Shown: piece by piece, positions 1 to 48,489 of the stretch
How the letters are laid out: each line of letters begins with the position of its first letter
Position numbering within the stretch: the stretch's first letter is position 1
NCBI GenBank assembly: GCA_903904195.1
Contig: CAIVBM010000033.1
Coordinates: forward strand, 1 to 48,489
DNA length: 48,489 nt
Source of the DNA: an uncultured bacterium
GTDB taxonomy: Bacteria > Patescibacteriota > Minisyncoccia > Phycocordibacterales > UBA9973
Direction: 5' to 3'
Translations under genes and position numbers: made by a program
The notes under the pieces: model-generated
Told to the model about the DNA's origin: nothing
The model's database searches: none
Seen by the model: only the letters and a program-made list of their open reading frames with translations

Positions 1-1
1 G

Positions 2-109
2 ACAAACCCGAGGAGCATCAATTGCGCTCTAGAAAAATATCTGCAATACTACAATCACGAACGTTTGCATCTTGGCTTAAATTTAAAAACGCCTTCCAAT
101 TTTACTTAA
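2..109 (+). mobile_element. 3' end of a DDE (integrase-core, rve-type) transposase gene, truncated by the window edge
   Basis: Frame 2 reads ...ALEKYLQYYNHERLHLGLNLKTPSNFT*. This matches the C-terminal YNxxRxHxxLxxxTP signature of IS3/IS481-type transposases. Stop at 107-109. Confidence 0.55.
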
Positions 110-246
110 AGTGATTCCAAGCTATTGGTTAGAATACGGACTTCCGGTCCATTTTCCGTAATGGCAATCGTGTGTTCAAAATGCGCGCTCGGCTTCCTAT
201 CAGCTGTGCGAAAGGTCCATCCATCGTCGTCTATTGTCACATTTTT
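106..246 (-). pseudogene. Remnant of the C-terminal ~45 codons of a second methionine aminopeptidase gene
   Basis: Minus strand reads [46 protein letters not shown]. This parallels the C-terminus of the intact map at 1898-2677 ([41 protein letters not shown]). There is no upstream MetAP body, and the fragment is GC-richer than the native map. Confidence 0.6.
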
Positions 247-428
247 TGTTTCCTTGGATCTTCCAATCCTTTACCTTCAAGAAAATCAGTTACAACGGCA
301 TCATCATCTTTGGGCTTTTTGCCTTTCTCTACCATATCTTCAAGTTTTCCACCTTCTGAAAAATCTGTCATGATAGCATCATCTTGAGGACTTTTATGTA
401 AATCTCTTGGATCAAATTGTTCTTTCAT
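237..428 (-). CDS. Hypothetical acidic 63-aa protein with an internal ~22-aa tandem repeat
   Basis: ORF track. Repeat units are [16 protein letters not shown] and [16 protein letters not shown]. It ends at an A6 run, one frame away from the MetAP remnant. Confidence 0.3.
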
Positions 429-429
429 T

Positions 430-726
430 TTATTTAGCTAACTTAACTTTCAAAGCTTCTATTTTTGCTTTATCTTCAATATTTTTCTTGGCTTTATCTA
501 TCTGATTCATAGCCTCTAAGCCTTGCTTTTGAACTGCCGCTATATCTTCTATACTCTTTGCCTCATCTGTCAAAGCCTCTTCAAAAAATGCAAAGGCTAG
601 CTTGTCTTGGACATCTTTTGGAAACTTTGTTAAATTATCAATCAAAAACTTTCGAGCACCGACTTCATCACCTTTATCTACAAAGGCAAGAAATTCTTTA
701 TATAAGTCTAAAAATGTATTGTTCAT
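430..726 (-). CDS. Hypothetical helical 98-aa protein
   Basis: ORF track. Tightly packed behind 731-1825. No recognisable motif. Confidence 0.45.
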   Translation of the reverse strand: MNNTFLDLYKEFLAFVDKGDEVGARKFLIDNLTKFPKDVQDKLAFAFFEEALTDEAKSIEDIAAVQKQGLEAMNQIDKAKKNIEDKAKIEALKVKLAK

Positions 727-730
727 ATAA

Positions 731-1825
731 TTAGTTAAATTTTCCTTTCATATCATTAATATTTTTCGCAAAAAAAGCGGAAAAAACAATATCCCATAAT
801 CCACTACTTCCTTCTTTGTATGTTTTTATCTGCTCCTTCATAAAATCATCTCTAAATTTTTCTTTTCTACCCACATCAAATGAATCATATGTCGGTTTAG
901 TTTGTTTTCTTTTTGCTTCCTCCCAAGATTCTAGAGCTTTCTTTTCACTGAAAGATCTCTTTTTTGCTTCACTAAACCCTCTTCCAGATTTTTCTGGAGC
1001 ATTTTCCCCAATTAAAGATCCAGAAAAGGCTCTCCTCATATCATCATTACTATTCAAACTAGCAAAGAGTGCAGCACCGATATTTTTTTGATGATCATTT
1101 AATTCAGCAACAGAATTATTAAGTAAGGTTTCAGAACCTTTTATCTCTTCTAGGGTGGTATCCTCTTTTACTTCCTTAATAAAACGCCCACCTTTAAATA
1201 TTGAATAAATAGCTCTTTTATAAAAAACATTTGTTCGATTAGCTAATTCCTTTAACGCTTTTTCTTTTTTATCTGGATCTTCTATTGCAAGAGCATCTTG
1301 ATATTCCTTTGGATTTATTCCCTTATCTTTCAATAATTTCTCAATTTCTTCCTCATTTTTTTTATATGAACCATTTTTAAAATCTTCTGTTATTTGTATA
1401 GTACCAAGAAGCTTTTTAAATCTGTCCTCGTCAGTAATAGCGATATTTTTTAACTGACTTTTTACCATTTCTGCTATTTTTTCAACACCTAAGACGCCTG
1501 TTGCTGCTGCAAAATCTGGATGATTATGAGCAAGACTCATTATATTTTCTTTAGTTAACCATTTTTCTATTTCTTCTGCTTTTGCCATCTTTTCTAAGAA
1601 AACTTTTCTTTGTTTATTAAGAAGGGCAAGATCAACCTCATTAAGCATTTTTCCAGCAACCCTTGTCGCAAGATCTTCTTCTCCGATGCTTATTAAAAAC
1701 TCACCAAAAAGATGAGATTTTTCATTATCCTGCATTACTTCCTCTAAAGTAGGTCCTTTAATGACGGGCTCAACTTTCTCTTTTTTTTCTTCTCTGCTCT
1801 TTTTAATAGAATCAAATATTCCCAT
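731..1825 (-). CDS. Hypothetical 364-aa Lys/Glu-rich protein
   Basis: Long ORF in native AT-rich composition. No recognisable motif. Confidence 0.6.
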   Translation of the reverse strand: MGIFDSIKKSREEKKEKVEPVIKGPTLEEVMQDNEKSHLFGEFLISIGEEDLATRVAGKMLNEVDLALLNKQRKVFLEKMAKAEEIEKWLTKENIMSLAHNHPDFAAATGVLGVEKIAEMVKSQLKNIAITDEDRFKKLLGTIQITEDFKNGSYKKNEEEIEKLLKDKGINPKEYQDALAIEDPDKKEKALKELANRTNVFYKRAIYSIFKGGRFIKEVKEDTTLEEIKGSETLLNNSVAELNDHQKNIGAALFASLNSNDDMRRAFSGSLIGENAPEKSGRGFSEAKKRSFSEKKALESWEEAKRKQTKPTYDSFDVGRKEKFRDDFMKEQIKTYKEGSSGLWDIVFSAFFAKNINDMKGKFN

Positions 1826-1897
1826 ATGTTTGCTATTATAAAACTTTTATTATTAATAAGCTATTTAAAAATGTTACCAAAGTATTATCCACCTTTT

Positions 1898-2677
1898 CTA
1901 TAATCTTGTCAATATCTCTGCTTCTCCCTCGTTAATCAAAATAGAATGTTCAAAATGAGCACTATTTTTCCTGTCAGCTGTGCGAAAAGTCCAATCATCA
2001 TCATCATCTATGGTCACATTTTTAGTACCCATATTTATCATGGGCTCTATAGCTATGACCATCCCTGGGACCAATTTATCTCCTTTGCCCTTTTTACCAA
2101 AATTGGGAACAAATGGATCTTCGTGTATTGCTTTACCTACGCCATGCCCCGCTAGGACCTCTACGATTCCGTACTTGTTGTCCTTTTGAGAACGAACAAA
2201 TTTCTCTATCGCATAGCCTATGTCGCCAGTCGTGTTTCCTCCTTGTGCTGCATCTATACCCACTCGAAGCGCCTTTTCTGTCACTTCTAAAAGTCTCTGA
2301 TTAGCTTCACTTATCTTACCTACAGGCACAGTCAGCGCCATATCAGAAAACATACCTTTGTGTATAAGTCCTAAATCTAAAGAAACGATATCACCTTCTT
2401 TTAGTATTTTATTTTTATTTGGAATTCCATGAACAACTTCATCATTTACAGAAACGCAAAGCGATGCAGGAAAAGGAGTTCTAGCTCCGACTGGACGATA
2501 ATTTAAAAAAGCTGGTTCATCCCCCATTTCTTTTATCAATTTAAAAGCATAATCATCTAAATCTTTTGTAGAAATACCTGGTGCTACTTTTTCTTTTAAT
2601 TTATAAAGCACGATGGCTAGATGTTTGCCACCCTCTCGTAATATTTCTATTTCTTTTTGAGTTTTAATTATTATCAT
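1898..2677 (-). CDS. map: Methionine aminopeptidase type I
   Basis: Pita-bread fold metal-ligand pattern (DIVSLDLG, HGVGKAIHE, VIAIEPM, FEHSI). Canonical position at the end of the spc cluster. Confidence 0.92.
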   Translation of the reverse strand: MIIIKTQKEIEILREGGKHLAIVLYKLKEKVAPGISTKDLDDYAFKLIKEMGDEPAFLNYRPVGARTPFPASLCVSVNDEVVHGIPNKNKILKEGDIVSLDLGLIHKGMFSDMALTVPVGKISEANQRLLEVTEKALRVGIDAAQGGNTTGDIGYAIEKFVRSQKDNKYGIVEVLAGHGVGKAIHEDPFVPNFGKKGKGDKLVPGMVIAIEPMINMGTKNVTIDDDDDWTFRTADRKNSAHFEHSILINEGEAEILTRL

Positions 2678-3354
2678 TTTATTTTAGTACCTATAAATTC
2701 TTCACTATTTAGACATTTCTCTAAATTAACAATATTTTTACCATTTAGTATCACAACTTCAAGATGAAGTTCTTCTGCTTCTTTTGCTGCAATCGGATCA
2801 AATGGTACATTAGAACCCGGACCCCAATCTTTTGGAAGAAGATTCCTAAAATCTATCCAAGAAATTTCTTTTATACTTTTTGCATCTTTATATTTTTTGG
2901 GGTCTTTGTTATACACATAGTCAATATTAGAAAGGTTTATCAATCTTTTTGCTTTGATATTTTTTGCAATATGCACAGCAGCTAAATCACTACTATTTCC
3001 AGGTTTCCATCCAGCACCGAGCATTATAGGCTTATCAGTTTTCGGAATCATATCTGGATTCATTATTATTTTATCAAAAGCCAAGTCGCCAAAAGAAATC
3101 CGAACCAGCTCAGAATTAAGCCGTGTTGCAGCTATACCAAGCCAATCAAGATCATCCTTGGTAGGAGTAGTTATTTTTTCTATTGCCTCATTGTAACGTC
3201 TACAAATCTTTCCACCACCGGTAATAATTGAAAATTTCTTTCCTTGCTTTACTTGAGAAAGAATTAAGGTCTTAAAATCTTTTAGAAAATCAATATCTAT
3301 TTGATCAGGAACTATGAGCGATCCACCAAGCGAAATTACGATTGTTTCTTGCAT
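2674..3354 (-). CDS. pyrH: UMP kinase, archaeal-type (amino-acid-kinase fold)
   Basis: GGSLIVPDQIDIDFLK, TGGGKICRRY and DPIAAKEAE track the short archaeal PyrH pattern (GGSVLVP..DIDF, GGGK..R.Y, DPLAAK). ATGA overlap with map. Confidence 0.7.
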   Translation of the reverse strand: MQETIVISLGGSLIVPDQIDIDFLKDFKTLILSQVKQGKKFSIITGGGKICRRYNEAIEKITTPTKDDLDWLGIAATRLNSELVRISFGDLAFDKIIMNPDMIPKTDKPIMLGAGWKPGNSSDLAAVHIAKNIKAKRLINLSNIDYVYNKDPKKYKDAKSIKEISWIDFRNLLPKDWGPGSNVPFDPIAAKEAEELHLEVVILNGKNIVNLEKCLNSEEFIGTKIK

Positions 3355-3356
3355 AT

Positions 3357-3944
3357 TTAATATCCAAGTGCCTTGATAATATCTTGGTGCACTTTTTCTA
3401 CGGATTGCTCGCCATTTACAGTATAAATTTTGTAATTTTCTTTATTTTCAAAATAATTCATCGCCGGCACAACTTTATTTACATATTCATCAAATCTTTT
3501 CTCTATGCCTTCTTTTGTGTCATCAACACGACCACGAAGTAAATTGCGTTTCATCGCTTCTTCTTTCCCTAATTTGATATAAACAATTTTTATATCTTTT
3601 TGTTTATAAAACTCGAGCATTTCTTCCAAGTTTTCTGATTGAATCAACGTACGAGGATAACCATCGAAAATCAAATGTTTTTTGTCATTTAAATCATTAA
3701 TGAGAATATTTGCAACAAGCGCATCTGTTAGAAAATCCGGCTGAAGGTGCCCACGCATCATTGAGTCTTTTAATATATGCCCTGTATAATTACCCGTCTC
3801 GGCGAGTCTTCTATATTCATTACCTGGGTAAACATAGACACATCCTAGTCCGTTTTCCTTCTTCAAAAAATCCATAAGAAGTTTGACCTGAGTTCCCTTG
3901 CCAGAACCCACTATTCCAAAAAATACAAAAGTTTGAGGTTTCAT
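3357..3944 (-). CDS. adk: Adenylate kinase (short-LID form)
   Basis: P-loop GIVGSGKGTQ and the DGYPRT motif. Lies in the usual secY-adk-map neighbourhood. Confidence 0.85.
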   Translation of the reverse strand: MKPQTFVFFGIVGSGKGTQVKLLMDFLKKENGLGCVYVYPGNEYRRLAETGNYTGHILKDSMMRGHLQPDFLTDALVANILINDLNDKKHLIFDGYPRTLIQSENLEEMLEFYKQKDIKIVYIKLGKEEAMKRNLLRGRVDDTKEGIEKRFDEYVNKVVPAMNYFENKENYKIYTVNGEQSVEKVHQDIIKALGY

Positions 3945-3967
3945 AAGTTAAGAATACAAAATTCGGC

Positions 3968-3996
3968 TTGAATAATCAAGGATTTTGTAATAGAAT
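3968..3996 (+). promoter_or_regulatory. Putative promoter TTGAAT-17-TAGAAT for the divergent kinase paralog
   Basis: TTGAAT at 3968-3973 and TAGAAT at 3991-3996. The ATG at 4006 is only 9 nt downstream. Confidence 0.4.
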
Positions 3997-4005
3997 GGTT
4001 TTATC

Positions 4006-4605
4006 ATGGAAAGACTAGGATTTAACATAGTGCTTCTCGGAATGATAACTTCCGGCAAAGATACTCAAGCAAACATCTTAAAAAAGATGTTTGCACTAAA
4101 ATTTGTAGAAACAGGGATCTACTCACGAAAATTATTAAAAGAAAAAAGTGCTAATGGTGACTGGGCAAGACGCACCACAGGAAAAGGACTTCCACTACCT
4201 ACTATTTTGTTACAAAAATTCTTAGTCTCAGAAATAAATAACCGACCAAAAAACAAAGATTTATTATTTTTAGGTGGACGACTCAAACCAGAAGCGCAAC
4301 TTTTAGTAAAAATCATGAAACAAAAAAAAGAAGGATTGCTTGCCTTCTATATTACTTTACCAGATAAAGAAGTATATAAAAGATCTCTAGTACGAAAAGA
4401 AGGAAACATGAAAGAGATATATAAAGTGCTAGATGATAAAAAAATCATCGGCAAAAGAATAAAATGGCACAAAGACCAAGTTGGTAAAACTGTAAAATAT
4501 TACCAAAAACTCAGAATTATGCACAAGATAAACGGTAAACAACCAATTCCAAAAGTCACAAAAGATATCTTAAAAGTTATTAAAAAATATAAGAAAAATA
4601 ACTAA
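4006..4605 (+). CDS. Divergent adenylate/nucleoside-monophosphate kinase paralog
   Basis: LLGMITSGKDTQ is P-loop-like and FLGGRLKPEAQ parallels DGYPRT. Size is Adk-like, and it is the only plus-strand gene in this block. Confidence 0.5.
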   Translation: MERLGFNIVLLGMITSGKDTQANILKKMFALKFVETGIYSRKLLKEKSANGDWARRTTGKGLPLPTILLQKFLVSEINNRPKNKDLLFLGGRLKPEAQLLVKIMKQKKEGLLAFYITLPDKEVYKRSLVRKEGNMKEIYKVLDDKKIIGKRIKWHKDQVGKTVKYYQKLRIMHKINGKQPIPKVTKDILKVIKKYKKNN

Positions 4606-4608
4606 GAA

Positions 4609-5883
4609 CTAATACTCACGCATAGAAACTTGCGCGTCTACTTTCTTTATTAGATCAAGAACGACAGAAACAACGATAAGGATAGAAGTTCCTCCTAGGG
4701 CAATAGCGGTGATACCTGTAAGGGATTGCATTATAAGAGGCAAAATAGCAATAAAACCAAGAAAGATGGCACCGAGTAATGTTATCCTACTCAAAACTTT
4801 AGAAATATAGTCTGATGTAGATGCACCTGGGCGAATACCTGGAATAAATGCACCATTTTTCTGTAAATTTGTAGATAAAGCCTCTGGATCAAAAGTAACA
4901 GCTGTGTAAAAGTATGTGAAAAGAAATACCAATATAAAATAAAGTACTGCATATAGTAAAGAAGTTTGAGAAAACGACATAAGTGTATGAGAAATATTAG
5001 ACAAAATCGCATTACCACTAAAACGTGACAAGAAAGTTCCGATCATTTGAGGGAAAAGGAGGATAGACAAAGCAAAGATTATTGGAATAACTCCAGCTTG
5101 GTTTACTCTAAGTGGTAGATAAGTAGAACCTCCACCATACATCTTCATACCACGCACGCGCTTTGCATATGTCACAGGAATAGGACGCTCGGATTCTGTG
5201 ACAAGCACAATACCTGCGATGACCAACACTCCGACAACAATAAACATAAGGTAAAGCGGAATTTGAGATACATCAAAAGTGAAAATCATCTGATTGATTT
5301 CTGCTGGAAGTCTAGAAACGATACCTGCAAAGATGATGAGTGACACACCGTTACCAATACCAAATTCTGAAACAAGCTCACCGATCCAAGTCAATAATAT
5401 TGAACCAGCGATAACAATAATCAAATCTGTAATTTTATCAAAAGCTGATAAATTTACTAAAATATTCTTACTCTCAAGGACAGCCAAAAGGGCAAAACCT
5501 TGGATTGCGGCTAGAGGAATAGTGAGCAATCTAGAGTATTGTGTAAATTTCTTCCTACCAGCTTCACCTTCTTCATGATAAATCCTCTTTAAAGCAGGAA
5601 CCATGATAGTGAGGAGCTGCATGATGATAGAGCTAGTGATATATGGTCCTACTCCGAGCATGATTATAGAAAGATTGGTAAGTCCTCCTCCAGAGAATAT
5701 ATTCAAAATACCAAAAAACTGATCACTGGAAAGGAATCTGTTAAGTTCAACATTATCAATGTTAGGGATAGGGATAGCTGCAAGAAGTCTAAATAAAACT
5801 AACGCTAAAAGTACAAACAAGACTCGCTTTCTAAGCGTAATGTCTGTCCAAATCAATTTTATTTTACTAAAAAACGTTTCCAT
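4609..5883 (-). CDS. secY: Preprotein translocase subunit SecY
   Basis: 10-TM protein with SecY motifs (GGGLTNLSIIMLGVGPYITSSIIMQLL, RVNQAGVIPIIFA). Follows rplO. Confidence 0.95.
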   Translation of the reverse strand: METFFSKIKLIWTDITLRKRVLFVLLALVLFRLLAAIPIPNIDNVELNRFLSSDQFFGILNIFSGGGLTNLSIIMLGVGPYITSSIIMQLLTIMVPALKRIYHEEGEAGRKKFTQYSRLLTIPLAAIQGFALLAVLESKNILVNLSAFDKITDLIIVIAGSILLTWIGELVSEFGIGNGVSLIIFAGIVSRLPAEINQMIFTFDVSQIPLYLMFIVVGVLVIAGIVLVTESERPIPVTYAKRVRGMKMYGGGSTYLPLRVNQAGVIPIIFALSILLFPQMIGTFLSRFSGNAILSNISHTLMSFSQTSLLYAVLYFILVFLFTYFYTAVTFDPEALSTNLQKNGAFIPGIRPGASTSDYISKVLSRITLLGAIFLGFIAILPLIMQSLTGITAIALGGTSILIVVSVVLDLIKKVDAQVSMREY

Positions 5884-5908
5884 AATTGTGTGGCATTAAG
5901 CCTCGTAG

Positions 5909-6211
5909 TTATTTTATCTTTAACTTCTTTCCTTTTAGTCCAAGACGCTTGCGGATTTCTGAGAATTTCTCTCCTTTGAGAGGAGCCTTGTCACCTTCTA
6001 GGATATAAACCTTCTGAATAGATTTGAATTGATATCCGCGACTCTTTGGCAACCTCTTTATGATATCGCGAAGTTCTGGACGACGCTTGTTACCTGAACG
6101 GGCTGTTTGTCCCTTGCCTCCACGGCCAGAAGTCTTACCATGTCTTCCCCCACGGCCAACGAGACGGTCACCCTTATTCTTATGAATTCTTTTTAAATTA
6201 TGTATCTGCAT
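5909..6211 (-). CDS. rplO: 50S ribosomal protein L15 (short, 100 aa)
   Basis: GRGGRHGKTSGRGGKGQTARSG motif. Lies between rpsE and secY. Confidence 0.85.
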   Translation of the reverse strand: MQIHNLKRIHKNKGDRLVGRGGRHGKTSGRGGKGQTARSGNKRRPELRDIIKRLPKSRGYQFKSIQKVYILEGDKAPLKGEKFSEIRKRLGLKGKKLKIK

Positions 6212-6219
6212 AAAATTTA

Positions 6220-6804
6220 TTATTCTTTAATAACTTCAGCCACAGAAACTTCTTTATTGTTAACAACAGTAGTTTCAGGAATTAATTTTTCATATTTTGA
6301 AGAAATAGGCATAAGAGCTTCCATGACAGCCTTTGCATTGTTCAATTTGTTCTTGCTGTTTGATACTATTTTTCCTGTGACATCTTTCATACCGGATAAT
6401 TTTATTATATCTCGGATTACAGAACCTGCTACAAGTCCACGTCCTTTGTTTGGAAGAAGTTTAACTTTTGAACTTGAGAATTTTGCAGAAAGTTCATGAG
6501 GAATAGACATGGTCTTTGTCAGCTTTAATCTGATCATGTTTTTCTTTGCATTTCTTACTGCTTTGTTGATTGCCAAAGCTGTGTCCCCTGCTTTTCCTAG
6601 GCCTAAACCAACAGAACCTTTTTTATCTCCGGCTACTAAAGCAACACTAAAAGAAAATCTGCGTCCTCCAGCGACGACTCTCGTCACTCTACGAATATTT
6701 AAAATCTTCTGATCAAATTCAGGCTTTACTCGTCCAAAAGATGAACCTCTGCGGTTATTGTTTCTCTTTTGACCTATGCTATTGTTTTCTTTTGATTTAT
6801 CCAT
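6220..6804 (-). CDS. rpsE: 30S ribosomal protein S5
   Basis: RVTRVVAGGRRFSFSVALVAGD and GLGLGKA motifs. Start moved to the ATG at 6804, because the longer ORF to 6867 overlaps rplR. Confidence 0.9.
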   Translation of the reverse strand: MDKSKENNSIGQKRNNNRRGSSFGRVKPEFDQKILNIRRVTRVVAGGRRFSFSVALVAGDKKGSVGLGLGKAGDTALAINKAVRNAKKNMIRLKLTKTMSIPHELSAKFSSSKVKLLPNKGRGLVAGSVIRDIIKLSGMKDVTGKIVSNSKNKLNNAKAVMEALMPISSKYEKLIPETTVVNNKEVSVAEVIKE

Positions 6805-6835
6805 TTTAAATTCGTAATTTTTAATTCGTAATTGT

Positions 6836-7177
6836 TTAAAACTTGAGTCCTCCTGCTCTGGCTTCATCAGCTACTAATTTTATTCTTCCGGTGTATTTGA
6901 ATCCATTACGATCAAAAACAACCTTGTCGATTTTAGCTTTCAAACAAGCCTGACCGATCATCTTGCCTACTTCTTTTGCGCGCTCTGTCTTGGTGCCTTT
7001 AGTCATCTTCATGTCATTTGCTTGAGCTAAAGTTTTCTTTGTGGTGTCATCGATAACCTGAGCGTAGATAAATTTGTTAGAACGAAAAACAGAAAGTCTT
7101 GGGCGTTCTTTGGTGCCACTTATTCTAGACTTGATTTTAGCTTTTAATCTTATTCTTTTTTCTGTTTTTGTTTGCAT
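6836..7177 (-). CDS. rplR: 50S ribosomal protein L18
   Basis: RLSVFRSNKFIYAQVIDD and FDRNGFKYTGRIKLVADEARAGGLKF. Confidence 0.9.
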   Translation of the reverse strand: MQTKTEKRIRLKAKIKSRISGTKERPRLSVFRSNKFIYAQVIDDTTKKTLAQANDMKMTKGTKTERAKEVGKMIGQACLKAKIDKVVFDRNGFKYTGRIKLVADEARAGGLKF

Positions 7178-7201
7178 GTTATTCTTATTCTCTATGTCTT
7201 A

Positions 7202-7735
7202 TTATACTGTTTTCTTACCTTGCTTACGTCTTATAACTTCATTGTCATAACGCATTCCTTTACCCTTATAAGGTTCTGGCTTCTTTAATGCTCGGATGGC
7301 AGCAGTAAAGCTCCCGACTAATTCCTTGTCAATTCCCGAAATAACGATATTGTTCTTGTCTGCTGTAGCAGTGATCGTGTCTGGAATCTTTACAATAACA
7401 GGGTGAGAAAATCCTAAAGCAAAATGAAACTCTTTTCCTTTTACTTCAGACTTGTATCCAACACCTTCTAAAATAAGCTTCTTTGAATATGGAGTTTGAA
7501 CTCCAGCAATCATGTTCTTTATGTGAGAAGCATAAGTACCCCAGAGAGATTTTGAAAATTTATCGTTTCTTTTAATATTTAAAGTTATGACCTTGTCACC
7601 GATAGTGATGGTAATGTCATCTCTGAAAATCTTGGTCAATGTGCCTTTTGGACCAACAATAGTAACAGTAGGGCCATTTTGACTGACTTTTACTCCGACT
7701 GGTATTAATATTTCTTGTTTTCCTATTCTACTCAT
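7202..7735 (-). CDS. rplF: 50S ribosomal protein L6
   Basis: MSRIGKQEILIP, LEGVGYK and PEPYKGKGMRY motifs. Confidence 0.92.
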   Translation of the reverse strand: MSRIGKQEILIPVGVKVSQNGPTVTIVGPKGTLTKIFRDDITITIGDKVITLNIKRNDKFSKSLWGTYASHIKNMIAGVQTPYSKKLILEGVGYKSEVKGKEFHFALGFSHPVIVKIPDTITATADKNNIVISGIDKELVGSFTAAIRALKKPEPYKGKGMRYDNEVIRRKQGKKTV

Positions 7736-7769
7736 ATATTTTATCTAAATTATTTTCACCCAACAAAAT

Positions 7770-8156
7770 CTACCAAATCCTAAATAATGCTTCGCCTCCG
7801 ACTTGTTCTTTGCGAGCATCTCTACCTGATAAAATTCCTTTTGGTGTTGAAAGGACAAGTAAACCAGATCCATTTCTGACTTTGTGAATATCTTTCATCC
7901 CAAAATATACACGTCGTGACTGTTTGGAAATTCTCTCTACTTCAGTAATTTTAGGCTTTTCATCTTTGTAAGAAAGACCTACCTCCAATACAGGTTGATC
8001 CTTTTTGACTTTCTTTGAAATAGTAGAAATGTATCCTTCTTTTTTCAAACATTCCGCTATCGCATTTTTAATTTTAGAATATGGAAAAGACACAGACTCT
8101 TTGCCTGCCAGACTTCCATTCTTCATAACTATTAACATGTTTGAAATTGAATCCAT
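7770..8156 (-). CDS. rpsH: 30S ribosomal protein S8
   Basis: DSISNMLIVMKNG and the C-terminal GGEALFRIW. Start set to the ATG at 8156, just after the rpsN stop. Confidence 0.9.
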   Translation of the reverse strand: MDSISNMLIVMKNGSLAGKESVSFPYSKIKNAIAECLKKEGYISTISKKVKKDQPVLEVGLSYKDEKPKITEVERISKQSRRVYFGMKDIHKVRNGSGLLVLSTPKGILSGRDARKEQVGGEALFRIW

Positions 8157-8163
8157 TTTATTT

Positions 8164-8349
8164 TTACCAGCTAGACTTACGAACGCCTGGTAGCATTCCT
8201 TCATTTGCTAATTCTCGGAAACAGATACGACAAATACCAAAGTCTCTCATGAAAGCATTGCCTCGCCCACATTTAAAACATCGATTTTTCTGTCGAGTGC
8301 TAAACTTTTGTTTCTTTGCCGCTCTGGCTTTTACTGATGTTTTTGCCAT
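8164..8349 (-). CDS. rpsN: 30S ribosomal protein S14 type Z (zinc form, 61 aa)
   Basis: CFKCGR...CRICFRE double CxxC and the C-terminal GVRKSSW. Confidence 0.9.
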   Translation of the reverse strand: MAKTSVKARAAKKQKFSTRQKNRCFKCGRGNAFMRDFGICRICFRELANEGMLPGVRKSSW

Positions 8350-8454
8350 AAATAAATATTGCCCATTTATAGGTGATATCCTATGTCTTTTCTTAAAGAT
8401 TCACTTGAAACCTTAAGGAGAAACATAGATCAAACCTAACTCCTGGACCTTTTT

Positions 8455-8483
8455 ATACTAGCAAATTAGGCAAAAATAGTCAA
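8455..8483 (-). promoter_or_regulatory. Promoter TTGACT-17-(TGc)TAGTAT restarting rpsN-rpsH...
   Basis: Reverse complement of 8478-8483 is TTGACT and of 8455-8460 is TAGTAT, preceded by ATTTGC. The same ATTTGCTA(G/A)TAT block occurs upstream of rpsS and tuf. Confidence 0.55.
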
Positions 8484-8496
8484 ACGAGGTGATTAA

Positions 8497-8994
8497 TTAA
8501 ACTGATGGGATGGTGGGACATTGAGTAGAAATACTCCACCAAACACCCAGCCAAGGACTAGCTCCTGTCAGACAATAGCCTCCATATCTCGTGTCATCAA
8601 ACATATATGAATTTTGAATTATTGTTTCAAATCTGACACGGATTGCATAAGGATGACTACTATCTCCGGCTATATAAGTATAGCCATTCCAGTTATTTCC
8701 AAGAGGATCTGAAGGAAGAGGAGAAAGATAATTAGCTAATAAATTATAAAAATTTGGATCAGTAAAACCTGTTCCTCCACCAATACCAACTTGAGGATAC
8801 TGGCCATAATCAGAATGATACATCTCTAAAGCTTTCATAACTTCTTTAATATCCAAAGTCCTTTTCGCATCCCTACCTCTTGCTCTTGCATCGTTCATAC
8901 TAGTCAACACTACACTTGCAAGTATGGCAATAATAGCTACTACAACCAAAAGCTCAATTAAGGTAAATCCTTTATTTTTATTAAAATTTTTCAT
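8497..8994 (-). CDS. Type IV pilin / pseudopilin with prepilin N-terminal cleavage-methylation signal
   Basis: MKNFNKNKG|FTLIELLVVVAIIAILA is a class III signal peptide with G-1, F+1 and E+5. Confidence 0.85.
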   Translation of the reverse strand: MKNFNKNKGFTLIELLVVVAIIAILASVVLTSMNDARARGRDAKRTLDIKEVMKALEMYHSDYGQYPQVGIGGGTGFTDPNFYNLLANYLSPLPSDPLGNNWNGYTYIAGDSSHPYAIRVRFETIIQNSYMFDDTRYGGYCLTGASPWLGVWWSISTQCPTIPSV

Positions 8995-9002
8995 GTTTAT
9001 AT

Positions 9003-9317
9003 TTAAATGGTTGGTGCTTTATATTCATTTATTTTTTGAATCATGTCAGGAGAAAGCATTTTAGGACTATTTACACCAAAAAAGAGTAAATACAACGAAA
9101 TACATATTGCAATAATTGCAAAACCCAAAAGCACGTATTCTGCTTGTTGCTGAGAAAGACCAGACCACTTCATCATAAGTCCTACAACTTTAGGAGCTTC
9201 AGAATCTTTTTCTACTTCAGCGACTTTTTGTGTCTGTTCAGCTTGATCTTTCGCTTCAAACTCTTTTAATGCCTGATCAATTTCAAAATTATCAGGTGTT
9301 TTTATTTCAGGTGGCAT
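9003..9317 (-). CDS. Hypothetical single-TM membrane protein co-oriented with the pilin
   Basis: ORF track. TM segment is YVLLGFAIIAICISLYLLFF. Start chosen at the ATG at 9317, 6 nt after TATAAT (9324-9329). The ATG at 9332 is an alternative. Confidence 0.5.
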   Translation of the reverse strand: MPPEIKTPDNFEIDQALKEFEAKDQAEQTQKVAEVEKDSEAPKVVGLMMKWSGLSQQQAEYVLLGFAIIAICISLYLLFFGVNSPKMLSPDMIQKINEYKAPTI

Positions 9318-9358
9318 ATGGATATTATACATTATTACTAAATAAAAAAACAACTAGA

Positions 9359-9385
9359 CAAAATCCCCTATTTGAGGGGATTTTG
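9359..9385 (-). terminator. Intrinsic terminator after rplE
   Basis: Minus strand CAAAATCCCCT-caaat-AGGGGATTTTG followed by a T-rich tract. Confidence 0.6.
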
Positions 9386-9394
9386 TTTTTAGAT

Positions 9395-9964
9395 TTATCT
9401 TTTTTTCTTTTCTTCTTCTTTCTTGAAAGGAATACCTAGGAGTTCAAAAAATGCTGTACCTTCTTTTTTATTCTTGGCTGTGCAAACGAGAGTAATGGAA
9501 AGACCAAAAACATCGCGTATGTCTTCATCGGCAGTTTCAGGGAAAATCGTATGCTCTTTTATACCGATAGTTAGATTTCCGATAACATCCACTGATTTAC
9601 GAGAGATGCCACGAAAGTCCTTTGTACGAGGGAGAGCGACATTGATAAGCTTTTCTAGAAAAGCATACATTCTGTTTCCACGAAGTGTAACCACTATTCC
9701 GATAGGATCGCCTTTTCTGGTTTTGAAAGACGCAATGGATTGTTTTGATCCTCTCAAAGCTCCTTTTTGTCCAGAAATTTTTGCTAGACGTAGAGCGATA
9801 GCATCATTCTTGTTCTTATCTTTTTTTACAGCAGTTCCTGTACCGACATTAAGAACAATCTTTTGCATTTTAGGCACAGCCATAACGTTCTTATAATGAA
9901 ACTCATTTTTCATTTTTTCAAAGGCTCCCTTTTCTCTTTCTTTTACTGTTGTGTATTTTGCCAT
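9395..9964 (-). CDS. rplE: 50S ribosomal protein L5
   Basis: VPKMQKIVLNVGTG and DFRGISRKSVDVIGNLTIGIKEHTIFPE motifs. Confidence 0.92.
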   Translation of the reverse strand: MAKYTTVKEREKGAFEKMKNEFHYKNVMAVPKMQKIVLNVGTGTAVKKDKNKNDAIALRLAKISGQKGALRGSKQSIASFKTRKGDPIGIVVTLRGNRMYAFLEKLINVALPRTKDFRGISRKSVDVIGNLTIGIKEHTIFPETADEDIRDVFGLSITLVCTAKNKKEGTAFFELLGIPFKKEEEKKKR

Positions 9965-9968
9965 AATT

Positions 9969-10187
9969 TTAATCTAATTTTTTAACGTTTGAAGCATCTA
10001 TCGGCATTTCTATGTCTTTCATACTGCCTTTTTCACCAGACTTTCTAGGATGCTGATGCTTTTTCATCATATTTGCACCTTCAACGATGACTTTATTTTC
10101 ACTAACCAAAACCTTAAGGACTTTACCTTTTTTACCTTTGTCTTTACCTGTGATTATTGTTATATTGTCTCCTTTTTTTATTTTCAT
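9969..10187 (-). CDS. rplX: 50S ribosomal protein L24 (short)
   Basis: MKIKKGDNITIITGKDKGKKGKVLKV KOW motif. Lies between rplN and rplE. Confidence 0.85.
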   Translation of the reverse strand: MKIKKGDNITIITGKDKGKKGKVLKVLVSENKVIVEGANMMKKHQHPRKSGEKGSMKDIEMPIDASNVKKLD

Positions 10188-10213
10188 AATTTTACGTAGC
10201 GTTAATCTCGTAG

Positions 10214-10585
10214 TTATATTACTTCTTGTGCCAAAGAAATTATCTTTTGGAATCCTTTTTCAGCAAGCTCTCTTGGAATTGGTCCGAATACACGTCCAGC
10301 TTTTGGATCCATTTTGCCTTTTTCAAGGAGAACTACGGCGTTATCATCAAAACGAATATAAGAACCATCATGTCTTCTAAAAGCGCTTCTGGTTCGTACT
10401 ATTACTGCTTGGTGCACATCCTTTTTCTTTACTCCCTTTCTTGGACTTGCGACCTTGACAGCAATAATGACTTGCTCACCCAAAGTAGCATATCTTTTCT
10501 TTGAAGATCCTAAAATCTTAAACACCTTACCCACGGTGCCTCCAGCGTTATCTGCAATTTTTACCCATGTTCCTGCTTGAATCAT
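10214..10585 (-). CDS. rplN: 50S ribosomal protein L14
   Basis: MIQAGTWVKIADNAGG and VIVRTRSAFRRHDGSYIRFDDNAVVLL. Confidence 0.95.
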   Translation of the reverse strand: MIQAGTWVKIADNAGGTVGKVFKILGSSKKRYATLGEQVIIAVKVASPRKGVKKKDVHQAVIVRTRSAFRRHDGSYIRFDDNAVVLLEKGKMDPKAGRVFGPIPRELAEKGFQKIISLAQEVI

Positions 10586-10589
10586 AAAA

Positions 10590-10859
10590 TTATTTTACTA
10601 CTTTAAAATGTTTCTCTTTTGAAATTGGTCTTGTTTCGACTATTTCTACATTGTCTCCGACTTTAAATTTATTTTCTTCATCATGCGCTTTGTATTTCTT
10701 GCTAACCTTGTAAAACTTTCCATACAAAGGATGTTGAATAAATCTGGAAACAGAAACAACGACGGTTTTATCCATCTTGTCGGAAACAACTACGCCCTTT
10801 AAGACGTTGCCTTTGTTTTCCTTAATTTCCGTATTCTTTTCTTGTATTTTCTTTGTCAT
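10590..10859 (-). CDS. rpsQ: 30S ribosomal protein S17
   Basis: [25 protein letters not shown] and [18 protein letters not shown]. Confidence 0.9.
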
Positions 10860-10888
10860 ATATTCTTTAAAACTTTATTTATAACTTT

Positions 10889-11080
10889 TTACTTTTTTCG
10901 GTTTAATTCTGTCATTATGCGGGCTATTTGTTTACGCAAAGTGGAAACTTCTTTGACGTTTTTTGATTTTGAGCCTTCAGCTTTAAATCTAATAACTCTC
11001 GCATTTTTCTGTAAAGTTGCAAGCTCTTTCTTGAGCTCGGACTCTTTCATATTTTTAAAATTTTCTTTCTTGTTTTTCAT
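10889..11080 (-). CDS. rpmC: 50S ribosomal protein L29
   Basis: Helical 63-aa protein between rplP and rpsQ (LKKELATLQKNARVIRF, RKQIARIMT). Confidence 0.85.
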   Translation of the reverse strand: MKNKKENFKNMKESELKKELATLQKNARVIRFKAEGSKSKNVKEVSTLRKQIARIMTELNRKK

Positions 11081-11088
11081 AAATATCT

Positions 11089-11517
11089 TTATTGTTTATG
11101 AGCTCTCCCGACGATTCTCACAGAAATAGGCAATTTACTGCCAGCTTTTCGTAAAGCTTCGTGAGCTATCTTTTCATCTACGCCATCCACTTCAAAAATA
11201 ATACGTCCTGGAAAAACATCAAAGCAATATCCCTGAGGATCTCCCTTTCCCTTTCCCATTCCCATCTCTGGAGGCTTTGAAGTATATGGTCTGTCTGGGA
11301 AAATACGAATCCAGTATTTACCAGCCTTGGTAAGGGTGCGGGCGATGACTTTTCGGGCAGCTTCAATCTGCACAGATCTAACTCGTGCTTGAGAAGTAGA
11401 CTTGAGACCATAGGAACCGAAAGAAAGCTTTGAACCACGAGTGTCCGGTGTCTTTGCCTTTTGATTCATTCGGCCTGTTTGCCATTTTCTAAATTTTACT
11501 TTTTTTGGTACTAACAT
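11089..11517 (-). CDS. rplP: 50S ribosomal protein L16
   Basis: MLVPKKVKFRKWQTGR, IEAARKVIAR and MGKGKGDPQGY. Confidence 0.95.
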   Translation of the reverse strand: MLVPKKVKFRKWQTGRMNQKAKTPDTRGSKLSFGSYGLKSTSQARVRSVQIEAARKVIARTLTKAGKYWIRIFPDRPYTSKPPEMGMGKGKGDPQGYCFDVFPGRIIFEVDGVDEKIAHEALRKAGSKLPISVRIVGRAHKQ

Positions 11518-11533
11518 ATATTTTAAATATTAT

Positions 11534-12247
11534 TTAATCTGTCTTTTCTTCTTTTTTATTATTTGCTCCTTCAGGAGAATGTGCAGCCTTTTTATCAGCG
11601 AAAATCTTTCCGCGATAAATCCAAACCTTTACGCCGACAACTCCATAAGACAAAGTAGCGCGTTCTCGTTTGAAATCTATGTCTGCTCGGAAAGTCTGAA
11701 GTGGAATACTTCCGCGTTTTAATTCTTCTGTGCGAGCTATTTCAGCTCCACCGAGTCTACCTGAAAGAACGACTCTCGCTCCTTCTACGCCTCGTGCTTG
11801 CATAACTTTTTCAATAATCGTTTTGATGACACGACGATAAGGCATTCTCTTTTCTAATCCTTCGGCAATCATATATGCCACGATAGCAGCATCAGCTTCT
11901 GGATTTGAAATTTCTACTATTTCAAGCTTGAAATCTTCTGGTCTTGGAAGTTTTAGCTTGTCCATTTTCTTTAAGATTTCTTCTTTTAACTTTGTTGCGC
12001 CTTCACCATTTCGGCCAATAATAAGACCTGGGCGAGAAGTTTTTATGATAAATCTGGTAGCTTTTCTGCTTCTTTCAATCTCAATAGTAGAGACATACAT
12101 ACCACGCAATTTCTTTTCTAAATACTGACGAATTAAAACATCACCTTTTAGATAAGCGACGTACTTTTTAGGATCAGCAAACCAGCGAGACTTCCAGTCT
12201 CTTAATATTATCAATCTATGCGCGTATGGATGTACTATTTTTGACAT
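11534..12247 (-). CDS. rpsC: 30S ribosomal protein S3
   Basis: KH-domain and C-terminal motifs (GLIIGRNGEG, SGRLGGAEIARTE, GVVGVKVWIY). Confidence 0.95.
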   Translation of the reverse strand: MSKIVHPYAHRLIILRDWKSRWFADPKKYVAYLKGDVLIRQYLEKKLRGMYVSTIEIERSRKATRFIIKTSRPGLIIGRNGEGATKLKEEILKKMDKLKLPRPEDFKLEIVEISNPEADAAIVAYMIAEGLEKRMPYRRVIKTIIEKVMQARGVEGARVVLSGRLGGAEIARTEELKRGSIPLQTFRADIDFKRERATLSYGVVGVKVWIYRGKIFADKKAAHSPEGANNKKEEKTD

Positions 12248-12271
12248 TTTGTTTTTATAAAATATTCTAAA

Positions 12272-12664
12272 TTACTTTTTTGCTTTTGTTTTTGCCTTTA
12301 CCTTCTTTTCAACCTTTGGTTGAGACTTTTTAACAACCACAACTTTCTCTGCTAAAAGAATACTCAAATGACTCGTGCGCTTGTTTATCCTGTGTCCTGT
12401 ACCCATGGCTGCAGGCATCATTCTTTTCATAGTTATGCCTTTGTCTACTCGTAATTCTTTTATAAATAAATTATTTTCATCAATACCCATTGATTTTGCA
12501 TTTGCAACAGCAGAAAGTAAAAGCTTTTTGATAGGAAGACTAGCTCGCTTTGGAAGAAATTCAAGCTCGGCAATAGCTTGCGCCACTGTCTTGCCTTTTA
12601 CGAGTCCTGCGACTAATCGTACCTTTCGAGGAGCCTGTCTGTAATTTTTTAAAAATGCTTTCAT
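12272..12664 (-). CDS. rplV: 50S ribosomal protein L22
   Basis: RQAPRKVRLVAGLVKGKTVAQAIAELEF and RINKRTSHLSILL. Confidence 0.9.
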   Translation of the reverse strand: MKAFLKNYRQAPRKVRLVAGLVKGKTVAQAIAELEFLPKRASLPIKKLLLSAVANAKSMGIDENNLFIKELRVDKGITMKRMMPAAMGTGHRINKRTSHLSILLAEKVVVVKKSQPKVEKKVKAKTKAKK

Positions 12665-12666
12665 GA

Positions 12667-13026
12667 TTATTTTTTAGCTGCGCCTCCTTTTGCATCAGCT
12701 GCGGCTGCAGTCGCTCCTTTTGCAGCATTAATTTCGGCTTCCGCCTTCTTTTGTTCAAGCTCTTTCTGCATCTTACCTCCGTGCTTTGTGAATTTCTTGG
12801 TTGGAGAAAATTCTCCTAGTCTGTGACCCACCATGTCTTCGGTGACTAACACATCTATATGAACTTTTCCATTATAAACACCAAAAGTAAAACCGAGCAT
12901 CTCGGGAGATATGACACAAGCCCTCTTCCATGTCTTGATGGTAGGAGTTTGCAACGGATTTTTACCAGCAATCTTTTTTAAGAGCCTTTCATCTACGAAT
13001 ATTCCTTTTTTGATTGATCTTGTCAT
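12667..13026 (-). CDS. rpsS: 30S ribosomal protein S19 with an Ala/Lys-rich C-terminal tail
   Basis: MTRSIKKGIFVD, FGVYNGK and GHRLGEFSPTKKFTKHG. Confidence 0.9.
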   Translation of the reverse strand: MTRSIKKGIFVDERLLKKIAGKNPLQTPTIKTWKRACVISPEMLGFTFGVYNGKVHIDVLVTEDMVGHRLGEFSPTKKFTKHGGKMQKELEQKKAEAEINAAKGATAAAADAKGGAAKK

Positions 13027-13054
13027 GATTTATGTCCTTTCAATAGTAAACAAA

Positions 13055-13071
13055 AAGCTCGAATCGAGCTT
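13055..13071 (-). promoter_or_regulatory. Palindromic hairpin plus U-tract in the rpsS leader (possible attenuator)
   Basis: AAGCTCGA-t-TCGAGCTT followed by TTTTGTTT. It lies between the rpsS promoter and the rpsS start. Confidence 0.35.
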
Positions 13072-13077
13072 GGTTTT

Positions 13078-13105
13078 ATATTAGCAAATAAGAGTAAAAT
13101 GTCAA
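13078..13105 (-). promoter_or_regulatory. Promoter TTGACA-16-(TGc)TAATAT restarting rpsS-rplV...
   Basis: Reverse complement of 13100-13105 is TTGACA and of 13078-13083 is TAATAT, preceded by ATTTGC. Confidence 0.55.
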
Positions 13106-13130
13106 ACCCAAACGCTTATAAAAAAGTTTG

Positions 13131-13158
13131 GGGTGGGCCGCGCGTACGCGACCCACCC
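13131..13158 (-). terminator. GC-rich hairpin terminator closing island A
   Basis: GGGTGGG-ccgcgcgtacgcga-CCCACCC, followed on the minus strand by CCAAACTTTTTTAT. Confidence 0.55.
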
Positions 13159-13350
13159 TCACTCTAAAGATACGTCTTCTCCTTGGCTTACTGCTCTTCT
13201 TGATCTCCTTGATTCAGAAGATGCTTGGCACATTCCCGTCGGCCAGCTCTCCTGTTTCTGCGAACACTCCTCCACTTCACTTTCTTCTCGTAGTCCACTG
13301 CTCTCCTTTTGTTTGAGGCATTTTATATGCCCGTAGTTTACTGCGACTCA

Positions 13351-13560
13351 CTACTTCACTGAACGTATCGTAAGACAGCTACCACTCTTGAGCCTGCTGA
13401 TTTTGGGATTGTAGTGACCCAAGAAATAGAGCAACTCTTTTAGAGTAAACGAGCCGTCACTCTGAACTACGAGCTCGTTTGTCCTACGAAATGTAGCTTT
13501 TTTTATATTGCTACATGCCATACCACTATCACCTCCCTTGGTAAAGGGTGAATGTGTCAC
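13351..13560 (-). CDS. Island A small ORF, 69 aa, unknown function
   Basis: ORF track. The GTG start overlaps the stop of the upstream 29-aa ORF (GTGA), suggesting translational coupling. GC-rich composition. Confidence 0.4.
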   Translation of the reverse strand: MTHSPFTKGGDSGMACSNIKKATFRRTNELVVQSDGSFTLKELLYFLGHYNPKISRLKSGSCLTIRSVK

Positions 13561-13646
13561 TTCTTGACGCCTTTTCTTCTCTCGGCGTCAGCAGCTTTTC
13601 GAGCATCTTCTTTCGCCCGAATTTCATGAGCTCTACGTCTTGTCAT
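13557..13646 (-). CDS. Island A small ORF, 29 aa, Arg/Lys-rich (MTRRRAHEIRAKEDARKAADAERRKGVKK)
   Basis: ATG at 13646 is preceded by AAAGGAG with a 6-nt spacer. Too short for the ORF track, so translated by hand. Confidence 0.35.
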   Translation of the reverse strand: MTRRRAHEIRAKEDARKAADAERRKGVKK

Positions 13647-13707
13647 CGAAGAACACTCCTTTCTTTGTTTCTGTGAACTACCTCATGCAGTCCACTTTTC
13701 TCCTATG

Positions 13708-13736
13708 TTTATACCACATAATAAAAAATAACACAA
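13708..13736 (-). promoter_or_regulatory. Putative island A promoter TTGTGT-17-(TGg)TATAAA
   Basis: Reverse complement of 13731-13736 is TTGTGT and of 13708-13713 is TATAAA, with TGg just upstream. Confidence 0.35.
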
Positions 13737-13765
13737 CAACAAGATAAAAGGTGTATAAACAAAAA

Positions 13766-13786
13766 TACGGAGGCAACGCCTCTGTA
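13766..13786 (-). terminator. Terminator-like hairpin directly after rplB
   Basis: Minus strand TACaGAGGC-gtt-GCCTCcGTA followed by TTTTTGTTT. Confidence 0.5.
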
Positions 13787-13797
13787 TTTTTTAATTT

Positions 13798-14637
13798 TTA
13801 TTTATTCTTTCCAGTCTTTCGGCGGGAAACGATGAATACGTTTGAGTATCTCTTTGGACCGCGGGTCTTTCTGCCTCCGGTGACTTTACCCCACATAGTC
13901 TTTGGACGCTTTGTTCCACGGCCTTGTCTGCCTTCTCCTCCTCCGTATGGATGGTCTACTGGGTTCATAGCAGTACCACGAACTGTAGGACGAATTCCCT
14001 TCCAGCGAGTTCTACCAGCCTTACCCCAATTTTCCAAATGATGTTCGTCGTTTGAAACAGTACCTACGCATGCCCAGCAATTTTCATTTATTTTGCGAAC
14101 TTCGGTTGAAGGCATCTTGAGGTTTGTGTATCCCTCTGCATTTGCCACTACTTGAGCGAAAATTCCTGCAGAACGGCCGATCTTGGCTCCACCGTTTGGT
14201 TGGATTTCAATATTGTAAACAAAAGTACCGACTGGAATTTCTTTCAAAGGAAGTCTATTGCCAGCTGTCAAAGGAGCTTTTGCAGAAACGATGAAAGTGT
14301 CTCCTGGTTTTACAGATTTAGGTAAAACGACATATCTCTTTTCTCCATCTTTGTAAATCGCCAAGCCGATAAAAGCAGAACGGTTTGGATCGTATTCCAC
14401 AGATTTTATTGTAGCTCCTATTTCTTTCTTGTTATATGCAAAATCCACATCTCGATAAAGTCTCTTGTGACCTGCACCCTTGTGGCGGACAGTAATACGT
14501 CCAGCACTATTTCTACCGACTCTTCGGTAAAAACCATGGGTCAAAGACTTGGTAGGTTCTGTGTGCGACAAAAGTTCCCTGTATGGGATGTGACTCATCT
14601 GTCTTCGTGATTTACTTGTAGGTTTGTATGTTTTCAT
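13798..14637 (-). CDS. rplB: 50S ribosomal protein L2
   Basis: GRNSAGRITVRHKGAGHKR and NPVDHPYGGGEGR motifs. Confidence 0.96.
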   Translation of the reverse strand: MKTYKPTSKSRRQMSHIPYRELLSHTEPTKSLTHGFYRRVGRNSAGRITVRHKGAGHKRLYRDVDFAYNKKEIGATIKSVEYDPNRSAFIGLAIYKDGEKRYVVLPKSVKPGDTFIVSAKAPLTAGNRLPLKEIPVGTFVYNIEIQPNGGAKIGRSAGIFAQVVANAEGYTNLKMPSTEVRKINENCWACVGTVSNDEHHLENWGKAGRTRWKGIRPTVRGTAMNPVDHPYGGGEGRQGRGTKRPKTMWGKVTGGRKTRGPKRYSNVFIVSRRKTGKNK

Positions 14638-14651
14638 ACTGTTTTTAAAAA

Positions 14652-14921
14652 TTAAACAAATTCTATTTTATCTCCCTTTTTTAAATATACTAAAGCCTTT
14701 CTACCTCCGCCCTTTACGCCAGCCTTACCTCTAGAAAAAACATTCTTTTTTGGCACTGGTAATACGTTTACTCGGATTGGTTTTACATTATAAAGAGCAA
14801 AAATGGCTTTCTTTATTTCTGTCTTATTTGCCCCTTCCAAAATATCAAAAGTGTAAACATTTTGCTCTTGCGCAAAAGATGCTTTCTCAGTAATTCTTGG
14901 ATTTTTAATCACGTCTATCAT
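14652..14921 (-). CDS. rplW: 50S ribosomal protein L23
   Basis: Lies between rplD and rplB. ITEKA, FDILEGANKTEIKKAI and KKALVYLKKGDKIE. Confidence 0.9.
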   Translation of the reverse strand: MIDVIKNPRITEKASFAQEQNVYTFDILEGANKTEIKKAIFALYNVKPIRVNVLPVPKKNVFSRGKAGVKGGGRKALVYLKKGDKIEFV

Positions 14922-14925
14922 AAAA

Positions 14926-15618
14926 TTAACCTCTAGATTCTAAGAATTTCACACTTTCGACCGGATTTTCTATCAAAAGATACTTATAATTCAAAACATC
15001 AAACGGATTTAAATTTTTCAAAAATACTATTTCCAACTGTGGAATATTTCTGAAACTTTTTTCTGTCTTTTCATCTCGTCCAAAAATAGCAGTGAGCACA
15101 CGAGGCTTTTTGCTAGCATCTACAATCTTCCAATCAGAAACTTTCTTTAAATTATTTACTACTTTCACAGCATCAGCAGTCTTGATGGAAGGCATAGCGA
15201 GTGTATCAATAAAAATGATTTCTCCATCTTTTAACTTTTTTGAAAGAACAGAAAAGAGGGCTTGTGCGCGCATTGTCTTGCTTATTTTTCTCTTGTAATT
15301 CTTGTCAGAAAGAGGACCATGAGTGACACCTCCACCCACCCAAATAGGGCTACGAGATGATCCATGACGAGCTTGTCCAGTACCCTTTTGTTTCCAAGGC
15401 TTTTTACCTCCACCACGAACTTCACCTCTGTCTTTGGTGTCGGCTGTACCTGCGCGTTTGTTACTGCGCATGCTCTGCACGACTTGGTGAACCAAATCGC
15501 TTCTCCACTTTGCGCCAAAAACTTTCTCTGGAAGATCTATCGTTCCCTTTTCCTTTCCTTTTTGATCGTATATTTTAACGCTGATTTTATTTGTTTTTTC
15601 TTGTATTTTTGCTTCCAT
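14926..15618 (-). CDS. rplD: 50S ribosomal protein L4
   Basis: GGGKKPWKQKGTGQARHGSSRSPIWVGGGVTHGP motif. Confidence 0.93.
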   Translation of the reverse strand: MEAKIQEKTNKISVKIYDQKGKEKGTIDLPEKVFGAKWRSDLVHQVVQSMRSNKRAGTADTKDRGEVRGGGKKPWKQKGTGQARHGSSRSPIWVGGGVTHGPLSDKNYKRKISKTMRAQALFSVLSKKLKDGEIIFIDTLAMPSIKTADAVKVVNNLKKVSDWKIVDASKKPRVLTAIFGRDEKTEKSFRNIPQLEIVFLKNLNPFDVLNYKYLLIENPVESVKFLESRG

Positions 15619-15632
15619 TTTATTTATCTAAA

Positions 15633-16247
15633 TTATCTACTGACTATTTCAACCAAACTACCACGCTTGCCTGCTATCGCTCCTTTTACAAGCATAATGT
15701 TGTTTTCTTTGTCTACGGAAACGACTTTTAAATTTTTCTGTGTAATACGATCGCTACCCATTCTACCTGCCATTCTCATGCCTTTAGGAACGTGAGTTCG
15801 GAGTCCTCCTCCGATACTTCCTGGCTCTCTTTCAGAATGTTTTTGACCGTGAGTACGTGGACCGCCGTGGAAACCATGGCGCTTTACAACACCTTGGAAA
15901 CCCTTACCTTTGGAAACGCTTGAAACTTGAAGCATATCACCAGGAGCAAAAGAAGAAACATCAATAACATCACCTTCTTTTGCAGTCACCTTATCAATAG
16001 GCTTTAATCTAAATTCTTTGAGAGTTTTGTAGAAAGCACCTTTCATAGCACCAGCGCTTCCCTTACTGATTCTTTCTTTTTTCTGAGTACCAAAACCTAC
16101 TTGGATAGAATTGTAACCATCTTTTTCTTTAGAAAATACTCTAGTCACTGTCACAGGTCCAGCGGAAAGAATAGTCACAGGAACAACTGCTCCGTCTTCT
16201 CCGAAGAATTCTGTCATATTTTGTTTTGTGGCTAAAATGAATTTCAT
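15633..16247 (-). CDS. rplC: 50S ribosomal protein L3
   Basis: SKGKGFQGVVKRHGFHGGPRTHGQKHSEREPGSIG motif. Confidence 0.95.
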   Translation of the reverse strand: MKFILATKQNMTEFFGEDGAVVPVTILSAGPVTVTRVFSKEKDGYNSIQVGFGTQKKERISKGSAGAMKGAFYKTLKEFRLKPIDKVTAKEGDVIDVSSFAPGDMLQVSSVSKGKGFQGVVKRHGFHGGPRTHGQKHSEREPGSIGGGLRTHVPKGMRMAGRMGSDRITQKNLKVVSVDKENNIMLVKGAIAGKRGSLVEIVSR

Positions 16248-16253
16248 AAATTT

Positions 16254-16688
16254 CTATAGCATCTTTACGTCAATATCTACACCGGAAGGCAAAGACAAAT
16301 TAGTAAGAGCCTCGATGGTCTTTGCATTTGGATTTATGATATCAATCAATCTCTTGTGGACGCGAATTTCAAATTGTTCTCGCGTATTTTTGTAAATAAA
16401 CGCAGAACGATTGACTGTGTATTTTTTGATTTCAGTAGGCAATGGCACAGGTCCGACTATTGTCGCATCGTGACGCATAGCAGTATCCATGATCTGCTTG
16501 ACTGAGCTATCTAGAATCTTACTCTCGTAAGCTCGCACACGTATACGCAATATAACCCGACCTTCCTCTTTAGAGACAGGCTTGTCTTTTTTAGCAGAGA
16601 CTTTTGTCTTCGGAACTTTAACAGCTTTAACTGTTGTTGCAGTTTTCGCCACTTTAGGCTTTTTGATTTTTGTCTCTGTTGTTGTCAT
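16254..16688 (-). CDS. rpsJ: 30S ribosomal protein S10, apparently with a ~45-aa Lys/Thr/Val-rich N-terminal extension
   Basis: The core ILRIRVRAYESKILDSS...GPVPLPT...VDIDVKML is canonical S10. There is no internal ATG before the core. A TTG at about codon 48 with an upstream GAGGAAGG is an alternative start. Confidence 0.85.
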   Translation of the reverse strand: MTTTETKIKKPKVAKTATTVKAVKVPKTKVSAKKDKPVSKEEGRVILRIRVRAYESKILDSSVKQIMDTAMRHDATIVGPVPLPTEIKKYTVNRSAFIYKNTREQFEIRVHKRLIDIINPNAKTIEALTNLSLPSGVDIDVKML

Positions 16689-16711
16689 TGAACTACTTTA
16701 AATTAAAATTT

Positions 16712-17902
16712 TTAACCAAGAATCTTTGTAACCACTCCTGCTCCGACAGTCTTGCCTCCTTCACGGATAGCGAATCTCTGTGATTCTTCTAGCGCGACTG
16801 GGGTAACCAACTTAACAGTTATTTTTACGGTGTCTCCTGGCATAACCATTTCTGTACCTTCGGCCAAAGTCACATCACCAGTAACGTCAGTAGTTCGGAT
16901 GTAGAACTGAGGCTTGTAACCCTTGAAGAATGGAGTGTGACGTCCACCTTCTTCCTTTTTCAAAACGTAAATTTCTGCAGTAAAGTTATCGTGTGGAGTA
17001 ACAGTACCTGGTTTTGCTAGGACCTGTCCTCGAGTGATATCTTCTTTCTTTAAACCTCGAAGGAGGATACCAGCATTGTCTCCTGCCTGACCTTCCTTTA
17101 GATTCTTGTTAAACATTTCAATACCTGTAACTGTTGATTTCTGTGTAGGCTTGATTCCGACGATTTCTACGTCTTCATCGAGCTTGATTACACCTCTTTC
17201 TATCTTTCCTGTTACGACAGTACCACGGCCTTCGATTGAGAATATGTCTTCCACTGGCATGAGGAATGGCTTTGCCAAATCTCGGACTGGAATAGGAATA
17301 TAAGTATCAAGAGCGTTTGCAAGCTCAAGAATTTTCTTTGCCCATTCATCATCTACAGACTTTGATTCAAGACCCTTTAAGGCTGAACCACGAATAACCG
17401 GACAGTCTTTATCAAAACCTTGTTTAGCAAGTAATTCACGAATTTCTTCTTCAACTAAATCAATCATTTCTTTATCGTCAACCATGTCGCACTTGTTTAA
17501 GAAGACGATTATCTTTGGAACACCAACTTGTTTTGCAAGAAGAACGTGTTCACGAGTTTGAGGCATAGCACCATCTGTCGCTGCAACCACGAGGATCGCA
17601 CCATCCATTTGAGCTGCACCGGTGATCATGTTTTTGATGTAGTCAGCGTGTCCTGGAGCATCAATGTGCGCATAGTGACGAGCGTCAGTAGCGTATTCAT
17701 TGTGAGAAATGTTAATGGTGATTCCACGAGCTCTTTCTTCAGGAGCATTATCAATCTGGTCAACACCTCGAAGTCGGACCTGCTTTCCGGCCATGTTCAA
17801 AACATGCAAAATCGCTGCTGTTAAAGTTGTCTTACCATGGTCAACGTGACCAATAGTTCCGACGTTTACGTGTGGCTTATCTCTTTTAAATTCCTCTGCC
17901 AT
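16712..17902 (-). CDS. tuf: Elongation factor Tu
   Basis: [18 protein letters not shown] and NKCD G-motifs over a full-length 396 aa. Confidence 0.98.
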
Positions 17903-18052
17903 ATTATTATTTGGGTTAATAATTAAGACTCAACATACAGGAACCAGTTGCTGAGGCTTAGCTACTAACTTGCCTCGCCATTGGCGTGGGCAAAATTATT
18001 AATTAATAATTGATAAATCAAAACAAAAACTGCAAAAAACGCAGTTAAATAG

Positions 18053-18080
18053 ATACTAGCAAATTTAAAAACATTGTCAA
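18053..18080 (-). promoter_or_regulatory. Promoter TTGACA-16-(TGc)TAGTAT for tuf
   Basis: Reverse complement of 18075-18080 is TTGACA and of 18053-18058 is TAGTAT, preceded by ATTTGC. A ~140-nt leader follows. Confidence 0.55.
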
Positions 18081-18122
18081 CGGCTATTTTGTGTAAAAAA
18101 TTAACACCTAAAAATAGCAAAA

Positions 18123-18146
18123 CCCAGAAGGAATTTTCCGTCTGGG
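18123..18146 (-). terminator. Hairpin CCCAGA-N12-TCTGGG plus T-run (second terminator downstream of island B)
   Basis: Minus strand CCCAGAcggaaaattcctTCTGGG followed by TTTTGCTATTTTT. Confidence 0.45.
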
Positions 18147-18190
18147 CGTACATTTTGATTTGAAAACAAAAGAACTAAATTGGGGAACAC

Positions 18191-18216
18191 GGCACGGGGA
18201 GACTTCTCCCCGTGCC
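18191..18216 (-). terminator. GC-rich hairpin terminator closing island B
   Basis: GGCACGGGGAG-actt-CTCCCCGTGCC, an 11-bp perfect stem. Confidence 0.6.
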
Positions 18217-18267
18217 GACACGAATTCATCTCTGCGATACTTCGTGTATCTCCAATGCCTTTCGGCG

Positions 18268-18552
18268 TTACAAGGTGACAGTGATAGGAACCTTGGGCTC
18301 GGCCGCTAGAGCAGCTTGGCCGAGCTTCCAGATAGCGCTCGTGATATCCGCCCACCTTGCAGGATCATCTGGCCTCATCTCTTTCGGACCAGCGTAGGGA
18401 ACAAACTTCCTGTTACCCACGTCTGCAGGCGAATATATAGAACGCCTCTTGTCGAGTTCTTTGCACAGTGTATTGAAATTGGGATTTTCTTTCCCAATAT
18501 ACATAGTGAGAAGAATCAACAAGTACACATACTCTTCATGAAACTTCGTCAT
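18268..18552 (-). CDS. Island B ORF 2, 94 aa, unknown function
   Basis: ORF track. AAAGGAA sits 3 nt upstream of the ATG, 16 nt after the ORF 1 stop. GC-rich. Confidence 0.45.
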   Translation of the reverse strand: MTKFHEEYVYLLILLTMYIGKENPNFNTLCKELDKRRSIYSPADVGNRKFVPYAGPKEMRPDDPARWADITSAIWKLGQAALAAEPKVPITVTL

Positions 18553-18568
18553 GGGTTCCTTTGGTTGA

Positions 18569-18754
18569 CTAGAGGTGCCGCCTCGCGTGAGCTGTGGTGT
18601 TCACCCCTAGGGTCATGAACTCGAAGTCGGCCGGATCAATTTTCCCCCTGGCGATGATCACCGTCATGTTGGGACCGCCCTTCTGGGCCACAATTTTTTT
18701 GATCCCCGCACGTCGCCGTTGAAACTCTTTCTCTTCATCTGGTGTAAATGCCAT
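18569..18754 (-). CDS. Island B ORF 1, 61 aa, unknown function
   Basis: ORF track. AAAAAGGAGTGTT-ATG provides a strong SD. Confidence 0.45.
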   Translation of the reverse strand: MAFTPDEEKEFQRRRAGIKKIVAQKGGPNMTVIIARGKIDPADFEFMTLGVNTTAHARRHL

Positions 18755-18883
18755 AACACTCCTTTTTCCTTATACACTGCACTAATTCTCTTTTGAAGAA
18801 AGCAACAACTTCTCAACGAACACATCCCGTATTCGTCCAGCCTTCCTCAACGAAAATCTGCACTCGTTTTAATTAGTTTACGA

Positions 18884-18923
18884 TGCAGAATTTTGGAAAC
18901 TTTTTAATTTCCAAAATTCTGCA
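18884..18923. repeat. Perfect 16-bp inverted repeat TGCAGAATTTTGGAAA / TTTCCAAAATTCTGCA with an 8-nt spacer
   Basis: Read directly. A third half-site-like copy, AAAATCTGCAC, lies at 18852-18863. Confidence 0.6.
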
Positions 18924-19017
18924 CGCAAACTATTTCAAAAATTTATTTAAAAGAACAAAAAACACTAAAAAATAGCATAACATATTTTTTAGGAAAAGTA
19001 AAGCTCCAAAGCGTCCT

Positions 19018-21165
19018 TTATTTCCTAGCTGAAATGATAGTTTCGGCTACATTGTTTGGCACCATATCGTAGCGGAAGAATTCCATTGTGAATGAAGCTC
19101 GTCCTTCGGTCATTGAGCGGAGTCCTGTCATATATCCAAACATTTCGGAAAGAGGCACGATGGCTTTGATAACTTTGTTCATTCCCCTGTCTTCCATGCC
19201 TTCGATGAGGGCTCGCTTTGAAGAAAGGTTTCCTGTGACGTCTCCCATGAATTTCTCTGGAGTGACAACTTCCACTTTCATCATCGGTTCAAGAATTACA
19301 GGATTTGCTCGGCGACATGCGTCTTGTATAGCCATAGATGCAGCGATTTTGAAAGCCATTTCATTTGAGTCAACTTCGTGGTAACTACCATCCCAAAGTT
19401 CTACAGAAACATTTACCATTTTGAATCCTGCCAAAACTCCACGATCCAAACCTTCTTTGAATCCTTTTTCACAAGGGGCAATATATTCTTGTGGAATAAC
19501 TCCTCCTTTGATTGTGTTTATGAATTCGAAACCAAGCGATCGCTTTGTATTCTTTGGTAAATCTTCCAACTCTTCTTTGGTAAGGACTTCCATTGGCTTG
19601 ACCTTGATCTTTACGTGACCATAGTTTCCGCGTCCTCCAGACTGCTTGATATATTTACCTTCTGCTTCAGAATGACCATGAATAGTCTCACGATATGCTA
19701 CTTGCGGTTTACCAACATTTGCTTCCACAGCAAATTCGCGTTTCATACGATCCACAATAATTTCCAAATGCAATTCTCCCATACCAGAAATGATGGTCTC
19801 ACCTGTTTCTTGATCAGTTGAAACTTTGAAAGTAGGATCTTCTTGAGCAAGTCTGTTTAGAGCCATACCCATTTTTTCTTGGTCTGCTTTTGTCTTTGGT
19901 TCAATTCGTAGAGAAATAACTGGTTCAGGGAAAACTATTCTATCTAAGATGATTGCATTGTCTTCATCACAAAGAGTGTCTGAAGTAATCGTGTCTTTCA
20001 ATCCGACAGCGGCGGCTATTTCTCCGGCAAAAACTTGTTTCACTTCTTCGCGGTCATTTGCGTGCATTCTCAAAATACGGCCGATGCGTTCTTTGTTTCG
20101 AGTTCGTGGATTGTAAACATAACTGCCGGCAGTAAGAGTTCCGGAATAAACACGGAAGAAAATAAGCTGTCCGACGAATGGATCAGTCGCGACTTTGAAA
20201 GCAAGCGCAGAAAAAGGTTCCGTATCCGAAGCATGTCTGACAATAGCGGCGTCGTTGTTTGGATCTATACCAGTGATTGCGGCGATGTCCGTAGGCGCCG
20301 GCAAGTAATCTATCACGGCATCGAGCACCAACTGAACGCCTTTGTTTTTCAATGCGGAACCGGCGAAAACAGGGAAAATTTCATTTGCGATGACAGCCTT
20401 GCGGAGAGTCTTCTTTAAGACGTCCATGCCGGGAATCATGCCTTCCAAATATTCTGTCATCATCGCATCATCCGTCTCAACTATTTTCTCCACCAATTCG
20501 GAATGATATTTTTCTGCGTCTGCTTTTAGATTTTCTGGAATGTCTTTTTCAATAACTTGGTTACCCATGTCGCCTTCAAAATAGTAAGCCTTCATGCGGA
20601 GCAAATCTATAACTCCTTCGTGTTTTTCTTCGAGACCGATAGGTATCTGCATACGAACTGCTTTTTTTGTAAGTCTGTCTAAAATAGTAGCGTAAGAATG
20701 TTCAAAAGATGCACCTGTTCTGTCTAATTTGTTTACGAAACAAACACGAGGAACTTTGGCTTCATCGGCATATCTCCAGTTTGTTTCAGATTGAGGTTCC
20801 ACTCCGGCCACGCCGTCAAATACGACGACTGCGCCGTCGAGCACGCGAAGAGAACGCTTTACCTCTACGGTAAAGTCGATGTGTCCTGGTGTATCAATGA
20901 TGTTAAAACGATGCTTTTTATTTTTATCTGTCGGAGCATATGTAGGCAACCAGAAACAAGTGACAGCAGCAGAAGTAATAGTGATTCCACGTTCCCTTTC
21001 CTGTTCCATCCAGTCAGTAGTGGTTTCTCCCTCATGCACTTCGCCAATTTTGTGCTTCTTTCCGGTATAAAAAAGAACACGCTCTGTTGTGGTCGTCTTT
21101 CCTGCGTCAATGTGCGCGATAATTCCAAAATTTCTAACTTTTTCTAAAGGATAATCTCGTTCCAT
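19018..21165 (-). CDS. fusA: Elongation factor G
   Basis: [20 protein letters not shown] and NKLD G-motifs. 715 aa, between rpsG and tuf. Confidence 0.98.
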
Positions 21166-21176
21166 ATATTATAAAA

Positions 21177-21647
21177 TTACCAAGCAAAATGCGCGAAAGC
21201 TTTGTTGGCTTCGGCCATCTTGTGCGTATCTTCTTTCTTTTTAATAGCTGAACCTTCGTTCTTTGAAGCAGCGATTATTTCATCTGCAAGTTTCAAATGC
21301 ATTGGTTTTCCCTTTCCACCTCGAGCAGCATCGCGAATCCATCGCATAGCTAGGGCGAGCTTTCTCTCTGGACGAACTTCAATAGGAATCTGATAGTTTG
21401 CACCTCCGATTCTCTTTGAACGGACTTCGGTGGAAGGGCCGGCGTTTCTCATTGCCAAATCAAAAATCTCCAGCGGATTCGGATTGCCTGTCTTTTCTTT
21501 AATCACGTCAAAAGTAGCATACATCACCTTGCGGGCGGTTTCCTTTTTTCCGGACCACATGATGTAGTTTATGAACTTCTCCAATTTCGTGGAATTGTAG
21601 ATGAAGTCTGGGGCTACTATATTTCTATTTTTTACTTTTCTTCGCAT
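21177..21647 (-). CDS. rpsG: 30S ribosomal protein S7
   Basis: GKKETARKVMY, VRSKRIGGANYQIPIEV and the C-terminal AFAHFAW. Confidence 0.95.
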   Translation of the reverse strand: MRRKVKNRNIVAPDFIYNSTKLEKFINYIMWSGKKETARKVMYATFDVIKEKTGNPNPLEIFDLAMRNAGPSTEVRSKRIGGANYQIPIEVRPERKLALAMRWIRDAARGGKGKPMHLKLADEIIAASKNEGSAIKKKEDTHKMAEANKAFAHFAW

Positions 21648-21670
21648 AATGTTTATTTAAAATTATTTTT

Positions 21671-22096
21671 TTATTTTGCTTTCGCTTCCTTTGGTTTCTT
21701 GTTTCCATAGAGCGAACGTCCTTGTCTCCTCTTTTCAACTCCCTGCGTATCCAAAACTCCGCGAACAACGTGATATCTGACTCCGATAAGGTCCTTCACG
21801 CGTCCTCCGCGAATCATGACCACAGAGTGTTCTTGCAAGTTGTGGCCTTCACCCGGAATATATGCGGTGACTTCCATGCCGTTTGTCAATCTGACTCTGG
21901 CTATCTTTCGGAGAGCTGAGTTTGGCTTCTTTGGAGTAGTAGTAGAAACTTTGGTGCAGACACCTCGTTTGAAAGGTGAAGAGAAAAATACTGGTCTGTT
22001 TTTAAGTACGTTGAAACCACGTGTCAAAGCAACCGTCTTGTCTTTCGGATGTGCCTTAACTCTATTTTTCTTGATTAATTGATTTATTGTTGGCAT
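21671..22096 (-). CDS. rpsL: 30S ribosomal protein S12
   Basis: [29 protein letters not shown] and [14 protein letters not shown]. Confidence 0.96.
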
Positions 22097-22162
22097 TTGT
22101 TGTCTTTTATGTAAACAAAATAGCCCGTAAGGACTATACGAAACAATATACTATTTAAATAA

Positions 22163-22795
22163 CTAAAACGCAAGGCCGGTCAGAAAGTGGAAAAGAAATG
22201 ACAATATCGGCAATAAATAGTCCGACAAGAAAACAATGAAAACGAGGAGAATGATGAGTGAATATTGTTCATAAGTGACGATAAAAGAAGCTGAAGAATC
22301 GGGCAAAAGAGAGAAAATTATTTTAGAACCATCGAGCGGAGGGATGGGAACAAGGTTAAATATGCCCAAAGCCAAATTCACCACGACTATAACAGAAGTT
22401 ATAAAATAAAAACCCGCAGGTAAGGCCAGATTGATAGTAAGACGAATAATAATGCCAAATATAATCGCCAAAGAAAAATTGGCTAAAATCCCAGCGAGAG
22501 CTACCCACATAGTCCCCCACTTTTTATTACTCAAATTATCTGGATTATATGGCACTGGTTTTGCCCAACCAAAAAGAAGTGGATGGCCAGTCGCCTTTGT
22601 AGAAATGTAAAGTACTATCGGCAAAATAATAGAACCAAAAATGTCTAAGTGGTTTAGAGGATTTAAAGTCAGACGTCCAGCAAAACGTGCAGTCTTGTCG
22701 CCAAAATATTCCGCCATGAAACCATGAGCCACTTCGTGAATAACGATGGACATCACAAGTATTATGATATAGAAAAATGCGTTGGTTGCATCCAT
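22163..22795 (-). CDS. Peptidase M50 (site-2 protease family) integral membrane metalloprotease
   Basis: HEVAHGF HExxH motif within a TM helix, several TM segments and PPLDGSK. Start set to the ATG at 22795 to avoid overlapping rpmB. Confidence 0.75.
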   Translation of the reverse strand: MDATNAFFYIIILVMSIVIHEVAHGFMAEYFGDKTARFAGRLTLNPLNHLDIFGSIILPIVLYISTKATGHPLLFGWAKPVPYNPDNLSNKKWGTMWVALAGILANFSLAIIFGIIIRLTINLALPAGFYFITSVIVVVNLALGIFNLVPIPPLDGSKIIFSLLPDSSASFIVTYEQYSLIILLVFIVFLSDYLLPILSFLFHFLTGLAF

Positions 22796-22827
22796 ATTAA
22801 TTCCATGATAGCATATGGAAACTACAT

Positions 22828-23073
22828 ATGAAAATATGCGCAATAACAAAAAAGAGTTCAATTATGGGAGGCGGGTACTCTAACAGGACTCGTGCCACAA
22901 AATTTAACCCCACAGGCAGAGTACGAAAGAACCTAAATCTTCAAAAGAAGAAGATTTTTGTGCCTGAAATCAATAAATCCATAATCATAAAAGTTTCTAC
23001 CCAAGGCATGCGCACGATGAAAAAACGCGGCGCCTACGTCACCCTCCTCAAAGCCGGACTCATCAAAGCATAA
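22828..23073 (+). CDS. rpmB: 50S ribosomal protein L28
   Basis: MKICAITKK..G...S, then NLNLQKKKIF, then VSTQGMRTMKKRG. This follows the L28 pattern. Confidence 0.8.
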   Translation: MKICAITKKSSIMGGGYSNRTRATKFNPTGRVRKNLNLQKKKIFVPEINKSIIIKVSTQGMRTMKKRGAYVTLLKAGLIKA

Positions 23074-23103
23074 AAAAACCTCACATTCAGTGAGGTTTTT
23101 TTA
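23072..23103. terminator. Bidirectional terminator AAAAAAACCTCAC-attca-GTGAGGTTTTTTT
   Basis: Hairpin flanked by an A-run and a T-run, between convergent rpmB and 23134-23493. Confidence 0.6.
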
Positions 23104-23133
23104 TTAACATGAACTGTTCTTGCTACTTAAAAT

Positions 23134-23493
23134 CTATTTCCATTTTCCCAGCTCTTCATCCAAAGTAGAACCTTTAAGAATATTTTCTAAAGTTAAATTT
23201 AATGCTGATCCGTCTGCTGTTTTCCCTCGTAAAATTTCTATACATTTTCTTGCTTCTTCTGCCTTTTCAGGTGTAGCGGAAAATCTTGGAGATTTATATG
23301 ATTCACCAAAAGATTGGATCTGAAACTTACCACCCACATTTTCTAATGTCATTTCTTTCCATTCTAAATCTTTAGGCCCCTTTGGGCCTTTTGCTCGCTC
23401 CTGTGCTAAAATATTTTCAGCCGGCTTAGACATCGGTCTATCAACTTGAGCTTTTTTCATACTTTTTTCTAAATTTTCAAGGTCTTGTTTCAT
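23134..23493 (-). CDS. Hypothetical 119-aa protein
   Basis: ORF track. No recognisable motif. Confidence 0.5.
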   Translation of the reverse strand: MKQDLENLEKSMKKAQVDRPMSKPAENILAQERAKGPKGPKDLEWKEMTLENVGGKFQIQSFGESYKSPRFSATPEKAEEARKCIEILRGKTADGSALNLTLENILKGSTLDEELGKWK

Positions 23494-23529
23494 AATTTTA
23501 AAGGTTAGATAATAATAGTACTAATACTA

Positions 23530-23540
23530 CCCCCCCCCCC
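23530..23540. repeat. Homopolymeric C11 (G11 on the minus strand) tract
   Basis: Counted directly. It lies between a TTGCTA -35-like box (23550-23555) and a TAGTAT -10 box (23524-23529) on the minus strand. Confidence 0.9.
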
Positions 23541-23582
23541 ACACCTCTTTAGCAAGTTTAGTTATGCACAACTAAAACCACA

Positions 23583-23610
23583 CCACTTTTGGACGGCCGT
23601 CTAGAATTGG
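23583..23610 (+). repeat. Palindromic repeat copy 1 (CCACTTTTGGACGGCCGTCTAGAATTGG + GTTTTATTT)
   Basis: Shares the TTTGGACGGCCGTCTA core and G/T-tract tail with the copy at 24118-24145. It abuts the stop of 23614-24123. Confidence 0.6.
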
Positions 23611-23613
23611 GTT

Positions 23614-24123
23614 TTATTTCTGCGCTTTTATACTTTCAATCTTAAATATCCTCACACACTTGCCAACACCGAGCAAATCAAGCCGAGCAATAAATTCTTT
23701 CGGCAAGGGACCTTTCCCCAGCCAAACGCTTTGCTGCAACATTTCAAAATCCCATAATTTTAAATGCAAGCGAAGCCAATTTCTGGTTTTCCTTTTCTTT
23801 TCCGGTATATCAAACAAAACCATAACTTTTGTATTCCCTATCGGCTTTACTAGTATTTTCGCAAATAGAGTTTGTCGTCTTAGAATATTTTTATTTAAGA
23901 TAACACCTTTTTCAGAATCAAAATCTAATATTCCCTTCTTTTTGAGTCTGTATAAATTTTTATTAAACAATTCATTACTAAGTATTCGTCTCTTCTGCAC
24001 TAATTCATAAAGCACTCTTCTTTGAATTCTGAGCGAATAACAAGACAGTAATTGACTGATAATAAGATCGCTAAAAGAAGCCTCATCTTTCCAATGTTTT
24101 TGCATCTGCATAGTATACCACAT
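23614..24123 (-). CDS. wHTH plus Cas2-fold (PaaX-like) domain protein
   Basis: The C-terminal half, KVMVLFDIPEKKRKTRNWLRLHLKLWDFEMLQQSVWLGKG, follows the Cas2/PaaX ferredoxin-fold pattern (beta-strand, DI, basic helix, QxSVW). The N-terminal half resembles a winged helix (YELVQK...LYRLKKKGIL). Confidence 0.5.
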   Translation of the reverse strand: MWYTMQMQKHWKDEASFSDLIISQLLSCYSLRIQRRVLYELVQKRRILSNELFNKNLYRLKKKGILDFDSEKGVILNKNILRRQTLFAKILVKPIGNTKVMVLFDIPEKKRKTRNWLRLHLKLWDFEMLQQSVWLGKGPLPKEFIARLDLLGVGKCVRIFKIESIKAQK

Positions 24124-24145
24124 TTGGACGGCCGTCTAAATGTGG
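24118..24145 (+). repeat. Palindromic repeat copy 2 (CCACATTTGGACGGCCGTCTAAATGTGG + GTTTTTTTTA)
   Basis: 28-nt near-perfect palindrome whose only two deviations are G-T wobble positions. It contains the ATG (24123) of the Cas2-fold gene in its stem. Confidence 0.6.
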
Positions 24146-24151
24146 GTTTTT

Positions 24152-24415
24152 TTATTTAGCTTTTTGTTCTGGAGAGTTTTCGCTTTTCCCTAAACGACTA
24201 ATTGCAACAGGTAGATTTTCAGGATTGATCTTCATACCTTTAATATCAAGTACTTGAAGCACCGAACCATTCTGATATTGAATAGCGTAACCAATGCGTG
24301 ACATATTTTTGACTTTTTTTGAACTCACCTCCGGCAATTTGAGCCTTGCCCTGTAATCAGAAACTAATTCTGGTTTTATATTTTCTGCCTGTGGGGGTTT
24401 ATTAAATTGAGACAT
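24152..24415 (-). CDS. Hypothetical 87-aa protein
   Basis: ORF track. No recognisable motif. Confidence 0.5.
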   Translation of the reverse strand: MSQFNKPPQAENIKPELVSDYRARLKLPEVSSKKVKNMSRIGYAIQYQNGSVLQVLDIKGMKINPENLPVAISRLGKSENSPEQKAK

Positions 24416-24430
24416 GGCTCAATTATATCA

Positions 24431-25729
24431 CTATGCCGGGACGAAAGTCAGCGCGTTGCCTTTTTTGCCCGAACGACCGGTTCGGCCGATGCGATGCACA
24501 TAAGTATCATAAGTCTGTGGCACATCATAATTTATGACGTGCGTCACATCTGGAATATCCAAACCTCTAGCAGCCACGTCAGTTGCTATCAATATGTTTA
24601 TATGTCCTTTTTTAAACGAATCAAGAATACGAATGCGCTCACGACTTCTCTTGTCGCCGTGAATCCCGCCGACTTTAAATCCAAAAGCATGCAATTCTTT
24701 CGCCAGAGAATCCACGCTGTGCTTCATTTCTCGGAAAATTAAAACTTTATCCGAACCGTCTTTCTTTAAAATTTCGTTCAGCTTTTCTAATTTTTCTTCT
24801 TTAGTTCGGAAACGGACAACATCTTGATCTATGTTTTTCGCCGTCTCGCCGGAAATGACTGAGATAAAAGCAGGCTCTTTTAGATAATGCTCTGTTAATT
24901 TCTTTATGTCTGGAGACAGTGTCGCAGAAAAGAAAAGTGTCTGACGTTCTTTTGCAATCTTACCAATTATATAAACCATTTCATCTCTAAATCCCATATC
25001 GAGCATCCGGTCAGCTTCATCTAGGACCACACTGTGGCATGTAGATAAATTTAAAACTTTTTTATCAATTAAATCTCGCAATCTTCCTGGTGTACCAATG
25101 ACAAATGAAACTCCGAGTTTTATTTCTCTGATCTGTTTCATTATTGGCAATCCTCCCACGCAAGCTACAGAAAACATTCCTAATCCAAAAGATAATATTT
25201 TAAAATCACTTTCTATCTGAAGAGCAAGTTCGCGAGTCGGAGCCATTATGAGGGCCATTTCCCTCTTGCCCATACCTTTGGTTTTATAAATCTTTTCAAT
25301 CAATGGAAGCAAAAAGGCCGCAGTTTTTCCTGTGCCTGTATTTGCCATACCAAAAACATCCCGTCCTAAGAGAACTGTCGGTATCGCTTGGTCTTGAATA
25401 GGTCTAGGGTCTATAAAACCAGCTACTTTTATATTTTTATGAAGTTGAGGATTGAATGGAAAATCAGCAAAAGTGTGCTTTGAAACATATGGCTTTTCCT
25501 CTACATGTACTCCCTTCTTGATGAAACGAGAAAAATCTATTCGCTCACCTCTAGAAGAGCCAAATCTTTTCTTCCCCACCACGCCGTGGCGTATGCCCCC
25601 GCTTCCAAAACGAGGTTTAGAATTATTGCTGAATATTTTTTTTGTTCCTCCACCAAAACGAGGTTTCGTTTTAAACGTAGAAGTATGGCCACCGAATTTC
25701 TTCGGAGCTGCCGAATATTGTTTATACAT
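24431..25729 (-). CDS. DEAD-box ATP-dependent RNA helicase with an N-terminal RFG-repeat extension
   Basis: Q-motif region, AMANTGTGKTAAF, VLDEADRMLDMGF, SAT and HRIGRTGRSG. Confidence 0.92.
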   Translation of the reverse strand: MYKQYSAAPKKFGGHTSTFKTKPRFGGGTKKIFSNNSKPRFGSGGIRHGVVGKKRFGSSRGERIDFSRFIKKGVHVEEKPYVSKHTFADFPFNPQLHKNIKVAGFIDPRPIQDQAIPTVLLGRDVFGMANTGTGKTAAFLLPLIEKIYKTKGMGKREMALIMAPTRELALQIESDFKILSFGLGMFSVACVGGLPIMKQIREIKLGVSFVIGTPGRLRDLIDKKVLNLSTCHSVVLDEADRMLDMGFRDEMVYIIGKIAKERQTLFFSATLSPDIKKLTEHYLKEPAFISVISGETAKNIDQDVVRFRTKEEKLEKLNEILKKDGSDKVLIFREMKHSVDSLAKELHAFGFKVGGIHGDKRSRERIRILDSFKKGHINILIATDVAARGLDIPDVTHVINYDVPQTYDTYVHRIGRTGRSGKKGNALTFVPA

Positions 25730-25736
25730 ATTGTTT

Positions 25737-25757
25737 ATATTGGGTCACTCCCAATAT
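25737..25757 (-). promoter_or_regulatory. 8-bp hairpin ATATTGGG-N5-CCCAATAT just upstream of the helicase start
   Basis: Read directly, 8 nt from the ATG at 25729. Confidence 0.3.
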
Positions 25758-25848
25758 TTAATAGATGAGAATGATGTTTTAAGAATAGCATTTTATAATA
25801 AATTTGTCAATACTTTTAAAATTGTCCCGAAAAGCTATAATGAATTAC

Positions 25849-26721
25849 ATGAAGGCATATCTTGATATAGTAAAAAATATTTTGGAAAATGGAGAAAAAA
25901 AAACAGACCGTACTGGAACAGGCACAATGTCTATAGCCGGAACTATTTTTCAACATGACATGAAAAATGGCTTTCCGTTGCTCACAACAAAAAAAATCCC
26001 GTTTCGTCTTGTCGCTTCCGAACTAGAATTTTTTATCAAAGGAATTACCGACAAAAAATGGCTTCAAGACAGAAATAACCATATTTGGGATGAATGGTGC
26101 ACTCCTCTTAAAATACCTTATGCTCATGACGAGGAGACAAAAAAGAAAATGCTAGAGGAGCGAGACTTGGGAACTATCTATGGCTGGGAATGGCGCCATT
26201 TTGGAGCGCAATATAAAGATTATAAAACGGATTATACTGGAGAAGGTGTGGATCAATTGAAACGTATGGTAGAAATGTTGAAAACGAAACCAGATAGTCG
26301 CCAAATGCTTGTACTCGCTTGGAACCCTATGGATATAGATAAAGCTGTTCCGCCCTACTGCCACTATGCGTTTCAAGTGACAGTCATAAATAACCGCTTA
26401 AATTTATTTTGGAATCAACGCAGTGTCGACGTAGCTCTAGGTTTACCATTTAACATTGCAAGCTACGCAACTCTTCTGCATTTGCTTGCTCTAGAAACAG
26501 GACTAGAAGAAGGAATACTCACGGGATTTCTAGCGGACACGCATATATACCTCAATCACATTGAAGGCTTGAAGGAACAATTAGCCCGTGATCCAAATAA
26601 ATATAAATTACCTCAAATTAAAACCAATAATTTCAAATCAATTTTTGATTGGCAATACACAGACTCAGAAATTATAAATTACGAAAGCTATCCTCGAATT
26701 CCATTCGAAATCGCCGTATAA
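25849..26721 (+). CDS. thyA: Thymidylate synthase ThyA
   Basis: MKAYLDIVKNILENGEKKTDRTGTGTMSIAG aligns with the ThyA N-terminus. PPCHYAFQ is the active-site Cys region, followed by DVALGLPFNIASYA. Start set to the ATG 7 nt after TATAAT (25836-25841), with the ATG at 25840 as an alternative. Confidence 0.92.
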   Translation: MKAYLDIVKNILENGEKKTDRTGTGTMSIAGTIFQHDMKNGFPLLTTKKIPFRLVASELEFFIKGITDKKWLQDRNNHIWDEWCTPLKIPYAHDEETKKKMLEERDLGTIYGWEWRHFGAQYKDYKTDYTGEGVDQLKRMVEMLKTKPDSRQMLVLAWNPMDIDKAVPPYCHYAFQVTVINNRLNLFWNQRSVDVALGLPFNIASYATLLHLLALETGLEEGILTGFLADTHIYLNHIEGLKEQLARDPNKYKLPQIKTNNFKSIFDWQYTDSEIINYESYPRIPFEIAV

Positions 26722-26725
26722 ATCC

Positions 26726-27232
26726 ATGATTTCACTTATCGCAGCAATTGGTAAAAATAATGAATTAGGTAAAGGCAACACCCTGCTGTGGCATATGCCT
26801 GCCGACATGAGTCATTTTATAAAGATGACTTCTGGGCACCCTGTCATAATGGGGCGAAAAACTTTTGAATCATTAAAAGGTCCGTTGCCAAACAGAAAAA
26901 ATATAGTTATAACCAGAGATTTGAATTATAAAAAAAATGGCATTGAAATTGCGCACTCTTTAGAAGAAGCAATAAATTCAGCAAGGACTACCCTTGCTCA
27001 ACTTGCTCAAAACAAAGAAATTTTTATAATCGGCGGAGCTGAAATCTATAAACAAACCCTACCGATAGCCGACAGGCTTTACATCACTCACATAGAAGCC
27101 GAAGATAAAAAAGCTGACAGCTTTTTCCCTGAAATTATCCCAATAGTCTGGAACGAAATCTCACACGAAGAACATAAAAAGGACGACAAAAATTCTTTTA
27201 ATTATACTTTCTCGGTATACGAGAAAATCTAA
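26726..27232 (+). CDS. folA: Dihydrofolate reductase
   Basis: MISLIAAIGKNNELG, LLWHMPADMSHF, VIMGRKTFESL and IIGGAEIY. Confidence 0.9.
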   Translation: MISLIAAIGKNNELGKGNTLLWHMPADMSHFIKMTSGHPVIMGRKTFESLKGPLPNRKNIVITRDLNYKKNGIEIAHSLEEAINSARTTLAQLAQNKEIFIIGGAEIYKQTLPIADRLYITHIEAEDKKADSFFPEIIPIVWNEISHEEHKKDDKNSFNYTFSVYEKI

Positions 27233-27558
27233 GGGTCTAGAGGAGTTTTAATGCGAATAAAAATATCTTTTCTTTCAGGAGTTTTTTCTTTTTTATATTT
27301 TCTTTTTTTATTGATTTCCATCTTACGAACTAGTTCTTTTTCTAAATCAAAACCAAGAATCTCAGACATACCGAGAATAAATATCATCACATCGGCGAAT
27401 TCTTCTGCCACACCCGGCTGATTTTTATTATGTTTGGAAAAGGCTTCGGAGAGCTCTTCATATGCTCGGCAAAATTCCGACGCAACATCAGTCGTATTGA
27501 AACCTTTTTCCAACTTATTCTTCATTACTTCTTTTTGTAATTTTTTTAAATCAATCAT
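27229..27558 (-). CDS. MazG-like nucleoside triphosphate pyrophosphohydrolase (all-alpha NTP-PPase)
   Basis: EELSEAF...EEFADVMIFILGMSEILGFDLEKEL, an EExxE/D metal-binding helix pair. 109 aa. Confidence 0.7.
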   Translation of the reverse strand: MIDLKKLQKEVMKNKLEKGFNTTDVASEFCRAYEELSEAFSKHNKNQPGVAEEFADVMIFILGMSEILGFDLEKELVRKMEINKKRKYKKEKTPERKDIFIRIKTPLDP

Positions 27559-27563
27559 GAAAT

Positions 27564-28070
27564 TTATTGATCTTTATAAGCTTCAATTTCCTTGTTGATA
27601 ATCTCTAATTTTACTCCCGCTTGTTTGAAAATATCTTTTGATTGCTTGGCCGCATGATAATCCCTAAAAGCGACTACTCGTTTAATACCCGCATTTATAA
27701 TTGTTTTTGAACAAGTATAACAAGGAACCATCTTACAATATAATGTTGATCCATCAATAGCCACACCAAAACGCGCGGCGTTAGCAATAACATTTAATTC
27801 CGCGTGAGCTGTGCGAAGACAATGGCGAGAAGTTGCCCCGCTATCTTTAGAAACAGTATGCATCTCATGTCCAACTTCATCACAATGAGGTAAGCCGATC
27901 GGTGAACCGACATATCCAGTGGCGAGAATTCTTTTATCTTTAACTAAAATTGTACCTGAACGTCCACGATCGCAAGTTCCTCGTGAACCAACCATATCTA
28001 TCATTTTTAGAAAGTATTCGTCCCATGAAGGTCTTTTATGTTTCGTAATCTTTTTGAGAACCTTTTTCAT
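27564..28070 (-). CDS. Deoxycytidylate (dCMP) deaminase
   Basis: HAELNVIANAA and PCYTCSKTIINAGIKRVV, the zinc-binding CDA-fold motifs. Confidence 0.85.
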   Translation of the reverse strand: MKKVLKKITKHKRPSWDEYFLKMIDMVGSRGTCDRGRSGTILVKDKRILATGYVGSPIGLPHCDEVGHEMHTVSKDSGATSRHCLRTAHAELNVIANAARFGVAIDGSTLYCKMVPCYTCSKTIINAGIKRVVAFRDYHAAKQSKDIFKQAGVKLEIINKEIEAYKDQ

Positions 28071-28771
28071 TTCCTTAATATACTCCCAAAAAGTGGCAGA
28101 TACAAGTCTTTGTTTGGGCTAATTTTTAATTCTTTCTTGTTTATCTTTTTTACAAAACAAACCGGCGCATCATTTATCAAAACAAGTGGTTGCTGTTCTT
28201 TCCCTTCCCCCATACAAAATACAGCGGATGTAGCTAAACTATCTGCAACATCTGTCTTTGACATTTTTAAAACTCTGCCGAAAATATCTTTTTTCCCAAT
28301 ATAATTCCTAACACCCTCGAAACCTGCATAACCCACAGCCATTCCGACAGCTCCAGCACGAAGCGGAAGAAGTCTAGAATCTGTTATTAAAATTCCTAGA
28401 TTTTTCAGCTGAAAATGTTGCATTAATTTCTTACGTAAAATCTCTGCACTTTTAAAACTATCTTTTGGTAAAAAAATAAGTTTACCTTTAGCGTTTGATT
28501 CATCAATTCCAGCATTTGCCATCACCATACCATCTTTGAAAGTAAGCCAAACGATTTTAGTTTTAAAAGTAAAATCACTCTCTTTTTTTATTAACGTAAT
28601 TTTTTGCTTTTCATTTTTGTATAAAGCAGTTCTACCTTCTGAGAGAGCAACTATTTTTGAAGTCACAACCAAAATAGAATTTTCATTTATATGCTTTACT
28701 TGCTCTAAAATAAAAGAAAATAAATCTTCCTTTTCTTTAAATATTCTGGTTTTGATTGGAGTAATTTGCAT
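28067..28771 (-). CDS. CofE-like (F420-0:gamma-glutamyl ligase family) protein
   Basis: VVTSKIVALSEGR, ANAGIDESNA, FLPKD and GRVLKMSKTDVADSLA match the CofE-family pattern. Confidence 0.6.
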   Translation of the reverse strand: MQITPIKTRIFKEKEDLFSFILEQVKHINENSILVVTSKIVALSEGRTALYKNEKQKITLIKKESDFTFKTKIVWLTFKDGMVMANAGIDESNAKGKLIFLPKDSFKSAEILRKKLMQHFQLKNLGILITDSRLLPLRAGAVGMAVGYAGFEGVRNYIGKKDIFGRVLKMSKTDVADSLATSAVFCMGEGKEQQPLVLINDAPVCFVKKINKKELKISPNKDLYLPLFGSILRK

Positions 28772-29411
28772 TTATATTTTTTCCTCTTAATAAACGAATT
28801 CCTAAATATGAAAATGGAGTATACAAAAACCCCATAAATATTTTGTAAGCCCACCATGGAATGATAATCAAGAAAATGGTTTTAACTGGCATAATGCCGA
28901 GATAAGCAATGAACATAAAAATAGCAGAATCAAAAAATTCAGACCAAATATTTGATAAATTTGATCGAAGCCAAAACTTTTTTTCTCCTATATGTTTCTT
29001 TAAAAAGAAAAAGGAAATCACGTCCTGATATTGGCCTATCGCAAAAGCAACCAGCGAAGCAATAGAAAAACGAACAGAGAGCCCAAAAATTTGATCATAT
29101 CCTACCTGTGCCCAAAGACCTTCTTTAGCCCATGGTGTAATTGTAGAAATTAAAGAATAAAATAAAAACAAAATAATACTTATAATACCCGCAAGAACAA
29201 AATTATTTGCCATCTTCTTACCATAAACTTCTCCTATGACATCTGTCATACAAAAAACTATCGGAAAGGAAAAGACAGCAACAGACAAATGAGTACCAAA
29301 TAAAAATGGCATTAATTTTATTCCCAAAGTATTCGCTGCAAAAAGTGAACCGATATAAAGTGTTAAGCAAACAAGAATTTTTTTATAATCCTTTTCATTT
29401 AATGTTTGCAT
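28737..29411 (-). CDS. yhhQ: YhhQ/VUT-family (DUF165) queuosine-precursor-type transporter, paralog 1
   Basis: Polytopic membrane protein with FPIVFCMTDVIGEVYGKKMANNFV, the family's signature region. Confidence 0.7.
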   Translation of the reverse strand: MQTLNEKDYKKILVCLTLYIGSLFAANTLGIKLMPFLFGTHLSVAVFSFPIVFCMTDVIGEVYGKKMANNFVLAGIISIILFLFYSLISTITPWAKEGLWAQVGYDQIFGLSVRFSIASLVAFAIGQYQDVISFFFLKKHIGEKKFWLRSNLSNIWSEFFDSAIFMFIAYLGIMPVKTIFLIIIPWWAYKIFMGFLYTPFSYLGIRLLRGKNINANYSNQNQNI

Positions 29412-29429
29412 AAACTTTTATTGAGAAAA

Positions 29430-29855
29430 TTAATCCTTTACTTCGATGCCCATTGAGCGAGCAGAACCAGCGATGATATTGATAGCTCCTTCATCATCTT
29501 TTGAATTTAAATCTGGTGCTTTTTTCTTAGCTATTTCAAGAGCTTGAGCACGAGTTATCTTACCGACTTTAGTCGTAGCATTCTTGCCTGAACCCTTCTC
29601 AATGCCAGCTGCTTTTAAGATAAGTCCAGAAACTGGAGGAGTTTTAACGATGAAATCATAACTGCGATCATCAAATACAGTAATCAATACTCCAACCTTG
29701 TCTCCAGCCATTTTAGCTGTTTTAGCGTTGAATTTGGTTACAAAGTCCCCAATGTTTATACCTGCCTGTCCGAGTGCTGGACCTAGTGGTGGCGCAGGAG
29801 TTGCTTTTGCGGCCTGTATTTGAAGTTTTATTTTTTTGGTGATTTTTTTTGCCAT
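29430..29855 (-). CDS. rplK: 50S ribosomal protein L11
   Basis: [19 protein letters not shown] and [20 protein letters not shown]. Confidence 0.95.
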
Positions 29856-29899
29856 ATATATATATATTTTGTGACGTTAAGTACGTAGTTTAGATTAGC

Positions 29900-30445
29900 T
29901 TAAATCTTCTTAACTTGCAAGAAGTCTAATTCAACTGGGGTTTCGCGACCAAACATAGAAACTAATACTTTTACCTTTCCACGTTCTTGATCAATTGAAT
30001 TAACCTTGCCTTCTAAATCTTTAAACGGACCATCGGTGATTAAAATACTTTCTCCAAGGGTCATGTCAATGTTGTGCTTAGCTGTGCCAGAGTCCATTTT
30101 CTTGAATAGATAATCTACTTCGTCTTTTCTAAGAGGAACTGGGTTCACTCCTGCACCGACGAAACCTGTGACTCGGGGAGTGTTTCTAACCACATACCAA
30201 GAATCATCAGTCACGATCATGTCTACTAATACATAACCAGGATAAATCTTTTCTTCTACTTCTACTCTCTTGCCTCCTTTGATTTTGATTTTCTTTTCAA
30301 TTGGAACAATAACGTTAAAAATCTTGTCATTCATTCCAAGTGAATCAATACGCTGTTTTAAATTACGCAAAACAACATTTTCATATCCCGCATAGGTATG
30401 AATAGCGTACCAGTTTCTTGCTCCTTGTTTTTCTTGTTTTGACAT
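29900..30445 (-). CDS. nusG: Transcription termination/antitermination factor NusG
   Basis: WYAIHTYAGYENVV NGN domain and the C-terminal KOW (GPFKDLEGKV...VLVSMFGRETPVEL). Confidence 0.9.
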   Translation of the reverse strand: MSKQEKQGARNWYAIHTYAGYENVVLRNLKQRIDSLGMNDKIFNVIVPIEKKIKIKGGKRVEVEEKIYPGYVLVDMIVTDDSWYVVRNTPRVTGFVGAGVNPVPLRKDEVDYLFKKMDSGTAKHNIDMTLGESILITDGPFKDLEGKVNSIDQERGKVKVLVSMFGRETPVELDFLQVKKI

Positions 30446-30453
30446 AAATATTT

Positions 30454-30639
30454 TTAGCGATTAATCAACTTCTCTAAACCTCTTGAGAAGATAAAATCAA
30501 AAATACCTAAATAATATGCGACTACGATGGATAAAATTATAACAATAAGAGTGTAGTAAAAAGTCTGATTCTTTGTGGGCCAGATAACGTGTTTTAACTC
30601 TCCTTTTGTTTCTTTTAAATACTCTGTAAATTTTGACAT
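30454..30639 (-). CDS. secE: Preprotein translocase subunit SecE
   Basis: Single-TM 61-aa protein (ELKHVIWPTKNQT...) immediately upstream of nusG. Start set to the ATG at 30639. Confidence 0.7.
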   Translation of the reverse strand: MSKFTEYLKETKGELKHVIWPTKNQTFYYTLIVIILSIVVAYYLGIFDFIFSRGLEKLINR

Positions 30640-30649
30640 ATATTTCTCC

Positions 30650-30683
30650 CGAGGCAAGACCTAACATGTTAGGTCTTGCCTCG
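30650..30683. repeat. Perfect 34-bp palindrome CGAGGCAAGACCTAACA|TGTTAGGTCTTGCCTCG
   Basis: Both halves checked base by base. It lies 10 nt upstream of the secE ATG and abuts GGGAGAAATAT-ATG. Confidence 0.9.
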
Positions 30684-30767
30684 TTTGTTATTAAACCTTT
30701 TAAAAAAGCCCCTCTCAGGGCTCTTTTAATACTACTCTTTTTGCGGTAAAAAAGCAAATTTAGGAAT

Positions 30768-30800
30768 CCTCCCCGCCTTGATAAGGAGGGGTAAGGGGTG
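30768..30800 (-). repeat. GC-rich palindromic element CCCCgCCTTGATAAGGaGGGG + TAAGGGGTGG (family copy 1)
   Basis: It abuts the stop of 30802-31641. It shares the CCTTGATAAGGAG(A/G)GGG core with 35021-35072. Confidence 0.5.
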
Positions 30801-30801
30801 G

Positions 30802-31641
30802 TTATCTTATTTCGTAAGTTATCGTCACATCCGAGCTGATGGTATTTTCTCCTTTTGGAATCACAGCTGGTGCTGGAGCAGAACCTGCACTGTCTTTCAT
30901 CATCACAGAAGAAGCATACATCATAGGATAATTACCATTTTCATTAAAGCTTGTAATTTTACCCAAACTTACGCCTAAGTCTTTTGCTAAAACCTCTGCT
31001 TTTGCTTTTGCATCATCAATAGCTAGCTTTCTTGCTTGTGCTTTCAAAGCATCTTCTTTATCAATCGCAAAGTTTGGACCACTTAAATTAGAAACACCAA
31101 TAGTGCCTAATCCTTGCATAATAGCTCCTGCATCGTCTGTATTTCTTATTTTTACTGTGATACTTTCACTAGCCGTATAACCGACGATAACTTGCTTGTC
31201 AGAAGGACAATAATAAGGAGAGGAAGGACTAACTGTAGTGCCAGCTGTTCCAGCACCCATTGGGATTGGTGGGCATATTGCTTGTCTGTATTCGTATTTG
31301 GGATTAAAAGATGCATCGGTCGTCTTTACATCCTTATCATCAACACCTTTTGTCTTTAAAAGATCTAAAGCGGATTTCTCAACTACTGCGACAGCAGCTT
31401 GAGCATCTTTGACTGTCTTCGCATCCTTGCTAATTGTAAAATACACATTGGCAATATCAGGAACAGCCGTCACTTCACCGTGACCTGAAAATGAAATGGT
31501 TGCAGGATTTTGACTCTCCCCTAACAAACTTGTCTTCTTTAAAACTGAAATTATTTTTACCGCAAAATAGACTGATAAAATAATCATTAAGATTAAAAAC
31601 ACTTTTGAAATTCTCTTCTTGTTTTCTTCTGGTATTTCCAT
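30802..31641 (-). CDS. SIMPL-domain (DUF541, BP26-like) secreted/periplasmic protein
   Basis: N-terminal TM segment, then ISFSGHGEVTAVPDIANVYFTI and a C-terminal ...ISSDVTITYEI pattern typical of SIMPL. Confidence 0.7.
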   Translation of the reverse strand: MEIPEENKKRISKVFLILMIILSVYFAVKIISVLKKTSLLGESQNPATISFSGHGEVTAVPDIANVYFTISKDAKTVKDAQAAVAVVEKSALDLLKTKGVDDKDVKTTDASFNPKYEYRQAICPPIPMGAGTAGTTVSPSSPYYCPSDKQVIVGYTASESITVKIRNTDDAGAIMQGLGTIGVSNLSGPNFAIDKEDALKAQARKLAIDDAKAKAEVLAKDLGVSLGKITSFNENGNYPMMYASSVMMKDSAGSAPAPAVIPKGENTISSDVTITYEIR

Positions 31642-31694
31642 AAAATTTATATGTTAATTAATAAAATCTTAATAATTATATTCTTTAAAATCCA

Positions 31695-32726
31695 TTAAAT
31701 CAAATTGACTTCAGGACTGAGTTTTAAGCCAAATTTATCTTTTACACTAGAAATAATTTCATTTGCTAAACTCAAAACTTCTTCTCCTGTCGCTCCTCCA
31801 TAATTTACTAAAACCAAAGCTTGTTTTTCATGCACACCAACATTGCCTTTCTTATAACCCTTCCAGCTTATACCATTTACAGGACCGCACTCTTCAATGA
31901 GCCACCCAGCAGGAATTTTCACCATTTCATCTTCATCAAAATGAGGCATTTCGGGATAAATTTTCTGTAATTTTTCAAATTCCGAAACTTTTACAAAAAC
32001 ATTTTTAAAAAAACTGCCTGCGTTATGAATAACTTTTGGATCCGGAAGCTTGCTCTTCCTTATCGCCCCTACTGCATCACTCACATCTTTAGAATTTTTA
32101 ATTTCTATCTTATTTTTTTCTAAATAATCTTGTAGAATTTTATAATTAATATTTTTATTTTCTTTTTTGCTTAATTTTAAAGTGACAGCTGTAATAAAAT
32201 ATTTTCCCTTAAATTCATTTTTAAAAACACTATCACGATAACCAAACTTACATTCTTCTTTTTGAAAAATCTTATTTTTACCCATATCAACATCAAAAGC
32301 TTCAACATTTTCTAGAACATCTTTGATTTCTACTCCATAAGCGCCTATGTTTTGCACCGGAGCAGCGCCTACGGTACCTGGAACAAGAGAGAGATTCTCA
32401 ATACCCCAAAGTCCTCGCTCCACAGAAAAATCCACGAGACTATACCACATCTCTCCACCCATGCATCTAATGAAAACATCATTTGAATTATCTTTTAAAA
32501 TTTCTATCCCTTTTAATTTATTTAAAATTACCAAACCATTAAAATCTTTTGTAAATAAAACATTACTTCCTCCACCAAGGAATAGTTTCTCATTATTTTT
32601 GAATTCTTTTATATTAAAAAGCTCTTTTAAATCAGCTTCAGTATTAATTTCAACAAAAAACTTCACCTGAACCGAAATGCCAAAGGTATTTAACTTAGAT
32701 AAATTGTAATTTTTTTGTATTTTCAT
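31695..32726 (-). CDS. murB: UDP-N-acetylenolpyruvoylglucosamine reductase MurB
   Basis: FAD-binding FLGGGSNVLF, GTVGAAPVQNIGAYG and the C-terminal GSFFKN ... AGWLIE motifs. Confidence 0.9.
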   Translation of the reverse strand: MKIQKNYNLSKLNTFGISVQVKFFVEINTEADLKELFNIKEFKNNEKLFLGGGSNVLFTKDFNGLVILNKLKGIEILKDNSNDVFIRCMGGEMWYSLVDFSVERGLWGIENLSLVPGTVGAAPVQNIGAYGVEIKDVLENVEAFDVDMGKNKIFQKEECKFGYRDSVFKNEFKGKYFITAVTLKLSKKENKNINYKILQDYLEKNKIEIKNSKDVSDAVGAIRKSKLPDPKVIHNAGSFFKNVFVKVSEFEKLQKIYPEMPHFDEDEMVKIPAGWLIEECGPVNGISWKGYKKGNVGVHEKQALVLVNYGGATGEEVLSLANEIISSVKDKFGLKLSPEVNLI

Positions 32727-32763
32727 TCGCTTATTTAGTATAGCAAAAGTTTGGCTAGAAATA

Positions 32764-32783
32764 GAGAACCGCCGGTGGTTCTC
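32764..32783 (-). terminator. GC hairpin GAGAACC-N6-GGTTCTC closing island C
   Basis: Read directly. It lies between the last island ORF and the murB -10 box. Confidence 0.45.
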
Positions 32784-32821
32784 CCACCAGGCGGTGTACT
32801 GTCAATGTTGTTAAGGGCTGT

Positions 32822-32971
32822 CTATTCTTCGCCCCCTTTCCTTTTGAAGAACTCTTTCACGCGCCGAATTCCTTCGGCAACTTCCGCCTCCAAGGGATCA
32901 AGGGGACCATTATCCCCGCCATCATATCCCAAGACTAGGCTGAGCTTTCTGGCCTCGTTGGTACTATTCAT
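32822..32971 (-). CDS. Island C ORF 2, 49 aa (MNSTNEARKLSLVLGYDGGDNGPLDPLEAEVAEGIRRVKEFFKRKGGEE)
   Basis: ATG at 32971 preceded by AAAAGGAAACCC. It is the 3' part of the 112-aa ORF in the track. Confidence 0.4.
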   Translation of the reverse strand: MNSTNEARKLSLVLGYDGGDNGPLDPLEAEVAEGIRRVKEFFKRKGGEE

Positions 32972-32993
32972 GGGTTTCCTTTTGCTGAACGGA

Positions 32994-33173
32994 CTACAAA
33001 GAGCGCACAAGATCGGGGTCAGAAGCAGGGGACTTAGATCCACCCTCATTTCCCTCTCTTGAACTCTCTGCGACTGCAGGCGACGGTTGTTGTTGACCAC
33101 CAGAACTCGCTGCTTCTTCGGCGGCAACTTCCATTGCATCTTTCCAGTCGTGATGTTCACGTACCAGATTCAT
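32994..33173 (-). CDS. Island C ORF 1, 59 aa, acidic and low complexity (MNLVREHHDWKDAMEVAAEEAASSGGQQQ...)
   Basis: Hand-translated, one residue below the ORF-track cutoff. ATG at 33173 with AAGGAG 11 nt upstream. Confidence 0.4.
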   Translation of the reverse strand: MNLVREHHDWKDAMEVAAEEAASSGGQQQPSPAVAESSREGNEGGSKSPASDPDLVRSL

Positions 33174-33214
33174 GTTTGTTTTTTCTCCTTGTTTGTGCTC
33201 GGAACTCTGTACGC

Positions 33215-33243
33215 ATTATACCCCCAGTGGTGGCTCCTGTCAA
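33215..33243 (-). promoter_or_regulatory. Perfect consensus promoter TTGACA-17-TATAAT driving island C
   Basis: Reverse complement of 33238-33243 is TTGACA, which overlaps the tsaC stop codon. Reverse complement of 33215-33220 is TATAAT. The spacer is exactly 17 nt. Confidence 0.65.
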
Positions 33244-33815
33244 TCTCTTAAAACTTCAACTGAACCGTCTTTTTTTAGCCTAATTACTTTAGAAGCTTTG
33301 CCTTTTATCTCTCCCCCATCAACATATAAATCAACAGAATCTCCAAAATACTTTTTCGCTTCAATAATATTTAGCGCCGGAGGCAAACCTTCAAGGTTTG
33401 CCGACGGCGCTACGAGCGGACCTGTTTCTTTCAATAAATCCTGTAAACCTCCTTGCGCAGGCAAACGAAAAGCTAGCGAATTTGTATCACGATGTAAATA
33501 TCTAAATTTCTCTTCATTACAATCTAAAATAATACTTACCGGTTCTGTATTTATAGACCAATATTTTTCTAATACTAATTTTTGTTCTTTTGAAATATTT
33601 ATTGAAAATTTTCCTAAATCTTTAATGTCAGAAATTAAAATAATACATGGCTTGCTCGGCGCACGCTTTCGTATTTCATAAATCCTGTTTACTGTTTTCT
33701 CATTTTCAGCTTTTCCAACAATTCCATACAAAGTATCTGTGGGCATGACAACCACACCACCCTCTTTAAGTGTTTTATGTAGATTTTTATCATTCCATAC
33801 ATCATTTTTTTTCAT
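33240..33815 (-). CDS. tsaC: L-threonylcarbamoyladenylate synthase, TsaC/YrdC family
   Basis: VVVMPTDTLYGIVGKA, RKRAPSKPCIILI, LAFRLP and PSAN motifs of the YrdC domain. Confidence 0.85.
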   Translation of the reverse strand: MKKNDVWNDKNLHKTLKEGGVVVMPTDTLYGIVGKAENEKTVNRIYEIRKRAPSKPCIILISDIKDLGKFSINISKEQKLVLEKYWSINTEPVSIILDCNEEKFRYLHRDTNSLAFRLPAQGGLQDLLKETGPLVAPSANLEGLPPALNIIEAKKYFGDSVDLYVDGGEIKGKASKVIRLKKDGSVEVLRD

Positions 33816-33855
33816 TTGAAATAATCTTACTCTTAATATACAATGTAGACAACCT

Positions 33856-34245
33856 ATGATAAAAGAATTCGAAAAAAACCTTGATAAATTAGAGGAAAAA
33901 ATAAGAGAAAGATTGAGTCGTTACCCTACCCTTTATGCCTTAATAGGAGGTATTGGAGTGGTCTTATTCTGGCGTGGCATATGGCATATGGCAGATGATA
34001 TCAGCATGACTAGCGAAGTTTCTTTCATATTGGGATTTATTATCCTTATAACAACCGGCCTTTTAGTATCAGAATTCATTGGAAAGAAACTCATCATTTC
34101 TGGACTTGTGGGTGAAAAGAAGATTGAGGAAAAAGAAGAAGGTGAAATAGAAACAGAAGAAACTCAGCTAAAAAGCTTAAAAAATATCTTAAGTAAGGTT
34201 GAACAAAAACTCGACCACATCGATAAAGAAATAGGCGAAAAATAA
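33856..34245 (+). CDS. Hypothetical 2-TM membrane protein with an acidic coiled-coil tail
   Basis: ORF track. TM segments are LYALIGGIGVVLFWRGIW and FILGFIILITTGLLV. Confidence 0.55.
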   Translation: MIKEFEKNLDKLEEKIRERLSRYPTLYALIGGIGVVLFWRGIWHMADDISMTSEVSFILGFIILITTGLLVSEFIGKKLIISGLVGEKKIEEKEEGEIETEETQLKSLKNILSKVEQKLDHIDKEIGEK

Positions 34246-34252
34246 AAAAATG

Positions 34253-34324
34253 GGAGATATGAGAGGATTGCACTCTCGCTAACAGCTCCACAAGCTGCTG
34301 TGCTACTACTACACCAATATCTCC
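34253..34324. other. 72-nt GC-enriched structured element closed by GGAGATAT/ATATCTCC
   Basis: An outer 8-bp stem encloses two 5-bp hairpins (GAGAG..CTCTC and CAGCT..AGCTG). ATG lies on both flanks. Confidence 0.3.
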
Positions 34325-34395
34325 ATGTATTGCTATTTATATCAATAAATAAGAAAAAAAGAAAGCTTTTATAAAGATAATTTTAATATTTTTTG

Positions 34396-34479
34396 TGCGC
34401 GGAGGGAGATTTGAACTCCCATGCCCTTGCGAGCGCTACCACCTCAAGGTAGTGCGTCTACCAGTTTCGCCACCCGCGC
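34396..34479 (-). tRNA. tRNA-Leu (anticodon GAG), type II with long variable arm
   Basis: Hand-folded cloverleaf. Acceptor is GCGCGGG/TCCGCGC and the D region is TGGCGAAACTGGTAGACGC. The anticodon arm is CTACC-TTGAGGT-GGTAG and the T arm is GGGAG-TTCAAAT-CTCCC. No encoded CCA. Confidence 0.9.
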
Positions 34480-34498
34480 ATATAGAAATTATAGCAGA

Positions 34499-34972
34499 TT
34501 ATTTTACAACTTCAGTTTTTTCTTCAGCTGCTACTTCTTCTGCCTCTTCTTGATTAGTTACAGAACGCATTTTACTGCGAACGTCTTTGACTGCTTTTGT
34601 ACGAATATAGTAGAGCTTTGATCTGCGAGCTTTTGACTTCTTGGTTATTTCAATTTTATCTATCATTGGAGAATATAGAGGGAAAATTCTTTCTACACCC
34701 ACACCAGAAGCTATTTTTCTGACTGTAAAAGTAGCACCCATTTCTGTGCCGTGTTTTCTAGCGAGAACGATACCTTCAAAAGCCTGCAATCTGAACTTGT
34801 TTGCCTCAGACTTTTTATCATCTTTCTTTTTCTTGTCTCCTTTTTTCTCGGTTTTTTCTTCTAAAATTTTAGACCAGACGTTTACTGTGTCTCCAGCCTT
34901 AAAATTAAGAGCCTTGCGGGCTTCCATATCTACCGGACTAAACTTTATATTGCTCACTTTATTTCCTGTCAT
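34499..34972 (-). CDS. rplS: 50S ribosomal protein L19 with a Lys-rich internal insertion
   Basis: GDTVNVWSKI, FEGIVLARKHG, TFTVRKIASGVGVERIFPLYSP and RRSKLYYIR. Confidence 0.9.
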   Translation of the reverse strand: MTGNKVSNIKFSPVDMEARKALNFKAGDTVNVWSKILEEKTEKKGDKKKKDDKKSEANKFRLQAFEGIVLARKHGTEMGATFTVRKIASGVGVERIFPLYSPMIDKIEITKKSKARRSKLYYIRTKAVKDVRSKMRSVTNQEEAEEVAAEEKTEVVK

Positions 34973-35020
34973 ATGTAGAGAAACATTACCACAATAGATT
35001 CATTTTTGCAATTTTATTCA

Positions 35021-35072
35021 CCTCACCCCTTGCTTTCCCCTCTCCTTGATAAGGAGAGGGGTTGGGGAGAGG
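35021..35072 (-). repeat. GC-rich palindromic element CCTCACCCC...CCCCTCTCCTT-gat-AAGGAGAGGGG..GGGGAGAGG (family copy 2)
   Basis: A perfect 11-bp inner stem plus an outer imperfect stem. It abuts the stop of 35073-36779. Confidence 0.5.
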
Positions 35073-36779
35073 TCAGATGAATTCCTGCTGATAGCAAGTT
35101 TCACAATAGACCGTTTCCGTTCTATCCGGAGCATATGAAGTCCTGATTGCCTTTCCACATTTCATGCAAGTTCTATCATAGAGTTTCGGCATTTGTAATT
35201 TATCAAATCGAGAATTTTCCCGACACCTTAGACATCTGGTTGGCAGAGGCATATTCATTTTTCGCAATAAATCAAACTCAATCGAAGCTATTTTATATTT
35301 TCTGTCGCAAGTAGTACAGGAAATTATTTCTTTTAAGATCGATTCATCGACTTTATTTATAGTTTCCGGTAAATCTTTTCCGGAGATGATAGCATCAGCT
35401 TGCTTTTCCACCTCATCATTCCAAGTATAACCGCCAGCCAGAGCTTCTTCTCTTGTTTTCGTAAAAAATTTACTTGCATTGGAATTATTGTAAGCAAACT
35501 TACTGAAACCGGGGAGGAAAAATTCCCCATATGGCCAAGCTCGTCCGAGTTCGTCTATGTATGGATTCTTTTTCATATCTTCTATTATTTTTTCTTTTAA
35601 TTCTTCATATTCTTTTCTAGAATACTCTTTATTTAAAATACAGTAACTTTTATGTTTCAAATTAATACAGCCAAAATCGTTTTTCGATCCAACACACCAT
35701 AAGGAATATTCAGTGTTTTCAACGCCGACAATACAATCAAGGGAAAATTTAACATTACTTACATCTTCACCAACATTCAAAGATTCATAAATAAGCTCGG
35801 CATTATTTCCCCAACCGGAATAATCCATGCAATCTTTTGCGGGTTTAAAAGTAATAAACTGACAGTATTTGCAATTTTCCGCATGCCCAGCAATATACAT
35901 TTCTTTTGAATTTTTTGATTGATAAACATATTCGCCGGTAACATTCAGATTAAAACTGTCTCCGGTATAAGAACGATACGGAAGTTTTTTCCATAATTTC
36001 TCGGCCTCTTTTTTGAACTCATCTATGCCTGAACGAGTCTCTAATTTTAATTTTTTTAATTTTTCTAAATATCCTTCGCGGGTATACTGAACATTAAAAA
36101 TTTTATAAGAAGAGTCGCGCAAATTTACGCAGCCGATACAATTCATGCACCCATAACAATTGCGAGAAAACCATACGTCACTACAGGAATCGCACTCTTC
36201 CGAATAAAAAGTTCGATAACAACCCCTTCTTAATCCGATTGATTCATAACATAATTCGGAACTGAAAATTCTTAAAGAATCAGCAGTATCTTTGGCCTGA
36301 TTGAGAATAGAAGAATGATAAACATTTTCGCAATAATCCGCCCATATTGCCAGAGTGCAATTTTTTGAATAAGAAATGGCGTTACTATAATCACAATTTT
36401 TTAAATTTAAATAAGTACTTTCGATAGCAGGATAAGGAGTTTTTTCAGATAACTCTTTCCATTGCGTCAAAAAAGGTCGGCTTGCGTCGTAGTCCATAGC
36501 ATATTCTGTACCATCCCAATCATCACCCCACCAGCAAGGCTGACAATAAACCGTAATTTTCTGATGCGATGGATACATAGAAAGAGTGCGTTTTCCGCAC
36601 TTGTCGCAATTGCGATAAAAAAGTGACCAAGCGTTATAGCAAGATAGTCGCCTTATCATCCTGCATTCCGGACACCAAGTGGGTGCTGGAACATTTATTT
36701 TTTCATAAAATTTAAAATCTTCCGGCTCTATTGTGAAATCTTTTTTACAGTTTTGACAGGATTTAGTTAGAGCTTCCAT
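35073..36779 (-). CDS. Cys-rich 568-aa protein with homologous N- and C-terminal four-CxxC (double zinc-ribbon) modules flanking a Cys-rich repeat core
   Basis: The N-terminal module has CQNC..CPEC..CDKC..CQPC and the C-terminal module has CTTC..CLRC..CMKC..CETC. Both share the motifs (P.P..C..CR, LY.R.C..CGK, VYC..C). The central part has NC/GC-rich short repeats. Confidence 0.8.
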   Translation of the reverse strand: MEALTKSCQNCKKDFTIEPEDFKFYEKINVPAPTWCPECRMIRRLSCYNAWSLFYRNCDKCGKRTLSMYPSHQKITVYCQPCWWGDDWDGTEYAMDYDASRPFLTQWKELSEKTPYPAIESTYLNLKNCDYSNAISYSKNCTLAIWADYCENVYHSSILNQAKDTADSLRIFSSELCYESIGLRRGCYRTFYSEECDSCSDVWFSRNCYGCMNCIGCVNLRDSSYKIFNVQYTREGYLEKLKKLKLETRSGIDEFKKEAEKLWKKLPYRSYTGDSFNLNVTGEYVYQSKNSKEMYIAGHAENCKYCQFITFKPAKDCMDYSGWGNNAELIYESLNVGEDVSNVKFSLDCIVGVENTEYSLWCVGSKNDFGCINLKHKSYCILNKEYSRKEYEELKEKIIEDMKKNPYIDELGRAWPYGEFFLPGFSKFAYNNSNASKFFTKTREEALAGGYTWNDEVEKQADAIISGKDLPETINKVDESILKEIISCTTCDRKYKIASIEFDLLRKMNMPLPTRCLRCRENSRFDKLQMPKLYDRTCMKCGKAIRTSYAPDRTETVYCETCYQQEFI

Positions 36780-36783
36780 AATT

Positions 36784-37566
36784 TTATTTTACTATATTTT
36801 TGAATTCTTTTGGAATTGGTGATTCTATTTTTATAGCTTTACCCTTTAAATCTCTAAATTCTATTGAGTTTGCATGCAATGCCATACGAGACAACCCTTT
36901 TGGACAAGCACCATTTGGATTATAAAGAGAATCACAAATCACAGGATGATTTAAGAATTTCATATGCACGCGGATCTGGTGAGTCCGGCCGGTTTTAGGA
37001 CTGATTTCTATAAAAGTAAATTTTCTAAGCGAAGGCTTGTGAAAATTTTTATCTCCGAGGGTCCCACCGCGTACTCGCGGAAGGGCGCAGGAGGAAAAAT
37101 TTTCACAAGCCGAAGCGTTAAATCTTTTTAAAACTTTATATTGAGTTATGGCTTCACGAATTTCCCCCCGCACACCACGACCCGCTAAATATCTGCGGAA
37201 ATCTTTTGGACTTCGTCCAATGGGTTTATTTATTACTCCCCTATCAAATTTTACCCAACCATCCACAAGGGCGACATATACCTTTTTCATTTCCCTATTT
37301 TGAAATAGGCTTTTTAAAAATTCATATGATTTTTGGTTTTTTGCCAAAAGTAATACTCCAGAAGTATCACGATCTAATCTGTGTACGATGCCAGGTCGCA
37401 GTATTTCCCCCATCGGCTCACCGACATTTTTCATCTTTGGATAATTTTTTAATATCCAATCAGTAATAGTCTTTTCTTTACTCCTTCCATCTCCATGCAC
37501 CGAAATACCTGAAGGCTTTTCTATGGCTAAGATATCTTTATCTTCATATAATATTTTTATTTTCAT
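36784..37566 (-). CDS. rluD: RluA-family 23S rRNA/tRNA pseudouridine synthase (RluD-like) carrying a 27-codon in-frame insertion
   Basis: HRLDRDTSGVLLLAKN catalytic Asp motif and KTGRTHQIRVH. Confidence 0.85.
   Translation of the reverse strand: MKIKILYEDKDILAIEKPSGISVHGDGRSKEKTITDWILKNYPKMKNVGEPMGEILRPGIVHRLDRDTSGVLLLAKNQKSYEFLKSLFQNREMKKVYVALVDGWVKFDRGVINKPIGRSPKDFRRYLAGRGVRGEIREAITQYKVLKRFNASACENFSSCALPRVRGGTLGDKNFHKPSLRKFTFIEISPKTGRTHQIRVHMKFLNHPVICDSLYNPNGACPKGLSRMALHANSIEFRDLKGKAIKIESPIPKEFKNIVK
37035..37110. mobile_element. 76-bp MITE-like element with 16-bp perfect terminal inverted repeats and a 5-bp direct duplication, inside rluD
   Basis: The TIR is GCTTGTGAAAATTTTT (37035-37050) paired with AAAAATTTTCACAAGC (37095-37110). 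CGAAG flanks both sides at 37030-37034 and 37111-37115. The core is GC-rich and contains CCGCGTACTCGCGG. Confidence 0.65.
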
Positions 37567-37568
37567 TG

Positions 37569-37640
37569 TGTCCCCGGTAGGAATCGGACCTACATTAGAA
37601 GGTTAGAAACCTTCTGTTCTATCCATTGAACTACGAGGAC
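37569..37640 (-). tRNA. tRNA-Arg (anticodon UCU)
   Basis: Hand-folded. Acceptor is GTCCTCG/CGGGGAC and the D stem is GTTC/GAAC. The anticodon arm is GAAGG-TTTCTAA-CCTTC. The T arm is GTAGG-TCCGATT-CCTAC, so its loop has C where the near-universal U55 is expected. Confidence 0.8.
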
Positions 37641-37646
37641 AACATG

Positions 37647-37719
37647 TGCGCGGTGAGGGACTCGAACCCCCGACCTTCCCGGTGTAAACGGGTTGCTCTA
37701 CCAACTGAGCTAACCGCGC
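37647..37719 (-). tRNA. tRNA-Val (anticodon UAC)
   Basis: Hand-folded. Acceptor is GCGCGGT/ACCGCGC and the D region is AGCTCAGTTGGTAGAGC. The anticodon loop is TTTACAC and the T arm is GGGGG-TTCGAGT-CCCTC. Confidence 0.9.
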
Positions 37720-37757
37720 AAAACAGCTAACCGTACAACCTATACAAATTAACATTT

Positions 37758-38072
37758 TTATAGCGATGGGTCAATGAAGGGCGCAGGAGAAATTAATATC
37801 TGATTTGATTTTTGTTTTCTAATAGAAAAATAATCAAACGCTTTTCCGATCTTGTCTTTGTTTACTGTTTCAAACTGTCCACTAGTACTATTTGATTCTA
37901 AAACAGGATCTTTGTTTATATTTACAAAAAGATAGTAACCATAAAAAATAGAAAAAATTACCACCAAAAACATAATGGGAACAGCTAATTTCCAATAAAA
38001 ATTTATGCTCATCCACAAGCTTTCCTTTTCTTTCTTAAACACTTTTTCTTTTTTAAAAAATTTTATTTCCAT
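37758..38072 (-). CDS. Hypothetical single-TM protein at the end of the pilMNO cluster
   Basis: ORF track. TM segment is WKLAVPIMFLVVIFSIFYGYYLF. Same strand as pilO and immediately downstream of it. Confidence 0.5.
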   Translation of the reverse strand: MEIKFFKKEKVFKKEKESLWMSINFYWKLAVPIMFLVVIFSIFYGYYLFVNINKDPVLESNSTSGQFETVNKDKIGKAFDYFSIRKQKSNQILISPAPFIDPSL

Positions 38073-38087
38073 TTTTTATAATTTATT

Positions 38088-38624
38088 TTATAAAACAAAA
38101 CTCAAAAGCTTTATCTTTAAAACAACATCCCACACAGAAGCTGGAGCCCCCTTGGTCCCATCTGGTACTGCTTCTTTTTGTATATCTAAGCTTATAAATT
38201 TTATCTCATAAGGAGAGTTTTCTAACATTGTTATAAATTTATAAAGACCACTAAAAGATCCCGATGCTTTCATCCCAACTAAAAGACCAGTGTTGTCGGG
38301 CGATATGTCTACAGAAGTGACTTCTGCTTTTACACCTGTTTTTGGAGCTAGCCCTTCAATAGTATTTAAAAATGGCACGGCATCAGAACTTTGAGCAAAG
38401 TGAGTTTCCATTTGAGTTTTCTCTTCTTCTATTGCCTTGAGAGAATTATTAAGAGTCTTTATTTCGTTTTGTCTATTATTTTCATTCTGCCAATCTGTTT
38501 GCTTTAACTGCAACCCTACATTATTACTTTCTATTGCATTATAGAAAAAAAAGAAAATAGAAAAGAAAATAAACAAAAATATTATTGAAAATAGAAATTG
38601 TATTTTAGGAAAATTGTTTTTCAT
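38088..38624 (-). CDS. pilO: PilO-like type IV pilus assembly protein
   Basis: N-terminal TM segment, a coiled-coil segment, then a globular domain. Lies directly after pilN. Confidence 0.5.
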   Translation of the reverse strand: MKNNFPKIQFLFSIIFLFIFFSIFFFFYNAIESNNVGLQLKQTDWQNENNRQNEIKTLNNSLKAIEEEKTQMETHFAQSSDAVPFLNTIEGLAPKTGVKAEVTSVDISPDNTGLLVGMKASGSFSGLYKFITMLENSPYEIKFISLDIQKEAVPDGTKGAPASVWDVVLKIKLLSFVL

Positions 38625-38627
38625 ATA

Positions 38628-39182
38628 TTATGCAGGAATTAAACTTAATGAAAACCCTATATTTGAACCTTTGACGAAATTAGAAATCGGAAGATCAACC
38701 TGTTTAAAAGTAACATCGGACTGAAGAGCTTGTCTAAATAAAAGCAACACTTCACGAGAAGGAGCAATACCTTTAATAATAATTTTCTTATCTTGTGCAG
38801 GACTACTTTGTGACCCTTCATCATAAGAAATATCAGTAATTTTGATTTTTAACATCTTTTTAAGAATTATGGCATTTATTACTTTTTCAGAAACAACAAA
38901 CTTACTGTTTTCAGCATTTTCCACTATGTCTATTTCCTTATTTAAATTCTTAATCGTCAAAATAACATTTTGGTCTGGTAAGGGAACAGATTCACTCTTC
39001 TGCGCCTGTAATTTTTCATCTAAAATATTATTTTTCACAGAAGAAAGAAAATACGATGGTAAAATAGCAATAGTAATAGCAAAAAAAGAAAAACTACATA
39101 TTATAAAAAATAAAATCACGAGTTTATAATAAAAACTCTTCGCCATCTCTTTCCTCTCTTGATTTGGAATCAAATTTATCAT
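38628..39182 (-). CDS. pilN: PilN-like type IV pilus assembly protein
   Basis: The N-terminal MINLIPNQERKE matches the conserved PilN INLLP motif and is followed by one TM segment. Lies directly after pilM. Confidence 0.65.
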   Translation of the reverse strand: MINLIPNQERKEMAKSFYYKLVILFFIICSFSFFAITIAILPSYFLSSVKNNILDEKLQAQKSESVPLPDQNVILTIKNLNKEIDIVENAENSKFVVSEKVINAIILKKMLKIKITDISYDEGSQSSPAQDKKIIIKGIAPSREVLLLFRQALQSDVTFKQVDLPISNFVKGSNIGFSLSLIPA

Positions 39183-39185
39183 AAA

Positions 39186-40280
39186 TTAATTGTTATCAAA
39201 ATCTCGTAAAGCGAGCCCCAAAGCAGCTGCAAATGAAAGTGCTTGTTTAAAATCTATGTCCGGAATATATTTTTCTGTATCTAATATATTCACCCAAACA
39301 TTTGCCATATCTACTTTATTCTTCATGCTGACAGAAAAATAATCAGAAAGTCCTATTAAATTTGAATCACCACCACAAAGAATTATCTTTTCTATTGGAG
39401 GATTGCTCTTACCTTCTTCATCTTTGTGTGTGTGCCAATATAAAAAGTGTTTGACTAACTCATCACGTAAAACTGATACACTATTTAAAAGAACAGAAAA
39501 TATCTCTCTATTTTCGGTATTACGCTGAAGACCATACTTTTTCTTCATCTTTTCTGCTTCTTCAACACTTATTTTGAAATTCTTTGCAATCATATCGTTT
39601 AACATCACTCCACCCACATCGAGTGTAGAGGTAAACATCACAACCCCACGAGATACAATAAAAATACCCGTATTTTTTTCTCCAAAATCAACAATCATAT
39701 AAGTCCCCATATCACCTTTTTTTATAACCGCTCTAGAAATGGCTTGCGCTTCTAGTTCAAAAGACTGAACGTTAATTCCAGCATGCTCGAAAACCGAAAG
39801 ATAACTCTCAATGACATTTTTGGGAACAGTCGCTACCTGAAGCTCTAGACTTTGAGCGTCTTCAGAGATTACTTCGTAATCAAAAATAGCATCCTCGGCT
39901 GTTATCGGAATATGTTCTTCTAAAGAAAGTTCAATGCTCTCCCTAACGCTTACTAAACCTTCTTTTTCTAATTTAAATTTAAAAAGATATACTTGTTCTT
40001 CTGGTAAAGAAACACGGACAGACTTGATTCCAAATTCTTTTCGAAGGGACATCAAAACTTCTTCCACTCGTTTTGTATCTATGATTTTCCCTGACTCAAT
40101 AATGCCAGACGGAATAGCACGTTCTCCATGTCGGCCAACTTGAAAACCATTTTTAGTATTTTTCAGCTCTAAAAATTTGAAAGATTCATCCCCTATATCC
40201 AATCCAAAAGAAGGCATTGAAAGAAATTTTGGGACAGGAAAAAACCTGAAGAAAAATCTATCAAATGAATTCATTAACAT
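39186..40280 (-). CDS. pilM: PilM type IV pilus assembly protein (actin-like ATPase fold)
   Basis: FGLDIGDESFKFLEL and the later IVDFGEKNTGIFIV and ILCGGDSNLIGL motifs. Start set to the first ATG (40280), 6 nt after TATAAT (40287-40292). Confidence 0.75.
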   Translation of the reverse strand: MLMNSFDRFFFRFFPVPKFLSMPSFGLDIGDESFKFLELKNTKNGFQVGRHGERAIPSGIIESGKIIDTKRVEEVLMSLRKEFGIKSVRVSLPEEQVYLFKFKLEKEGLVSVRESIELSLEEHIPITAEDAIFDYEVISEDAQSLELQVATVPKNVIESYLSVFEHAGINVQSFELEAQAISRAVIKKGDMGTYMIVDFGEKNTGIFIVSRGVVMFTSTLDVGGVMLNDMIAKNFKISVEEAEKMKKKYGLQRNTENREIFSVLLNSVSVLRDELVKHFLYWHTHKDEEGKSNPPIEKIILCGGDSNLIGLSDYFSVSMKNKVDMANVWVNILDTEKYIPDIDFKQALSFAAALGLALRDFDNN

Positions 40281-40315
40281 AACAACATTATACAATATTC
40301 AGTTTTATATCGCTA

Positions 40316-40678
40316 TTATTTTGCCCGAGTACCAGCAGGAATTTTGGCTTTTGACTGAAGAAGAGAGAATTTTCCATCTTCTGTAGAAACAGCCAATATC
40401 ATACCCTGACTTTCCAATCCACGAATCATCCTAGGTTCTAAATTAACAACAAAAGCGCACTTTTTACCAACTAAGACAGAACAATCTGGAAAATATAAAG
40501 AAATGCCGGAAATTATCTGCCTTATATCGTGGGTTCCTTCGCCCTCCATAGCCTTGGCGACGGAGGGACCAAAATCAACTGACAACTTTAAAAGCTTGTC
40601 AGTCTCTGGAACTTTCTGGGCGGAAAGAATCTTACCTATTGCAATCTCTACTTTTTGAAAATCTTCAAATGTAATCAT
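40316..40678 (-). CDS. tRNA-binding domain protein (CsaA/Trbp111/EMAP-like OB fold)
   Basis: FEDFQKVEIAIGKILSAQKVPETDKLLKLSVDFG ... IISGI ... GMILA, the typical pattern. Confidence 0.8.
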   Translation of the reverse strand: MITFEDFQKVEIAIGKILSAQKVPETDKLLKLSVDFGPSVAKAMEGEGTHDIRQIISGISLYFPDCSVLVGKKCAFVVNLEPRMIRGLESQGMILAVSTEDGKFSLLQSKAKIPAGTRAK

Positions 40679-40680
40679 TT

Positions 40681-41136
40681 TTATTTATTTGATCCCTCCA
40701 TTTGCTGGGATCTTTTATCTAAATACCTTTGTAATATTAATGCTGCAGCAGAAGCATCTATCCGACCACTTTTTATCTGCTTAACTTTACTATGTGCTTG
40801 TGAAGGATTTGATTGCATCTTACCATTTCCTCCCCGTCTCGCCTCAACAGAAGTCAGGAATTCTTTTTGTTTATGAATCGGTAATTTAAACTTTTCTTCT
40901 AATTCTAAAATGAACACATCTATTCGAGCAGACAACGCATTCAACTTTCCAGAAAAATCTACTGACTCACCTATCACGAATTCGGTGATATTTTCTTTTG
41001 CCACGACTTCGCCCAACCTTTTCATGGTATTTACATCATTTGGGACGATTTCTTTAGGAAATGCCAGCTTTGTATTTTCGTCTGAAATGGCGATACCGAT
41101 CCTTTTTGTACCATAATCTATGCCAAGAAATTTCAT
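40681..41136 (-). CDS. ruvX: Putative pre-16S rRNA nuclease / Holliday junction resolvase-like YqgF (RuvX)
   Basis: MKFLGIDYGTKRIGIAISD N-terminal motif and the C-terminal DASAAALILQRYLD. Confidence 0.85.
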   Translation of the reverse strand: MKFLGIDYGTKRIGIAISDENTKLAFPKEIVPNDVNTMKRLGEVVAKENITEFVIGESVDFSGKLNALSARIDVFILELEEKFKLPIHKQKEFLTSVEARRGGNGKMQSNPSQAHSKVKQIKSGRIDASAAALILQRYLDKRSQQMEGSNK

Positions 41137-41189
41137 AATTAGATACTAGCATAAAGCGCTCCCGCTGGCGAAAATCTTTTTTTTCTGAT

Positions 41190-41441
41190 ATGATTTTTCA
41201 TATGAATCAATTACCACCATTAGCCAATTTATTAATAGTATTATTAGCTATTTGGACTATTCCTTGGAAAATTTATGCTTTGTGGCTCGCCGCAAAACAT
41301 AACCACAAGAAATGGTTTGTGGCACTTGTCATATTAAATACTGTAAGCATTTTGGAAATAGTTTTCGTAAGAAAAGTTATCAAAAAAAGCTGGGCAGATG
41401 TGAAAGAAGATTTCAGAGAAGCATGGCAGTCATTTAAATAG
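41190..41441 (+). CDS. Small 2-TM membrane protein
   Basis: ORF track. Segments are LANLLIVLLAIWTIPWKIYALWLAAK and WFVALVILNTVSILEIVF. Confidence 0.5.
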   Translation: MIFHMNQLPPLANLLIVLLAIWTIPWKIYALWLAAKHNHKKWFVALVILNTVSILEIVFVRKVIKKSWADVKEDFREAWQSFK

Positions 41442-41475
41442 CTGTTTTAAAAATTAGTGGGCTTGACATTTAGAG

Positions 41476-41560
41476 GGAAGCGTGGCAGAGAGGTCTATCG
41501 CACTTGTCTTGAAAACAAGAGTGCCGCAAGGCACCGTGAGTTCGAATCTCACCGCTTCCG
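41476..41560 (+). tRNA. tRNA-Ser (anticodon UGA), type II
   Basis: GGAAGCGTGGCAGAGAGGTC... closely parallels canonical tRNA-Ser. The anticodon arm is CTTGT-CTTGAAA-ACAAG, with a long variable arm. The T arm is GTGAG-TTCGAAT-CTCAC. Confidence 0.9.
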
Positions 41561-41585
41561 CATATGAATCTGCTATAATATAATT

Positions 41586-41750
41586 ATGATAAAAGGAAAT
41601 TTTTTAGGCGCAGCAATAGTAGCAATAATTTACACGGTTTATATTTTAATAAATCCTAATGCATTGCCTTCAAAAACATCATTCGTACTAGCATTGGTAG
41701 TTCTCAATGCTTTGACTATCGTACTCATGGCTTTTGCATTTAAACAATAA
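41586..41750 (+). CDS. Possible 54-aa 2-TM membrane peptide
   Basis: Hand-translated as MIKGNFLGAAIVAIIYTVYILINPNALPSKTSFVLALVVLNALTIVLMAFAFKQ*. It fills the gap between tRNA-Ser and the yhhQ paralog. Confidence 0.35.
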   Translation: MIKGNFLGAAIVAIIYTVYILINPNALPSKTSFVLALVVLNALTIVLMAFAFKQ

Positions 41751-41758
41751 AGAGATAA

Positions 41759-42439
41759 ATGAATCTATCAGAAAGAAATTATAAATATCTCGGTACATTG
41801 AGTGTTTTCTTTGTCTCAATATTACTCATATCAAATGTCGCTTCTACAAAAATAGTAGATTTCGGGCAGTTTACTTTTGACGGAGGAACTCTACTCTTCC
41901 CCCTCAGTTACATATTTGGAGATATTCTCACTGAAGTCTATGGTTACAAAAAAACTCGCGATGTAATATGGCTCGGATTCTTTTCCGCATTAATGATGTC
42001 TATTATTTTCATCATTGTCGGTAAACTTCCTGCTGCTGCTGGTTGGAATAATCAAGCAGCATATGACGCCATCCTCGGCCTCACTCCCCGAATCGTAATA
42101 GCGAGCCTTATCGCATATGCTTGTGGAAATTTTTCAAATTCATTTGTCCTAGCAAAAATGAAACTTTGGACTGGTGGAAAATATTTATGGACACGAACTA
42201 TCGGCTCTACTGTGGTCGGGGAGCTCATTGATAGTACTCTTTTTATCTTAATTGCTTTCCTTTATATATTCCCCTCTTCCTTACTTTTCAAACTTATAAT
42301 TTCAAATTACATTTTTAAAACTCTAGTAGAAGTAGTATTCACTCCGATCACTTACAAAGTAGTTAATTTCTTAAAAAAGAACGAACTTGAAGACTATTAC
42401 GACAAAGACACAAACTTCAACCCGTTTACCACTAAATAG
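41759..42439 (+). CDS. yhhQ: YhhQ/VUT-family (DUF165) transporter, paralog 2
   Basis: LLFPLSYIFGDILTEVYGYKKTRDVIWLGF signature in a polytopic membrane protein. Confidence 0.75.
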   Translation: MNLSERNYKYLGTLSVFFVSILLISNVASTKIVDFGQFTFDGGTLLFPLSYIFGDILTEVYGYKKTRDVIWLGFFSALMMSIIFIIVGKLPAAAGWNNQAAYDAILGLTPRIVIASLIAYACGNFSNSFVLAKMKLWTGGKYLWTRTIGSTVVGELIDSTLFILIAFLYIFPSSLLFKLIISNYIFKTLVEVVFTPITYKVVNFLKKNELEDYYDKDTNFNPFTTK

Positions 42440-42460
42440 GAAAAATAGAGGTATGATATA

Positions 42461-44332
42461 ATGGATAGTATGAAACATATAATGCACAAAAAGAGTTGTT
42501 TGTTTTCTTTCGGGTCTATTATATCTATAGCGTTTATAATGTTTTTTGTAGCTAATGTGGCCCATGCAGTTACTCCCATACTTTCTATAATTCCAAACAA
42601 TGATGGAGACACAGTACAATTAAACGTAACTGGTGACTCAAACGCAAGCGTTGTGTTCTATTATTTTAAAACTGGAGCTGGCCAACAAATAAAGACAATT
42701 GGAACAACAAATTCAAATGGAAACCTTGTCGCAACCGTCAGTAACTCTGACCTAAATGTCGCTTCAAATAGTTCTGTTTATATCACAGTGGGAGGATTGA
42801 GTGGTCCAAAATCTTCAACAACATCTTGGCCACTAGTCACTTCTTATATTTCTAGTAACAACATGATTTCTTTGAGTCAAACAGGACTAGTTTTGACTAT
42901 AGGGCAATCTTCCACAATCACAGTAACAAATATTAATTCCGGAAATCTTTATTTATCCAGCAACTCCAGCCCAATGATCGCGAACGTGAATATAACCAGC
43001 AATCAAGTCACCGTCCTCGCAAATAGTTATGGTTCCACCGTCGCCACGATTTGTCTAACCAGCAACAGCTCAAACTGTGGAAGTATTTATGTCACCGTTC
43101 AAAATGGAAACGCCCAACCTCTTTCATTTAGTCAAAGCAGCATCTCATTATATTCCGGTCAAAATGTTTCAATACAAATCAGCGGTGGTTCTGGATCATA
43201 TTTAGTCTTAAATAATGCAACTCAAAATCAAGCATTAATACAAACAAATATTTCCGGATCAGTGATAAGCTTGACCACTAGCAGTACTACAGGATCATCA
43301 TCAATCACTGTTTGCTCAAAAGACATGACTTCGTGTGGAATAATCAATGTGACTATCAACAGCAATAACAATTCCACACCAGTTTCTTTCAGCCAATCAA
43401 GTCCTACAGTCATAGTCGGACAAAGCCTAAACGTCAGTATATATGGCCCGTCAAATGGTTTGTTTTATGTTTCTTCAAATTCAAATCCTGGAATAGTACA
43501 AGCCAATGTTTCTGGAAATATTTTGACCCTTCTTGGCATCACAAATGGTTCTTCTACAATGAACATATGCGCATCAGCAAACAGCTGTGGATCATTGACT
43601 GTAACTGTAAATTATAATTCCGGTAGTAGTAGCATCTACCCTATCCTAAGCCAAGACAACGTGACTTTGTCTGTAGGCCAAAATTTAAACATCACGATTT
43701 CTGGAGGACTTATGCCTTATAACATCATATCAACAGCTAATAGTATTTTCCGACCTACATTAAATACAAACACACTTAGTCTTTATGGTATTAATACTGG
43801 CTCTGGAATAATGAATGTTTGTTCTTCAGCAGGAAATTGTGCGAACCTTTCAGTAACAGTGACAGCACAAAATACCGTTTCCAGTTTACCAGCTGGGTGT
43901 TCTTCTGCATCAGGTTATAGTCAAACTACTGGTTTACCTTGTGTTTATAGCTACTCTACAACAGGCAGTGTCGTCATACCAAATGATTGTACCGGAACAG
44001 CTTATAGTATCTCCACTGGTATAGCTTGCCCTGCTGGCACAATAAAAACAGAAAATACAGTCGCAACTTCTACATCAACAACAAATACAACAACCACGAC
44101 GACGACAAAAAGCACGGTTTTTAAATTTACAAAAACATTAAAACTTGGTGACAAAGGAAGCGACGTAACTCAACTACAAAAGAAATTAAAAACTCTGGGA
44201 TATTACAATGGAAAAATCAGTGGGAGCTTTGACTCAGTGACAGAAAAGGCTGTAAAGGCTCTTCAGAAAGCTCACAAACTTTCTCAAGTCGGTAGTGTCG
44301 GTCCACTAACTCGAGCCTTGCTAAATAAGTAA
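42461..44332 (+). CDS. Secreted Ser/Thr/Asn-rich repeat protein with a C-terminal peptidoglycan-binding (PG_binding_1-like) domain
   Basis: Signal/TM segment FGSIISIAFIMFFVANVAHA. About five ~85-aa repeats (LSFSQSS..L..GQ...I.ISGG.G.Y). Two CxxxxGYSxxTGxxC-like motifs and a poly-Thr linker. The C-terminus is LKLGDKGSDVTQLQKKLKTLGYYNGKISGSFDSVTEKAVKALQ. Confidence 0.75.
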   Translation: MDSMKHIMHKKSCLFSFGSIISIAFIMFFVANVAHAVTPILSIIPNNDGDTVQLNVTGDSNASVVFYYFKTGAGQQIKTIGTTNSNGNLVATVSNSDLNVASNSSVYITVGGLSGPKSSTTSWPLVTSYISSNNMISLSQTGLVLTIGQSSTITVTNINSGNLYLSSNSSPMIANVNITSNQVTVLANSYGSTVATICLTSNSSNCGSIYVTVQNGNAQPLSFSQSSISLYSGQNVSIQISGGSGSYLVLNNATQNQALIQTNISGSVISLTTSSTTGSSSITVCSKDMTSCGIINVTINSNNNSTPVSFSQSSPTVIVGQSLNVSIYGPSNGLFYVSSNSNPGIVQANVSGNILTLLGITNGSSTMNICASANSCGSLTVTVNYNSGSSSIYPILSQDNVTLSVGQNLNITISGGLMPYNIISTANSIFRPTLNTNTLSLYGINTGSGIMNVCSSAGNCANLSVTVTAQNTVSSLPAGCSSASGYSQTTGLPCVYSYSTTGSVVIPNDCTGTAYSISTGIACPAGTIKTENTVATSTSTTNTTTTTTTKSTVFKFTKTLKLGDKGSDVTQLQKKLKTLGYYNGKISGSFDSVTEKAVKALQKAHKLSQVGSVGPLTRALLNK

Positions 44333-44351
44333 AATTTGCTAATGTAATCAT

Positions 44352-44936
44352 ATGTCAAAACTTGAATACAGTGAAATCCGCGAGAAAAAAATCATAATTT
44401 ACGATGGTGAGCCTTGTGAAGTGGTGGAATCCCATGTCGCCAGAACTCAGCAAAGAAAGCCTCAAAATCAAGTAAAGCTTAAAACTTTAATTTCTGGTAA
44501 AACCATCAATGCGACTTTTCATGTTTCTGAATCAGCCGATGAGGCAGACATCATAAAGCGTGAAATCACTTTCCTTTATAGCAACAGAGGCGAATATTGG
44601 TTTTGCGATCCTACAGACAAGAGCAAGAGATTTAAGCTGGACATAGCATTGATCGGTGAATCAGCGGCAAAGTTTTTGAAACAGAATTCAAACGTGGAAG
44701 CCGTAGTCTGGGAAACCGAAGACGATGAAGAAAAGATAATCAAAGTTGCTTTGCCTATCAAAATGAATTTCAAAGTAAAAGAAGCTCCTCCAGCCGTGCG
44801 CGGAGACACTTCAAAAGGCGGGATGAAAATCGTAACTCTGGAAAATGGAGCGACCCTAAACGCTCCGATGTTCATCGCCGAAGGCGATACTATTTCCGTG
44901 AATACGGAAAATGGAGAATACGTGGAGAGAGTCTAA
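44352..44936 (+). CDS. efp: Elongation factor P
   Basis: IIIYDGEPCEVVE, three-domain length, and the C-terminal GDTISVNTENGEYVERV. Confidence 0.85.
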   Translation: MSKLEYSEIREKKIIIYDGEPCEVVESHVARTQQRKPQNQVKLKTLISGKTINATFHVSESADEADIIKREITFLYSNRGEYWFCDPTDKSKRFKLDIALIGESAAKFLKQNSNVEAVVWETEDDEEKIIKVALPIKMNFKVKEAPPAVRGDTSKGGMKIVTLENGATLNAPMFIAEGDTISVNTENGEYVERV

Positions 44937-44940
44937 AAGT

Positions 44941-45059
44941 AAAAAATCTATAAAACACAAACTTTTTCCAGTACGGATTTTTTGAAGCTTAAAAAATCCT
45001 GAAGTTCTCGGCTCGCCAGCCTCGAAACCCCTCCAAAAGTTATATTTTATAGATTTTTT
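44941..45059. repeat. Long-range 15-bp inverted repeat AAAAAATCTATAAAA / TTTTATAGATTTTTT enclosing an inner 9-bp hairpin (44975-44999) and a GC-rich patch
   Basis: Read directly. It fills the convergent efp/rpsR intergenic region, and the inner hairpin is GGATTTTTT-N7-AAAAAATCC. Confidence 0.5.
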
Positions 45060-45259
45060 TATTTAACCACGAAAGGAAGTAAACCAAGGAATCGCGCATG
45101 TTTGATAGCAGAAGTAAGCGCACGTTGATTCTTTGCGGTCACGCCAGTTCTCTTGTGGCCAATGATTTTACCGTTAGGATTTATGAATTTCTTTAGGATT
45201 TCAATATCCTTATAGTCTATGTATTTTATATTGTTTGCTGAAAAATAATCTTGTTTCAT
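45059..45259 (-). CDS. rpsR: 30S ribosomal protein S18
   Basis: [13 protein letters not shown] and [26 protein letters not shown]. Confidence 0.9.
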
Positions 45260-45379
45260 CCCGTTAGAAGTAGGTCGTGGTCTTAATTTTTAATAAAGTT
45301 TTTACCTACTTATGATTTTTATTTAATAATAATTACTTATATTTCCCGTTATTTACTACGACCGCGACTTCTAACGGGA
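45260..45379. mobile_element. ~120-bp palindromic (MITE-like or regulatory) element between ssb and rpsR
   Basis: The ends CCCGTTAGAAGT (45260-45271) and ACTTCTAACGGG (45367-45378) pair, extended by GGTCGT/ACGACC. ATGAAA on the minus strand (TTTCAT on the plus strand) is present on both flanks. Confidence 0.45.
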
Positions 45380-45386
45380 TTTCATT

Positions 45387-45833
45387 TTAAAATGGAATGT
45401 CTTCAGGATTAATGTCTTCTTCTGGATATTCTATGCTATCTACTTCACTGGAATTTACCTTTGCCTTGGGAGATGGACTGTTCCCTGCCGCCGAAACTCC
45501 TCCTGATTTAAGACCAAACTGAACTCTATCTGCAATGATTTCTGTCCTGTATTTCTTTTCTCCTGTTGCTTTATCATCCCAGCTACGTGTTTCAATGCGA
45601 CCTTCTATCATCACTTGCTGACCTTTCTTTAAATATTGAGCGGAAGTTTCTGCTTGTTTGCCCCAGACTACAATGTTGTGATAAGTTGCGGATTCTTGTT
45701 TGGCACCACTTTTATCTTTCCAGACTCTGTTTGTGGCGACACTAAACTTACAAACTTTCTGTCCAGAAGGTATCGTTGTGATTTCTGGATCTCTAGTTAG
45801 ATTGCCTACTATTAATGCTTTGTTTAAATACAT
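45387..45833 (-). CDS. ssb: Single-stranded DNA-binding protein
   Basis: LNKALIVGNLTRDPE OB-fold start and the acidic C-terminal tip PEDIPF. Confidence 0.9.
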   Translation of the reverse strand: MYLNKALIVGNLTRDPEITTIPSGQKVCKFSVATNRVWKDKSGAKQESATYHNIVVWGKQAETSAQYLKKGQQVMIEGRIETRSWDDKATGEKKYRTEIIADRVQFGLKSGGVSAAGNSPSPKAKVNSSEVDSIEYPEEDINPEDIPF

Positions 45834-45857
45834 ATTTATTTTAAATTACGTTAACAA

Positions 45858-46367
45858 TTAAACCCCAACTAAAGCATCTATCTCTTTATCTATTTCCTTC
45901 TCATTAATAGGAAGAGCTGTTTCGTCTTTTGTAGTTTTTGTTTTTGGCTTCTTATATATCTCACTACGAACAAATCTCTTTGTTGCAATAGTATTTTCTT
46001 TTACAGTTTTCAATATCAAAAATCTGATGAGGTTATTATCTAAATCAAGAGCCTTTTTGAGCTCTAAAAGCTTTTCAGCTTCCATGGTAAATTTGGTCCA
46101 ACCAAAATATGCCTTGTCGAATTTGCTTCGTACATTAGAGATAACTTTGGACATAGAATAAGCGAGATTTGTGGCCTTTGGCATTTCATCCGTTATTATT
46201 TCTCCACCAAAAGAAGAAATAAGTTCTTTTAGATTGCCATAATTAACAGACAAGTCTTCTTCTTTGATTGTAGGCACCAAAAGATAGCCAAGTTCGTATA
46301 TCTTGGAATTTGAACCTCCTGTCTCAACCAAACTCTCATTATTTACCTTATTTTCTGCGTCTTGCAT
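45858..46367 (-). CDS. rpsF: 30S ribosomal protein S6 with N- and C-terminal extensions
   Basis: YELGYLLVP core, in the rpsF-ssb-rpsR arrangement. Confidence 0.85.
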   Translation of the reverse strand: MQDAENKVNNESLVETGGSNSKIYELGYLLVPTIKEEDLSVNYGNLKELISSFGGEIITDEMPKATNLAYSMSKVISNVRSKFDKAYFGWTKFTMEAEKLLELKKALDLDNNLIRFLILKTVKENTIATKRFVRSEIYKKPKTKTTKDETALPINEKEIDKEIDALVGV

Positions 46368-46422
46368 GTAGATTTGATACTAACAAAAACTCTTTAAAAA
46401 GTAAAGTTATTTTTTCATAAGC

Positions 46423-47286
46423 TTAGATGCCAAATACTCTTTTAGCATTTTTGATGATAGTTTCAGCAACTTCTTTTTCGGATATATTTTTTATCTCAGC
46501 AATTTTCTTTACAACTTCTTTTACATAAGAAGGCTCATTTCTTCGTCCTCTATGTGGAACAGGAGCCACATATGGAGAATCCGTCTCAGACATAATCCGA
46601 TCAAGCGGGATATTTTTTATAACTTCATCATAATCATGCGTAAAAGTTATAACTCCAGTAAAAGAAAGAGTAAAACCTAAATCAAGAAAACTCTTTGCTT
46701 CACTCCAAGTTCCAGAAAAGAAATGAACATTACCACGGACTTTTGGATATTTTCTCAAAAGATAAAGCGCATCTACATATGCATTTGGAGTCCCCTCTTT
46801 GCCTTCTATTAATTCTTTCTTTTCATTATTACGCAAATGAATCATTAAAAGTTTATCAAATTCGCAAGCAAGCTCTATTTGTTCCACAAAAGCTTTTTTT
46901 TGTTTTGATATTGATTCTTGTGTACATCTGTAATAATCAAGCCCACATTCCCCTATCCCAACGACTTTTTTATTTTCCAAAAGTTTCCTATATGATTCTT
47001 TATTAAAAATTTCTCCACGTGAAGAAAATTCTTTATTTCCTGTACCGAGTTCTTCTTCATCGTGATGTGAAGCTCCAGTATGTATAGGGTGCAATCCTAT
47101 AACTGCGTAAACACCTTCTTCATACTTATCTGCCAAATCAACTGCATCTTTTGAAGTATCTATTTGAGTGCCAACGTTTATCATCCAAGTATCATTGTCT
47201 AATGCACGACGAACAACCTCGTCCCTGTCCGCATCAAAGGCTTTAAAATTAACGTGACTATGTATATCTATGTATTTTGGTTTCAT
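46423..47286 (-). CDS. tatD: TatD-family metal-dependent hydrolase/DNase
   Basis: YIDIHSHVNF, GECGLDYY, MIHLR, HFFSG and SETDSPYV motifs. Start set to the ATG at 47286, 7 nt after TATACT (47294-47299). Confidence 0.85.
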   Translation of the reverse strand: MKPKYIDIHSHVNFKAFDADRDEVVRRALDNDTWMINVGTQIDTSKDAVDLADKYEEGVYAVIGLHPIHTGASHHDEEELGTGNKEFSSRGEIFNKESYRKLLENKKVVGIGECGLDYYRCTQESISKQKKAFVEQIELACEFDKLLMIHLRNNEKKELIEGKEGTPNAYVDALYLLRKYPKVRGNVHFFSGTWSEAKSFLDLGFTLSFTGVITFTHDYDEVIKNIPLDRIMSETDSPYVAPVPHRGRRNEPSYVKEVVKKIAEIKNISEKEVAETIIKNAKRVFGI

Positions 47287-47309
47287 AAGTATTAGTATAT
47301 AACGAAATT

Positions 47310-47339
47310 GAGGGCGTTCGCACATGCGCGAACGCCCTC
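47310..47339 (-). terminator. GC hairpin GAGGGCGTTCGC-acatgc-GCGAACGCCCTC (12-bp perfect stem)
   Basis: Read directly. It lies between the stop of 47358-48065 and the tatD -10 box. Confidence 0.6.
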
Positions 47340-47357
47340 CCCCTACGATCGACACAT

Positions 47358-48065
47358 TCAACAATCAAACCGCTCATCCCCCCACCCTGATTCCGGTTCT
47401 TCAATGGCCATTTCGTCTGACATATCTCTGGCAATCTCGAAATGCTCCTTGTCGTCACCCCAAAAGGCAAGGCTGAGCTCGATTGACTGCTTCAGAGTAT
47501 CATCATACATGGAATGCCAAGCCCTGTAATTCCTGAGTGCACACTCTAGCTCATTCACGTTCCTTGTCCTTTGAAGGCGAACGGTGTCCAGATGGTCTTC
47601 GGAGATCATGACCTTTTTAGCCAGTATAGCTAGCCCGTTACGAACCTTGTCATGGGCTTGCGAAAGATCTAGCTTATTCTGATTGCCCTTAACTAATGCC
47701 CTATAGAAGAAGCCGGACCCGAACTGCTTGGCCACAAGATCAAGAGACGCACGTATTTTCACACACTTGTCGCTCACGTAAGCAGCGATGACAAACCAAC
47801 CCCACAACACGCAAATAAATGCGATTAGTATCACGAATCTCTTGTCGCCGATGCCGGCGAAACCCGCAATGCCAAGAAAGCTGGACACCAGAAACAGAAC
47901 CATGCATACGACGAACATCACACGCATGGCTCTCTCAATCTTCCGATACAGCTTCCACTTGTCGCACTGACATTTCAAAGGACCATACTTCCCATACAAG
48001 ATAAGTAAGACTTCATCTGGAAGACAGTTCACCAACCTCATCAGGAATTCTATCGTTTCGTTCAT
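47358..48065 (-). CDS. Island D 2-TM membrane protein with a ~130-aa acidic helical C-terminal domain, unknown function
   Basis: ORF track, trimmed to the first ATG (MNETIEF...). TM segments are VMFVVCMVLFLVSSFLGIAGFAGI and FVILIAFICVLWGWFVIAAYV. GC-rich. Confidence 0.55.
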   Translation of the reverse strand: MNETIEFLMRLVNCLPDEVLLILYGKYGPLKCQCDKWKLYRKIERAMRVMFVVCMVLFLVSSFLGIAGFAGIGDKRFVILIAFICVLWGWFVIAAYVSDKCVKIRASLDLVAKQFGSGFFYRALVKGNQNKLDLSQAHDKVRNGLAILAKKVMISEDHLDTVRLQRTRNVNELECALRNYRAWHSMYDDTLKQSIELSLAFWGDDKEHFEIARDMSDEMAIEEPESGWGDERFDC

Positions 48066-48214
48066 TTTGTCAACTATCCTTTCGAGGAATGCATGGCGGT
48101 TTCTCCGCACCTCTTTGAGACTTCTACCCAAAGAGAATCTTCATGCCTCTCCGTCGCAACTATACACCCAAAAATATTTTTTGTTAAATAAAATAAATCC
48201 ACATAAAACGAAAA

Positions 48215-48244
48215 GGAGTGGTCCGCACAAGCGCGAACCACTCC
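48215..48244 (-). terminator. GC hairpin GGAGTGGTCCGC-acaagc-GCGAACCACTCC plus T-tract
   Basis: One mismatch in a 12-bp stem. The loop and lower stem are related to the hairpin at 47310-47339. Followed on the minus strand by CTTTTCGTTTTAT. Confidence 0.6.
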
Positions 48245-48278
48245 CAAAGATTCTGATCTCTTTTTTCACCATTCCCGG

Positions 48279-48398
48279 CTAGCTGGCTCTGGCAGTCAAG
48301 ACGGAATGCAAGGCTGTTTCATAAGCATCCTCCAGTTCGGCCTTGAGCTCGTAATGGTTCAATAGCTTGGAATCACCCATAGGTTTAGGATGATTCAT
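48279..48398 (-). CDS. Island D small ORF, 39 aa (MNHPKPMGDSKLLNHYELKAELEDAYETALHSVLTARAS)
   Basis: Hand-translated. Its ATG overlaps the TGA of the upstream partial ORF (ATGA). Confidence 0.3.
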   Translation of the reverse strand: MNHPKPMGDSKLLNHYELKAELEDAYETALHSVLTARAS

Positions 48399-48489
48399 AT
48401 GCCATACACAACAAACAAAAACATGCCGAGGATTAGAAGAGACGCTGCCGACCTTGCGAGTAAGGGATGGTCGACAAGAAAGGTAGCGA
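48395..48489 (-). CDS. 3' end of a hydrophobic ORF entering from beyond the window (...LLARSAASLLILGMFLFVVYGI*)
   Basis: Hand-translated. Open to the window edge, with an ATGA overlap to the next ORF. Confidence 0.3.
   Translation of the reverse strand, partial: ATFLVDHPLLARSAASLLILGMFLFVVYGI

Follow-up and report, generated by a model that had tools for sequence, protein, structure and literature searches.

How does a GC-rich palindrome come to lie, in frame, inside the coding sequence of a pseudouridine synthase in an uncultured member of the Patescibacteria, and does it belong to the protein, to a mobile element or to a structured nucleic acid? We addressed this question for one copy in a 48,489-nt contig (the whole stretch of DNA analysed, hereafter the window) and for its relatives in other genomes and metagenomes.

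Anatomy of the insert

The host gene runs from 36784 to 37566 on the minus strand, and a core palindromic element of 76 bp lies in frame within it (37035-37110). In plus-strand order the locus consists of cgaag (37030-37034), GCTTGTGAAAATTTTT (37035-37050), a 44-nt core (37051-37094), AAAAATTTTCACAAGC (37095-37110) and a second cgaag (37111-37115). Repeat search returned inverted-repeat arms of 17 nt, 100% complementary and 44 nt apart: arm 1 (37034..37050; the 3' arm on the gene strand, made up of an 8-nt variable part and an A/T tract) and arm 2 (37095..37111; the 5' arm on the gene strand). The perfect 16-bp terminal inverted repeats and GC-rich core described in the initial annotation are thereby borne out, with arms of 16/17 bp. 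The element size given there holds for the 76-bp palindrome, but conservation reaches further, the family covariance model delimiting a unit of about 37027..37117 (minus strand) that includes the pentamers and the flanking RGCTYC and TTCGCTT motifs (cmsearch 108.3 bits, E = 9.9e-25, model positions 1-91; nhmmer E = 3.6e-25). On the gene strand, the CGAAG pentamer at 37030..37034 falls within the family-wide 3' flank motif TTCGCTT and the one at 37111..37115 within the family-wide 5' flank motif RGCTYC.

The asymmetric core (minus strand, about 66% G+C) has columns that are near-invariant in 46-48 copies of the family; on the gene strand it reads CCTCCTGCGCCCTTC, the inner hairpin and TGGGACCCTCGGAGAT, and codes for SSCALPRVRGGTLGD. 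The inner hairpin, CCGCG-AGTA-CGCGG (37067..37080, minus strand), carries compensatory changes across the family. The insert is GC-rich and the genome AT-rich. Folding gave -43.2 kcal/mol for the sense-strand RNA (z = -6.3; 0/200 shuffles equal) and z-scores of -7.3 and -7.9 for the DNA of the two strands.

Across the 48-kb window the covariance model found one intact copy. A possible decayed remnant of a second, TTTCTCCTGCGCCCTTC... (37771..37792, minus strand), was picked up by repeat search at the 3' end of the ORF at 37758..38072; its nhmmer score is marginal (11.7 bits, E = 0.004) and the covariance model gave no match there. A one-mismatch match to the inverted repeat at 42119 was set aside as chance, since it lacks a partner arm and lies in unremarkable coding sequence. 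A separate palindrome (33372-33412) lies in the APSANLEGLPPA stretch of a Sua5/YrdC gene, which we presume, from the SAN motif of YrdC proteins, to be native and not an insertion.

Host protein and position of the insert

The host gene encodes an RluA-family pseudouridine synthase of 260 aa (synthases of this type measure 232-260 aa), and Pfam PF00849 (E = 3.9e-28) was the sole domain found. Best PDB matches were the pseudouridine synthase 11wx_A and the catalytic domain of RluD, and alignments to RluD structures begin at that domain (chain residue about 83-107); the PseudoU_synth_2 catalytic domain is present, and there is no S4 domain like the one at the N-terminus of E. coli RluD. Close homologues are annotated at source as RluA family or 23S rRNA pseudouridine synthase. 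The original label rluD is accordingly right as to a pseudouridine synthase gene and too narrow otherwise, the protein being an RluA-family member without an S4 domain that matches RluD in the catalytic domain only.

Translation gives ...RFNAS ACENFSSCALPRVRGGTLGDKNFHKPS LRKFTFIEISPKTGRTHQIRVH..., the protein sequence initially proposed, with all 81 nt in frame and free of stop codons. The insert corresponds to host residues of about 153-179 (~27 residues); in the structural alignment, residues 152-183 of the query match no part of 11wx_A, falling between its residues 155 and 157, and solved homologues have a turn of 2-3 residues at this position. In the AlphaFold model (overall pLDDT 84.5), residues 157-171 have pLDDT <50 and are bordered by strands at 140-157 and 179-190. 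The insert is thus predicted to form a disordered, low-confidence tip of a beta-hairpin turn on an otherwise confidently modelled protein whose fold is kept, in line with the surface-loop position that the initial annotation had suggested checking. The other outcome raised there, a disabled enzyme, is not what the data suggest: in this gene, as in dozens of orthologues that carry the insert, the ORF, the catalytic HRLD motif and the KTGRTHQIRVH motif are intact, and the predicted fold is preserved.

A family of hairpin elements in Patescibacteria

Searches with exact core patterns returned 15 genome loci and 51 metagenome loci, from Patescibacteria wherever a taxon was named, and about 52 distinct copies were recovered with an element length of about 78-93 nt; the taxa are confined to Patescibacteria (Paceibacteria/Nomurabacteria). 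The 15 genome matches came from 14 assemblies, with one match in an 813-kb contig. The covariance model gave 70 full-length matches (69-107 bits), every one a complete small element, at 1-2 per locus.

Across the family, 93.3% of cells are paired (76.2% in shuffles; slid controls ≤63%) and the covariation score is 0.427 vs 0.111 in shuffles, with 0/500 shuffles as high. The arms pair in 48/48 copies (main helix 95.9% paired, outer helix 73%), and the variable part of the arm covaries across these 48. Inner-hairpin columns 49-51/70-72 show compensatory CG, UA, GC and AU pairs, and in variants this hairpin has a different short loop (TTC(G)-type) or a longer insert; both its sequence and its length vary. 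The outer arm sequence likewise differs between copies, even between two within one gene (L001, L023, L057). Core columns, by contrast with these covarying arms, are invariant or nearly so in 46-48 copies, intergenic ones included, and its synonymous sites do not differ between genes that share only 65-80% identity, the core forming the best-conserved stretch of the host gene; because the copies were retrieved with exact core patterns, this conservation is partly ascertainment and its signal is inflated. The non-Watson-Crick positions on the sense strand are A.C in 40 cases and G.U in 11, and the antisense strand is the better RNA fold in 43/46 copies; a sense-strand RNA structure as the selected form is unsupported by these counts.

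Searches of Rfam 15 with the element region (E up to 10) gave no relevant family, and for six related loci Rfam returned tRNAs and a group I intron only. An exact-pattern scan of viral contigs and a blastn search of the element against plasmids and phages gave no match. Among the called neighbours, 3-10 kb around copies, there was no transposase and no Y1/HUH gene, and none of the 70 covariance-model matches was a longer element sharing the ends. A 42-aa tandem peptide query for further host proteins produced no candidates, and a literature search on palindromic or in-frame elements of CPR, Patescibacteria or Parcubacteria, on the core sequence and on the peptide retrieved nothing relevant. 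We describe this as a previously undescribed family of hairpin elements of Paceibacteria-type Patescibacteria.

Insertion sites, reading frame and orientation

The search for other copies recovered the same DNA element at further sites, in genes and in spacers. In the synthase gene it occupies three loops (A, B and C), with both orientations seen at sites A and B (reversed copies L012 and L018). Other in-frame hosts are RecJ, PGK and a PF10672 methyltransferase, and copies outside coding sequence lie at the 3' end of uL10, upstream of NusB, and in the operon spacers htpX-gatC, gatC-gatA, ftsZ-trxB and rplD-rplW (at least 5 intergenic sites). The synthase gene accounts for 9/15 genome matches, an excess; about 14/17 sites are co-directional with transcription, and in 29/35 loci the orientation is biased towards the G-rich strand, a GC skew confounded with the coding strand. 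The element is, or was, mobile, since the same DNA recurs at other sites and genes.

The in-gene copies, from six independent sites in forward and two in reversed orientation, all have a length divisible by 3, lack stop codons and are read in one frame (forward ...NF-SSCALPRVRGGTLGD-KNF..., reversed ...NF-YLRGS..EGRRRK-NF...), and decayed copies are also in frame. Every in-gene copy being open, the earlier suggestion that the insertion was tolerated in frame agrees with the family as a whole. These features weigh against the idea that the 81 nt might go untranslated, either excised from the mRNA as an intron of hairpin type or skipped by ribosomes that pass from one TCG codon to the other, as happens in T4 gene 60 and the mitochondrial 'byp' elements. 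A stable hairpin between identical CTTCG motifs and a GC-rich insert in an AT-rich genome would fit, but neither removal nor bypass would impose the open frame that forward, reversed and decayed copies share, and we reject this explanation as highly improbable. The insert is apparently translated by read-through.

Empty sites, turnover and recombination

Alignment with orthologues, the check proposed for the 27 residues, identified them as an insertion: empty-site orthologues read RFNAP-LKFTF (P0034/L004), and solved homologues have no counterpart. We reject a native protein loop on account of these empty sites, of identical DNA elsewhere, both intergenic and within other genes, and of the reversed copies. 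Of 181 orthologues, 94 have an empty site B, 32 an intact forward copy, 4 a reversed one and 44 a decayed or unclassified sequence; on the tree these states are scattered, and sister sequences differ. In one allele (P0097) the core is deleted. Recency, claimed for the transposition at the outset, is not shown, since the insert is present, intact or decayed, at this very site in orthologues of 65-80% identity.

In one close filled/empty pair (P0016/P0136), identity is 95-100% before the element on its upstream side, falls to 77-85% over about 240 nt downstream and then returns to 93-98%. From these identities the difference is a recombination patch that starts at the element, and the pair is for that reason uninformative on duplication. 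A further filled/empty pair (L071/L072) was too mosaic for boundaries to be defined.

Flanking motifs

The left (RGCTYC) and right (TTCGCTT) flanks are common to copies at unrelated loci, and left and right flanks resemble each other no more within one copy than from copy to copy (permutation p = 0.2-0.97). Paired with each other, they build an outer helix that encloses a symmetric TTC/TTC internal loop, and in many copies (e.g. L011, L018, L022, L024, L025, L032) they are inverted and not direct repeats. GCTCC (Ala-Pro) of the left motif pre-exists in empty sites; the P0034 empty site reads GCTCCTCTT, in which a CTYC-like target is present once. The CGAAG pentamers, which the initial annotation took for a 5-bp target-site duplication, are on this evidence a family-wide motif that extends the hairpin and not a copy-specific one.

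Weighing the explanations

We consider it somewhat more probable than the sum of the alternatives that the insert is a selfish hairpin element resembling the Rickettsia palindromic elements (RPEs), translated and tolerated; the same palindrome stands in frame in unrelated protein genes and in non-coding DNA. Its anatomy comprises a short outer helix, the TTC/TTC internal loop, an 8-11-bp arm free in sequence and obliged to pair, a self-complementary A/T tract, the invariant asymmetric GC-rich core and the small variable inner hairpin. It has inserted in several unrelated places, within genes survives solely at sites where one open frame runs through it, and in the window adds about 27 residues to the predicted protein at a beta-hairpin turn of the RluA-family synthase, which probably stays functional. 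The element may depend on arm pairing and on its core sequence to propagate, probably as a single-stranded or cruciform DNA hairpin that a protein supplied in trans recognises. Presence or absence in close relatives would also shift through homologous recombination of element-carrying gene segments, and copies may decay, or lose the core by deletion, when no longer renewed. Against this selfish reading stand the 1-2 copies per locus and the single one in the 813-kb contig, which is unusual for a selfish repeat, the lack of a transposase called near copies or of a longer element with the same ends, the core identity at synonymous sites, which fits purifying selection as well as recent spread, and the excess in one gene and the co-directional bias, neither of which it accounts for.

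Two further accounts are each unlikely, though not remote. One is that the element is more than a decaying passenger, being instead a conserved structured hairpin module with an invariant asymmetric core, kept in Patescibacteria by selection or homing-like drive, site-specific (above all for the synthase-gene loops), spreading between lineages by break-induced gene conversion or an ssDNA hairpin enzyme, and read through as protein. The other is a functional structured RNA or ssDNA that purifying selection maintains at the level of the host, such as a hairpin in mRNAs and operon spacers to which a protein binds, with the coding insertions as a side effect of where the hairpin is needed or tolerated. 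Core conservation at the nucleotide level makes such a functional element possible: the core is invariant at synonymous and intergenic positions while arms and inner hairpin covary, it is the most conserved host-gene segment in pairwise comparisons, copy number is low, orientation is biased along transcription, and many hosts concern the ribosome or RNA (the synthase, the methyltransferase, uL10, NusB and ribosomal-protein spacers). However, conservation is inflated by the exact-core retrieval, Rfam gave no match up to E 10, many orthologues retain the gene with no element or with decayed versions, A.C exceeds G.U on the sense strand while the opposite strand folds better, and reversed copies at the same sites mean that no single transcript strand is kept. 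A classical MITE, with a transposase binding the terminal repeats, a recent insertion and a 5-bp CTTCG target-site duplication, is improbable. The 17-nt perfect arms are terminal inverted repeats of the expected kind and lie between identical pentamers in the window copy, the P0034 empty site has its target once, and copies stand at many unrelated sites; but the flanks are family-wide, mutually pairing and often inverted, diverged orthologues share the insertion, there are 1-2 copies per genome and not many, no autonomous partner was seen among the 70 matches and called neighbours, and the outer arms differ between copies, even in one gene, which sits badly with a transposase that reads the inverted repeats. 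The initial term 'MITE-like' is for these reasons not retained: no target-site duplication is shown, each genome or locus has just 1-2 copies, and neither a transposase nor a parent insertion sequence was seen in the stretches covered. We give little credence to a strand-specific ssDNA element of the REP/RAYT or IS200/IS605-PATE type, in which an HUH tyrosine transposase would read the imperfect hairpin, cut at the flank motifs and insert 3' of a GCTYC-like target without duplication. It would account for a hairpin with free stem sequence and a fixed irregular core, for conserved short motifs at both feet without a copy-specific duplication, for GCTCC in empty sites and for the G-rich-strand bias (29/35 loci), yet that skew cannot be told apart from an effect of the coding strand, the genes called next to the copies include no Y1/HUH gene, there is a single long hairpin in place of separate left-end and right-end hairpins, and the element is intragenic and low-copy, unlike REPs.

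Comparison with known systems

RPEs are in-frame insertions in many Rickettsia genes (PMC10969869, reviewing Ogata et al. 2000). The present elements resemble them as short palindromes in frame in unrelated housekeeping genes and in non-coding DNA, translated as an extra peptide segment compatible with the host fold (here predicted), in small, AT-rich, reduced genomes with no transposase known. They differ in length (about 80-90 nt vs about 100-150 nt), in copy number (1-2 per genome vs tens), in the invariant core with covarying arms and in the strong preference for the RluA-family synthase gene, with three loops and both orientations; judged from taxa and core sequence alone, there is no sign of homology to RPE families. 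Like the ORF-fusing bacterial MITEs (Coxiella QMITE1, PMC5896051; intragenic ERIC/BOX; Correia), they are small, non-coding, hairpin-capable elements with inverted-repeat ends and occasional in-frame fusions, but here there is no demonstrable duplication, no parent insertion sequence, a very low copy number and an outer arm sequence that is not conserved between copies. With REP/REPIN-RAYT elements and IS200/IS605-derived PATEs they share imperfect hairpins of the kind recognised by structure, short foot motifs, the lack of a target duplication and a strand or orientation bias; those elements, however, are extragenic, abundant and HUH-dependent, whereas here no HUH gene was called within 3-10 kb and one long hairpin encloses an inner hairpin. 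GC-rich hairpins also occur in genes of AT-rich organelle genomes, as yeast mitochondrial GC clusters and 'byps'. The coding palindromes of Nematomorpha mtDNA (PMC6649704) are similar in being GC-rich, with perfect arms, in protein genes of AT-rich genomes. The present family differs from these organelle palindromes and GC clusters in its bacterial host, its asymmetric core within a discrete family and in being apparently translated and not bypassed.

Implications

In-frame palindromic insertion is a rare way for selfish DNA to reshape proteins, and most documented cases come from Rickettsia and a small number of other reduced genomes; a distinct family in the candidate phyla radiation makes the phenomenon wider than that. 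It accounts for part of the unusual insertions of 20-60 residues, and of the length variation, in CPR proteins, with effects on annotation and alignment. The compact element and its covariance model offer a tool for studying gain and loss of mobile hairpins in streamlined, naturally DNA-scavenging bacteria, and the invariant core with covarying arms, the strong preference for one RNA-modification gene and the recombination patch at a polymorphic site are handles on mechanism. Should the conserved-module reading be true, the family would represent a new class of mobile or functional hairpin embedded in coding sequence in the candidate phyla radiation.

An in-frame palindromic insertion in a pseudouridine synthase gene

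On the plus strand, the element was read as a cgaag pentamer (37030-37034), GCTTGTGAAAATTTTT (37035-37050), a GC-rich core of 44 nt (37051-37094), AAAAATTTTCACAAGC (37095-37110) and a second cgaag pentamer (37111-37115), in a window of ~36% G+C. An inverted-repeat search of the window returned arms of 17 nt with 100% complementarity (37034-37050 and 37095-37111), so the initial annotation of a palindromic element with perfect arms and a GC-rich core in a pseudouridine synthase gene was correct. The hairpin is far beyond chance: RNA folds gave -43.2 kcal/mol (z = -6.3) for the sense strand and a more stable -52.1 kcal/mol for the antisense strand, and DNA folds of the two strands gave z = -7.3 and -7.9.

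The host ORF (36784..37566, minus strand, 260 aa) matches Pfam PF00849, and the names given to its closest homologues place the window in a Patescibacteria genome (Paceibacteria/Nomurabacteria-like). Its catalytic domain aligns to RluD structures, as the rluD label implied, but an S4 domain is missing, so RluA-family synthase is the better name. The protein carries ...RFNAS-ACENFSSCALPRVRGGTLGDKNFHKPS-LRKFTFIEISPKTGRTHQIRVH..., with the catalytic HRLD and KTGRTHQIRVH motifs intact. Orthologues without the segment are 232-235 aa long; one such empty-site protein (P0034, locus L004) reads RFNAP-LKFTFLEI, from ...AAT GCT CCT CTT AAG TTT... Against 11wx_A, the best solved homologue, query residues 152-183 were unmatched and fell between chain residues 155 and 157, where a tight turn joins two strands. 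Alignment of orthologues thus bore out that the in-frame segment is an insertion, absent both from empty-site proteins and from the 11wx_A turn. An AlphaFold model of the host protein based on 48 orthologues (mean pLDDT 84.5, pTM 0.82) placed the insert at a hairpin tip between strands 140-157 and 179-190, with low confidence there (pLDDT <50 for residues 157-171).

Copies, anatomy and covariation of the family

Protein alignment located the peptide NFSSCALPRVRGGTLGDKNF at the identical site in many synthase orthologues, and in P0013, P0038 and P0051 a second time in another loop. DNA copies were gathered by two exact-pattern scans, which confirmed that the element recurs, with 15 loci in species-representative genomes (one assembly having two; named genome loci all Patescibacteria) and 51 loci in metagenomes; viral contigs, plasmids and phages gave no match.

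Approximately 52 distinct copies were aligned. Read on the gene strand, they comprise a left flank RGCTYC, a free-sequence arm of 8-11 nt, AAAATTTTT (AAATTTTTT in a second subfamily), CCTCCTGCGCCCTTC, a variable inner hairpin (CCNNG-AGTA-CNNGG, short TTC(G)-loop forms, or longer), YGGGACCCTCGGAGAT, AAAAATTTT, the complementary arm and a right flank TTCGCTT. Core columns were invariant or nearly so across all copies, coding and non-coding, and length variants (78, 81, 84, 90 and 93 nt) differed by multiples of three, intergenic copies included. Covariation, assessed by RNAalifold and explicit pair counting, was strong: 93.3% of cells were paired versus 76.2% in column shuffles and ≤63% in slid controls, the covariation score was 0.427 versus 0.111 (0 of 500 shuffles as high), and positions in the outer arm and inner stem each showed all four Watson-Crick pair types. 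The element had no match in Rfam.

A search with R1, a covariance model of the family, found one intact copy in the window (108 bits) and 1-2 copies per related locus. R1 also weakly matched L070:9299-9389 (forward strand, 31.8 bits), a possible diverged relative of the family that lies ~2 kb upstream from the copy between ftsZ and trxB. A possible remnant of a second copy in the window (37771-37792, minus strand) matched the family profile marginally (E = 0.004); this fragment resembles the left half of the core (TTTCTCCTGCGCCCTTC), lies at the C-terminal end of ORF 37758..38072 beside tRNA-Val, and may be a decayed copy, with ISPAPF as its reading in the alternative open frame.

Insertion sites, orientation and flanks

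In-frame copies occupy three synthase loops, namely site A (after GEP), site B (that of the window) and site C (after DKPSGIxVH), as well as RecJ directly after its DHH motif, phosphoglycerate kinase and a PF10672 SAM methyltransferase. Outside coding sequence, copies lie at the 3' end of rplJ, upstream of a NusB-NUDIX gene, after rplK, and in the htpX-gatC, gatC-gatA, ftsZ-trxB, rplD-rplW and zinc-ribbon gene/rplS spacers. All in-gene copies have an open frame; of the two frames that are open, forward copies are invariably read in the same one. Sites A and B also hold reversed copies (L018, L012), which read NF-YLRGS...EGRRRK-NF, also found in P0127, P0154, P0089, P0058, P0115, P0060 and P0120. 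The A/T tract equals its reverse complement, so inverting the segment between the arms in place leaves the frame intact; we regard such inversion as the likeliest source of the reversed copies. At approximately 14 of 17 independent sites the element runs in the direction of host transcription, and in 29 of 35 loci the G-rich strand is the element's forward strand, a GC skew confounded with coding strand.

The flanking pentamers had been taken for a 5-bp target-site duplication, a claim that did not hold up: CTTCG pentamers sit in flank motifs common to copies at unrelated sites, and left/right similarity within a copy did not exceed that between copies (permutation p = 0.2-0.97, six registers). 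Many copies have inverted, not direct, flanks, which extend the palindrome to 19-26 bp; in the remainder, RGC pairs with GCT around a symmetric TTC/TTC internal loop. In this outer helix, pairing reaches 73%, and each of the three pairs shows double changes. Since the flanks are family-wide rather than copy-specific, and often inverted or pairing, a true duplication is not demonstrated. Empty sites already contain GCTCC (Ala-Pro), so insertion either favours the left motif as a target or replaces it.

Turnover at site B

Two protein searches, one of which used an empty-site sequence as query, yielded a sample of 181 orthologues; in these, site B was empty in 94, held an intact forward element in 32 and a reversed one in 4, was decayed or unclassified in 44, and carried other GC-rich hairpin families (PSLRREG..., PSPYKGEGE, GGSASGGE) in 7. 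P0097 kept the arms and lost the core. The insertion, initially read as a recent transposition, is neither specific nor recent to this genome, as P0002 (80% identical) shares it. Site B nonetheless turns over: a neighbour-joining tree shows its states scattered, with differences between sister sequences. The closest filled/empty pair (P0016/L074 versus P0136/L075) is 95-100% identical upstream of the element, 77-85% for ~240 nt downstream and 93-98% beyond. The difference is a recombination patch with an edge coinciding with the element, which indicates that at least some gain or loss proceeds by homologous replacement of gene segments, not clean transposition.

Other palindromes and neighbouring features

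Further recurrent inserts were observed at synthase sites C and B (PEQARYGAGPD, PSxxLRT..., PSLRREGN...PPAKGE, PSPYKGEGE, GGSASGGE), so several hairpin families seem to share hot spots. The spacer that separates the zinc-ribbon gene (35073..36779) from rplS (34499..34972) in the window contains a second GC-rich palindrome (CCCCTCTCCTT-ATC-AAGGAGAGGGG; 35016-35082), itself part of a longer, imperfect repeat. This palindrome is similar to the unrelated hairpin family behind the PSPYKGEGE/PSLRREG inserts at site B elsewhere, and in L063 and L022 this spacer is occupied by a copy of the studied element. Near-identical palindromes (CCACWTTTGGACGGCCGTCTARAWKTGG; 23583-23610 and 24118-24145) on either side of ORF 23614..24123 (169 aa) may represent terminators or a further repeat family. 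A 15+15-nt GC-rich palindrome (GAGGGCGTTCGCACA/TGCGCGAACGCCCTC; 47310-47339) in a TatD-family gene (46423..47364), within the N-terminal 30 residues and ahead of the Pfam domain, may be another in-frame hairpin insertion. A 20-nt imperfect palindrome (33372-33412) in a Sua5/YciO/YrdC gene (33240..33815) encodes what we take to be the native conserved motif APSANLEGLPPA of that family and is probably not an insertion.

A ~225-aa gene with a faint LAGLIDADG_3 match (L004:4532-5206, L001:13183-13860 and the P0009 locus) follows rplS directly, at a distance of two genes downstream from the synthase, and was seen both where the element is present and where it is absent. Beside tRNA genes on a related Patescibacteria contig (L007:4610-4830), a group I intron was matched above the gathering score (57 bits).

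Interpretation

Among pairs of insert-bearing genes (66-78% identical overall), element windows exceeded gene-wide identity in every pair, were among the best-conserved stretches and were the single best in about half, reaching 97-100% in L005/L016, a signal inflated by exact-pattern ascertainment. Such conservation fits either recent lateral spread or purifying selection on the nucleic acid; a functional structured element is a serious rival explanation, albeit one we consider unlikely. Many inserts are decayed, so conservation is not universal. As for the form that might be selected, sense-strand stems have 40 A.C versus 11 G.U non-Watson-Crick positions, and in 43 of 46 copies the more stable RNA fold is that of the antisense strand; these copies share one core and so are not independent. 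The A.C excess, antisense folding and reversed copies argue against a sense-mRNA structure; a DNA hairpin or cruciform would fit the data, as would an antisense/bottom-strand form.

The best-supported reading is a selfish hairpin element resembling the Rickettsia palindromic elements (RPEs), which would be translated and tolerated in surface loops and also reside in operon spacers. For frequent in-frame insertion of palindromes, RPEs provide the documented precedent (PMC10969869), and the element is likewise palindromic and inserted in frame. The initial classification as a MITE was rejected in the strict sense because the duplication is undemonstrated, copy number is very low, no parent insertion sequence was seen around the copies and arm sequence is not conserved. 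The stem is defined by structure, the irregular core is fixed and the short foot motifs are conserved, an anatomy that would suit a hairpin-DNA-recognising enzyme of the HUH or tyrosine-recombinase type; the recombination patch indicates that allelic replacement also contributes.

In the literature on CPR bacteria, we found neither this family nor in-frame palindromic elements described. The family thus appears to be unreported, although in-frame palindromic insertion is already documented for RPEs, and its interest would grow if the core were shown to be under selection or a homing-like mechanism were shown.
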